Of a stretch of DNA of 64,000 bases, positions 1-64,000 are shown in pieces; the first letter of the stretch is position 1; each line of letters starts with the position of its first letter. The position numbers were made by a program, and so were the translations under genes. Where the stretch lies: positions 818,753 through 882,752 of the forward strand of contig MU057560.1 in assembly GCA_013265495.1 (NCBI GenBank). The letters are read 5' to 3'. This DNA comes from Vicugna vicugna. Its lineage: Eukaryota. The notes beneath the pieces were generated by a model. It was given only the letters and a program-made list of their open reading frames with translations, made no database searches and had not been told where the DNA came from.

Positions 1-53
1 ACAACTGTCATGTTGTACTGTGCTCCTTGTTTGCTTAAATGTCCTTCTTCCCA

Positions 54-398
54 TGTGGTATGGACTGCATGTTTGTGCCCCCCAGAAATCCTATGCTGAA
101 ACTCTAGTTGCCAGTGTGATGGTGTTGGATGCTGGGCCTCTGGGAGGTGACTGGTTCCTGAGAGTGAGGCCTCCACGATGGGATTAGTGCCCCGGAAGGA
201 AGTGATTGCTTCTCTCCACTCTTTGCTAAGGGAGACACAAGAAGATGAGGTCCGCACACCAGGAAGAGGACTCTCTCCCCAGGAATGGAACTGGCTGCCC
301 TCGATTTGGACTTCCAGCTTCCAGAACCGTGAGATGTAAATTTTGGTCATTTAAACCTACAGTCTGTGGTAGTTCATAGCAGCTGGAGCAGATTGACA
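54..398 (+). mobile_element. MaLR LTR (MLT1A/B-like), solo and degraded
   Basis: MLT1 hallmarks: 5' TGTGGTATGGACTG..TTTGTGCCCCCCAGAAAT, 'atgggattagtgcc', 'ggacttccagcttccagaaccgtgaga', 3' 'ctgtggta...atagcagc...gaca'. Family assigned from recalled consensus. Confidence 0.8.
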
Positions 399-404
399 CC
401 ATGT

Positions 405-470
405 AACAGCAACACCACCGCCACCACCACCACCACCACAACACAACAACAACAACACAGTAATAATAGC
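405..470. repeat. Compound (CAC)n/(CAA)n/(TAA)n microsatellite
   Basis: Directly visible triplet runs; they produce the WWWWWW/VVVVV run in ORF 226..564. Confidence 0.9.
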
Positions 471-657
471 GGTGGTAAGCGTGGTCTCGCCTCCATTCAA
501 ATGAAAGCAAAAATCGAATTTCTGAGACTGAGATAAAAAACGTTTGCTTCAAATTCAGAAGCAATGAGATATTTTGTCATCGATTATTACAGATTCGCAG
601 GTAAACGACCAGCCCAACAAACTGCTTGCCATTCTCATTCCTCACAGATTGCTCCCT

Positions 658-818
658 ATTGACGTGCAGTTGATTCACAGCGTGTTAGTTTCTGGCGTAC
701 CGCACAGCGATTCAGTCACACACACACGCGTATATGTATGCATGCCTTTTCAGATTCTTTTTCATTATAGGCTATTACAAATTATTGAATATAGTTCCCT
801 GGGCTGTATGGTAGGACC
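658..818 (-). mobile_element. L1 3'-UTR end fragment (artiodactyl/camelid type)
   Basis: 'cagttgattcacagcgtgttagtttctgg...cagattctttttcattataggctattaca...tgaatatagttccctg' is the reverse of the L1 tail also seen at 58245-58460. Confidence 0.8.
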
Positions 819-899
819 CCTACAGATCTTAAATCTTAGAGTTCACAGAGAGAGCACATTCTGTCCCCCGAGGATGCCCCGAACCACCCTGACAACAGA

Positions 900-1330
900 T
901 GACACGCGGACTGTACTGTCGCAAGACCTCTCCCAGGCAGAGCAGGGCAGCGGGCGCGCGCGCGGGCTTCGGGAGCAGACGGTCCAGCCCGGAGTCCTGC
1001 TCCAGCCTCTTCCCGGCCGGCTGGCGTGGGCGAAGCCACGTGCCTTCCCGCGGCCTCAGCTTCCCCTGCCCGGGACGCTCTCTTTTCCGCACTAGGCAGA
1101 GCTCTCCTCTCACCCTTCTGCTGGGCTCTGCGGTCGTCCGCACGCTCCGTCCTTCCCTCCAGCACGCACCAGACTGGGTCCCTTCACTCCTCAGGGCTCA
1201 GGCCGCAGGAGCTAGAAACCCTCCTGGGGCCTCGCCTGATGCCCTGGCCTCATCCACTCAGCACTGCCTGCCGGCTCCGGCCCTCACTGGCACTCTGCCC
1301 AGGGACCCCCAGCACCGCATTTGCCCCCCC
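900..1330. promoter_or_regulatory. CpG-rich, island-like segment
   Basis: High GC with many CpGs (e.g. gcgggcgcgcgcgcgggc at ~950-968). No linked exon identified. Confidence 0.45.
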
Positions 1331-3399
1331 TTCCTGCCCCAGCCACCCACCAGCCACAGGAATCCCCTGCGAACACCTAAAATGAGAGCCAGTGGCAAAA
1401 TGTTCCCTGAGAGCATCAGAAATCTGTTGTCCTCCGTGCTGTGAGCTGAGATTTCTGGCACAACCCTCGGGGGAAGGCCCAGTTTCTATGTTCTCTGAGT
1501 AGCCAGGATCCAGGCAGACCTGCATTCTGTCTTTCTGCCCACCTGCATAGGTGCCTGAAACTCCACCCGACGTGTCACACCCACAGAGTCAGCCAAACCC
1601 TGTCCTGTGCCTGGGGTCCCGGGTCTGGGTCCTCTCTACCTAAAGGCTCTGCCTTATTGTTTGCAAGAATGAGCAGCGCTAACGGTGATGTGCATTCCAA
1701 CCAATGCAACTCAGACCTTCTGGATGGTGCTCCTGTCTCCTTAGCTGCTCACATAGTCAGACAGTTGCTGCACAACGTTATTCCCACGTGGAGGGTGTGC
1801 CTTTGAGTATCCTGCAATGCTTGTATCACTACCCTTTATATATATTAAAAAAAAATTGAACCCTCTTGAGCTTTGCTTTAAAACACTGCCCCCAGGGCCC
1901 TTTTCCATTTTGCTGTGGCAGAAGTTCTAGCCAGAAGGGGGCTCAAAGCCCTGCTCTGGCACTGGCTGTGGCAGCAACAGGTCCTTTGGATTCAGCCTCA
2001 GTAGCCCCGGCTCTGGAATGGGATCTGTAATGTGGACCTGCCTGTGGGCTTGTTTCAGGAAGAAAAAGCGTCAGATGTCTTAGGCATCTTAGCACGGTGT
2101 GCAGGCTAGCCCTATTAGCAACAGATGCTAGCTCTCTTCCACCACGCTCCGTTTGCAGTCTCCGTCTCCGCCCCTCCTTGTGTGTTTGTTTCTGTAAAGC
2201 ACTGTGTATGTTCAGTGCTCTTCATCCCTTCCCCCCAGCTCTGCAGAGGCCTGGGGAGTGAACCTAGTATGACTCTGTCCAGAGCACAGTATGGGTTAAG
2301 CACATGTTTGTTGACACAGATTAGTTTATAACCGTGGTTTTCAAGGTCTTAATCTGAAAGAATGAGTAATTCTAGGAATTTTAGCTCGGGGAGAGGGCCA
2401 TTAACAGAGATGAGGGAGATTTTCGGGAAAGAAAAACAACATTCAGTGGTTCTCAGTTCCTATCTGTAAGAAGCGATCTCCTCTGCCAAAATGTGAGAGT
2501 GGCAATCTAAAATATTCTGAAATCAATGACAGCGGGATTGGGTTTCTCCCAGAAAATTTGGGACCCTCTAGGTTTAATTTCTTCTCCAGGATTCTAAGCC
2601 TTCCCTTCCCCTTTGCTTTGCTCAGAGCATCTCTACAAAGCATGGAGGAAAGCAATCAGTCTGAATTACTCAGGAGCTGATTTGCCGTAACTCCCTTTGG
2701 CCTCTTTTCTGCCAGGGGATCTTTTGAAAACTGAGACAATGTGGTGGAAATATTTACTGAGAAGTGGTTTCTTGAACAAGAACTCAGTTATTACTTCCTG
2801 AAAGAAGCAGTTCCTTTAACATCATCCAGCATGGGGCTTCCGACTGTACCTCAAATTTGGGTGAAGAAAGGAGGGTTGTGTCCAAAAAGCAGCAGGAAAG
2901 TTTGATGCCTCCAGCATCATTCTTTCTGGATGCAGCCACAAAGGTGATGTTAAGATGTGATACCTTAATTCTGCTGTGATTGTGTAAACATTCATTTGAG
3001 ATGTGAATAATTTGTCGTTAGTAACAAATTACTATATATTCACCCTACAGCTCATCTTGGCACAGACTTTATCACTGAGATCTATGCTCTGGGCTCAAGA
3101 TTCCTTCCTCCTGAGATCTGACTACTTTCTTAGAACAGGAAAAGCAGACGTAAAAGATCCCCCAACACTGAGAGAAGCACCTGAGAGCCTTCCACTCTGG
3201 GCTCAGCTTCCCAAGATGTAACGGGAAAACCCTGTTACAGCAGCTGCAGCCTTTCTCCCTGTTTCTCTCCATCCCCCGCAGACAGAGCAGCAGAATAACG
3301 TGCAGACCTCAGCAGACCAAGATACCAGTGTTCAGAGTGTGTCACAGGGACTGGGGAACCTCACTAATAGAAGGTTAACTCATCTTCCAATGATCTTTC

Positions 3400-5135
3400 C
3401 ACGTTCACAGCTAAAGGCCATCTTTCCTATGAACAAAATGGTCAATGATCAGAAAAGAATAACAATCCCAAATATGTGTATGTGCAATAGCAGAGCTTCA
3501 AAACACATGGGGGAAATGTTAGAAGTTAAGGGACACATAGAATAGAGAAAAGGCAGACTCGTAGAATAGGTACAAGATGCATAAGGACGTAGAATATTGA
3601 ATGATGTCATCAATTGAATTAGTCTACTTGACAGTACAGGACAATACATCTAAAACTAGCAGAATACCTTATTTTCAAGTGCTCATTGATGAGTCACCAA
3701 GATAAAACATAGGCTGGGCCATCAAATAAACCCCAATAAATTTTGGGAAGTTTGAAATCTTACAGATTATGTTCTCTCATCACAAACACTTGAATTAGAA
3801 ATCAACAACATGAAAACAACCTAAATGTCCACTGAGGGATGACTGGATAAAGACGTTGTGGTATACTTATACAATGGAATACTACTCAGCCATGAAAAAG
3901 AATAAAATAATGCCATTTTCAGCAACATAGATGGACCTGGAGATTGTCATACTAAGTGAAGTAAGTCAGAAATGGAAAGAAAAATACCACATGATATCAC
4001 TCATATGTGAAATATTAAAAAAAAAGGCACACATGAACTTATTTACAAAACAGAAACAGACAGACAGAGAAAACATAGAAAACAAATTTACAGTTACCAA
4101 GGGGAGAGGGGGTGGGAAGGGATAAATTAAGACTTTGAGATTTGCAGATACTAATGACTGTTAATAAAATAGATAAACAACAAGTTTGTACTGTAGAGCA
4201 CAGGGAACTCTATTCAACACCTTGCGGTACCCTATAATGGAAAAGAACATCAAAACAAATATACGTGTGTATACATGTATGACTGAAACGTTATACTGTG
4301 CGCCAGAAATTGACACAACATTGTAAACTGACCATACTTCAAAAAAAATACAAAGGGAAAAAATAAAAATAAAAGATAAAAGTAAAATAGAAATATTTTA
4401 AAAATCATCAATTTCAGAAATAGAAAACAAAACCCTACAAATAGGAAAAAACACCTCACTTCACAATAATTCCTGCATCAAAGAAAAAAATCACCAAGAA
4501 GGAAAATCAAAAAATGTTTCAAACTAACTGAAAATTAAACAAAACATATAGTTATGTGGAGGATGTTCCTAAGGCAGACTTTAGAGGGAAAGTTATTCTC
4601 TAGATGTTTATACTGAAGAAAGTTTCAAAGAAGAATAAAAAATCTAAGATTACAGAGTAGAAGTTAGGGGAAAAATGTACAAATCATATCTAAAATAAGT
4701 AAGGAAAAAAATAATGGAAACTGAAATTAATGATATAGAATGCAAATAATATAAAAATTATCAAAGCTGAAATTTGGCTCTTTGAAAAGGTTGATAAGTT
4801 GAATATGCTGATCGAGAGTGAAAGAGAAGAAACACACAATGACTAGTGTCAGGAATGAGACGTGAGTACTAAGAATCCCATGAATATGAAAGTGTAACAG
4901 AGGGACATCAGCAATGTGTGCCAAAAAATGTGTGATGGACAAATTCCTTGAAAAACATAATTGACTAAACATGACACAAAAAGGATTAGAAAATTGGACT
5001 AAATTATAAGTATGGAAGAAGCTGAATTCATAACTACAACTCTTCCCACAAAGAATTCTCCAGACTTAGGTATCTTTGCTGCTAAATTTTGTCAAACACA
5101 TAGAGGATAAGAAATAAAAATCGTACAGAACATTC
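3400..5135 (+). mobile_element. Old L1 ORF2 remnant (endonuclease to just before the RT), interrupted by a younger L1 tail
   Basis: Degenerate ORF2 motifs: 'caccaagataaaacataggctgggccat', 'atggacaaattccttgaaaaacataa', 'cttcccacaaagaattctccagac' (LPTKKSPGPDG-like). Confidence 0.8.
3812..4390 (+). mobile_element. Young camelid-type L1 3' end (ORF2 C-terminus, 3' UTR, A-rich tail) nested in the older L1
   Basis: ORF 3931..4125 MDLEIVILSEVSQ is the L1 ORF2 end; 3' UTR closely resembles 21731-22218; A-rich tail from ~4341. Confidence 0.9.
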
Positions 5136-5139
5136 TCTC

Positions 5140-6775
5140 TAAGAACTTCTTATTAGTCTGTACAGACTTTTTATGTTTTCATGATTCAGTCTTGCTATTT
5201 TGTGCTTCTAGGAAATTACCCGTTTCTTCCAGGTTACCCAAATTGTCCAGAATTTTCTTTTATACTCCTTTGTATTTGTACATCATCAGTTATCATGTCC
5301 TCTTTCATTTCTGGCTTTAGTCATTTGAGTCTTCTCTCATTTTTTTCTTAGTTAATCTAACTAAGGGGTGGCCAATTTGATTGAACTTTAAAAAAAAATC
5401 AATTCAATGTTGTAGATTTTTTCCTATTGTCTTCTATTAATTATTTCATTTATCTCTGCCTTAATTTTTATTAATTTCTTCCTTCTGCTAGTGTTGGGCT
5501 TAATTTGTTCTTTTTCTAGTTTCTTAAGGTGTAAAGCTAGGTTGTTGATTCAAGATCTTTTTTCTCCTTTCATATATGCATTGACAGCTGCCTACTTCCT
5601 CCTTAGCACCGCTTCTGCTACATCTTGTAAGTTTTGATATGTTGTGTTTTCGTTCTCATGTGTCTATTTCATTTGTAATTTTCTAAATTCCTTTGTGACT
5701 TCTTTGACTCACCTGTTATTAACAGTATGTTAAACAACATATTATTTTTTGTTTTATCTATTTATTATTTATTTTATTTCCACATATTGTGAATTTGCTA
5801 GTTTTCCTTGTGCTATTGATTTCTAGTTAGATTTCATCGTGCTTGGAACAGACACTTCGCGTGATTTCAATCTTTCTGAAGAATATGTTATGACTTTCTT
5901 TCTGGCCTCATGTGTGGTCTATCATGCAGAATGTTCCACGTGCACTTGAGAAGAATTTATACTGTACTGTAGTTAGATGGAGTGCTCCATGTATGTCTGT
6001 TAGTACCAACTGGTCTATAGGGCTTTTCAAATTCAAGTTCTGTATTTCCTTATTGATCTTCTGACTGGTTGTTCTATCCATTATTGAAAGCAAAGTGTTT
6101 AAATTTCCTGCTAGTTTTATGTTGCTGTCTATTTCTTCCTTCAATTCTTTCTCATATATTTAGGAACTTGGAGGTTTGGTTGTAAATCTCCTTGGTTAAT
6201 TGCCCCTTTTATTATTATATAATGTCCTTCTTTGTCTCTAAAAGTTTTTGACTTACAGTCTATTTTATCTGACATTAGTACAGCTACTCTTGCTCTCCTG
6301 TGGTTAAATTTTGCATGAAATATCTTTTTCCATCTTTTCACCTTCAACCTGTGAATGTTATCAGATGTAAAGTGAGTCTCTTATACCCAGCACATAGTTG
6401 GATCCTGGTTTTTTGTTTGTTTGTTTGTTTGTTTTCAATCCATTCAGCCAGTCCATGTCTTTTGATTAGGGAAATTAATCCTTTTACATTTAAGACAATA
6501 ACTGATAGAGAGGAAGTTACTATTGCTATTCTGTTAATTATTTTATCTGTGTCTTGTAGCTTCTTTGTCTCTTACTGCCTTTCTTTGTGTTTCATTGAAT
6601 AGGCTTTCTATAGTGATATCCTTTCTTTTTTCTTTTTGTGTATATTCTATAGGTACTATCTTTGCGGTTATCACTGAGGTTATATAAAACATTTTAAAGT
6701 TTTAGCCTCCTACTTTAAACTGATAACCATTTAACTTCAATTACCTGCAAAAATTCTACTCTTTTACTTAATTTT
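5140..6775 (-). mobile_element. Antisense L1 fragment (upstream region plus ORF2 endonuclease domain)
   Basis: Minus ORFs 6141..6347 (KVKRWKKIFHA..RARVAVLMSDKIDCK) and 5908..6144 (GNLNTLLSIMDR..YKFFSSARGTF..IDH) are frameshifted L1 APE-endonuclease sequence. Confidence 0.9.
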
Positions 6776-6779
6776 ATTT

Positions 6780-8600
6780 TTATCTACCAATAACAAGTTA
6801 CTTAGAAAAGTTTAAAACATTCCATTTATAATGTCATCAAGAAAATGTAAAATTCATGATACTAAACAACAGACATGCAACAACTCTATTCTGTAAAGCA
6901 CAAAGCATTGCTGAGAGATATTTTCAAATGAGCTACATTAAGAGAGAGCTATTCCATGTTCATGGATTGGGAAATTCAATGTTGCTACAATGGCAATTTT
7001 TCCAAATTTGATCTATATACTCAACACATTCCCAGTCAAAATCTCAGTAAGTTATTTTTGTAGAAACTGACAAGTTGATTCCCTTTATATGTGAATGTAA
7101 AGTTTTTTTTTAAACCTAATATAATCTTAAAATGAAGAACAAAGTTGGAGGATGTACACTATCTGACATCAAGATTTATTAGATTACCTCACTAATCATG
7201 ACAATAAGTTCAGGATAGACAAATATATCAAGCAATAATGAGTCAACAAATTGACCCCTCACAGATGTATTCCACTGATTTTCAACAAAGGTTACAGGGC
7301 AATTCAGTAGGGGAGCCCAAAGCATTTTTATCATATGGTGCTGGGACAAATAGAGAAATAATTGTGTAAAAAACTAACTTGGCTTCTACCTCACATCATC
7401 ACATAATTGTATCACAACACAAAACATAACATTTCTAAAAATATATTTAAAAAAAAATGTTTGTGACCTTAGAGTAGGCAAAGCTTTCCTAGGTAAGACA
7501 TAAAAGTATTAGCTATAAAAGAAAAAATGATAAATTTGCATTCATAGAAATTAATAATGTTGGCTCATCAAAAATCTATTAGAAAGATAAAAAAATTAGT
7601 TGCAGACTGCAAAAAAATTCAAATGATAATACATCTAATTAGCAAAATATTTATATCCAGAATACACATAAAACTACAAATCAATAGCAAAAAGTAAGGC
7701 AAACCCAGTTAAAAATGGGTAAACTACTTAAATAGACATTTCACATGGAAATAACATGCATGAACAAAAAGCATCTGAAAAGAGGCTAACTATCATTAGT
7801 CTTCAAGGAAACATCGATTAGAACGATGTGGTTATATAAAGACTCACAGTTTCTGCTTGGCCAAAAATGCCATCAACCAAGTCCAAATGCAAATGACAAA
7901 CAGAAAAAAATGTATATATATTAAAAATTACAGGCAATGCCACTGCACACTCTCTAGAACAGCTAAAAACAAAAAGATTGAACATAAGCTGTTAAACAAC
8001 TGGAGCCCCTGATTGTTACTGGAAGGAGCAGCAAATGTTAAAAGCACTGGAAATTTGCCTGGTGTGTATATGTGTGCCAGCAACTGCACTTCTAAGCATT
8101 TATTTGAAAGAAATGAAAATCTATGCACACATAAGGACCTGAATAAAAATATTTGTAGCATCTTTGTTTACAATGCCCCAAATTAGTAACAACCAAAATG
8201 TCCATCAACCAAAGAATTCATAAAAAATTTAGAAGCAATTATTTGGACATATATACAGTGGAATGCTACTCGGCGATTTTTTTCAAAAAGAACTACTCAT
8301 ATTGGCAATATGGATGAATTCCGAAAATTTTGTCGTGTGCAAAATGTCAGGTATAAAATATACCTACACGATCCCCTTTATATGTAATTCAGAGCAGGCA
8401 AACTCCAGCTGTAGTCCCAGAGATCAGAAAGAATCCTGGTCATTGTGGAGCGAGGAAGCAGATTGTTGGCAGGCTTGAAAACTCTCTATTTTGACTGGCA
8501 TGATGATTACACAGGTGTGCACATAGGTATTTACATTCGTTAGAATTCATCAACTTGAAATTTAAGATCGGTGCATTTTACTCTAAGTATATTTTACACA
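6780..8600 (+). mobile_element. Old L1 ORF2 3' half and 3' UTR remnant (L1M-like)
   Basis: 'attccatgttcatggattgg', 'aacaaagttggaggat', 'aatagacatttcac', 'aaaatgtccatcaac', 'atatggatgaat' are diverged post-RT ORF2 and 3' motifs. Confidence 0.85.
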
Positions 8601-8759
8601 CCCACACGCACACACACATATTTAGATGATCACTTCATCAGAGCCCTGGCTCCTCCCCTGGTGCAGCCCACACACAAGCCTGGCTCTGGTTTTTAGCCCA
8701 ACGCCCAGAGGGTCTTTGTTCCTTTTCTCTCAAAAGAAGAAGCATCCAGTGATGGATGG

Positions 8760-8945
8760 GGGGTTGGCTCTGGGGTCCAGTCTGGTTTCACTTCTGTCTC
8801 AGTCACTTACTTACTGTGGGAATTAAGGCTCTTACTTAACCTCTCTGAGAGTAATTTTCCTCCTTTTCCGACAGTGGAAAGTAACGTCAAGCTCGTAGGC
8901 TTGTTGAGAGAATTAAAGCTGAGGAAAGCCTACGGATGGTGTTAG
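8760..8945 (+). mobile_element. MIR SINE fragment
   Basis: 'cacttacttactgtg...ttacttaacctctctgag...ttgttgagagaattaaa' resembles the MIR core. Confidence 0.6.
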
Positions 8946-9870
8946 CCTCTCTGAGGCTCAGAGGGCAGGTACCGCGTCCATTCCCTTGTCTACGCACAGA
9001 AACATGCAGATGAAAAAAGCTCTAAAAAACTCGTCTACTTTCAAGCTGCGACTTGAAAGAATTTTCTATTTACCCCATTCAAAATATTTCTCTAATTTTG
9101 CAACCTGTATTTATATTCCTCGGCGTGTGTACAGAATACCCACAATGACTTGGTCTCTGGTAGGAAGGAGCACTCGGCACACTCCTAACTTAGTCTTTCT
9201 GGTTAGCACTCCTCACCTCCTCTTCAGACAACAAGTACCAGCAGCTCAGAGCTGGTCGAGCGGGCTGTCAGGGAGATCATTGGGACATAACATGGTCTCC
9301 ACACAGACATGGGTTCATTTACTTCGTATGGATTATCTAACAAAGCAATGAGGAAGCAAAAACACGGACAGTTAATTGATAAAGTAGAAAAGATCAAACA
9401 CACTTCAGAGAGCAAAGCCAACCTTCCTTTTAACCATAGATGTTCCTAATTTGGAAACATCTGAAAATGATTTACTTGTGAGATGTTCAAGTTCAGGAAT
9501 GGAATATGGGCCTTTTCTAAAAACACTCTATCTGCATTGTGGTTTATAATGTAGGCATGTCAGAAATACTCTGTAAGAAGTTCTAGCAGGAGGAAAAGAC
9601 CATCTGGTCCATCATTCCGGACTCTCTGTTTTAGTTCAACCCTGCCTTCCTGCATTTTCACTCCGCCCTTTAATCCTTTCCTCTTCCAGGAAAAAGATCC
9701 AAGTGCTTATTGAATTCATTTATACTGTTGCCCTCAACGGCATTGTCTGGTAACCTCTTCCATATGTTTCTAAGCCTTCACTTTAAAATAAAAGAAAAGC
9801 TGCCTACCTTCCTTCAGTATTTCTGTCTGTTCAGTGTGTCAACTTTAGTCTTCAGTCTTAACTGTTCACC

Positions 9871-9872
9871 AA

Positions 9873-9915
<43 letters not shown>

Positions 9916-9916
9916 A
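9871..9916. repeat. (AATA)n microsatellite, about 11 copies
   Basis: Perfect tetranucleotide run. Confidence 0.95.
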
Positions 9917-10099
9917 TTGCTAACTCTTTGGTTTAGTTCATACAAAGCCCCTATTTTTTTTTAATTTCAATTTTTTCAATGACAGACCACTAAGGTCTTT
10001 CAAAATAATCTTATGACTTGACAAATTCATTCTACTCTCAGTTTTCCTGAAATGGAACATTTCCCTATGTAATACACAGCTGATGAGAAAACTGGCCCT

Positions 10100-10505
10100 G
10101 TGTATCAGTCAGCATAAGCTAAGTTGTGCTGCAGTAACAAACAGTCTGAATCTTTCATTGCTTAGAACAACACAAGATTTGTTTTCTGGCTCACAAGATA
10201 CATTTAATGTGGGTCAGCATTTGGGTTCTGCTCATCTCAGTCACTCTGGGGCCTTGGATAAAGGAGGTTCCCTCTCCACACATGCCACACAGATCACTCC
10301 ATCTGTGGGACAGAGATATGATGGATGCACACTGACTCTTAACTCTTCTCTTTGAAAAGTGAAACAGCTCTCTTTTGTTCATATTTTTCTGGCCAAAGCA
10401 GGTCATATTTCCACTTAATGTCAAAAGGGTGGAGAAGTATACTTTTTTTCCAGGAAGGAGGCATTCTGAGAGGATTTGGTGAATGGTTGTGCTGACTACC
10501 ATGCC
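10100..10505 (-). mobile_element. Old MaLR LTR (MLT1J/K-like)
   Basis: 'tcagcataagctaagttgtgctgcagtaacaaac' and 'tctggccaaagcaggtcat' resemble old MLT1 consensus read antisense. Confidence 0.55.
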
Positions 10506-10559
10506 AAGTGATGTTGACTAAATGGACCAGATACCCAAGCTGATACTGCTGGTTTGGGT

Positions 10560-10928
10560 ATTGCTTCATCCAGCTGAGCTGCTGTAATAAAATACTGTAA
10601 ACTGGATGGTGTACACATCAAACATTTATTTCTCAGTTCTGGAGGCTGGAAAGTTCAGCATCAAGGTGCCATCAGACCCAGTACCTGATGAGGACCTGCT
10701 TCCTGGATTGTGGGGGACCATCCTCTTGCTGTGTCCTCACAGGGTGGAGAGTAGAAGAAGTTGGCTCTCTGATGTCTCTTCTTATCAGAGCACAAATCCT
10801 ATTCATGGGATCTCCACCCTCATGGCCTAAGCACCTACCAAAGGTCCTCCTGCCAAATATCATTACTTCGGGGACTTAGGCTTCAATACAGGAATTTTGA
10901 AGGGACATAAACATTTGGTCCGTAGTAA
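10560..10928 (-). mobile_element. MaLR LTR (MLT1A-like)
   Basis: 'aacatttatttctcagttctggaggctggaaagttcagcatcaaggtgcc...gtgtcctcac...cctcatggcctaa...gggacataaacatttggtcc'. Confidence 0.85.
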
Positions 10929-13900
10929 AGAACATGCCAGTGCCTGGCAAGGATTCACTGTCTTACACGTTTGAGCACCGGCGACGCGGAGTCGTGCATG
11001 AAGATTTGTATGGTGTCAGAAGGTTTTCCCATGTTCCCACCAAGTAGCGCTCTCTACCTTCTTTTGACTTGGTAATTTCCTTGAAGGGAATTTGAGTTAT
11101 TTTTAAACATACATTTTAACACATAAGGAGAGCCCTCCATGGTGTCTTTAGAGCCTTCCATCTCTGTTCCTTGCCCAACATCGATCAACCACTGTCCGTC
11201 AGAAATGTTTCCAGAATCCAACATTAATGACAAAATGGCATGCCAGTGCTCCCCCTTGGACAGGATGGCACTGACGGGGGCCTCTGCAGCAAGAGCATGT
11301 GTGCTCATTAGCCCAAGGCTGTTGCCAAGACTGCAGGGCTGTTCCTGATTGACTGGTCATGTGAATCTCCCTCAGGGTGTGAAGAACTGTATCAAAGTCA
11401 ATTAGCATCATGCAAAACACATCAACGTAATTTGGCACAGGTTATGTCATGTCATCAACTCACTTTCTGAAAGAAGCTTCAAACTCCTTATCAGGACATG
11501 GAAAACTTCTAAAATCCTCTTCCACCAGCGTTTCCAGCATCCCCAGTTAAACACATTATATTTTAGCAATGGTGAACTGCTTGCCAATTTTCCAAGCACA
11601 GCAATTGCTTTCAGGTCTCTGTGCTTTTTTTGTTTTTCTAAGCTGTGTTCTCAGCACAGAATATAGTATCATTTTCTGCCCATCATAAATCCCTCTGTTT
11701 CAAGCTTTAGGCTGAATGACATTTCTACCATAAGGAGTATTTTGTTCCCTGTAGTCAGAGCACATCATGTCATTCCTTTTGCTGGCTCCTCTGTTATAGG
11801 ACTTACTGAACGTGTGCTTGTCTGGGTGGTAGAAGATACAGTCTCGCCCCGCCGATGACCAGAACTAATTCCACAGATCTGCTTGCTTAGGGACAGCCTG
11901 TCACTGTGCTGCAAGCGAACCTAGTGCAGCTCAGTGAAAGAGAATGATCCTTCCAGAGAGAAATGAACCGAAAGCAGCAGACCATTCTCTTTATGGAAGC
12001 ATGTACCCTCCAGCTGCGTTGTGATGGGACTCAGGTATCACGCGCTGTGGAGTTAGACGTTGTCGACGAGTCATATTTTGTTATTTCTGAGTGGCCCGCA
12101 GGGACCCGGGAAGAGAAGCTGAACTGTGCCCTCTGACTGAGACGCAGCGCCAGGGCTGGAGCCGTGGGAGGGAGCCGGCAATGGAAACTGGATTCTGACA
12201 GAGACAACAGGATCCTTTGGAGAGAGAGCTAGTGACGTCTACCCCGCCCTGAGCATGGATGGAACGTAGTCCATGTCGATACTAAGCAAGGGGTCCCGGA
12301 AGAGTGGAAATGGAGCTCCAGGGTAGAGCGATGCCTGATACTTGAATTCTCTCCATCTCAGCCTGCCTGGGGGCACCTATAAACCAGGACCGGGAGAGAC
12401 AGGCAGCAAACTGGAGGAAGCACCACCCTGAGGGCCCAAGCAATGCCCCTTGGGATCGTTCCTTCCTCGTCCTCCTTTACAGACCAGGACTTGAGCCAGG
12501 GAGGGTGCTCCCTACAGCGCACAGAGAGGCTGAGCTGGAAGTCAGGAGTGGATGAGAGCCCCAGGTGAGCACGTGAGGCTGAGAGCCGGCGGGCCATTGG
12601 GAGTGTACCAGCTACATCTGCATCAGACAAGATGCAGGAAAAGCAAGGACAGGTGTGACAGCTGCCACTTGGATATAAGACAGCCTCATCTTTGGGGGCT
12701 CCCGCAGCATCTCAAGAACTAGGAAGGAAGAGCAGCAGTTCTGTAATTTGGCAGATGAGGGGCGAGCCAAGGTACCTACACGTAAACTCTTCAAATGACC
12801 TTAGCGAGGTTCCTCACACGGTGGGGTTTTTGGAGACACTTGGGTTGCCTGAGCGTTATTCACAGCTTCGTTGGCTTTCTTCGCCACGTGAAGCGGCCCC
12901 GAGGGCTTGCATGGCATCAGCTGCTGCTTCTCTCCCTCCGCAGTTGTTTTCCATGGTGGGCACTAAATACAAATCTGTTTTATTATTGTGATTCTTGTTT
13001 TGCTTTGTTTTTTGAAATAATAACAGAAGGTGTGGGGTCCTAAACGACATAGATAACAACATTTCCGTTCTGGCCAGGAGTTTTTAGAATTTAATTTTGG
13101 ATGAATTTCCAGTTTCTTGTCGATTGATTTAAATCATGTTTCCCTTTACCAGGGCTTATGACAAAATTATAATCCTTTATAATTACTTCTATGATTTCTG
13201 TAGCCCTTCTTCCAGAACCCTAAGAAGCCTGGGTCTTTACATGTTGTAACTCATGTTTAGTTTATACACATGTAACCTCTGTTATTCAGATTGTAGCTGA
13301 ATGCCCAGAGACAATTGCTAGAAACTTCTCTCCTTTCCATTGCCTTTAATTTTCCTTTCTTTAAAAAAATATGAATTTTTGTTGAACAAATTTAATGAAT
13401 ACCAGATTTTTCACCGCAATTTGCCCTATTTTCCAATCTTCTGTGGTTTATCTCAGACATACATTGATCTCCACTCTTTTGAAAAATGAAGCTTTTGATA
13501 AAACTGACTATAGTCGTATCATCTTTCAGAAATGAGGTGTGCATATGTCTCATTTTCCTGTGCTTTCACTGTCATTTAAAGACGATTTTATTTTTGGCTA
13601 ACCTCTTTCCTTTTATGCAGTGACCTTAAGAACGCTTTTTTTCCCAGAAAATAATTGATAAGAGAAACTTTGTTCCGTTTGCCTTCACAATCGTTTTCTG
13701 AAATGAAACAATTAAAGAGATATTATAAGTTATTGGGGTAATATTAAATGCTCCCGGGGGGTCCCTTTTCTTTTAAGTTGCTTCCATGGCTAAGAGACTC
13801 CTTCCTTGCTCTGTAAACAAAAGCAAGTCATAAACAGTCACACTGTCACAGATGTCACAAATGTCCCAGCCGACTGTCTTGCCCAGGCGGGAGGCCCGCT

Positions 13901-15404
13901 CTCCCAGCTCCTCCTCCACTGGCCCAGGTTTGCTGACGCTCACGGTTAGAGGGAACCTGTTGGCGAGTAGCAGGGTCAGGATTGGATCTTGGCTCTAAGC
14001 CCATGAGAACCCTTCAGAAGCAACAGATACATTTTGAAGTGACACAGTTTGCTTTGTGATTAACCGGGACCCGGAAAGACTGACGCTAAGTCTTGAGTTG
14101 TACCTACCGAGCTGATGAGGCTGCTTCACAAAGTATTTCATGCCCAAGACAGTTTGTCTACACCTGCCAGCCTTGGTGACAAGGACACCTTAAACCTTCT
14201 TCTTCCCATTGCGTCCTTTGTTTCCATCCCAGTCAACAAGCACATGAGCGTTCAGAAGCAGTAGACTCAATGAAATCCTCCGACCCAGCTCCCTGGGTCC
14301 CCCTGGGTGCAGGGGACCTCTGATGCCAGCGATGCGGAGGAGAATGAGCTCATGCAGCAAGTCAGCCTACGAATCCTGAGCGATGTTTCACAAGCTTTTT
14401 TTGTCTGCAGTTTTGATCTTCTGGGCAGGTGGAATAAGGTTTAATGAATATATTTTGATTAAAAAAATACATGACTGGTTTCTCTACCCCCAAAGGATAA
14501 ATGAATAGATGAATAAATAAATAATGAGGAGATAGAAAAGAGGGAGAAGGGGAAATTAAACGTTTCCTTTCTGCATACTACAGAGATGCCATTTAAAATA
14601 TAAATATATTTAAGCACAACCATCAATGCCAAGGACTTGAGGAAGATTGTTATCAAATATAATTTATAATAAACTCTAATTACATTACGTTTTTTCTTGC
14701 CAAAGTTTGGCTTTGCTCAAAGAAATGAAATAACCCAGAAATATCAGTATTAGAATAATCCTGTATTTGCAAAACCACAAAAATACTTTTTAATTACGTC
14801 TTTCTGTAGCTAAGGCTGATCTTTCACTCATTGTGTGATTATATTTTGGGTATTTTCTGCCTATTTCCTACAGTTTGAAATAAACAAGTTTATTTTAAAG
14901 GCTGCTACAAATGAATGATCAATCAGAGAGCAAGATATACTATTTCAGGTTTTTGTGGCTGGTCTTTGGTCATCATTTCTGTGTTGTTTCTGACAGTATT
15001 ACTTCTTAAAGACCACCTCCAGAAAATACTTGAATTTCCCCTTCACAAAATAAATAAAAAACACTGGAGCTTGTGTTTTAGAAATTTGAGGCCAATCCCA
15101 GACCTCTGTGATCCTCTGTGTTCACTAAAATCTCAATGAATTGAAAGTTTTGATAATAAAGGGTTGTTTTTTGTTTTACATTTTTTGGAATTATTTTTGA
15201 TGAATTCAGATTCACATAAAACCCGGTTTTGATACTTAGATTATATTCCTGCCTTGTGAGTAGACTGGCTTTTCTTGCAGGTTTCCTGAGAAGCCGCCGT
15301 GGGGAGCACGGGGCAAACCTGGAGGGTCGTCAGGATGCGATTTCTGTAGCACGAGAGCTGTTGTTTTTCCAATTGTGTTTATTTGTTATTATATTACTTA
15401 AATA

Positions 15405-15526
15405 TTTTAATTTTTGTGCGGCTGGGGGGAGGTAATTCGATTTATTTATTATTAGAGGAGGTACTGGGGATTGAACCCAGGACCTGGGGCATGCTAAGCA
15501 TGCACTTTACCACTCAAGTTATCCCC
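15405..15526 (-). mobile_element. Camelid tRNA-derived SINE (Vic-1-like)
   Basis: Reverse complement reads GGGGATAACTTGAGTGGTAAAGTGCATGCTTAGCATGCCCCAGGTCCTGGGTTCAATCCCCAGTACCTCC...ATTACCTCCCCCC: A/B boxes plus the characteristic tail. Confidence 0.85.
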
Positions 15527-17075
15527 TTCTCCCTGTTTTTAACTTTCAATTCAAGTATAACATGCATTATAGGAAAGGACACAAATGCTACCACATACCA
15601 CTGAATTTTAACAAAGGGCACACACTGCACCCGCGGGGACCCCACCGGTGCCCCCCAACTGGCATCTTGTCTCAGCAGCAGGAATTTTGATCCACCACGG
15701 CTAGGCAGCTTTTCCACAGGAGATCAGATGCACCTCACGCAGCATATGCTGTTTTATGCAGGTGGTAGCAAGCATTGCACTGTGAGAAAAATCAATGCAA
15801 AGGAAAACTTAAAATTCTTTACCAAAAGAAGCCTGACTTTTCCTGAGAATTTAGGAAAGACTGCCATTACATAACAGTACTGGGGATTCACCGGGGCCCG
15901 GCTATCGGACGGCAGGGCTGCTGCAGGAGGCTCGGGGACACCGGGCAGATGGCCCCTGACAGCCCGGGGCCCCAGGAAACTCTCTGCGCCTACCTGGCCT
16001 GGGATGTTCCCATGTACATTGTACAGTCCGCTCCTCACTGCAGGGGCGCCCGCCACCCGCTCTGGCCACACCACCTAGGGCCTCTGCTGCCTCCTTTGTC
16101 CCATCTGATGGGTACTCTGGTCTCTGTTATTATGTTCAGGCGCCTTCCTTTTGACTCCAGAGGAAACCTGAACTCATTCTTGTACATTTCCCATTGAGGT
16201 TTCCAGGAGTCTTATGACACTTTCTCCAAGGGGAAGGCTCCGGTGTCTGTCTCCCCCGATGCGTGTCATCCAGTAGGGCCTTGGGTAAGGTCACTTTCAC
16301 ACTCTCTTCCCCCCGACCCCCAACATGACCCACACACATGCACAGCACACACACACTGACTCCGCAGGGCTTGCTGGAGAAGTCCGGGCGACGCCAGCTG
16401 GAAAGGATGAGATGCTGCGGCAGGTGGCTGCACTGCGGAGGACTGTTGTAGAAACCAAACCTACCATCTCACCTTGTGGATGGAGTGGCAGGGCACCTCA
16501 CTGATTCCTGACCTCAGCTGAGTTCATGCCGCTTCCTGTCACCTGGTTGCTCAATGCCTCCCCACCACCCTTCGTGGAGAATTTGCCTCTGACTCGACTC
16601 ATCATTTCCTTCCTTGAAAACAGACTTTTTCTGTGGCAAAAGGGAGATCACCGTTAGCCCTCACCACAACCCCCACACTCTCTGACTCCAGATGTAAAGA
16701 AAGTCTTTGCGCGAACATTTCCCAGAATCAGGAGTAAACTCTGGGAAAGAGAGGGTCTCTGCAGAGCTGCCTGGGTGATGGTCTGGAGAGCCAGGTCAGC
16801 GCCCCGCTCCGCAGTGAACAGGGACCCTTTGCGATCTGTTTTTGGAGTTGTAATTGTTTTTCACGATGAGGATGATTGCTCTGAATTGAAATCTCCTAAT
16901 GAGAGCTGTTCTCTGAGATCACTAAAATCAAAATAACAGGAAGATTCTTTTAAGTTCTGCAGTGGGATTTACCCCAAGACCCATTTTTAAATTTGCAGGC
17001 TTGAATTAGAGGTGATTGCTCCAGTCTTCCAACACAATACTTTTTCCGTGACAAATGACACAGAGAGATCTTACC

Positions 17076-17550
17076 TTTCTGAAGCACCATCTTGCTCACA
17101 AAGAGATGCATGGTGTCTTCACACACGTGCCAGAAAGTGTCGTAAATAATTTCAGTGACGTGCCGCTTGTCCAAGGGCAATACAGAAAGTGCACTTGGTA
17201 ATGAAATACCCATGTGCTTTTATCTTAATCTCCTTAACTTACTGGGGAGCAAAATTTACCAGATGGCTGGTTCTTCCTGCTATTAATAGAAATAGTAAAA
17301 TCTTACCAGGTGTATTTATGTCAACTGTAGTTGACAAATAATGAACATTGTCACCAAATAAGATGTTTCCCTGAAATGAATACATACACACACGCACACA
17401 TATACTCAGTAAGTGTAGAAATATATACATGTATGCGTGTGCACATATTCAGATACACACATGTGAAAAGTGCTAATCGCCTGCGGTTAGGCCCTCCTGG
17501 AACAGTAGCCACAGCAAAGCAGAGCTGACCTGGGGCTCTGCTCCCTCATT
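17076..17550. repeat. Long inverted repeat, left arm
   Basis: Reverse complement of ~18571-19027. 17076-17382 pairs ungapped with 19027-18721 (constant coordinate sum 36103). Confidence 0.95.
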
Positions 17551-18570
17551 CCGAGTGTTTCCAGCTGGTGACGGTGAACACCCTCTGTTTCCCCATGTGG
17601 CCCCTCCCTTGTTCTTCCAACTTCTCGCCTCCTCTTATTTATTTCTTTACTTACTTCCTAACTCCTTTATTATCTATCATTCATCCTGCAGGAGGGACCT
17701 GGGTGACTATTTTTGGAGCACGTCCAGCTGGCTCTGTCCCCCTCGGCCCGAGGCACGCGTGCTCTGCTCTGGGGGGCGTTTATAGGCAGCCGTGAAGCCA
17801 TCACATCGCACGGCCAGCGCAGGTTTTGAGCGAACTCACTTAGCAATGCAGTCACGTGCTTAGCAAAGCCGCAGAAGGGACTCCCGTGAGACGAGACTTT
17901 CGGAGTGAGTCTCTGTGCTCAGGGCTGAGGGCGAGCTGAAGGCCTCGAGGCCCGGAGTTGTGCAAACGTGTGTGAGTCTGCTCCTGGAAATCACGTCCCG
18001 CTGTGGCTGACTGTCCCTGAAACACCAGTGCGCGGCTCACAGCTGTCCCCGGAGCACCAGGAAGTCTCCCTCCTCCATCTGAAGATGTCTACGTGTGCCC
18101 TCCCTCTTCTAAGTGACAAATTTGTGTCACAGTGACTGCAGTAACCATGGCAGCTGAGCCATAATTATTGTACTTAATTCTTTTTCTCAAGACGTCACCC
18201 CATAGTGAGAAGAAGCAGGGCCTGAGGACAGGGTGTGTTTAAGTCCCAGGAGCTAGAACAACCACGCCCGCTAGGGCTTCGCCACGGCAGAGGCCGTGCC
18301 TGCTGTGAGTCCGCTGCGTCCGTCAGGGGGTTTCCGCTTGTGCACATCACTGTCTTCATGGGCATCCAGACCTGATTTTCAAAAATGAAGCTGCAAGGAC
18401 AGATCTATACGGCTTTTGCAGCTAGTAAATAATAGACAGCCAAGATTTGGTGCTAAACCAGGGTCATCATTTGAGACATCCAGAGAAAAATCAAGCTGGT
18501 TTTTGAGAGCAATTCAGACAGAAGTGTTGTGTTTTTACACCTCAACCTTCAGCTCAGCTCAGCTCAGCTC

Positions 18571-19027
18571 AATGTGGGAACAAAGCCCCAGAGTCAGCTC
18601 TGCTGGGACCACTCTCCCAGGAGGGCCTAAAAGCAGGCGATTAGCACTTTTCACGTGTGTGTCGGAATATGTGTACACATACACACGTGTGTATTTCTAA
18701 ACGTACCGAATATCTATATATATTTATTTCAGGGAAACATCTTACTTGATGACAATGTTCATTATTTGTCAACTACCGTTGACATAAATACACCTGGTAA
18801 AATCTTACTATTTCTATTAACAACAGGAAGAACCAACCACCTGGTAAAGTTTGCTCCCCAGTAAATTGAGGAGATTAAGATAAAAGCACATGGAGATGTC
18901 ATTACCAAGTGCAATTTCTTTATTGCCCCTGGACCCATAGAATTTCACTAAAATTGCTTCTGACACTTCCCCGCACACGTGTGAAGATCCCGAGTATCTC
19001 TTTGTGAGCGCGACGGCCCTTCAGAAA
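18571..19027. repeat. Long inverted repeat, right arm
   Basis: See left arm. Also visible as the near-identical ORFs 17239..17430(-) and 18655..18864(+) (FQGNIL..DNVHYLSTTVDINTPGKILLFLL). Confidence 0.95.
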
Positions 19028-21730
19028 TGCGACTCAAAAAAAAAGCATTTGTCTGAAGGAGGACTCATCAGTGTATTTTTGGTTTTGTTGTCCTAGTCTG
19101 TGCTAATCTATTTCTGAGTAATTTAAGGTCCTTTAATTTGAGATTTGAGACAGTTCAGAGAAAAGCCAAAATCTTTTATTTTCATGATTTTCTTAGATTT
19201 GTGCTATCACCGAAAGGGCCAGTTTTGTAATACAGAAAGTAGAAATGCAAACACTCTGCCACATTTTCCATATATAACATTTACTTCAGTGACCAGTCTC
19301 TAATGAAATCAAGATGTGGCTTGTGCTCACAGAAAACTCCATTATTTACAAACTATTTTGACAGGCACGTATAACCCTGATTGAAATAGGGAAGAGAGTA
19401 GATTTCTCTCATCCTGTAAGTTAACTCTTAGTCCCTCCATCTTCATCTGTGCACGAAATCTGAAGACCGACTTGTTACGTTTCTTGAATTCAGTCTTCGT
19501 CACAAGTTCTGGAAGGTAAATGGCTGTAGCCATTTGCTACCTGGATGTCAAGCTCCCCTAACGGGGCGTATTTGGTCTACTTACCATTGAAATGTGAGCT
19601 TACGGAGTAAAATCTATCAAGTGTTGGCCCCAAGCAGATTTTGTTGTTTTTGTTTGTTTATTTTGCTTTTTAATTTTTTTTAACTTCCATTTTCTACTTG
19701 AAGAAAGTAGCTGCTTTTTTTTTTTTGGTAAATCCCTTAAATAGACACATTCTTTAATGTTGAAATCACAAAGCCTTTATATTTAAGACATTTTCTTTTA
19801 CTTAACTGAAACATATGCCTTGAGGGCAAGACAGAAAAGATAAGTTAAATTTGAATCGGACTCGTCAAACACACACACACACACACAATTTTTTAAGTTT
19901 GGTGAATTCAATTACTTTTCATTGCCAACATTATGTATTTCCCAGATTTCAGACTTAAGACCTCACAGTAAAATCTTTTTTTGTTTTATACAATCCATCT
20001 TAATTAACTTATAGCTAAGACGTGCAGGTCTGTTACCACAGTGCCTTAAGAGTCTTAAATCACTGAGCTAAATCTGTTTTAACTGCTGACTTCTGACAGG
20101 GATTCAACTTCCATTTCTGAGCGGTGTTCTGCTCCAGCTTGTGGACACAGCACTGTGTGTGTGTGTAATTCTAAGAATGGATATGGAAATGACAAGCCCG
20201 ATTTCAACATTTTAAAAGATTTTTTGTCTCTCCATTTTAAATATCATCTGTATATGTACACACACACACACACTCACAGCTAGACCCCAAAGTGTAAAAA
20301 CAAACTAGAGTTGGCTGGTCTGTTGGTCCCAGATAAGGAGTCAAGTGAATGGCAATTTGCATTTCCGCACATGCAAATTCATGTTCAGATCGCCTTTCTT
20401 TGTTTAACTTGGCTCTTTAAGGACTGTGTTCTTGAAATCTGTGCCAGGCGGTTGGGAGAGAAGTTTTCCACAGTCCCAGGCCCGGCAAGGGTGCAGCTTA
20501 GAGTACATAGTGAAAAGCAGGAGAAGTAAATAAATACATACATGTAAATAAAGGTTATTTTTTTTAAATGGCTCCTTTCTCATGGCTGTGTTTTTGGGAA
20601 GGTTTGCTATGCGCCCCCTTCCCCATGACTGCCCATCACCTCCATCCCTTCTCCTGTGGAGACAGGACAGGAGCCGCACCTTCCGGCACTGGCTTTGGCT
20701 CCGGCATCTTTTTCCTGCGACCCCTCCCCAGGGGGCACACTCATCCCCAGCCTGTCCCGCGGGGCCCCGCTGCACACATGCAAGGAGCCCACTGGGTCCG
20801 GGCCCCCTGAGGAACCTGGCCCCTGGTGCATTCCCAAGCGGAGATAAAGGTACTAACAGTGTGCTAACAATATGCTAATTAGAAAAGTGTCTTTTGAGCT
20901 GTTGGGAAAGTCCAGAAAATGAAGTATTTCAAAAGTGAGGATTTCTCAGAGAGTCCCCAGGTAGAGGCTGTGTGTGGACAGTGGCTTGACTGGTCAGTCT
21001 GCTTCTCGAGGCTTCCATCTCTTTGTTGGCTGTGAGCATGGGGTGACCGGGACGCATCACTTCCAAGACACCTCCAGGCTCCAGCATCCTCTGGTCCTTT
21101 CCTGAATCTGCATAGAACTTACCTTCCTTGCATTTCACATGTTTCTGGAGCTAAAGGCAAGTCGGGGTTGTGTGAGAAGGTGAAGCCTGCGGACAAGCCT
21201 CTGTCACAGCTGCCCAGCAGGTCAGGGGTCCTGCGTCACCCCGTTGCCCTTGTGCTGGGCCAGGTCCCCTGAGATGGGAGCTGGGGGGCCACTGCAGTGG
21301 GTGCCCCAGGCCCCTCACTGAGGCCATATCATTCACAAGGTTCTTCTGAGGGTCCTGAGACGAGTTACAATCACTGCTGATGCGCCAATGCATCCGCCTT
21401 CTCAGAAAGCAAGGGTGCATTTGAGCAGTGGTCTGAGCTCTCCAAAGTGACTTCACTTCTGTGAGTTCCTCACCGCATCGCAGAGCTATGGGGAGGAGGT
21501 GACTGAAGCTGGATGGCGGGCTTGGCTGTGCCGTGTGCACCCCCTCACCATGCAGACCAGGTAAAGGGTGGGGGCAGGTTAGGCAAGGAAGGGATGCGCT
21601 GTGATGGACAATGCGGTTTCCTGGGACCCTGTCTAGTTTCACTTTTAATAGAAGCCTGCCTCTGAAGTATTACAATTAGGAATATTGGTGAGGTTTTGGA
21701 AAAGGGTAAACACATTACCTAAAAGATAAG

Positions 21731-22218
21731 GACTGGATAAAGAAGATGTGGTATATTTATACAATGGAATACTACTCAGCTATAAAAACTGACAACATAA
21801 CGCCATTTGCAGCAACATGGATGCTCCTGGAGAATGTCATTCTAAGTGATGTAAGCCAGAAAGAGAAGGAAAAATACTGTATGAGATCGCTTATATGTGG
21901 AATCTAAAACAAACAAACAAACAAAGCATAAATACAAAACAGAAATAGATTCACAGACATAGACTACAAACTTGTGGTTGCCAAAGGGGTGGAGGGTGGG
22001 AAGGGATAGACTGGGATTTCAAAATTGTAGAATAGATAAACAAGATTATACTGAACAGCACAGGGAAATATACACAAGATCTTATGGTAGCTCACAGAGA
22101 AAAATGTGACAATGAATATATACATGTTCATGTATAACTGAAAAATTGTACTGTACACTGGAATTTGACACAACATTGTAAAATGATTATAAATCAATAA
22201 AAAATGCTAAAAAAAAAA
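21731..22218 (+). mobile_element. Young 5'-truncated camelid L1 with poly(A) tail and TSD
   Basis: L1 3' end 'gactggataaagaagatgtggtat...', AATAAA and A-tail; flanked by AAAAGATAAGGAC (21721-21733) and AAAAGGTAAGGAC (22215-22227), a 13-bp TSD with 1 mismatch. Confidence 0.92.
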
Positions 22219-22754
22219 GGTAAGGACACCAAATATCTGTGCACAAAAAATTAGCCACATCAAGCAAAATTCTCCATAATTAACAGCGGTTTTTAGGACT
22301 GAATCTTTCCCTGACACTTCGGATAGACTATTTCAGTACCCAAAGCCCGGGGAGAGGTCTGGCCCGTCGCTTCTCAGCACGGGGCGGGGTGTGCGGGTAG
22401 CGCTCGCACGGAGTCCTTGTCCCGTGCTTCCCGAGGGCGCGGGCCTCCATCCGCCGAGTGAGTGCGCCCTGACCTCCCCGAGCTCCCGAGGTAATGCTTT
22501 CACTTTGACAGTCTGTTAATTTCACTCCTAACTGCTTCCCCTCGTCACCCCACTTTGCTGGCAGAGACGCAAATTCTGGCCTCAGTCACTGTCTGAAAAA
22601 TGGCAATGTTTTGTTGCAGAATAATTCTTGCACAGAAAACCAAGGGAACTGTTTATTGCAAGGTTCAGAACATAAATCTGGAGTCACCTGGATCTGGGTT
22701 TAAATTCAATAGGAAAGTCATGTCCTTTTTTGTTTGTTTTAGCCGTCTAACAGG

Positions 22755-22960
22755 TTTTTTTTTAATTGGAGTACAGTCTGTTTACGTGTTGTGTCAGTTT
22801 CTGGTGCACAGCACAGTGTTTCAGTCATACGTGTACATACATATATTCCTTTTCGTATTCTTTTTCATTATAAGTCACTACAAGATATTTAATACAGTTA
22901 CCTGTGCTGTACAGAAGAAACTTGTCGTTTATCCATGTCACGTTTCGTAGTTAGTGTCTG
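22755..22960 (-). mobile_element. L1 3'-end fragment
   Basis: T-run followed by 'aattggagtacagtc...gtgtcagtttctggtgcacagc...ctacaagatattt', the antisense of the L1 tail. Confidence 0.85.
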
Positions 22961-23298
22961 AAAACCCCGACCTCCCGGTTTGCCCCTGCCTACCGCCCCC
23001 CAGTGACGCGCAGACGGAGGAGGCTGCCATCTTTCTGACCTGCTGCTGCCTGCTCCTGTGGCCCTCAGGGCTCCCCGTCCTTCCACCCAGTTTTTCCTTT
23101 GACATTTCAGGATGTTCACACTCTTATTTAATTGTAGGAGCAGCTTCCATACTTGTGATTTAGTTCAGCTCCACGAACGCTTAGCGGGCCGCAGCCTGGG
23201 CTGGAATTTGAGATTGTGAGACACGATCGCGCCTTCATGGAGCTTACAGGCTAACAGTTGCCCCTACGTTCGTCTCCCCCTTTGCATCTTCCTGACCC

Positions 23299-23336
<38 letters not shown>

Positions 23337-23343
23337 GTGTGTG
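23299..23343. repeat. (TG)n microsatellite, interrupted
   Basis: Direct observation. Confidence 0.9.
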
Positions 23344-25159
23344 CACACACCAATGCCCCACCAGCAGGCTTCAGTTATGGTGAGTTCCAGGCAAAGTCTA
23401 GGCTGCAGTGGCTTTGATAACGCCCTCTATGTTTCTGTTTGAGAAGCTGCTGTGGACAGATTTCCTGGCAGAAGAGATTTGTCCACCCTGGGCCCCCAGC
23501 CCTGTCACCACCTTCTCACATGTGGTAGGGGCTGAGCCTTCCTCATTGCCCCTCACTGTCCCCTTCTCCTTGGCCTTGCCTCCATGGCTGAAGTTTCGGC
23601 CAGATGAGCAGGTGGGAGCCTTGGCGATGGCTTCTTCCCAGGGGTTCTCAGCTGCTGGGCGTCTGCACAGAGATTTAGGTGAGGGGCCCATGTTCTGAGC
23701 CTTCAATTGTCTTAGAGGAGTGATTGGACAAATAAAAACTCAAATGCCCCATACTTAGAGAAAAGCGTTTTTCCTTTAGACGTCTCTCTTTGTTTCAGTA
23801 ACTAGAGACCCCACAAACTCTTGGCAGTAAGAAATACGCAGGGAGGGAAAATGTAGAGATGGTGGCAATGGTGATGATGAAAATGGTGGGGGTGGTGGGG
23901 GCGGTGGGGGTGGTAAGGCTGTGCGTAGGTAGAGATGTGGAGATTATGAGCAGTGAGATCCGCTGCCCTTCCCTCCCACAAAACTATCATGGGGAATGAA
24001 TGCAGCATTGCAGCAACTTCCAGGTAAAAAAAAAAAAAGAGACAAAAATCCTGATTTTTTTCAAAATACAAATCTCTACAATCAAATTTTGGCAATGATT
24101 CAAAAAAATTTAAAGCTGTTTCCTAATCCAATATTTACACACAACATTGATTTCAAAATTGTGTGCAGCTATCCGATGGCTTTCTTTAGCCTTCACACTC
24201 ATTCCGATAAGTACAGCAGACGGGCTTGAAGCAGAGATGTATTTTCTTCACATAGAATTAAAAGTTTGCATGTAGGTCAGCCAGTTGTTTTTCCTGTGTC
24301 AGTCAGGACCTCCAAACTAGACATTTTCTTGAAGGACAGTCTATCTGGACAATCTAAGTTTCAAACCTCAATTAAACCAGACCAAAAAAAAAAGCCACTT
24401 CAGCCCTGATCCACGCTGTAGTGAGGTTTGGTCCACAGCGACAAGCGTTTGGTTTAAACTGAAGGACTTCAGAAAGCGCCCTGAGAAGCCAGTGAAAACG
24501 TGACCGTGGAGGTGCCGGTGAGATGCCCGTCTGCGGCGGACATCTGCATGGCCACCCCAGCCCTTTCGACTTCAGAGCCAAGCTTGAGATGCTCCTTTCA
24601 TCCCTAAACGCCAATAAATTTTAACTTTGTGGACAATGAGGCTTTGATAGCACACTGGTTTCCCAACTGGGGGACCCTGTGTGCTGCGCAATTACTCCAG
24701 AGGCTCCTGAGTGTTGGGCTAGGAAGCAAGTAGGTTGTGTGGTCTGAGCGCATTGTTGGCACTTCCACCAAAGCTGCTCAGATTAGGATCCAGGCCATTT
24801 GAAACTTACCTGTCAGAGGAAAGAGCTGAGTAGCTTACTAGAGAACTGCTAGTGTAGTCAGTTCTATGTCCCTTTTCTCAGTGGTTGCCAGGAAACTCAG
24901 AATCAGATTGTATAGGTTCCCGGGGCTACAGATAGAAATTTTATCTTCCAGTCAAATCATCACAGCACGTGATTTGTGTTTATATTTATCTACTTTATCT
25001 TATATGTTCTTGAAAGTCAGTTCAAGTCTTTGTAGAATGTGTTTAGATATTAATAAATAAAATGAAGAGGAATGAACCCATATCCACTCATTTAATAAAT
25101 ATGCATTATACCACCACCACACCATGGTGTGGGCTCAGATCTGTAAAAGGACACGCTCA

Positions 25160-25760
25160 GGGGAAAGCAGTTTGGAGGTTCCTCAAAAAGTGAAACAGAA
25201 TTACCATATGATCCAGCAATTTTACTCCTAGGTCCATACACAAAAGAAGAATTAAAACTAGGGACTCAAACATATACTAATATGCAAATGTTCACAGCAG
25301 TATTATTTACAATAGTCAAAAGATGGTAGCAAACTAAGTACCCATTGACAAATTAATGGATAAAAAAATGTGGTCAAGTCATACAATGGAATATTATTCA
25401 GTCATAAAAAGGACTGAAGTTCTGATACATGCTACAGCATCAGGAAAACATTGCGCTAAGTGAAAAAGTCCAGACACCAAAGGACAAATCTTGAATTATT
25501 CCATTGGAATATCTACCATAGGCAAATTCATAGAGACAAAAATTATATTAGTGGTTACAGGGGCCGGATGGAGGGGGCGTGGGGAGTTATCGCTTAATGA
25601 GGACAAAGTTTCTGTTGGTGGGTGATGAAAAAGTACTGAAACAGGTAATGACAATGGTTGTACAATATTGTGAATGGGATTGATGCCAATAAATTGGAGA
25701 CTTAAAAACAGTGAATTTTATGATCTATATCAATTTTTTCAACAATAAAAGTTATAAAAA
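25160..25760 (+). mobile_element. L1MA/MB-like 3' fragment
   Basis: 'cagtttggaggttcctcaaaaagtgaaacagaattaccatatgatccagcaatt', 'caatggaatattattcag', 'ggcaaattcatagagaca', 'gatgaaaaagt'. Confidence 0.85.
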
Positions 25761-26699
25761 GATCTTAGAAAATTCATAGCATTTCCTAGGTTGATTATAA
25801 GAACAAGAGAATATTTATTGAAAAAGAGCTATAGTTAACTGGAAAGCAATGTGTGTCTAGACTTTGATGTGTGTCAAAGACCTCTTGAGTTAGAAGCAAA
25901 GCTTGTTTAAGATGCGAACTCCTGGATCCACCACAGCCTGCAGAAAAAGAATGTCTGTGGTGGGACCCAGACATCCAGGTAGTGACCAAGCCCTCCTGGA
26001 GATTCTGCTACACGATATAGACTCTGCTGCCTTGGAGGGAAGATGACTGGGCGAGGGGTCAGGGGAGCTGAGTCCTGGACAGAGCTTTTCCTCCTGGGTC
26101 CTGTAAACGGATGCCTTTGGAGGAGATGACATTTAACCACCCTTTCAGTGCCCTCAGTTACTCTCACCAGTTACTGTGATGCAAGTAAGTAACACAAACA
26201 ACTGCATCTCTCTTACCTACATGGTAGTTTATGGTGCTTTATACTGATGCTCCCAATCGGAGCAAGTTAGAACAAATACAAAAGCATGACAGTTATTCAG
26301 CAGAGAACACGATCCAGTCATCAGAGAACATCAAAGAAACCAAGAATCGTCTGGGCAGAAGGAGAGGGTGAGTGGTCGCCATCTCACATGGGCTGGGGGA
26401 GGCTGTCTGAGAGACCTGTGCGCCTGCCCAGGGCGCTCGCTGGCGGTTGCTTGAGCTGCATTAAATTTATGGAGCGAAAAGAAATCCAGGTCAGCTCAGG
26501 CTTTTCCCCCTCCTGACTGTAAAGGTTTTGCCGGTAATCCCTTGCTTTGTGTGATTTTTTTTTTTTTCACGTGCGTTGAAGACTGTTTAAACAAGCCAAG
26601 ACATACCCCTTTTGTCCGAGTAGCTGCAGAGAGCGTTTGTGAAAGTAAACTCATTAAGAACGTGTTTTCAGAAGGTCTCCGTGTAGGACGGTGAAAAAT

Positions 26700-27270
26700 C
26701 GAGAGAGAGGATGTGTCGTCTGGGTAAAGGAAGCCGACTTGCGAGCTGGGTAGAATGTTCACGACCAGCCTCCTCTCCGTGTGTCTGATCGTCAGCCTGC
26801 CGCCGGCTCCGCCCGCGCTGCGCCCGGGGCCGGGGGTCCTGGCGCCTGGATGCGGCGACAGCGAACTGCGCGCCCAGGGCTGCCCGGCGGCACCGCGCAC
26901 GCCGGTGTTAACCTCCGCTGCAGGAAATACGGTCTTCCAGCCCGCCGCTGGCTCTGGCCGCCTGAATGTTGACTGTGGGTAAAAACTGCGGGGATTTACA
27001 CTCAGATATGTAATAAATGCTTTCTTAGCGATCCTGGGGAAATCATGCGTATATGGCCCAAGCCCCAGGCAAGCACGGTTGTAAATGCCATTTGCGAACC
27101 CAAGAGTTTCTTCTCTGGCAAGAAATGCATGCCAGTTTTGGCGGGATAGTTTCAGTTTGCAGCTCATTTGCACTTGGGAGCTTCTGGGTCGATTGCTGGG
27201 GGCGGGGTTCTCCAGACGGTTCGGGTCATTCCTGACTACGACGCGGCGTACCTCGGACTGTGTGCGTCAG
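26700..27270. promoter_or_regulatory. CpG island / candidate promoter
   Basis: Dense CpG, GC box (GGCTCCGCCC at ~26805), non-repetitive. The 225-aa minus ORF across it has no recognisable homology. Confidence 0.6.
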
Positions 27271-27992
27271 AGAAGCTGAGGTCTGCATTGTGTTTGGGAA
27301 TCACGTGTTTTAATGTTAATCGAAGGAATGAGTCCACTCTATTTTCGATGTTTTTACTTTTTTAAAAATTCTTTTTGAAGAGTTGTATTAGACTCACAGA
27401 GCACTCCACTCACCGAAAAAGATACGATTTTATTTTATCACATATCACTGTCCTTTATCTAAGAAAGAAAGATTGGTTGGAGAACTCTCTGGGAACTTTT
27501 TTTAATTTGAATGAAGCTCAGCGTGGGGCTAAGCAAGGCAGGGGGCTGCTGTGCGGAGGTGCGGGTCTGCTCGCCCAGTGACCAGGTAGGTGAGCTTGGA
27601 CGGCTCACTGGCTTCCAGCCTCAGTTTCCTCAGTTTGAAGGGAAAGTGTGCACTGTATAAAATGATCAGGATGAAATTCGGTGGAAGCCTCATTGAGACC
27701 AAGGCACGACCTCCCATGACTGTTTCTGGTCTGAGTCAGTGACAGCAGGATGCTGACACTGGTCCAGCTCTCCAGCCTCTGGGGTGAACGTGGCAAGCGT
27801 GCCTCAGGTCATCTGAACACTGAACGGGATGGGTGTTCCGGGTCCGCCTTAGCTCACACGTCACCCTTCACTGGAGTCGTGCCGACTCCTACGGGAGGAG
27901 CTACAGGTGAACCGGTGTCTCCTCAGAAGATGGTTGTTCCTCTTGGTCATCTGATTTTTCCCAGATGCCAAGTCCTGCTTCCCAGGTGGTGC

Positions 27993-28525
27993 TGAGGTAG
28001 GAAGCCCCATGAAAAAGACAGGCAGGACCCCCAGGCAGGGCCACTACTCTCCTGCCGGCACCATCCGGTTCCCTGGCCCAGGGGCATTATCTTGCTTTTT
28101 AAACTTTGAAACGGCTTACTCCTAGGAAAGCGGAACTTACCCCGAAGATTTTATCGGTTCCCTGAGCTCACTCCTGATTGTTCCATTTGTGGTGCTGCAT
28201 TTGCAAGGAGCTCACTCCTGATTGGTCCATTTCCCTCACTTCTGATTGGTCCGTTTCTACAAAGCTTGCTCCTAATTAGTCACCTTTGTTATACTTTATT
28301 TGCATATGATGTTACAAAATGTTGCAAAGGCTAGACTGGTAAACTATAAATGCCTGTATAAACCTACAGACGGGGTCCAGAGCTTGGAGCGTTAACTCCT
28401 CTGGGCCCGCTGGCATAATAAACCTGAGTTCTCCAACTCTGAGTGCTGCTTGGTCTCTCGCCCGGATCCAGGTTGTTGTCACAACTGAGCTATAACTCTG
28501 AGCTGTAACACACTTTGCTTCAACA
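27993..28525 (+). mobile_element. Solo endogenous-retrovirus LTR (ERV1-type, 533 bp)
   Basis: Starts TG, ends CA, and is flanked by a GTGC 4-bp TSD (27989-27992, 28526-28529). Contains repeated CTGATTG(G) inverted CCAAT motifs, TATAAA at ~28345 and ~28357, and AATAAA at 28417-28422. Confidence 0.85.
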
Positions 28526-29009
28526 GTGCTTTGATTGAAGGTTGCGGCAGATGAGCTCAGGACCATCCTGAAATGAGAAGCGTTGTTATTCATCAAGCAC
28601 TTTGACCTCCTCTGTCCCTTTTAGTGATTTTTTAAAAAAGATTTGCATCCTGAAGGAAAATGTTCTAGTTTAAAAGCACCTTCCTGGGGGTGTGGTTGGA
28701 AAGCAGGTGTCATCCCCCAGACCCCTTGTGCTGAGCCCGCCCTGCCTGGCAATTCTATGGTAAATGAAACATCAGCCTGCTTTGAGCACCTTATGGAGCA
28801 AAACAAAAGACCAACAGATGAAGATCAGCCCTGGGGGTAAGTCTTAGAGGAGCTTCTGCCTCTAACTACTGTTTACATCTCGCTTGTAAATTCCACTTCT
28901 CAGGCCTTTGTCTCCCCAGATGTAAGGCGAAAAGTATTGAAGCTGATGACTGATGAAGTCTGTCGTGGAGCCCCTAGCACCCCCCTTTGCTGTGAGTGTG
29001 GAAGGGCAC

Positions 29010-29178
29010 TGTCAAGGGGTGATTCTGAATGTTGAGGGGCTTGGCAATCCCTGGGGAGCTCATTAAATATGCAGGTCCTAGGCCCCTTTGCGAGGAATTC
29101 TAGCTCCTCCCTCAATCTGGCAGGACCCAAAGTCAACCTCTTGAGGAATTTCCTCAAATGGTTAAGAAGCCATGTTAC
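29010..29178. mobile_element. MER5-like hAT-Charlie fossil
   Basis: 'aatccctggggagctcattaaatatgcaggtcctaggccc...tggttaagaagccatg' resembles MER5A. Confidence 0.5.
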
Positions 29179-31274
29179 AAGCCACAGAGCGCTGGGTAGA
29201 CACGGGATGATGGGACGGTGCGATGCGGACAGCTGAAGCGGGGGCGCTGAGCAGACCCTGAAGTCACAGGAGACAGGACACTTGTTCTTTGAGTCACAGC
29301 TGGTAAGACAGACGGCAGCCACAGTGCACGGTGGCGGCAGGGCCAGCGTGAGCGCCACCGCGGAGGGTCATTTCCATTAATGACTTGTTAATGTTTTTAA
29401 GTAGACAGCTTTTACATAAATATCCAAATTGCAGCCTTCTCTTCAAAATTAGACCAGGCAACACAGAGCCCGGGTTTCTGCCTCTTTCATGAGAACAATC
29501 CACTAACTGAGAAAGAACCAACCTTCTGGAACAGCGTGGGCTCTCCCATTCACATCCGGTGGACACTTTTCTCCATCCTGCGGGCGGTTGGATCGACCCT
29601 CCCTTCTTCAGGCCAGGATTTGGAGACACCAGGATCCACTGAGAAGGGGCTTAACATCTGACTGAACTTTTTTATAGAGAGCGATCTGGTTACTTTCATG
29701 ATTTTAAATTGTGATCTGTCAGCGTACACTGTTCAGTTCAAAATGACCTTCAAGATTATCTGGTCCAGTGTTTTTTTCTTTTTTTAAGAGAATGAAAAAG
29801 GCTTTTAATTGTTGAATTTAGCAATCTTGCCTTAATCTTCATTTTTCTTGCAGTCTCTGTGGTATTAGATGTAATTCTCCATCTTTGAGACTCTCTTGCT
29901 TTCTGTGATGCTGCTATGTGATCTTTATCTTCTTCCTTATATTTTTCAAAGTATCATTGGTTTTCAAAAATAAGTAGACCCTTACATTGAGTTTGGCACT
30001 GTACTGGGTGCTAAGCGTGGAAAATGAGAAATGAGTGTTTCATTTCATGATCTCATTCGCTGGCTTCTGACTTTAACATGACTGGGATGGATTGCCTAAG
30101 ATTTCATGAAAATTATTTCCTTCTTGTTTTAAATGCTAACCTTCAGTGATCTTTCTACCCAGAGGAAATATGAATGAGTAGACAAACTTAGGGACAAATT
30201 TTTTGGTCCAGTATTTTTCAGGTTAACTTTCTTCTGATCTTCATGGGTATTAATACGAATACAAGTCATATGGCCAAATAAACTTGGTAAGTGAGTGAAC
30301 AGACTTCTTTTCTGCAGTTTGCTGCCCAGTCAGGAGCCCCCGAGATGGCTGTGGGGTACATGGAATCCCAATGGCTTCCTTGCAACCCTACCCCTCCATG
30401 TTTTCAGAAATATTCTTTGCAAATGCAAATCTACTTCAACTCCCCCTTTTTTTTTTAATCCCCAAGGAAACTGAATCTTGGGAGATTTCATGACATGGAG
30501 AATTGAAACTCAACTTTGCTTTTGTGCACCCCAATGCTCTGATGACTAACTGCTCACAGCCAGTCCCTGGTCAGTGTTGAATAGATCATCTGGATGAGAT
30601 CAGAAGGTGGATTCCGGGACACACACTTGTCTTGCAGATTCATGCTTGAAAAGCAGGGAACAGGAGGTGACCTTCCCGTGGGGTTTAGTCAAGGTTTTGA
30701 GTCATGCCTGTGAGTGTGTCTGTGAGTAAAATATCCAGTTTTTAGAGTTTGCTTTCTTAATAATTTGATCAAAATATCAACACATCTTGTTTTCCTCAGT
30801 GCACAAAAACTGGTTACATTTATTTCTTCGATATGTACGTTTTTCTCTTTGTGTTTAAAGTAGGGCAAGTTTTTAAAAGTAAATACCCCTCATAGCAAAT
30901 TAAGGAAGTACGAAGGTGTATGGTCAAAATTAAAGCCAATTTAGGGGATTTTTACAATCTTCACATTTTTCTAAAATCTCCCAACTTTAGTAGCCATCTT
31001 TAAATGTCATTTTTAGACATGACCTCTTTTTCCCTTCGCGCTCTCTTCCTCTCGCCTGCATCGTTCTCTGTTAAAAGCCAAGATAGCCCTTAAGGTCGGC
31101 TGAAATACCGTCTTTACATCTCCTGCTTCTGAGTTTTGATGTCTTGAATTTAGGACTTCAGAAAAGCTTTATAGTTACTGGGAAGACATTTTCCTTCCAG
31201 ATGCTAATCTCTTTAAGATCAGGACAGCTGTGTCCTATTTGGACCCCAGGTGCCCTGCTCATTGCAAGGTACGT

Positions 31275-31660
31275 GGTGGTGCAAGTCAGCTGGTGCGGCC
31301 GTAACCAAACACCGCGGATGGGTGGGTGGGGCGCACAACAGACCTATCTCTCTCCTTATTTCTCTGACGCTTCTGGAGGCTGAAAGAGCAAGATGGAGGT
31401 GCTGGCGGAGTCGGTGCCTGGTGAGGATGCTCTTCTGGGATGCAGACGGCTGCCTTCTCCCTGTGGGTTCTCACGGGACAGAGAAAGCCAGGGGTCGGGG
31501 GAGGTCCTCTGCTGTCTCTTCTTATAAGGAGACTGATTCCATCATGGCGGCCCCACCCTCACGACCTCATCTGAACCCGCTCATCCCCCAAATGTCCCAT
31601 CACGTTGGGAGCTGGGGCTTCAACATACGAATTTGGGGGTGCACAAATATTCAGCCTGGA
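31275..31660 (-). mobile_element. MaLR LTR (MLT1A/B-like)
   Basis: 'ttctggaggctg...tctcttcttataagga..actgattccatcatg..ccccaccctcacgacctcatct...gcttcaacatacgaatttggggg..acaaatattcag'. Confidence 0.8.
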
Positions 31661-32155
31661 ATAATGGTGGTTTTCAAATATTTATTGAACTAATGGACAA
31701 TGAGCCTGTTTTAGCTGTTACATGGCGTCAGTGACAGAGTCCTGAGTGGCAGCCCCTGCGCTCCTAGGATGGCCGAGTTTTGGGGCCTTTGTGGGACCTT
31801 AGTTTCCGCTGTAGCCGCGTCCTGAGCGGGAGGGATGCACGGTGCAGTCCCATGGTCACAGACGAGGCTTCTGACATCCAGACGGCCGAGGGACTGTCTC
31901 CGGATGGCAGGGGTGACACGAGAGCCCAGGTCCTGCGCCTCACAGTCCCTTCAGGCCCTTCTTCGTCCTTGAATGCAAACCTTTTATACCCCAACCTGCA
32001 ACCATGCTTCACTGAATAAGCCACTTCTAGACTGTGACGAGGTCCAGAAATTTTGGATTAAAAAATGTAAAAGTACAGAATGTGAGGGAACTGCTCGGCG
32101 GGTCTGTCATGATCTTGACAAATGAGCCAGCTGATGAGCGTCTCATTTACTGATG

Positions 32156-32608
32156 CAGGCAGACCTCGTTTTATCACAGTTTGCTTTATTGCATTTCACG
32201 AATACTGCCCCCCCTTTTTTTTTTTTAACAAATTGAAGGTGGCAAGCAACTTGTAGCAAGCAAACCTATCAGCCCCATTTTTCCAGCAGCATTTGCTCGC
32301 TTTGTGTCTCTGTGTCATATTTGGTTATTCTCATAATATTTCAAATGTTTTCAGTATCACTATCTATGATCTGTGATCTTTGATGTTACTACTGCGACTT
32401 GCTGATGGCTCAGATGATAGCGTTTTTTAGTAATAAGGTATTTTAAAATTAAGGTATATACTTTTTTTAAGACGTAAGGCTGTTAAATGCTTAATAGATT
32501 CAGTATCACGGGAAGGTAACTTTGTGCGCACTGGGAAACCAAAACATTCGTGTGACTGCTTTGGTGCGGTGGTTTGGAACTGAGCCCGCGATCTCCGAGG
32601 TGAGCCTG
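32156..32608 (+). mobile_element. Tigger1-derived non-autonomous DNA transposon (Tigger1a-like)
   Basis: Terminal inverted repeats CAGGCAGACCTCG / CGAGGTGAGCCTG; Tigger1-end motifs 'aaattgaaggt', 'ggctcagatgat', 'gcactgggaaaccaaaa'; no transposase. Confidence 0.85.
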
Positions 32609-34824
32609 CCTTCACGGGCCAGACTGCCAAACTCCACAGGAGTCTGACGGACCCGTAATGTGCAAAATACCATTTAGACTCTAACATTTCCAAAGTTCTG
32701 TTACCCCTCACAACCGTCCGAGAAGCCGTGGGCGTTTTCCCCGCTCTACGGAAAGAACACAGACGATGGACCCTGCCTGCGGTCGCTGAGCTCCTCAGCA
32801 GTAGAGCCTGGACTTGAACTTGGGGGTTTCTAATGCCAAAATTGTGTTTTTTACAACGCTAAGGTGCACGTGCGGGAGCAGACCACCTCCCCTGCTTTGC
32901 AGGCTAAGAAGGAGAAGCCTGAAAGCTTTTTCACTCCTTCTCTGGTTACCTGTTGTCCTTCCCTGCCCTCTACTCCGTATCTTCTATTGCCTCGTTTTGC
33001 TTGAGAACCAAGTATTTTGTTTATGCCTTTTAATGTAACCAGAGGAAAACTGTGTATATACTAAAAGACACGCCAGTTTATGATGGCATGAAGACAGCAT
33101 CCGCTCATCACAGAGGCAGAAAAGCAGGCGTCAGAAACAGGAACCTCCCTGGCCTCCTCTTTCACTTGCTGTGAGTAATAAATATGATCACTGTTCGCTA
33201 AGTTCACGATCTCAAACGCTTAGCACAAAGATAAAGTCGCCTCTCAACTTCAACTGTTCTTTTTAATCTTTACAACGTCTTCATTTATTCTGGATTAGAG
33301 CCGGAAGGAACTTTCTGATGACCCCTGAAAACGAAAAAAAAAAAAAAATTGAAATAATTGAGGCTGGGTTTGGGGAGAGTCTGGTGTTTGGTCTCGTGGG
33401 CCTGGTTTTTATTACCTCGGGCTCAGCCTTGGATTAACTTTGCAGCGCCCAGTTGAGCTGTCTGCCCCTCTATGGCCACGGGCACCCACAAGCCCGGCCG
33501 GCTCCCCAAACGTCAAGCCGTGGGTCTGGGTGCTCTGCCTTTGCGGTGGTTTTGGCTGACTTGGTCTCTTCTCAGGTCCTGTTTTCCTGGCTTTTTGCAC
33601 ACCTGCATTTGGAAGGGTACATTGTGTAAGTCGTTCTGAGCATTCTCCAAGGCTGCCACCTTGCCCTTTTTGTTACAGACATAAACAAAACCCATCACTC
33701 GAGTTTATTTAAATCCAACAGAGACACTGTGATTTTTTGTATCAGTGTTTGATTTTCCCTGATTTTTATAATAGGTGTGTTTGCTGATTTCTATAATAAT
33801 GAATAGCAACTGAGGTCTAACTCAGGACACTTACATTGCTTTTTCAGGCAAAAGAAAGAAAAGGTTAAAAAAAAGCTTCCAGTTTTACTGAGGCAAGAAT
33901 CCTGATTTATTGTCAAAAGTAAACAGGAGTCCTCTCTACCACATGTGGCATCTTACTTTTCTCCCTGCAAAATGGCAACACCAGAGGGCCTTTCAGGTAA
34001 TGCCGAGGACTAAATGGGAAAACATGCGACGTGCTGAGTACACGGTGAGGGTTCAGGACCCAGTAGCTCCCTTCCTTGGTTCATCCAGAAATCTACTGAT
34101 GGAGTCACAGATCTGTCTTTCCTGTTGAATGCGGTCGGCCGTCCCCCTCTGCCGTGTTAGGTATTTTTCCCACCAGCCAGCTTTAAAGTTAGTATGGGGG
34201 GTCCTGCCCCTTGGAGGGTGTCTTTGAAAATCAAACTGACTAGGAAACAGAGACACTTGGACTAGATGAGGTACCCTCTAGTCTAGTTCCATCACCATCT
34301 GAAACAAGAACACCAGCAGAAGGCTCGCCCGTAGCCAGAGAGCTTGGAGGAACCCTGGCGTCTCGCTCCCCCGCTCCTGCCGGTTTGGCAAACGTGTGAA
34401 GTTCAACAGTGTCCCCTGCGGAGCCCGCCTGCCGGTCGTGAGTCCCACAGACCAGCCCCAACTGTTGCCTCTGGGGGCTTAGATCTCCCTGCTGGGGCGG
34501 GACCTGGGCCTCTTAAGAGTAGACCGAAGTCAAGCACTTCCCTAAGCAAGAGACCCTGCATCGCCCAAAGCCCCAGTCTGGCCCTGGGAACCCAGCACTG
34601 GTAACAAGGGCTTTGTAAAAACTGCTTTTATAGACTCCTCCCCCAAGGCAGTCAGTGCCTTCCATCCCCCCCCCCCATCAGCCCACTGAGCCGTCCATCT
34701 GACGGCTTTGCTTTGGGATGGCTGTCCCTTCCCACTCAGTCCCTCCTGTGGCCGTGACTGGGGTCCAGAGGTGTTCCTGGTTTTCGAGTAGTTTTTTTTC
34801 TGTTTGGAGTGAACTTGCTTCTTT

Positions 34825-34890
34825 GGGAATTGAACCTCTGACCCTGCCTCCATTAGCACCCGGCTTTAATCACTTGAATTTAGCAGGCCA
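34825..34890 (-). mobile_element. Degenerate tRNA-Ile-like SINE head (MamSINE1-like) or tRNA pseudogene
   Basis: Aligns by eye to the reverse of tRNA-Ile(AAT): GGAATTGAACC..GACC.TG....ATTAGCACC..GCT.TAA.CA.TTGA..T...GGCC; too diverged to be functional. Confidence 0.55.
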
Positions 34891-36487
34891 GACGAACCAA
34901 ACCCACTCCTATCACGTCCTGCCACATTTTGAAGGTTGCAGAGGCCAGAGCCCTCCTCACACCCGAAGTTCACTCCCACGCCGTCACCTGTGGCCCCTTG
35001 GGTAACCCTGGGACTTTTAGTAAATTTTCATTGTCCGGCAGAAGATGGAAAAGGAAGCGGATGGGGCTGTGCGTGGACGTGGAAGAGGAAACATACAAAG
35101 TGCAGACGTCCGTCCCCCCCGAGCTCGGAGTGGCGGGGGGTGGACGTGTGTGTTTCCCTTTGATTCCGCGGCTCCTGCAGCTGGTAACGCCGCTGCCCGC
35201 ACAGCCAGACCGCGCCCTGTGCCCAAAGGACGCGGGCTTTCCGGTGCCCGCGGGAATGGCTTTCCCTCTTTCTGCGTGAGCTTGTTAAACATGTGACAGA
35301 TCAGCTTGACGCTAGACTTCTTGCAGCTTCAGGCTTGCACGCTGGCTGATAAAACCAGCTCCAAACACAAGCAGCCTGCTCCCGGCTCCAGGTCACCCGT
35401 TCAGGGTTCAGCCCGCCAATTTCTGAGGCCGGCCTGTCCCACAGGACCCGTGCAGGATGAGAGAGCATCACCGCCCCGGACGCCAGCCTGCAGCCCACGT
35501 GGGGCCGCCCCCTCGTCCGGCAGGGAGGCCGCCCACCCTCTCACTCCGTGTCTAAAGAAAGATTGACTGTTCTGCGTTTTCCGGTGACGAATTATATATC
35601 AGAAGACAGGAGATTTAAAAATTAATTCAAGATTAATTTAGGGATGACTGCACATGGAATTATTTGGCCAGCAGATGAAAACTGAAATGTTCACTACAAA
35701 GAGAGGAGATTGTAGACATGTCAAATTTTAATCCCATTTCCCGTGAAGAATTATCATGGCCCAAGACCCTTCTTGAAACCCCAGTTAATCATTCAAGCTC
35801 CAGCATTACCCGTACCTTCCATGAGCACCAGTCAGGGTGCCGCTGGTGTCTGGTAACGGATTCATGTTTGCAGACAGAAAAAAAGAAAAAAAAACTAGTT
35901 ACCTCTGTACCAAGCAGTAAGGGAAAAAATAAAATAAAACAAAGCAATAGCTGATGCGGATACTGTCTCCAGATTGAGGAAAACTTTTTACTTTTTTAAG
36001 TAGATGAGAAATAAATCTAAAATCAGAAAAAAAACTTTCTTATTTAAGATTCTGTTAAATTTTAACTGCTGCGAGAAACAACGCAGACCTCACCATCTCA
36101 ATGAAGCAGAAAGACAAGCAGCAAATCAAGGTGCGTCTGTCCGTAAACATGCAGGCGGCGGGGCAGATCATGGCTGAACACAGTTGAAATACACACACTG
36201 ATCCTACCAGAATTAAGTCCTGTCTCCAAATTGCGTTGTGTCCTGGAGAAAAATATACACGTTTAAGAAACCGGTGTTGCCCACCCAAGGCACCTATACA
36301 TCGTGCAAGAAAACTGTCCCGGAGAGGCTGTGCTCTGTCTTGAAATATTCAGAGCTGACCTTTCTCAGCACATCTCCTGGTTTCCAAACGCAGAATGCAT
36401 CTGGACAGCTTCCTCTGGCTTGTTTCTCTGCCCCGCCCCCCAGCTTTCTATGCGAATGCACATTTGAGGGAGGATGTGTGAAGACGG

Positions 36488-38240
36488 AGACTGACCTTCA
36501 ATAATGCATTTTTTTGAATGCCCTATTTGGTCTGATCATTTCCTGAAAACTGCTCATGTGATACCATCTTTCCAAAGCCCTGGGGGAAGAAAAAATCAAA
36601 CGAATTACAGTGGAACTTGGAAAGAAATGGAATGAAATGTAATTGAATATGCTCTCTGAGCAATACACAGTGCATTAAAAGGCCCGGCGATTAGGGAGCG
36701 AGCAGTGAGCCCTCAAACAGGGCTGCGTGCAAATTAGGCGGGGCCTCCATCAGTGAGGGTGGAAATCCTGCCAGATCAGGTGTTTCCACGCTGCGGGAGA
36801 GAGTCCTCGCTCGCACAGAGCTCCCCTCCTGGTCCATCTTGCACGCCCCTGTTGATGGTGCCTCATCAGAGGAAACCATTTAAAAGGGACTCCTGTGGCC
36901 AATGGACTTGTTTTTTCCCTGAATCATCACACTTGATATTGAATTAATTTCTACAGCTTCTACCTTTTGAAAGCAAGAAAATACGGTGAACAGAACAATG
37001 CCCTGCAAGTGCAGAGTAAGTGAAGACGGAGGAGGAGAAAGCAGGAGGTAGAAGACGCTCGTGCACATGAGTGATCGGGTTGAGCTTCTGTTTCCTTGTT
37101 GGATCTTTGTTATTTTCATTTATTTCACTTTCATATTTTCAAAATGGGGTCGAAGATTGAAAATCACATAATCTGGCAGTTTCAAATATTTTTAAGACCA
37201 CCTTTCCTCCCAACATAGAAAAGATAAAAAAGGAAGTGATCTGTCTATGCTGCCTTGTGAAAACCTGCACAGGAGATGCTCTTTACATCCAACGGGCAGA
37301 GCGATGGTTCTCACAGTGAGATCTGAGCTGGTCACTGCATCTCTTCTGTGAGATGGGAGTGCAGACAGAGGGGGAGAGAAGACATTCTGCTTGGAATCAG
37401 TGGAAATTGGAGTGTCTTTGGGATGTCAGTGTGGACCTGCATAATCAGAGTCAAAGGCTTACGACAGATTCTACTTCGTCTCTGGGCCATCTGCCCATGG
37501 AGGGTGACTGAAGTCCTCTGAGTACATGGCAACCACCCAGGAGGACTGTGTTCAGAGAAAGAAGAGGCGTGCCGGTGGAATCCCAGAATGTATTTCAGAA
37601 TGCAGTGCTTTGGCAGAGGGGAAAACGAAGGCCAGGATGGAGTGGCCAAAAGTCAGCATAGGAACCAGGAGGTGTGGATTCTAAGAAGCGGGGAGGACAA
37701 GTTTAAGAACAAGCCAGTGGGAAGGGAGAAGCTCTGGGTGCAGGAGAAGGGAACAGCTTTCCTAGATCCAGGTCCCGCAGAAGCAGGAGGACCAGCTCCT
37801 CCTGACGTGCGGGAGGCAGCAGCGGTGACGCCTCCTTCACGTGAAGGACGAGGGCGCTGTTTGGCGGTGCTTACCTGGCTTTGAGCCAGTCGGCTGCGTG
37901 CCACGAATCCCTACACTTTCAAATATTGTCTACTTTCAAATGGAAGCAATCCAGGGGTTCTGATCATTTTAATAAGATACAGACAGTGATAATATGAAAT
38001 GCGGAGCCCAAAGGGCAGGACCACATATGGCTGTTTTCTCTGCTCCTAGCGATGTCGCCACGCGGAGGACATAGATGCCTGTGCAGTGAAGGAGCTCCTT
38101 CCATCCTTCTTCTCCAGGGAGTGTGCATTGTTGTTCCAAACAAGTTACAAGTTCATTGAGCGTAGCTGATAAGGGGAGAAGTTCTTTTTATGAAGCCCTC
38201 AAACCAGGGCTCCAAAAATATTTAATGGAATGCTTGGCTC
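36488..38240 (+). repeat. Direct duplication, copy 1 (1753 bp)
   Basis: Matches 38751-40503 at constant offset 2263 with about 13 substitutions and no indel seen. Confidence 0.97.
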
Positions 38241-38750
38241 NNNNNNNNNNNNNNNNNNNNNNNNNNNNNNNNNNNNNNNNNNNNNNNNNNNNNNNNNNNN
38301 NNNNNNNNNNNNNNNNNNNNNNNNNNNNNNNNNNNNNNNNNNNNNNNNNNNNNNNNNNNNNNNNNNNNNNNNNNNNNNNNNNNNNNNNNNNNNNNNNNNN
38401 NNNNNNNNNNNNNNNNNNNNNNNNNNNNNNNNNNNNNNNNNNNNNNNNNNNNNNNNNNNNNNNNNNNNNNNNNNNNNNNNNNNNNNNNNNNNNNNNNNNN
38501 NNNNNNNNNNNNNNNNNNNNNNNNNNNNNNNNNNNNNNNNNNNNNNNNNNNNNNNNNNNNNNNNNNNNNNNNNNNNNNNNNNNNNNNNNNNNNNNNNNNN
38601 NNNNNNNNNNNNNNNNNNNNNNNNNNNNNNNNNNNNNNNNNNNNNNNNNNNNNNNNNNNNNNNNNNNNNNNNNNNNNNNNNNNNNNNNNNNNNNNNNNNN
38701 NNNNNNNNNNNNNNNNNNNNNNNNNNNNNNNNNNNNNNNNNNNNNNNNNN
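38241..38750. other. Assembly gap (510 N)
   Basis: Run of N. Confidence 1.
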
Positions 38751-40503
38751 AGACTGACCTTCAATAATGCATTTTTTTGAATGCCCTATTTGGTCTGATC
38801 ATTTCCTGAAAACTGCTCATGTGATACCATCTTTCCAAAGCCCTGGGGGAAGAAAAAATCAAACGAATTACAGTGGAACTTGGAAAGAAATGGAATGAAA
38901 TGTAATTGAATATGCTCTCTGAGCAATACACAGTGCATTAAAAGGCCCGGCGATTAGGGAGCGAGCAGTGAGCCCTCAAACAGGGCTGCGTGCAAATTAG
39001 GCGGGGCCTCCATCAGTGAGGGTGGAAATCCTGCCAGATCAGGTGTTTCCACGCTGCGGGAGAGAGTCCTCGCTCGCACAGAGCTCCCCTCCTGGTCCAT
39101 CTTGCACGCCCCTGTTGCTGGTGCCTCATCAGAGGAAACCATTTAAAAGAGACTCCTGTGGCCAATGGACTTTTTTTTTCCCTGAATCATCACACTTGAT
39201 ATTGAATTAATTTCTACAGCTTCTACCTTTTGAAAGCAAGAAAATACGGTGAACAGAACAATGCCCTGCAAGTGCAGAGTAAGTGAAGACGGAGGAGGAG
39301 AAAGCAGGAGGTAGAAGACGCTCGTGCACATGAGTGATCGGGTTGAGCTTCTGTTTCCTTGTTGGATCTTTGTTATTTTCATTTATTTCACTTTCATATT
39401 TTCAAAATGGGGTCGAAGATTGAAAATCACATAATCTGGCAGTTTCAAATATTTTTAAGACCACCTTTCCTCCCAACATAGAAAAGATAAAAAAGGAAGT
39501 GATCTGGCTATGCTGCCTTGTGAAAACCTGCACAGGAGATGCTCTTTACATCCAACGGGCAGAGCGATGGTTCTCACAGTGAGATCTGAGCTGGTCACTG
39601 CATCTCTTCTGTGAGATGGGAGTGCAGACAGAGGGGGAGAGAAGACATTCTGCTTGGAATCAGTGGAAATTGGAGTGTCTTTGGGATGTCAGTGTGGACC
39701 TGCATAATCAGAGTCAAAGGCTTACGACAGATTCTACTTCGTCTCTGGGCCATCTGCCCATGGAGGGTGACTGAAGTCCTCTGAGTACATGGCAACCACC
39801 CAGGAGGACTGTGTTCAGAGAAAGAAGAGGTGTGACGGTGGAATCCCAGAATGTATTTCAGAATGCAGTGCTTTGGCAGAGGGGAAAACGAAGGCCAGGA
39901 TGGAGTGGCCAAAAGTCAGCATAGGAACCAGGAGGTGTGGATTCTAAGAAGCGGGGAGGACAAGTTTAAGAACAAGCCAGTGGGAAGGGAGAAGCTCTGG
40001 GTGCAGGAGAAGGGAACAGCTTTCCTAGATCCAGGTCCCGCAGAAGCAGGAGGACCAGCTCCTCCTGACGTGCGGGAGGCAGCAGCGGTGATGCCTCCTT
40101 CACGTGAAGGACGAGGGCGCTGTTTGGCGGTGCTTACCTGGCTTTGAGCGAGTCGGCTGCGTGCCACGAATCCCTACACTTTCAAATACTGTCTACTTTC
40201 AAATGGAAGCAATCCAGGGATTCTGATCATTTTAATAAGATACAGACGGTGATAATATGAAATGCGGAGCCCAAAGGGCAGGACCACATGTGGCTGTTTT
40301 CTCTGCTCCTAGCGGTGTCGCCACGCGGAGGACATAGATGCCTGTGCAGTGAAGGAGCTCCTTCCATCCTTCTTCTCCAGGGAGTGTGCATTGTTGTTCC
40401 AAACAAGTTACAAGTTCATTGAGCGTAGCTGATAAGGGGAGAAGTTCTTTTTATGAAGCCCTCAAACCAGGGCTCCAAAAATATTTAATGGAATGCTTGG
40501 CTC
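38751..40503 (+). repeat. Direct duplication, copy 2 (1753 bp)
   Basis: Begins at the first base after the gap; its partner ends at the last base before the gap. Confidence 0.97.
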
Positions 40504-41419
40504 CTTCAGGACAAGTGATGATCAGGGGCCGGCTAGGCTGCAGCAGCCAAGAAACAGAATCTCAAAGACAGATTCTGTGATTAGTATCAGATACTGAAAC
40601 CTTCCCACGGGCTACCTTCCAGGAGCCTCCCAGCGGCCCTGAGGCATGGCCTTTGCAGTTGGGAGTGTCCCCCCAGCCAAAAGGCATCAGACAAGAGGAG
40701 GCTGCAGAAACCAGTCGTATTAACATCCTGCCACCTGCGACACCTTCACGTCTAGTTTTCTGCTGCCCTGGTCCTGCCAGCCTGGGCCTGTGCAGTTTTC
40801 TGGAAAACATGAATGATAGGTGGTCAAGGTAAGATATTTACGAAAACTATGATTGTCAGTGGTTTGTGGAAAGAGGACAGGCCTGAGAGGTTTAAATCCC
40901 CCTTTCTCCCAGAGATGTGAAATCCAGCAGGTCCAGTCATCTCTTTGGGATGTAATTTAGATTTTTATTACATGGTGACAATCATACTTATTTCTTGATG
41001 TCTTTGTGAGGATCTAATATGTCAACGTGTATGGAAATGCTTTGTAAGTGACAAATGTTAGTGGTGTCCTCAAATCTGGATGAGGAGTTTAAGACCTCGT
41101 TTCCCCCACTATTCTGTAACAGAGGCCTTCTGGGATGTGTTCGGTCTAGAGGCAACGTAGTGTGTTCATGGTGTTCTAAAGGCAGACTACATGGAGTGGA
41201 AGATGAAGGTGTTTCCAGTCTGTCTTGCACTGGGAATTCTCATCATAGCTTGCTCCTCTCTTGTGAAATGTCTCCTTTCTTCTTGCGCTGTGGGATTTCT
41301 CTTGCGTGGAAGAAATGGAGAAAACAGAATAGGGACGGGGGCTGGGGTCAGGAGAGAGAAGGCTGGGAGTGGTACCCTCGTGCAGACGGCCGGGCAATTC
41401 CTTGCATCCATCATGCCTT

Positions 41420-41770
41420 TTCATAATAGACATCCAATTAGAATCTACTTTTCCCAGCCTGCCTTGCAACTGGCTCATGTGACCAGTGTCCCCCAGTGGG
41501 ATGTAGCTGACATGAACTGTGCCACCAGAAGTGACCAAGGCTCCCAGAAGTCCCTGAGCCTCCTCCAGGCTGGTTTCCCCCTTCGTTAGCTAGAGGCGGG
41601 TGACAGTGACATCATTAACATGGAAGAAGCCTGCGTCTCTGAGCCCCTCAGGACAAGACCCACCCCGACCAGGATCATCCACACTGGACAACCACATGGA
41701 AGAGGGGAAACTTCTGTTTCAGTCCTGAGGCATTTGGGGGCCTATATGTGAGCCCACCCTGGCTAATTTC
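41420..41770 (+). mobile_element. Old MaLR LTR remnant (MLT1H/I/J-like)
   Basis: 'ctacttttcccagcctgccttgca...catgtgacc...', 'atggaagaagcctgcgtctctgag', 'aaacttctgttt..gtc'. Confidence 0.55.
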
Positions 41771-41903
41771 TAGTCTCTGTCCTGAGCAAGGGGGACGAAA
41801 CTCACCTCCTGAGCTCACACATATTCCAGACCAACTCGAGTATAGGGTTTTCAGCAGAGATTCGGGAACAAAGTCTTTCTAGAAACGTTTTTCAAGTCAG
41901 TAT

Positions 41904-42024
41904 CCTTTTGTGGGGGGAGGCTCATTAAATTGATTGACTTATTCCTCCATTCAGTGGAGGCACTGGGGCTTGAACCCAGGGCCTCGTGCTCAGCATGTGC
42001 TCTGCCACTGAGCTCCACCCTCCC
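41904..42024 (-). mobile_element. Camelid Vic-1-like SINE
   Basis: Reverse complement reads GGGAGGGTGGAGCTCAGTGGCAGAGCACATGCTGAGCACGAGGCCCTGGGTTCAAGCCCCAGTGCCTCC...CCTCCCCCC. Confidence 0.85.
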
Positions 42025-43814
42025 CTCTGGACCAAAGTCTTTATGGATTAGAGAGCGCTTACTTGCTGGTCCCTCTCTTTTCCCTTCCACGCATGTAGCT
42101 CAGTGACCAGAACCGCTGCTGCCTTGTGTCTAGGATTTGTGCCGCCCGCTACCACCATCCCTGCTCGGTTAGGACCCCTTGGCTCCAAGTGACAAAGACG
42201 GCCTCAGGGAGCCCAAGGGCATCAGGAATGTGGCACGGATCCTGCAGGTGAGGCCACCGCGCTAGCCTCCGGGGATCTGGGGTTGAGCCTGGATTAAGGG
42301 GCAGCATGGGCTTCCCTCACGCCGCCTCGGTTTCTTCCTGCACCTGCGCCCTTTCGCCTCCCTTCAGCCAAAGGCCTGCCCCGACTCACGCGCTGCGTCT
42401 CCTCCATGGCTTAGGCGAACTTGCGGAAGCCACTTTCCCTCCAGCTTTGACTCCGTGCGACCTTTTGCCTGTACCACCCAGCCAGGAACTGGTAACTTTG
42501 TTCTTTTCTTTACATCCAGTTCCTAGGAGCTGCTCTTCCTGCGCTTCTCTTTAAGCTGGACCGTGGGGCACGGCCAGGTCTTGGGATCCTGTCTCCCCCA
42601 CCAGTCTAGCCAGACAGGTGGTATTTGAAAAATGACTTTTCTGGGGCAGCAGCCATTAGGGGCCCAGCAAATGTCATCCCGGAGGAATGTGAAGTGATCG
42701 CTTGTGACTGGCATCTTCGACACAACAGCAAACAATAAAGTGCTAAATAAAAGTTGGTGCTTATTACGTACTGCGAATATAAGTACACACGTACACAAAG
42801 TAATTTTTGTACCAACCAGGCTTTAGGCAGTACGTTGAGATGTTCAGAAAATAAATGAGAAAGGCAGCCCTTAATTTTATCAGTTGACAGTTTATTGGGG
42901 TTGGGGGGATGAAAAACGCGTGTAAATAACCATAATAACAATAACAACAATAATAAATCCATAAAGAGACCGAACTTTTTAATCGGAGCACAGTCGGTCT
43001 ACAAGGTTGTGTTAGTTTCTGGAATAGAGCACAGAGATTCAGTGATGCCTTTTTCACATCCTTCTTCATCACAGGCTATTACACGTTACTGAACGCGGTT
43101 CCCTGTGCTGTGCGGCAGGACCTTGTTTCTCTGTTTCACATGCAGTAATTTGCGTCTGCTGATAGACCTACTTCTTAAGGTCACAACTGTCTGGTATCTC
43201 AAGTGTCACACTAATACAGGGTCTGTGTTGGGACAGAAAGAGCAGCAGCCTTCAGTTCAGCTTCTGGTCCCATGAGGGCGGGCCGTCTGGTCCTTAGTTT
43301 CTTCCTCCGTGAAACGGGGGTATTAGAGCCTACCTTATTCATAAAGTTGCTCTGAGATGAAGTAGGAAGGTGCTTTGAAAGCTAAAGCAACTGTCCCAGG
43401 GCCCGGCTGTGGGCAGGGACCAGACGGCCTCTCCCACGAGGTCAGCAGCACCCAGCACAGGGACCCGTGCGGCGCAGGCACACAATATTAGATCTTTTAG
43501 GATTTTTCTCCCTCTTTAAATCCTATTTTTTTTAGTTCCTCCCGGGAGAGCACTGCCTTCGCTCGGGGCCTACTGAGGGCTGACACATATGCAGGTGGCG
43601 TCACCGAGATCCACCCCCCCCCCCGCAGATCTCACCAGCGCATTGGAAACAAAATAGACTCTGCTTTTGCATACATCTGTTCCATTATGCATGCTTTTGC
43701 TGAAACGCACCCTGTGAACTTAGCAGCTATTTTCTAACTAGTCCCCGCTGCACAAGTTAAAGTTATTGTTACTCTCTGGGTAAGCACTTTCTGGATGGCG
43801 TTCTGGGATGTTCC

Positions 43815-43952
43815 GTTACGCACAGTCCAATGTGGCTGTTGAACTTGTGACTAATGACCACTTGAAATGTGGCTGGTGCTGTGGAGGAACACATCTCTAA
43901 TTTAATTTAAGTTTAAATTCTCACCTGGGGCTCGTGGCTGCTGCATTAGATA
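43815..43952. mobile_element. MER3-like hAT-Charlie fossil
   Basis: 'cacttgaaatgtggctggtg....gaggaac...taatttaatttaagtttaaat' resembles MER3. Confidence 0.6.
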
Positions 43953-44329
43953 GTGAAGACCCCGCTTAATTAGATGGCACTTGGTCTTGTCTTTTCTACC
44001 CAGGTCATCCCAAGAGGTACTTAGCTGAATAGGAAATAGAACGAAGGGAAAGCCACTCAATATGTCCTATTGGCTGCCGCCTCCTCTCGAATTAACTGTA
44101 ACCGATACCCTAACCCTGGGCTGTGACGCAAGCCCCCGACACAGCGGCAAAGGAGAGCGGTGCTTTCTGGACTGAAGGAGCCCGACAGCGGCAGCTGTCC
44201 GGTACCACGCTCCTCGAACCTGGAGCTGAAAACTGATTTGCCAAGGGGAGAATCTGCGTGTCCACCTCCCGCTTTAGGTAAAGGGAACAAGAAATGAAAT
44301 GTGGTCCATCTGGGAGTGGGGCTGGGGGT

Positions 44330-44485
44330 TAAGGAAGTCTTGAGAGCCCTGGACCTATTAGGGTTTTGCCATCAACTACTTGGGTGACCTTGAGCAATCA
44401 CTAAGCTGCTACCCCTTCTCTGGGCTTCAGTTTCTTCATCTGTAAAATGAGAAGGATGAACTGGATTGTTGTTAGCCCTGTTCTA
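44330..44485 (+). mobile_element. MIR SINE fragment
   Basis: 'gtgaccttgagcaatcac...ctctgggcttcagtttcttcatctgtaaaatgag' is the MIR core. Confidence 0.8.
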
Positions 44486-47400
44486 GTATGAAATGCTCTT
44501 TGATCTCCAAAGGGCCTCATATTCACTGCTTTTAGTCAGGTTGGGATGCCATTTTCAGGAAGGGACAGTCAAGGTTAAAATCTACCCAAGGTTCCGTCTT
44601 CTGCAATCGCAGTGGAATTGCTGCTGCTAATCTTTGATGATGCTAAGTGAAAATGGTCCCATCTGTAGAAAAAAGTAAGAGTTGGTTATTAATGGAACAC
44701 TTAACGGTGTCCGGAGGCCTCAGCATCACTCGAGATCTGACTCTGAGGGTGAGAGGCTGTGATCCCAGGTGGCTGCGGCATTGCCTGCCATCTGGTAGCA
44801 GTTGGATGGAGAGTTCAATCTGATGAAACGGAGCCAGCCAGCTGGTGTCAGATATTAGAAAATGCGGAGGCCAAACGCCAGAGTAGCCTTTAACAAAGCT
44901 GCCTCTGAGCCCAGGGTCCTGGGAAAGGGGGCTGAGGTCTCATTTGCAGAGCTGGCCAGGGCGCGGGGGGCTTCCTGAGTTTACTAGTATATTTTCAATA
45001 ACGTCATTTATGTGCCCACATGGGAGTACATGGCATGCTGATTATCAGGCTGAAGTTAATCACACAAATCATCACTCTGGCTTTCTCCAATGTGACCTGG
45101 AAAATCCTTTCTCCAACGACGCATCTCAAGTTTACTTGTGAAACATCCACTCGTAGCCCTAATGATAATAATAGTTGGAGAGAAATTACCAAATGTAGAT
45201 GTTTTCAGAAACAACCCCCAGAGATGAAGGTCTCCCTGGTGATGACCGAGAGTAGGAGCCACGTCCCCCCCGGGCGGTCAGGGTCCCCGGAACAGCACTG
45301 CTGCTCTCACGTCTGTCATAGAAGCAAGGCTCTCTGATACCAACGTCCACTCACCAAGACCGGCGTAGAAACCGCGTGCCTCCTCATGGTGTTCTGGGAC
45401 CAGCTTTCAGTGCCCAGCAGAAACGGTTTTGCAAATTGCAAAGAGGCCGTTAGACTGCAAACAAATTTCTTCCTATTAAAAATTACAGTTCTCACGTTCA
45501 GTTGTCGGGAAAAGAGCTGTCATTTTTCCCCCTTCTTTCTACCACCGTTTGGCATGAGTTATTAAGCCATGTCCTGGAAAGGAGCCAACGGTGCATATCA
45601 TTAAACGGAGCTTCTGAGGGGCTGTAAATTTTTCAGCGTGATATCACACGCACGCCAGTGAAAACCCACGCCTGCCGGGCTCCCCCGTAATAAGGACACT
45701 TTTAGGAAGGTAAGGATGTGTAAGACACTTCGTGGTAATCCAGTCTGTCGCCGCAAAGGACTGAGAAGAGAGCTTTGCCCCCGGAGGGTGGCTTCCGCCT
45801 GGCCCAGGCCGGAAAAGCACTAGCGGGAAGACCTAGCAGCCAGAGGCGTCTCGGCAGGAGGTGCAGCCCGGGGCTTTACGGGGCCGAACACCCGAGAACC
45901 GAAGGCCGGGCAGGCCTCCTGGGACTTTGCACCCAGCAGGGCCTCTCGGACCACGGGCTGGAATGTTTCCCAGCCTTTTAAATGACTGGCTTCTTCGATT
46001 GAAAGCCTTGGACTGCTCAGAGGTTCCAGAATCTTGTGTACCGATTTCCAGCCCTGAAGTGGACTTGAATTGCATCAGTGATAACTTTGCTGCAAGCGTA
46101 GCTCCATGAGGGATCCTCATCTTGGGATGTTTGGGGACACAGAGTGGGTTTCACTAGGTAGTTTTATTTCAGAAGCACCCAAGCGTGGTGCAGCGAGCTC
46201 CCCTGTACTAGGTGTCGGCGAGGCAGAGTCCCCGATTCTTCAGACGAGCGGGCAGAGGAGCGGAGGCTGAGGACCCCAGATGACCGTGTCTACGCAGGGA
46301 AGCCCAGCACACCCCTTCCCATAGTCCTCAGCTCTGGCCTATTTATTAAAATCCTTAAACTTGGTCAGGGATGAGATTTTTCTGAAGGAATTTGTAGATG
46401 TTTGTATGTACGCCCACCGGGGAGTGGGGTTGCTGGGAAAACGGTCTATTTTGGAAGATTTACATCAGGAAACAAATACTTTATCAAACGTATCACACGT
46501 TCAAGAAAATTAAAAAAAGAAGATCCGCTGAAATAAAACATTATTTGATGACACCATCCTGGAACATAAAGGGAGTTTCCGTAACTAAGGAGATCAGCTA
46601 TGGAGACGGGCAGCGTTATTACAGGATTCCGGGAGAATGAAATACACCTGAGCTGTCATCTGCAAGTGAAGTCAGTGAACACAAATTCCCAAGGGGGCAA
46701 TGCTGGGCGGCATTTGTTCCTTGCACCCTCCTTTCCTGGACCATCTACGTGAAGACTTAATGGGGTAAATAACCCACAAATGAGAGGCTGTGCTATAAAG
46801 ATCTGGCAATGAGATCAAAGCCATTTATACATGAAATTAAATCCAAATAGTTAGAGATTATGATTTTTCCGTATATGAGTGCTAGCCTTTATGAAGGAAA
46901 GCCATCTGAATGTGAATGCTACATTAGGGGTGTGTTAATTGAATATCACTACGTATGCTTGAGTTCCCTGCCCCGCCCCCCAAAAAGCAGTGGCCCTCAC
47001 TGGACCTGCCGACCTGCCCACCTGCCCACCTGCTCAAGGCACGTCCCTGGGAGCAGGAGACGCGAGGCAGTTCTACCGTCTCCTTAGGAGGGCTCAGGTC
47101 CCGTGCGATTCCCAGGCTGTCAGCATCTTCCTGCGCCGGGGTCCAGAGTTCAGCCGTCTCTACTCTGGGGCTCCTAAAAGCCAGCAGCATATTGTATCTG
47201 ACACTTAACCGAAGAAGCAGTTTTGTTTTCAACACTTAGAAGGAAAAACTAAATGTGTTAGTCTTATTGAAAGGATTTATCAGCCTCCAGTAATGCAGCT
47301 TCCTAGGGAATTTTCAAGGGTAATTTCTACAAAACATGATTTTTGTTATATCCGTGAGATTTGGAAGGAACTCCAGGTGGGGGCAAACTCCGCATACGAT

Positions 47401-49784
47401 AAAGCGCTGCAAAGAGATTGAACGATGGTCGACGGGGGAAGAGATCTGAGAACATAACCGGCAGACCTGGGAAGTGAAGCCGGCGAGAGTGTAGCTGCCG
47501 TAACATAACTCTCTTCTACGGAAAGAATCGGTTTGGTCCAATATTGCTTTATCACCAGTATAAATAAAAACAGATTCCTCCTTCAAATTAAACAGGATAA
47601 GGAGCAAAACTCAAAACACAGGACCACGTAGCGAATTTTCACACACAGCAGTAACACGAACAAGAATAAACAGCAGTAACTCAGGAAAGCGTAGACACAG
47701 CATCTGGACTTGGGACACGGAGATCATGAGCTGGACGTTGGCTGGAGAAATCAAAGAAGGTTTTCAGGAGACACACAAAATTGTTAACATTGGTTAACTC
47801 CGGTGAGAAAAATCGTGGATGGTTTTTACTTTACTAATTAAATTTTTCTGTGTTTGACCGATGTTTTGAAAAGAACCTGTATTATCTTTTTGTGATTAAA
47901 TCCACCCGTAAAGTTATCTCATTTTGTAATAAAAAAAAGTGGGGAAGAGGAGGAGGGTTTTATACCATCCTTTCATCTTCTGCAACAAAATATCTGGTCC
48001 TGGAAAACAACTCCTGAGTTTCAGAATGAGAGAATGAGATCTGAATGGTCCTCAGTCTTTGGAAAAAGATGCAATGATGTTCAGAACTTCAATTCCTCTC
48101 GGTTAAGGTGGTGGGTGCATGTTGTTAAGTGTACTTTTAGCAAGAAATTTTACATCAGTCAAGTTCTGATTAATCTCCTGATGCCACAGAACATTAAATT
48201 AATCAGTGTTCCATTCAAACACATTCCAAGTAATTGGTCAATGAAACTTTCGAGTCTCTTCTGGACTCTGTACTGTGCATTTAGCATGGATGGGAAAAAA
48301 AGCTCTTTCCTGCTCTTTCCCCTTCAACTCCTCCCTTTCCCCTTTTTCTCATCTGTTGTATAAATTTTTATCTCTATCCCTGAAAAGATTAGTAATAATC
48401 TCATGATTGTCATAGACGGAAATCTTGCCTTTTTGCTAAAATTGGGGAAATCTTATCATTGCCAGCAGACATTTTTTGTCACACTTCAACTTTGCTCTTG
48501 GAAGCTCCTACCATAAGCTCTCCATTCTGGGTTTGTCTGGATCCAGGTCAAGTAGATCAACTTTTGCTTTTACTTTCACAGGAGTAACCAAGTAAGAAGA
48601 AGCATAATTAATGTTTCTTCTCCAAGAACTGAGAAGAGAAATTCTCTCCGCTGGTCTGGAATAAACATAAAATGAAATGCCTGTGGTTGAGGTTGGGGGA
48701 AGTTCAGTGGAAACCTGCCTTATGAGTTCTCATTGTCCACGGGCACCTTCACGCAGTACTGGAAGAGCACCCTTTGCAGCTGAGAACTCATGGGCACCCA
48801 TGTCTGTCCTGCCAACGTTACACATCACACCACGGGGACCCGTGTGCCATCAATCAAATCTCACGCCTATTTCAAGTTAGAATTTACTATTTGGCATTTT
48901 AAGGAGGCCCAAAGACATATTTCCATGGAATTAGACTAGGATTTTAACAACCATCTTGCCGAAAGTCAAAAGGCAAGATAGTCGTCTGCATATTTTAATA
49001 TTAAGCACGAATTTTGATGATGCAGTATGCATATTTTAATAATTATCATACATGTGATTTATTGGATTTAATCAGAGCCTTATTTGTAGCATCTTGGCCA
49101 GAAATAAGCTGAGCAAATATTTAAGACCTATATCAGCTCCAATTCCTACCCCTGTTGTTCTAAAGGTATCAGGGAAGACAAATTAGCCTTTGTTATGAAT
49201 GACCTTAATGATGAGCTGATGACATAAAAATAAAGATACTAAATATTAATCTACTTTGGAGTTGTGTTGTACTGACATCTCAGCCTGACTCCTTATGCTA
49301 TTTTAAATGTGAGTATCTGGAGCTTGGCTCCAAAGTCATTTATTTTTAGAAAAAGATGCAAATTAATAAGGCTGTGTGAAGCTGCAGACCCAGGGAGCCA
49401 TTCCAGCCATAAAATAACGGGCCTGGGGGCTTCGCCCTTTCTGGTTAGTTAAGAAGCCGTAATGAAACTGGCCTCTCTGGGAGGCAGCCAGTTTTCAATT
49501 AGACTGTGTTTCTGCACCCACAGGCCACCTCCGACACCAGAGGACATCTGTGTGTCCCCTCGCCCCCGAGCTGAGGCCGGCGGCTCTCCAAGCGGGCAGT
49601 AATGAGACAGCTCTTGAGAGATGGAAATTGTCACCTTCACACCGTGATGATGGCTCAAGAAACCTCAGGGACAGAAATCCCAGCCCCTTTCTCACCAGAT
49701 CCCCTTGATTCTGTCCCCCTTCCAAGAATGTTCAGACAAAGATTGTTTCTTCTGATAACACAACATTAAGATAACAATAGGCCC

Positions 49785-49970
49785 TACTGTTTATCATAAA
49801 ATAGATAAACAGCAAGGCCCTGCTGTGGAGCATGGGAACTATACTCAGTACCTTGTCGTAAGCTATAATGGAAAAGAATCTGAAAAACTTATATGTGTGT
49901 GTGTAGCTCTGCTGTACATTGGAAGCTAATATTGTAAATCAACTACACTTCAATAAAAAATAAAATAAAA
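49785..49970 (+). mobile_element. L1 3'-end fragment with A-rich tail
   Basis: 'aaaatagataaacagcaaggccctgctgtggagcatgggaactatactcag...gtaaatcaactacacttcaataaaa'. Confidence 0.85.
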
Positions 49971-51404
49971 CAACAATAACACAAATCATGGTTTATTTTC
50001 AGTGCAAATGATCCCACTAAATTCAATGGGAAAAAATAGACGTCTGGATGGGATGGCCTGTTTTCCTGGATATTATCTCTTTAAACACCATTAATGGTTG
50101 TGGTTCATCTAAAAAGACAGGGAAAACCAAGTGGGTTTGGAAAAATCATAGCATGGAAACATTTCGGCTAAGATGGGTTGTGACAGAGTTGCCTTTAAAA
50201 CTTCATCGTATAGCATGCGGAATCCAAAATGTTCCTCTCCTGGCCGTTCTTTTTTTTTGCAATCTAGTAAACGAAATATAGACATGGCTGGGTCATTGCA
50301 AAATGCCAAATTTTACAATTTGGGCTCAAACAAACATGAGAAAATAATTAAGGAAATTGCTCTGGAAACTGCTGACTTCAGATGAAGAATATGGAACCGT
50401 ACATGGTCTATAGATCAGCTTCTTAAAAGCTGCCTTTACAGCACATAGAGCATCTCTCAGTTTAGAACATAAGCTGCAGTTTTTACTTCTGACCTTAGCT
50501 CTCCAGGCGGCTGTGCCGGGTGCCGGGAACAGTCACGGGGAAGGCCGATTCCAAGACCCTTCACTCTTCGACTTCTCCCCCGAGACCCTCAGAGTCGGTA
50601 CCAAGGAGGCTGTGGTGGCGCTGGCTTGAGGAGACTGGGGCGCTCATCCGCTAGGCCCTGGGTGGGGATGGTTAGTGTCTAGCAGCCCAGCCTGGGAGCG
50701 AGCCCCTAACTGCTCGCTCCTCCATCCAGCAGGAAGTCAGAGCACAGCAGCGAGTCGAGCAAGGACCTCCCCTCCCAGCACTCGGGTGCCAGTGGAGAAG
50801 GCAGGCAGGGCATGGGCCGGCCGTGGGCTGGGTGGCCGGTGGCGACGCACACAATGAGGGAGCGACAAGTGCAGGGCCAGGGAGGAAGGGATGTGGCCGG
50901 CGGGGCTGCCGTGTGCACACGGGCAAACTCTCCCAGGAAGAAAGGCAGCCATCGATGAGGAGCCTTAGGAGGGGGAAGCTACTAGCTGTGGGGGATGGAT
51001 GGAGAGAGAGGGCTGGGGCAGAGGAAAGGGCAAGCACAGAGCCCCGACGTGCAAGCATCTCAGGGATGCTCGCGGCAGAGCTGCTCGTCTGGAACAGTGA
51101 GCGGGACAGTGACGGGGTGAATCCATGTTGTCCGTTACAAAGTTTTGGCCTTTACCCTGAAGGGCACGGGAAAGGATGCATGAAGTTTGAGAGCACCGAT
51201 GCCCTCAGGCATATTTCAAAAAGGTCTTTTTGGTACTGCCATGAATAAAACAGAGGAGAGGGCGGACTGGGTAATGGGTTATTGCCTGGTTCGAAGTGGT
51301 GGTCCGGGCTGGGAGCAGCGGAGGGGTGAGAGGTGCTCCCATCCCCGCATGGGGCTGGGATGTAGGTGGGTGCGAGATTTGGGGCTTAGAGCAGCTGGAA
51401 GTTG

Positions 51405-51845
51405 GAGTTGTCATGGGTTTCCTCCAGCTGCACAGCTTCAACTACAGGAATGCCTTCTCTACAGGCTCTGGAGGCTGGATGTCCGAGATCAAGGTGCGGG
51501 CAGGGTGGGTTCCTTCTGAGCCCGTGGGGGACCTGTCCAACCCTGTCCCCCAGCCTCTGGTGGTTGCAGGCAATCACTGGCCGTCCTGGCCTCGGCGGCA
51601 TCACCTGATCCCTGCCTTCGTCCTCACACGGTCTCCTCCCCGTGTGTGTCTGTGTCCCAACCTCCCTCTCTTATAAGCACACCAATCACAGAGGATTAGA
51701 GTCCCCTTAGCTCCAGTGTAAGCTCCCTTCGTCTACACTGAACTCGTCTAAGATGACCCCATCTCCAAGCACAGTCTCATTAGGAGGCACCGAGGGTTTG
51801 TCCTTCAGCCTATGAATTCGGGAAGGGCATGATCCAACCTGCGAC
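51405..51845 (-). mobile_element. MaLR LTR (MLT1C/D-like)
   Basis: 'ctctggaggctggatgtccgagatcaaggtg...gttccttctgag...ctcttataagcacaccaatca..ggattag'. Confidence 0.75.
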
Positions 51846-52054
51846 GCACTCCACAGACCTGAGAAAGGCCGGGGAGGAGCGGGTTTGGACACCCTGCCCG
51901 TTTGTGCTCCTGGTACAGATGTCAAGCACAGAGCCCAGAAACAAACCTGGACTGCAGAGGCGGGGTCCGGACTGCAGATACCAGCTCAGCAGTGAAAGAT
52001 GCACGTTTACAAAGGTGTAAATTCAGACGGAACACAGCACAGTCAGAAGAGCGA

Positions 52055-52106
52055 TTTTTTAAAATTTTATTTATCTTTAATGGAGGGACTAGGGATTGAA
52101 CCAGCA
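52055..52106 (-). mobile_element. Truncated Vic-1-like SINE
   Basis: 'ttatttatctttaatggagggactagggattgaacc' matches the 3' half of the SINE copies at 15405 and 41904. Confidence 0.6.
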
Positions 52107-52249
52107 CCTCCGTTTACTCTGGCTTCTGATTTTTTTAAATCAGTACAATGCCGCAGTGAGTGTACTTGTACGCATGTGCTTGCGTTTAAGACGTTTAATT
52201 TCTATGATGATTATTTCAGTGTGTACTTTTATTATCTACTCAATCTCTT

Positions 52250-52890
52250 CTACGGTAATTTTTGGGTTCAAAATTTCCACATCTTAATTCACTTTTGCTA
52301 ACGTATATTTCTTTCGTTTGGGTTACAGATCGCTCGTCACAGAGCTGTGTGCTGTTTTCTGTGATTTTTTTTCATTTTTCCAGGACTTGCTTACATCTCC
52401 TTTCTCATTTTTAATGTCGCTCATTTTTGCTCTTTTTTTCTTACTCGGACGGAAGGAGTTTGTCCGTTTTATTTTTCTCTACAAAGAATCAACATTCGAA
52501 TGACGTTTTTCTATTTTTCTTTTATGTGTCGCTAATATCAACCTTGACTTTCATTCATTTTTTTTCCTTCCCACTTCTTTTGGTTTATTTTCTTATTCTT
52601 TTTCTAATTCCTTAAAATCTAAAAGCGATCCTCCCCCTGCTCTTCCTCTTTCTTTCTTCTTTAACAATGAAAGCATTTACTGATACAGAATTTTTTCTCA
52701 TAAAAATTTTACGGTGATTAACGAGCTTTACTGTGAAGTCGTCATCTTTTCATTGCGTTCTAGATAGCTTGCGGTTCCTCAATTGATTTCAAGTAAAGGA
52801 GTGTTTATTCATTTCAAAATAATTATGATTTTTACATTATTTATTTCTAATTTTATTAGGTTAACATTACAGAATGTAGCCCCTAGAACC
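52250..52890 (-). mobile_element. Very old antisense L1 fragment
   Basis: T-rich sequence resembling the antisense L1 ORF2 at 5300-5850. Confidence 0.5.
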
Positions 52891-52914
52891 TCCCTTTCTT
52901 AAATATTGCCTTTC

Positions 52915-53370
52915 CCTGTGGTTTGCCATCACCTATTGATTGTTTCCCAATATCCATTCTCCTCATTTTACACAGAAATGATACTGTTATTTAGGCCCCT
53001 GGCTGCCTGGCTGAGGACTATTTTTCTCAAGATCTCCATGGAGCTGGAAGTGACCGTGTCTCTAAACGCTGGCCAGTGGATGCCGCCAGGTGTGATGTGT
53101 GTCGCGTGTTGCTCTGCACTTGCAGGGAGGAAGGGGCCTCTGCATCTCCCCCTCACGGGATGGAGGCAGCCCTCGGAGGCTCTCAGTGGACGCTGTGTAC
53201 TGAAATGGCAAAATACCGGGCAGAATGTGACTCGCTGTGACTCGCTGTGACTCGGCCATCCTACCCCTGGACTCCTTACCTGGAGCATTATGTGGTAGAA
53301 AAATCCATGTCTGTGTGGTTTAAACCACTGCTATTTTGATTCTCTTTATATATCAGCTGAACCAAAATAA
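52915..53370 (+). mobile_element. Old MaLR LTR (MLT1J-like)
   Basis: 'gactatttttctcaagatctcc...gtgaccgtgt...ctggccagtggatg' and 3' 'tttaaaccactgctattttg...cagctgaacc'. Confidence 0.55.
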
Positions 53371-53589
53371 CAAATCAACTCACCCTTAAATTTTCTATTC
53401 ATGACCATCAAATTCAACCGAGTTCTCCAGCTGCCCATCAGCCCTACAGTACTCCTGACTACTTAGATCTTGCTTTTACTGGGTGAGTAGCTCACTCCTC
53501 TGTCACATCAGACCTCCTACACTTCCTCGTCTTTCCTCATCCTCAGCTGCTGGTCTTGCCCCCGCATCTTTGAGGAAAATATGGTCAGC

Positions 53590-53792
53590 ACTTTGAACTG
53601 CATGGGTCCAGTTATAGGCAGATTTTTTTTCAGTACTAAGCACAGTGCTGTAGGATGTGTGGTTGATTTCGTCTGTTTTTGTGGAACCGTGGCTACGGAG
53701 AAAAGAGCCAACTGTGGGACTTGAGCATCTGTGGATTTTGGTACCGATGGCGGGTCCTGGAACCAGTGCCCATGGGAACCAAGGGAGGATGC
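53590..53792 (+). mobile_element. TcMar-Tigger (MER2-group) MITE fragment
   Basis: 'ttgaactgcatgggtccagttata..cagattttttt' and 'ggacttgagcatctgtggattttggtacc...ggtcctggaacca'. Confidence 0.7.
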
Positions 53793-53839
53793 ACCCAGAG
53801 GAGCGTTCCCATGCCTCACAACACACATCCAGGACACTA

Positions 53840-54420
53840 AACACTTGCCTTCACTCTTAGTCTAAGAGTGAACTCTCCACAGCCCTAAGGGAATCCACTT
53901 TGGAATTGGATTTCGTGCTCATTTGTCTACTTGTGAACATCATTATATTTTGACTAAATCATCCATCTTTTTCTCTCCTCTGTATCATCCCATTCATATG
54001 CAAACATGCTGTTATTTCTCTTACCTCAAAAAAAAAATCTCTTGACTCCACATCCCTTCCAACTACCGCTTGGATCACTGAAGTCAGTTTCTTGCCGCCT
54101 CACACTAAAGAAATGGTTCTTCTCAATCAAAGACATCAATGTCCTTCTTTTTTTTTTTTTAATTGAAGTACATTCAGTAACAATGTGTCAATCTCTGGTT
54201 TACAGCACAGTGTCCCAGACATGCACATATACATACACGTGTATTTGTTTTCATATTCTTTTTCATTAAAAGTTATTACAAGATACTGAATATAGTTCCT
54301 TGCGCCATCAATGTTCTTTTTATTGCTAAATCCAGTGATCATTTCTCCATCTTTATCGTATTTGGTGAATCAATAGCTTTTGATTCACTCCTGTCTGAAA
54401 CACTTTCTTTACCTGTTTCT
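53840..54420. mobile_element. L2 fragment interrupted by a young L1 tail
   Basis: 'cttgactccacatccc', 'catcaatg...ttattgctaaatccagtgatcatttctc...tttga' resemble L2 ORF2. Confidence 0.5.
54147..54305 (-). mobile_element. Young L1 3'-end insertion with TSD
   Basis: Poly-T then L1 tail; flanked by CATCAATGTCCTT (54134-54146) and CATCAATGTTCTT (54306-54318). Confidence 0.88.
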
Positions 54421-55416
54421 GTGTGAATATGTATCTCACGACTGTCCTCCGGTGCCTGCTGATTTGTGTTGTCATAAACCATCGTAGTCGTGAGCGCAGA
54501 CACACAGAAGGATTGCTGACCATTGGAAGACATAATCACTTTCCCCAGGGAGCTCCCCATTTGGGTGGGGAGACCAACAATGCAGGTTCAGGTTGCGGCA
54601 GCCTTGCTGCTGTTCCAGGCTGTTTCCGCGCAGCGAAAGGTCCTTGTGCTGGAGTCCAGGGAAACTTTCAGGGGAGAAATGACAGGCAAGCACGCCTTGG
54701 CTGAGCTGAAGAACTGGCTTGGAGGGGAAACTGACAAGCGGGTGTATTTAAGGGACTTTCTCCTGCCCTGCCTGGCTGGGGTGGAAGTTACTCTCGGGAA
54801 GCAGGAAGAGCCTTTGCTTAGAATATTTTGTTAGCACTTAAATGGCTGGCTGAAAAGTTGACTTCATTCTGTGTCGAGCAATAGACAGGGAGATTAACCC
54901 CCTAAAACAGGCTTTAAGAGAGGCAGATCTGAAACAGCTTAAACCTGAGTCTCTGAAAAGTGATCTGAATGTGGCCAATGATGACAAATAGGGAAATAAG
55001 TGTGATGCTATGATGACTTCACTCAAACTCATTTCTAAGTATTCGGGCTTCTGATGGGGGAGGGGACTTTGGCATCAAACAATATCGTATGGGAACATTT
55101 TGGGACGAGATAACGACCGGTGTCTGCCGTGCTTTATGAATTCAGTCGTCCTTGAGGAAGGCTCTCTTCTGCATCAAAACATTTATTAACACAGTATTAA
55201 ACAGCTTTGGTGTGGCAGAGCACACAGTGCGTGATGGGGCAAGTCTGCTCTGTGAGACTGAGTTGGTGGAAAGAAATATGCTGGCTAAGGTGACTGTGAG
55301 CTTCCATTCCTTTTAGCGTGACAGCAACAGAAAATCCCAAAGGGCACCTGGTACCAGAATGTGTAAGGCTGGGGAGAGGAGTGAGAGATTGGTTCTCCAC
55401 TCTGTCAGCAGACATG

Positions 55417-55542
55417 CTCACACTGCATCACACACAGGTGCCACGTCACACACACGCTGCATCACACACAGTGCATGACACACACACGCTGCATCACACA
55501 CACAGTACATCGTGCACATACACAGTAGACACACACGTACAT
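55417..55542. repeat. CA-rich degenerate tandem repeat (CACACACGCTGCATCACACA-like units)
   Basis: 'ctgcatcacaca' recurs three times within a CA-rich tract. Confidence 0.75.
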
Positions 55543-56029
55543 CTGGTGGTGTAGTATTCCTGAATAAATAAATGCATGAAATGGTTTAAATAATAAGAAA
55601 GAACCAGAATTTCTTGATCACTTTGCTGTGAAAATTGCATTTCCTCTTAAAACTGGAAGTCCTCCGGGGGTGAAAAACAAAAGTCAAATGGAAGAATAAC
55701 AAAGTTGGAAAAGAAACATTTATTTAAATATTAAAAGTGAATATTTGTAAATGTTCTTTTTCTCTACAGGAGTCAAAAAGTTATCCTTAAATTAGCAAGA
55801 TAAAAAAAGCGAGAACAAGAACAAAACTTGGCTCTCGTCATGCGTCCTTTAAAAGTAGATCTTCCTTAAACCAAGTATAGCATTTCGGATATTTCAACGG
55901 TTTTGTTTTGCGCATCAAGAAAACCCGTGTTACTAAAGAACTTTTAAAAATCTCTCTTAACTTACTGATGTTGACATCAAGGTAAATTGGCACCAAGCAG
56001 CGCAAAACGACGTGTTTCACAATTAGGAG

Positions 56030-56600
56030 CGGAAACCGGCAGGGTTCTCAGCTCCGGGTTGGTCTGCGTGGTTTGGCTGCTGCACGACGACCCCTCGGGG
56101 CCCCTCTGAGGAAGGTGCCCGTGAGCATCAGGACGAGCACCTGCGCCCCGAGCTGCAGCCCAGCTGCTCGCCGGCGCCCGCGCCCGGAGGCCTGCCCGGG
56201 GGTGGCGCCCAGCCCCGCCCGCCCCCGCGCACCCAAGGCCTCGGGGCCCAGCCTCCTCCCCCGCGTCCGCGAGCTCCTCCGGGTCCCGGCGGCCGGGCCG
56301 CCCCCTCCCCCGCCGAACAGCTGGGACGCGCTCACTCCTCCGGGCGCGGCGGGGCCTGCGCCGAACGGACCGCTGCTCAAAGCGTTCCCCAGCGCGGGCC
56401 TCCGAGGGGTCAGACTGCAGGACTTCGGTCCAGCCCCAAAGGCCAACAAGCGCGCGCCCTCGGGGGCCCTAAGCTCCGGCCGAGGTGCAGGGCTGGGAGC
56501 CATGCCGCCCCTTCTTGGCCTCCGGGACCGCGTGGGACAGGCAACCCCTGTGACCCTGCAGTCTGGTTGTCTGGGGCCCTCTCCGTCGCCAGGCCCACTT
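56030..56600. promoter_or_regulatory. CpG island / candidate promoter (strongest in the window)
   Basis: Very GC- and CpG-dense, with GC boxes (CCCCGCCC ~56212, CCCCTCCCCCGCC ~56302) and an ETS-like CGGAA at ~56030. Overlapping ORFs are low-complexity Pro/Ala/Gly/Arg. Confidence 0.75.
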
Positions 56601-58244
56601 CCTGCTCGGACCTGAAGGGCTGACCCCAAAGCCAAGTGGGGTTTTGGATCCTGAGCAGCACAAATGGTCTTAGTTTTCCTTCTGAAGTGTTCAGATGGTC
56701 CCTTTGCTCAGACTCAGGACACCCCTCGGCCCTCCCGCTGCAGGGGGGCCCGATGCCAGATCCCGAGGCTGCACAGAACAGCCTGGGCTTCAGCAACAGT
56801 TGAGAAACCCCCTCTGGAAAGCCTGGCCGCCCCCGACTGACGGCCATGTAGCCCCCGTTCCTGCCACCCCCCTCCTAGAAGTGTCTGGTACTGCTAAGTG
56901 AGAAAAGGCAGGTGACAAAGTTGTACCAAAACAAATTGCCTTTTTGTGGTTTATTTGTCAATAAGTAGGACATAAAGTTGTATTTCTGGAAAGAAGTGGG
57001 GAAAAAGAATCAAGACAGACATGCACTACAATGTCAGCAGTGGTTTCTCTGGGTGGTGAGTAGTGTGCGTGTATGTATATATATATTATATATAGGGGTA
57101 AGTTTTCAGCAATGTCTGTATGCTACTTTTATAACGGAAATGCATAATACGATTTACTAACGTTGGCTTTTTGTTCTGAACTCTGGGAAGAGGAGGAGAA
57201 ACTGCCTCTACACGCTAAGCAGAAGGCTTGACTTGGAGCTTAAGAGACTCTTCCGAATTAGGAATTCGGACTGACGGCTGGAACTGCAGGTGGGGAGCCT
57301 GCTCTTTTGTTTCCAGGTAAGCTTCTCCATCAGAATCACAATGATGCCTCCCAGGGAAGTGAGACCCTGAGATCCCGGACTGAATAGCAAATGCAGAGCT
57401 CACCTCCCCCACCTCAACCTAAGAAGTAACAGAAAAGAAGAAAGTCTTCCTCCTGAATGTCAATTAACACAGTTAACATAAACAGACACTAAAATGTCCT
57501 AACCCTCATTACCAAAGTAACAATTTCTGATTAAGTTGATAAAGCCTTTTTTTAACTCTTGCCTGGTATCTTTTTTCTCTCCTTCCTTCCTACATCTGGA
57601 AAATCTCAGTGGAACCTTAAGCAAGTGAGGCAATGATTTACCATTGCATTCGAATATCTGCGAATGTCTACAAGCCCAGAAAAATACAGTCCCTGGTAAG
57701 AGCCGTATTGGTTCAATGTGTTGGTTCAATCTGTTTGCTTCACTGAGTGATTCATAAGGATCAATATGGAAAACTTTGTTTTGAGTGAAATTCTTTTTTA
57801 TTCCAGTGAGTCAGATCTATCTGATTACATATGTAAGAGTATCTACTAGATTAAATGTGACACATACAAATTTATAAATCTCAATTATTTAATACATGCT
57901 AATATATAAGAAACATATATTACTTTAAATATCTCAAGAGAAGCTGTCAGGCTTTTATAGGCTTTTTTACCTTTAACTTGAGGCTTGGATCAAAGGTATA
58001 ATAGCCCATACCCTAAAAAATGCATGTCAATTGCAAATAAAGAAATAAATAAATGAATGAATAAATTATAAATATGAATAAATTATTGATAAATAATGTG
58101 GTAGCCATGATCTCTAAATGTATTTAACTTCCATGTGAGACATTTGAAAAATCAGTGCTGGAAAATGACTAAATGAGGTTTCCTTGATCAGGGTGAAATC
58201 AACATTTGAAAATCCAAAGAAAAACAAAACTTAAAAAACAAGTG

Positions 58245-58343
58245 TACAAACTACTATATATAAAAATAGATGAACAACAAGGTCCTACCGTATAGCACAG
58301 GGAACTATATTCAATATCTTTTAATAATCCATCATGAAAAAGA

Positions 58344-58381
<38 letters not shown>

Positions 58382-58460
58382 CTGAATCACTTTGCTGTAC
58401 ATCAGAAACTATCAAACATTGTAAATTAACTACACTTCAATAAAGTAAATAAATACAAAC
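58245..58460 (+). mobile_element. L1 3'-end fragment with internal (TG)n expansion
   Basis: 'aaactactatatataaaaatagatgaacaacaaggtcctaccgtatagcacagggaactatattcaatatctt...(TG)n...tctgaatcactttgctgtac...cttcaataaa'. Confidence 0.9.
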
Positions 58461-61400
58461 AAATATTACAGGAAAAAAAATGTGTCTCATAAGCTTTGCT
58501 CACACTTGTGGCAACACCTGAGATCACCTACAGCCGAGATTTCCTCTGTCATTTGCTTTGGTGGGAGGAGTTTTCCCATCGTGATGGAGGGCGACGCTCA
58601 GTCACGGCGCAGAGGCTGGGTCAGTGCCCAGGAAGGGGAGTTCATGTGGACAGAAGGCCTTGCTGAGGAACTCCGTTTTCTTTGATCATTTTTGTACGTT
58701 TGTTTGTTTTTTCCTTTACATTCAGTAGAGCAACTCTTTGCATCTGAAATGTATCTAACTTTACATTGCTTTCACACCCCCTAAACCTTTAATTTTTGTC
58801 TTCCAGCTTCTGCTCCAGAGAGTTCTCTGGCCCTGAACGCAGTTCTGGCTCTGTAAGGGCCCTGCATTAAAACCTCGCATTCGAAAGCGGAAGAGATCAC
58901 GCTCATCACAGCAAAAACAGGAGCAAATTTGTATTTTGGGTTAATCCCCATGTGTGATGTGCTATGCTTTGGGGATTCCACAGATCCTTAGAATTGAAAG
59001 GTAACCTAAAAGTATCATCTCTCCTTTTTTTTTTTTTCAATCCGACAGAAACTGTGACCCAGATTGGTGAAGAGTGACCGATGACACGAGGACAGATCGA
59101 AACTGCCCGCACTTGAAAGCAGCTGCCACTTAGCTGCCTCTTGCAGACAGATTCCTTTTACTGGAATATGGCTTCGAAGCAGGTCTGTTTCCCATTAGCC
59201 TGCAGTGCTAACGCCTGGGGCTGGGATCCCTGCCTTTTAAATTATTCCAATGCCGTGGACTTGGTCCCTGAAGTCTGAGCTGTCCGGTCAGTCTACAACC
59301 TTCGATCTCTCCAATATAAACTTTTCTTTATTACATGGTCCAGAAAAACATTAGTCCTGATAAAAAGCAGTTTCTTTCAATTAAAGACAGAAAGACGTGG
59401 GAGAGGAAAGTGAAAATTAGAAACATGGAGGAAGACACTTGAAGATCTTGGGCGAGGCAGCCTCAGGGTCCCAGCGTCCCCGGAAGCATGGAGTTGGGTG
59501 GAGGCTATTTACAATGTCTGAGAACAGAAACACAGTCTGGGCAGACGTCATTAGTCAGAGTAACATCAAGTAACAATAATAACAAAAAACAGTGATGCTT
59601 TCTGACTTAGGGAAAACTGGATTAATGCTGCAAGCTAACTTAAGTGGTCCTGATCAGGCTGTTACAACCGAAGAAGTAAAAGAGAGATTTCTGACTTAGG
59701 AGAAACTTTAAAATTTGTGTTGTTCACACACTTAACTGATCAAGGTCCGCTGTCTTGCCCTTTTTACGAGGCCAGTGGAGACCGTGTATGTGAAAACATC
59801 CAGGTTCTGCTCGATAAGCGGTGGGTGTTACTGTTGTTACCATCAGCATGACTACTTACTGTAAATTAAGGTACAATCACTGAATCTTATGAAACCACCT
59901 CTCCTCAAGGCCTCGAGAAGCAGCCTATTTCAGAGCAGCCTAAAGCTTGCTTGGAGGTGGGGAAAATGGTGCGGTTTAATAGAACAGGTCATGTGTCCGT
60001 GCGAAACATCGCCTTTCGTCTTCTGGTGCAGATTTAGCTTCCGACGCAAACTAACCCCCCTAAACTCTCCACGTCACAAATGCAAGAGCATTCTCCACAG
60101 GGACGGGGCTCAGTCCTCAGAGAGGCAGATGCACGTGACCGCTATCTACTCGGGAAAAATGAGCTACGTTTCAGCCACATGGAGTTTTGATTATGACAAA
60201 ACCCTTTCATGTGTTTTTGTAAAGATAGTCAGTTTCAGTTAATATAAATCAAATGTTCAGGGCTGGAGCCAGAGAGCGGCGTTCAGTATTCAGGGTGTGG
60301 GAGCGAGTTCCCTGCCTGCCCAGGAGGAGAACCTTCTTCTGGTTTAGGAAGGAACATTTTCTTTGTTATAGGCAGGGTTCAGACTTCGGGGAGAGAAGAC
60401 AGAAGAAGTGGAGAAGCACCCCACCGCACTGTGAGTTGATGGTGGGAACGGGGGAGGCTGCAGAGATGAGGATGGAGGTAAGTTCCAGGCACCCCTTCCT
60501 TTCTGGAGCTGGGGGCTCGGATGGAGCTTGGAGCAAATGACAACTTGTCACCGTGACCCCAGTCACCCTGGGAAAGTTCCAATACAGCAAAACCTGTAAA
60601 GGGCTGCCTCACGGCTCCGCCCTGGAGAAGCACAGCTCCTGAATGACCGAAGGGCATTTGGGAAGCCTTGCTCTGACTTACGCACAATTTGTTTTCAAGA
60701 AAATGCTCTGGCTCTTCAAATATGTCACTGGCTCATTTTAATGTCTACCCTTAAAAGACACACGCAGACTGTTAGGTTCTACTACGTCCTTCCTTCAGGA
60801 ATTTTTGAGCGCCTTCAGTGTCTGCTCTTCCGCTCACGGAGCCCTCAGTGAGGCTCACGTGGGGGCTGGGGCGGCCTCGCGGCTGGACTGCGGTCGAGTC
60901 AGCAGTCAGGGAGAGGTGTTCACTGGAGTCCCGGCAAGCACGTTTGCGTGAGGAAGGGGAGGTCCAGGCACCGAGCGCAGAAAGCAACGCAGAGCGGAGC
61001 CCCTGGCTCCTGGCAGCCCTCGCCGCTTCTGGGAGGTTCCCTGTCTGCTTTTTTTGGCAACCGGTGAGTCACTACGTACTTCCCGGTGCACGTGAATTCC
61101 CCGGCTCTGGCTTGCCTGGTAATCCCACCTCTTAGGTCAGGAACTGAATCTGTGGTCTGTTTATCGCTCCCTCTATTATCGCTCCGGACAGCTGAGGATG
61201 CGCAGGGACAGGGCGTGTGGGTCGGAGCTCTGGGGCGGCGGGGAGGTGCAAGAACGGGTGGGAGACAGAGCCGGGCTGAGACGCAGTCCTCGATCTCAGG
61301 GTGCTTATAATCCAGTGGGAAGACAAAGCCGTGGCGTGTCCAACAACTGAATGGCGGTAAGTGTCCACGGATCCCACCCGGGGTTGGGTGAGTGGTGGAG

Positions 61401-62572
61401 AGCCGGCCGTGCTTAGTCACAGACAGGCAGGAGGTGGGCTCGGAAAAGGCCAGGAAGGAAACCAGCGCTTGGGGGTGTCGAGTGCCTGCTTCTCACGGCT
61501 CCTTCAGACCTCACGATGAGGCCCCCACGACGCAAGTTGCTACCCGAAGGTCCTGTGAAGTTCAAGAGTGGCCTCTCCCCTTGGTCTCCGCCCCTCCGTG
61601 CCCTTCCTTCTTCTGTTCCTTCCAGCACACGGTGGGAGGGAGTGACAGAAATGGGTCCAAGCCTCCGCTGGTCTGACTTCTGAGCCTGAGGTCTTTCCAT
61701 AAGACTATGTCATGTACGTATCCACGGAGCATCTTCCCGAGGTTACAAAGTGGGTGCCCAGGTCCGATGGAAACCTGACGACACCGCATGGGTATTTCTG
61801 ACCTGGGAAGTCCAGGAGGCCCTGCCAGCACCATCATGGGCTCCAGAAAGCAGAAGTCCTTTGCATGAGCTTAGAGCATTTGCTCAGCCAACAATAAATG
61901 GGCTGGGAGTGAAGGCTTCTGCACTCAGCTTTCAAAGCTGCTTGGAAGGGACACGGTGGCCCTGTCCGTGGGCTCCAAGTTCAGTGCACAGACAGCCCGT
62001 CAGAGCCACCGTGGGGACATGTTCCCGATGCGGGTCCCAGGGCCCACTCTGGGCCCCTGGGACTGGATCCATCCGGGCTAATGGCTGGACGACCAGGAGG
62101 CCGGGCGGACAGCCCAGGAGGCACGCTGGTGAGAAGCCTCCGGGTTTTTTTATGTCGTCTAAGTTCACAAACAGACGGATGGGGGAAGAGTCCCGGTTCA
62201 AGGGCAGCCTGGTCTCAGGCACAGCGAGCATGTGCTTGCTCTCCCTGGATGTCCCGTCACACCTAACCCTCGCCACAGCTCCAGGGTGGAGCGGTGCTTT
62301 AATCTCAGCTTTGCCCACGAGCACGGCAGGGCCGGGCAGGGCCACGCAGGGCCACGCAACGTGCCCTCTAGAGCTGAGGCTGAACGTCAGGCCTCCGGCT
62401 TAGAATCCTCGTCCTCTACTCCCTCCCAAGTGAAGGTTAAACACAAGAGAACTGCAGCGGCAGAATAAATGAGTAATTCCCGGAAGTGCATTCAAACGCC
62501 CCGATGTACTTTTCTTTCTGCGGGTCTCTGTCTCTCGCTACGAAGTACCACACACTGGTCAGGCTGTCTCAC

Positions 62573-62672
62573 CAACATAGGAATCCCGCATGGACGCACT
62601 GGTGGAATTGGGGGCAGCGGCAGCGGCAGTGAGTGAGTCTCACTTCCCGTAGGTAAGGCTCAGCCGTTTCGC
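62573..62672 (-). other. Candidate 100-nt exon of an unidentified minus-strand transcript
   Basis: Minus strand has a strong acceptor (ttattcttcctctttctag) and a TTG|gtgaga donor. One frame is open (ETAEPYLREVRLTHCRCRCPQFHQCVHAGFLC); another reads AKRLSLTYGK-stop. No homology recognised. Confidence 0.3.
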
Positions 62673-63161
62673 CTAGAAAGAGGAAGAATAAAGAGCAGCG
62701 AAGTTTGACTTTTGCAGACAACTCGGTTTGAACTGAAAGTGAACTCCCCCTCAAATCAAACTCTAGAAATTGATTTCTCCCTGGGGGGAGAAAAACATGC
62801 TTTTGCATTGCATTGGCTTGTAGAAAGAAATGTATTAAACACGATCGATTTGAAAACGATGCTGTGCTCTTGACGGCCTGGGAGTCAACGCTGGGCTGCG
62901 CAGGAGAAGTTCGGGGAAATGCGTGGCACCGTTCACTCAGTGGACACCTTTTGAAGTCCTGCTTTGTGGCAGGCGCGTCTCTCTGACAATTTTCTACACC
63001 GTGGATCCAAGTTTCCGGGTGAGTCAGAAGTTAAAGAAATGCACATGCTCAGCTTCACAAGCAAAGATGCAGGACGTGGAAGTGTGCTCCATTACTTTTG
63101 TAGGCAGATCGTCCCTGGTGGAGTGGAGCCTGTGCTCTGGAGCCCAGCACTGCGCAGGTGA

Positions 63162-63402
63162 TTTTTTTTTTAACTGAAGTACAATCAGTTACACTGTGTC
63201 AGTTTCTGGTGTGCAGCACAGGGTCCCAGTCATCACAGGGTCCCAGTCATGCATGTATATGTGTATTCATTTTCCTATTCTTTTCTTTTAAAGGTTATTA
63301 TAAGATATTGAATATAGTTCCCTATGCTCTACAGAAGAAATCTTGTTTTTTATCTGTTTTTGTATATAGTGGTTAACACTTGCAAATCTCAAACTCCCAA
63401 AT
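63162..63402 (-). mobile_element. Young L1 3'-end insertion with TSD and internal 17-bp duplication
   Basis: Poly-T plus L1 tail; GCAGGTGATT at 63154-63163 and 63408-63417; CACAGGGTCCCAGTCAT twice (63217-63250). Confidence 0.88.
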
Positions 63403-64000
63403 CAGGGGCAGGTGATTGAACCAGGGAGATGGCCCTGTATTCAAGTTAGCGAAATAAATATTCTAGAACCTGGGAACATCCGGGAGGGAGCCACCCACCG
63501 TGCCCTGGAAGAGGATTTGTGGGCGGACAGGAAAGGTGTGCTCAGGGAGGTGACGGTGGAGGGGCAGCTGGGACAGAGGAGGTGACGGTGGCTGGGTTGG
63601 AGGGAACGGGTGGCGCGGGAGGCGGTGTGATGCAGTCAGCCATTGCCCAGAAGGCTGGTTTGTCCTGAGGGGGGGGGGTGGGGGGGAAAGGTGAAGAGGG
63701 GGACGCCCTGCTGTGGGACACCAGGGGCCAGTCAGCGGGAGAGCAAGAGAGGGCAGAGAGGGGGTTGTGGAGGTCTGTGTGTGCCCTGCCCGGGGACCTG
63801 GACGTCAGCCTGCAGGTGGTGAGGAGCCCCAGCGTGGCCGCGGCGTCCTGCCGCTTCTCCCCCGGCAGCTCGGACACGGGCCACACGCACACTCCAGGCC
63901 TCGGCGCGGTCTGTCAGCCGGCCAGTCGGACGTTAAGATGAAGGTCAGGAGGTGGTGAAGCGGAAGACGCCTGCCTGTCCCGGTACCGCTCTGCGCACGG

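What the first reader, a model, noticed from the sequence alone, without database searches (positions are those of the whole stretch)
17076..19027. Long inverted repeat of non-repeat-family DNA (~460-475-bp arms, ~1-kb spacer) with an identity peak in its core
Seen: 17076-17382 pairs without gaps with 19027-18721, and homology continues inward with small gaps to ~17550/~18571. The core (17211-17382 vs 18721-18892) has 13 mismatches in 172 nt (~92%), while the outer and inner parts are clearly more diverged (roughly 75-80% by eye). The arms resemble no SINE, LINE, LTR or DNA transposon I know, and I see no TSD. Inference: an old inverted duplication whose centre is held similar by selection (RNA duplex or paired cis-element) or by arm-to-arm gene conversion. 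A neutral duplication should decay more evenly.
Basis: partly seen in the sequence, partly recalled or inferred. Interest (0 to 1): 0.75.

Follow-up and report, generated by a model that had tools for sequence, protein, structure and literature searches.

The report
Old inverted duplicate, candidate RNA hairpin
A single-copy stretch of non-coding camelid DNA was duplicated back-to-front long ago, and the differences between the two copies lean towards those that would still let an RNA made from one strand fold into a long double helix, a moderate hint of selection on an RNA hairpin that no transcript data yet confirm.

Summary
The inverted repeat is real: arms 17076-17550 and 18571-19027, 383 of 456 columns identical, 13 mismatches in the 172-nt core. 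One contig spans it, and whole-genome contigs show no further arm copies. The identity peak is weaker than it looks: p 0.016 raw, about 0.08 after allowing for CpG and GC content. 33 of 48 transitions would be G-U wobbles in minus-strand RNA (p 0.013; LINE control 81 of 157). Pair-breaking mismatches fall from 36/284 to 4/172 in the core, while wobbles barely fall. This gives 71- and 51-bp unbroken helices, fits duplex selection better than conversion, and agrees with clustered minus-strand donor-like sites and a G-C skew switch at 20.8 kb. Against: no RNA evidence, no orthologues, no host gene, nine minus-strand poly(A) signals, and several post-hoc tests. Best reading (0.45): a non-repetitive intramolecular dsRNA of a known kind, under selection. 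The scan noted similar dead inverted exon copies (HCFC1, NKPD1) elsewhere in this genome, not this locus.

The parts
17076..17550 (-). left arm (3' arm of a minus-strand RNA); carries four donor-like sites and one acceptor-like site on the minus strand
18571..19027 (-). right arm (5' arm of a minus-strand RNA); probably the derived copy (inference: simple repeats at both junctions, donor-like sites weaker)
17211..17382 (-). core, left side: 13 of 172 mismatches to 18721-18892, 9 of them G-U compatible on the minus strand; 33% GC, no CpG
18721..18892 (-). core, right side
17255..17325 (-). longest predicted helix, 71 bp (6 G-U), pairing with 18778-18848
17327..17377 (-). second helix, 51 bp (2 G-U), pairing with 18726-18776; one transversion separates it from the first
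17383..17460 (.). (CA/TA)-rich low-complexity zone holding the 12-nt gap between the arms; source of sub-threshold Rfam miRNA hits
17551..18570 (.). 1020-nt spacer; 53% GC, 40 CpG; 17551-18200 is a borderline CpG island (GC 54%, o/e 0.63)
17070..17078 (-). strong donor-like site (score 11.2 on a rough matrix; last exon base 17075), one base beyond the outer end of the left arm, absent from the right arm
17307..17370 (-). exon-like unit (acceptor 7.7, donor 9.1; further donors at 17260 and 17243); the open frame has no protein homologue
20355..20835 (.). possible upstream start region (inferred): opposed octamer pair at 20355 and 20371, and global minimum of the cumulative G-C walk at 20835

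Best explanation
Shown: a roughly 470-bp single-copy segment was duplicated in inverted orientation 1 kb away, long ago (K2P 0.14-0.31 between arms; some tens of millions of years at a recalled rate of about 2e-9 per site per year). Shown: the differences between the arms are polarised, so that RNA from the minus strand would pair far better than RNA from the plus strand. Inferred: a minus-strand transcript (non-coding or intronic, starting somewhere right of 19027, perhaps near 20.4-20.8 kb) runs through both arms and folds into a ~450-bp stem with a 1-kb loop, and selection has removed pair-breaking substitutions from the central ~170 bp while tolerating G-U wobbles. Inferred, weaker: the duplex acts in the nucleus as an ADAR substrate and/or masks the acceptor and internal donors of the exon-like unit in the left arm.
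For: 33 of 48 transitions are G-U compatible on the minus strand (p 0.013; non-CpG 26 of 35, one-sided 0.003). The result holds without the microsatellite zone (26:11, p 0.020) or the two donor +5 sites (31:15, p 0.026). Duplex energy is -648 (minus) against -574 kcal/mol (plus); 0 of 100 polarity-flipped shuffles reach that gap. Pair-breaking mismatches are 4/172 in the core against 36/284 in the flanks, wobbles 9/172 against 24/284 (p 0.26); heterogeneity of pair-breaking sites p 0.008 for minus and 0.18 for plus. Nine LINE 3'-end copies in the window show no such polarity (81 of 157; Fisher 0.046, non-CpG 0.022; 20 non-independent inverted pairs range 0.36-0.59). Published intronic asymmetry (A>G/T>C 1.4-1.7, PMC2817419 section 13) predicts only 0.52-0.56 (P 0.012-0.053). 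Core log-likelihood -5.6/-4.6 against -8.0/-8.7 for conversion and -8.2/-8.9 for one-arm constraint. Indirect hints of minus-strand transcription: 11 donor-like sites on minus in 16001-18000, the highest 2-kb bin of either strand, and the G-C walk minimum at 20835 (p 0.026).
Against: The statistics rest on 12-48 mismatches, the polarity was first seen by eye, and several tests were run without correction. Core-versus-flank class composition alone is p 0.070 (0.054 non-CpG). With mismatch positions fixed and classes permuted, the long helices are reached at p 0.082, and the core energy gap alone at p 0.063. The outer 120 columns show no polarity (11:8). Poly(A) signals in 16001-20000 number 9 on minus and 0 on plus, two of them inside the right arm, the opposite of the pattern of a stable minus-strand transcript. 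T-A skew is positive on plus in most 1-kb bins from 10 to 30 kb. Polymorphism is not lower in the core (1 of 19 sites in 344 of 4261 bp, p 0.54), and that one allele (17243, run X14) breaks a pair. No host gene was found (none of 435 ORFs passes a Pfam cut-off). Long dsRNAs are generally selected against, above all in mature mRNA (PMC7006430, passages).
Confidence: 0.45

Rival explanations
1. Only the left arm is constrained (an exon of a minus-strand non-coding transcript, or a DNA element), and the right arm is a dead inverted copy. Core divergence is then half that of the flanks, and the polarity comes from chance plus local transcription-linked mutation bias.
For: Non-CpG divergence is 12/170 in the core against 41/248 in the flanks, almost exactly half. 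All four left-arm donor-like sites outscore their right-arm paralogues (9.1/6.0, 7.5/6.1, 7.4/4.2, 11.2/-1.9), and a donor of 11 or more lies at an arm end (rough P 0.009, post hoc). Both A>G and C>T excesses occur within 1-2 kb downstream of mammalian start sites (PMC2927911 section 5). Earlier scan notes describe dead inverted exon copies in this genome (unchecked).
Against: Fits the core classes worse than the duplex model by 2.6-4.3 log units (predicts about 5 transversions, 1 seen). Published asymmetries give P 0.012-0.053 for the polarity. The open frame has no protein homologue.
Confidence: 0.22
2. Neutral decay: the AT-rich, CpG-free core simply mutates more slowly, and the remaining peak and the polarity are chance.
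For: Stratified permutation p 0.08, non-CpG p 0.14. No drop in polymorphism. No transcript or gene is known here. Non-repetitive inverted matches are numerous in mammals (about half a million predicted in human, 4,597 edited; PMC11838218 passages).
Against: Flank rates applied to the core give log-likelihood -13.9/-14.6 (boundaries chosen post hoc). Polarity p 0.013, LINE control flat.
Confidence: 0.15
3. Arm-to-arm gene conversion or template switching re-homogenised the central 170-290 bp once or repeatedly.
For: A step-like rise in identity from about 17170 inward (sliding table). Homogenisation of inverted-repeat arms is a known process (PMC8604942 passages; PMC3723533 search listing only). 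At 3 of 5 polymorphic arm sites the other allele matches the opposite arm.
Against: Conversion should lower all mismatch classes alike; the core keeps wobbles and loses pair-breaking changes (log-likelihood 2.5-4.2 lower than duplex). The longest identical run is 27 nt, so nothing is recent. Two of the three matching alleles (18606, 18614) have unconverted mismatches 2 nt away, which suits plain ancestral alleles better than tracts. No spacer inversion in 3 of 3 informative runs.
Confidence: 0.13
4. The pairing is in single-stranded DNA rather than RNA: a strand-biased hairpin in which G-T mismatches persist and others are corrected against the opposite arm.
For: Would give the same polarity and the same depletion of other mismatches; the G-C skew switch at 20835 could be a replication origin rather than a promoter (PMC2817419 abstract).
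Against: Needs about 2 kb of single-stranded DNA; template switching is described for short spacers (70 nt or less searched in PMC8604942). No test here separates it from the RNA model.
Confidence: 0.05

Closest known systems
Non-repetitive intramolecular dsRNAs of the human dsRNAscan catalogue (PMC11838218; passages and section 11 read)
   Same: Two complementary single-copy arms with a loop of about 1 kb; high share of paired bases; predicted energy and contiguous helix at or above those of edited members.
   Different: Much longer than the medians given (144 bp and 30 contiguous bp for edited non-repetitive; 65 bp for conserved) at about 450 bp and 71 contiguous bp; the (CA/TA) zone might class it as repetitive by their rule; transcription and editing not shown here.
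Pairs of conserved complementary regions, PCCRs (PMC8052449; passages read), and editing-complementary sequences of ADAR targets (recalled)
   Same: Long-range pairing across about 1 kb, overlapping splice-site-like motifs, tolerant of G-U.
   Different: Far longer and more stable than typical PCCRs, plainly born by inverted duplication; no vertebrate conservation, covariation or host gene shown.
Inverted duplicated sequences in pre-mRNA (PMC7006430; passages read)
   Same: BLAST-detectable inverted duplicate over 300 bp.
   Different: 84% identical, below the >96% class reported as purged; that work treats such structures as a load, here the hint is of positive maintenance.
Dead inverted copies of exons (earlier scan notes on HCFC1 and NKPD1; unchecked AI notes)
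   Same: Inverted single-copy duplicate that includes splice-site-like motifs, stronger in one copy.
   Different: Here the mismatch spectrum is strand-polarised and no coding exon is identifiable.
Inverted repeats homogenised by conversion or template switching (PMC8604942 passages; Y palindrome P6, PMC3723533 listing only)
   Same: Inverted arms with a zone of higher identity.
   Different: No near-identical tract (longest run 27 nt), AT-rich core, class-biased mismatches.

Membership tests
Dispersed repeat pair (SINE, LINE, LTR, DNA transposon TIRs) | Further copies elsewhere in the genome | tested here: not met
   At 80% likeness, whole-genome contigs of X1, X17 and X14 add no depth over 17007-17408 or 18615-19016, while 43-45-nt pieces at about 80% pile up at 19638-19690; slight extra depth in 17409-17609, the bin with the low-complexity zone. 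Copies under 80% alike would be missed.
Dispersed repeat pair (SINE, LINE, LTR, DNA transposon TIRs) | Match to a Dfam/Repbase consensus | not testable with these tools
   No repeat library on hand.
Assembly artefact | Near-identical arms, not spanned by independent data | tested here: not met
   84% identity; spanned by one X14 contig.
Non-repetitive intramolecular dsRNA / ADAR substrate | Long complementary arms within 10 kb | tested here: met
   Duplex -648 kcal/mol, 71- and 51-bp helices.
Non-repetitive intramolecular dsRNA / ADAR substrate | Both arms in one transcript | tested here: inconclusive
   Only indirect and conflicting signs: donors and G-C skew for, poly(A) signals and T-A skew against.
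Non-repetitive intramolecular dsRNA / ADAR substrate | A-to-I editing on the arms | not testable with these tools
   No RNA run was available to lay.
Conserved complementary regions (PCCR / ECS) | Cross-species conservation with compensatory changes | not testable with these tools
   No other mammalian genome reachable; paralogous G-U excess is only a proxy.
Conserved complementary regions (PCCR / ECS) | Lies in a protein-coding pre-mRNA | tested here: inconclusive
   None of 435 ORFs of 60 aa or more passes a Pfam cut-off; short exons or a long intron are not excluded.
Known structured RNA family (Rfam) | Match at gathering score | tested here: not met
   Only a tRNA-like hit at 41955 in the window; 8 sub-threshold hits in 16500-19600, 6 on the low-complexity zone.
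Converted inverted repeat | Uniform lowering of all mismatch classes, near-identical tract | tested here: inconclusive
   Class composition core versus flank p 0.054-0.070; longest identical run 27 nt.
Converted inverted repeat | Arms cluster by species in a tree | not testable with these tools
   No orthologues beyond near-identical camelid runs.
Processed retrocopy | Spliced junction, poly(A) tail and TSD | tested here: not met
   Flanks of the right arm match no other minus-strand segment better than controls; an A10 run lies 8 nt beyond the arm, but no poly(A) signal precedes it and no TSD is visible.

The most novel reading that the evidence does not exclude
An inverted duplication was kept as a built-in cis-antisense mask: the upstream copy pairs over 122 nearly unbroken base pairs with an exon-like unit of the same transcript, hiding its acceptor and two internal donors while the strongest donor sits one base outside the duplicated arm. 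It would be a long, non-repeat, positively maintained dsRNA switch in a mammal, whose selection can be read from the G-U polarity of paralogous differences alone, without orthologues.
Probability: 0.12. Interest if true: 0.75.

Novelty: new member of a known kind. Interest (0 to 1): 0.45.

Why it matters
Long dsRNA in mammals is mostly repeat-derived and treated as a load that selection removes (PMC7006430, passages), and conserved non-repetitive duplexes are short (median 65 bp, PMC11838218, passages). A ~450-bp single-copy duplex with signs of maintained pairing would be an unusual counter-example and a ready test substrate for ADAR, splicing and dsRNA-sensor work. The wobble-polarity test on paralogous arms could also be run genome-wide to sort selected duplexes from converted or dead ones. 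If the rivals hold, it is an ordinary old inverted duplication.

Tried and rejected
No whole genome is held. Host gene: 435 of 435 stop-to-stop ORFs of 60 aa or more scanned against Pfam gave 4 hits, all under the curated cut-offs; the IL6Ra-bind hit at 1450-1803 found no related structure. Coding exon in the arm: 21-aa frame against PDB, one chance hit; 43-aa frame against longer proteins, 8 candidates and none at E 10 or better (weak evidence); ESM Atlas best 0.80, bacterial hypotheticals. Rfam: nothing at gathering score. Longer palindrome or retrocopy junction: no homology beyond the arms; a shared 8-mer about 19 nt outside the arms is not significant (p 0.20). Local hairpins inside the core: z -1.3 to -2.2. 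Sequencing runs: no RNA holder listed, which says nothing about expression; run X11 gave no contig over the repeat and none of the 4 runs gave a long contig over 19861-21600, not used as evidence. Two exact-match scans of metagenome contigs for host DNA of other mammals found 0 loci each. Earlier findings: none near, none by sequence, none by words. Paper searches listed no paper on this locus, but without a gene name or human coordinates they cannot show that it is not in print. The dsRNAscan tables of non-repetitive edited dsRNAs, which might list an orthologue, were not among the held supplements (one PDF listed, not read).

Full report
Observation. Arms 17076-17550 and 18571-19027 align over 476 columns, with 383 of 456 ungapped columns identical; the core has 13 mismatches in 172, the outer part 34 in 135 and the inner part 26 in 149. 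Homology stops at those ends. It is not an assembly product: a 4384-nt contig of run X14 spans 15600-19860, and X1 and X17 cover it in two contigs each, in the same orientation and with no strand-switching joint; X11 gave no contig there. Twenty of 24 listed runs, from 7 studies and two coded organisms, hold most of the stretch.

Copy number. Laid at 80% likeness, whole-genome contigs of three runs add no depth over 17007-17408 or 18615-19016, although the same call picks up dozens of 43-45-nt pieces at a T-rich tract near 19640-19690. The arms are therefore single-copy down to about 80% identity. No repeat library could be searched. Rfam has nothing at gathering score.

The identity peak. A scan-statistic permutation gives p 0.016 over all columns and 0.001 over the outer 311. 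The core, however, is 33% GC with 0-1 CpG, and the flanks are 44-47% GC with 4-6 CpG. Permuting within CpG, GC and AT classes gives p 0.082 and 0.076, and non-CpG columns alone p 0.14. The peak by itself is thus marginal, and much of the inner divergence lies in a (CA/TA) zone (17461-17550 is 87% identical).

Strand polarity. Each transition between arms is a G-U wobble in RNA of one strand and an A-C mismatch in the other. 33 of 48 are wobbles on the minus strand (p 0.013), 26 of 35 outside CpG. The excess survives leaving out the microsatellite zone or the two donor +5 sites, and is absent from the outer 120 columns (11:8). The minus-strand duplex is 74 kcal/mol more stable, a gap that 0 of 100 polarity-flipped shuffles reach; for the core alone 19 of 300 do. 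Pair-breaking mismatches fall from 36/284 in the flanks to 4/172 in the core, while wobbles go from 24/284 to 9/172 (p 0.26); pair-breaking sites are non-uniform for the minus strand (p 0.008) but not for the plus strand (p 0.18). The result is a 71-bp and a 51-bp unbroken helix separated by one transversion. With mismatch positions fixed and classes permuted, helices that long arise at p 0.082, so the helices are not independent evidence.

Controls for mutation bias. Nine LINE 3'-end copies across the window, polarised against their column majority, give 81 of 157 transitions of the minus-wobble type (72 of 139 non-CpG); the repeat differs from this at Fisher p 0.046 and 0.022. None of these copies lies within 2.9 kb of the arms, so a strictly local bias is not covered. 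Published transcription-linked asymmetry (A>G/T>C 1.4-1.7 in introns, PMC2817419 section 13; a local C>T excess within 1-2 kb of start sites, PMC2927911 section 5; the 1.2 ratio I used for it is recalled) predicts a share of 0.52-0.56 and P 0.012-0.053. On the 12 non-CpG core mismatches (9 wobble, 2 A-C, 1 transversion), log-likelihoods are -5.6/-4.6 for duplex selection, -8.0/-8.7 for conversion, -8.2/-8.9 for constraint on one arm and -13.9/-14.6 for neutrality at flank rates. The strand was chosen after seeing the data and the counts are small.

Is the minus strand transcribed? No RNA run could be laid, so only sequence hints remain, and they conflict. For: on a rough, recalled splice matrix the minus strand of 16001-18000 has 11 donor-like sites, the highest 2-kb bin of either strand, and 34 of 6076 overlapping 481-bp windows match the left arm's five; U1 sites are enriched in the sense direction downstream of promoters (PMC6172195 passages); the cumulative G-C walk has its minimum at 20835 (p 0.026), beside an opposed octamer pair at 20355/20371. 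Against: poly(A) signals in 16001-20000 number 9 on minus and 0 on plus, two in the right arm; T-A skew is mostly positive on plus; and the spacer is itself a borderline CpG island, so a start inside it would leave the right arm out of the transcript. No coding host was found.

Exon-like unit. The left arm reads on the minus strand as an acceptor at 17370 with donors at 17307, 17260, 17243 and 17075, the last one base beyond the arm end. Each donor is weaker or lost in the right arm. The open frame has no homologue, and the 64-nt candidate ranks 27th of 77 such candidates in the window. This supports either a masking role for the duplex or the rival in which only the left arm is functional; non-CpG core divergence (12/170) is about half that of the flanks (41/248), as that rival predicts.

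Polymorphism. Three runs show 19 substitution sites in 4261 bp, 5 in the arms and 1 in the core, no different from even spread. The core allele breaks a pair; three others restore a match to the opposite arm and one creates a minus-strand wobble. Two of the three restoring alleles have unconverted mismatches 2 nt away, so they do not show conversion.

Mechanism and comparison. Most likely (0.45), a minus-strand RNA folds the arms into a long nuclear duplex whose centre is kept paired by selection; the duplication and the polarity are shown, while transcription, folding in cells and any function are inferred. It would work like the non-repetitive dsRNAs of PMC11838218 and the long-range pairings of PMC8052449 (passages read), being longer than the medians given there; membership is unproven, as transcription, editing and covariation are untested. 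Rivals: one-arm constraint with a dead copy (0.22), neutral decay with composition and chance (0.15), conversion (0.13), DNA-level hairpin repair (0.05). Supplementary tables of PMC11838218 that might list an orthologue were not held.

Verdict. Observation confirmed, interpretation partly supported, new member of a known kind, interest 0.45. The boldest reading not excluded, a duplicated cis-antisense mask over an exon with alternative donors, gets probability 0.12.

Noticed in passing
window 36488-38240 and 38751-40503: 1753-bp direct duplicate at 99.3% on either side of a 510-N gap: almost certainly an unmerged haplotype overlap in the assembly, not a real duplication.
   Followed up: no
window 20355-20378: Two perfect octamer motifs in opposed orientation 16 nt apart (10 such motifs in the whole window), close to the G-C skew switch at 20835; candidate POU-factor enhancer or promoter (motif identity recalled).
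   Followed up: partly
window 26351-27300 and 55801-56750: The two clearest CpG islands of the window, with no Pfam-detectable coding exon nearby; possible promoters of non-coding or distant genes.
   Followed up: no
window 17322-17339: Small internal palindrome (7-bp stem, 4-nt loop) kept in both arms, with the single transversion between the two long helices falling in its loop.
   Followed up: partly
window 18550-18570 and 19036-19045: A 5-nt tandem repeat abuts the inner end and an A10 run lies 8 nt beyond the outer end of the right arm, suggesting that it is the inserted copy.
   Followed up: partly
window 18606 and 18614: Two transversion polymorphisms 8 nt apart; each other allele matches the left arm, but in different runs (X17 and X14), giving three of four haplotypes without the doubly matching one. 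Unexplained.
   Followed up: partly
window 28130-28510: LTR-like segment with a 24-nt internal duplication at 28211-28257; identification recalled.
   Followed up: no
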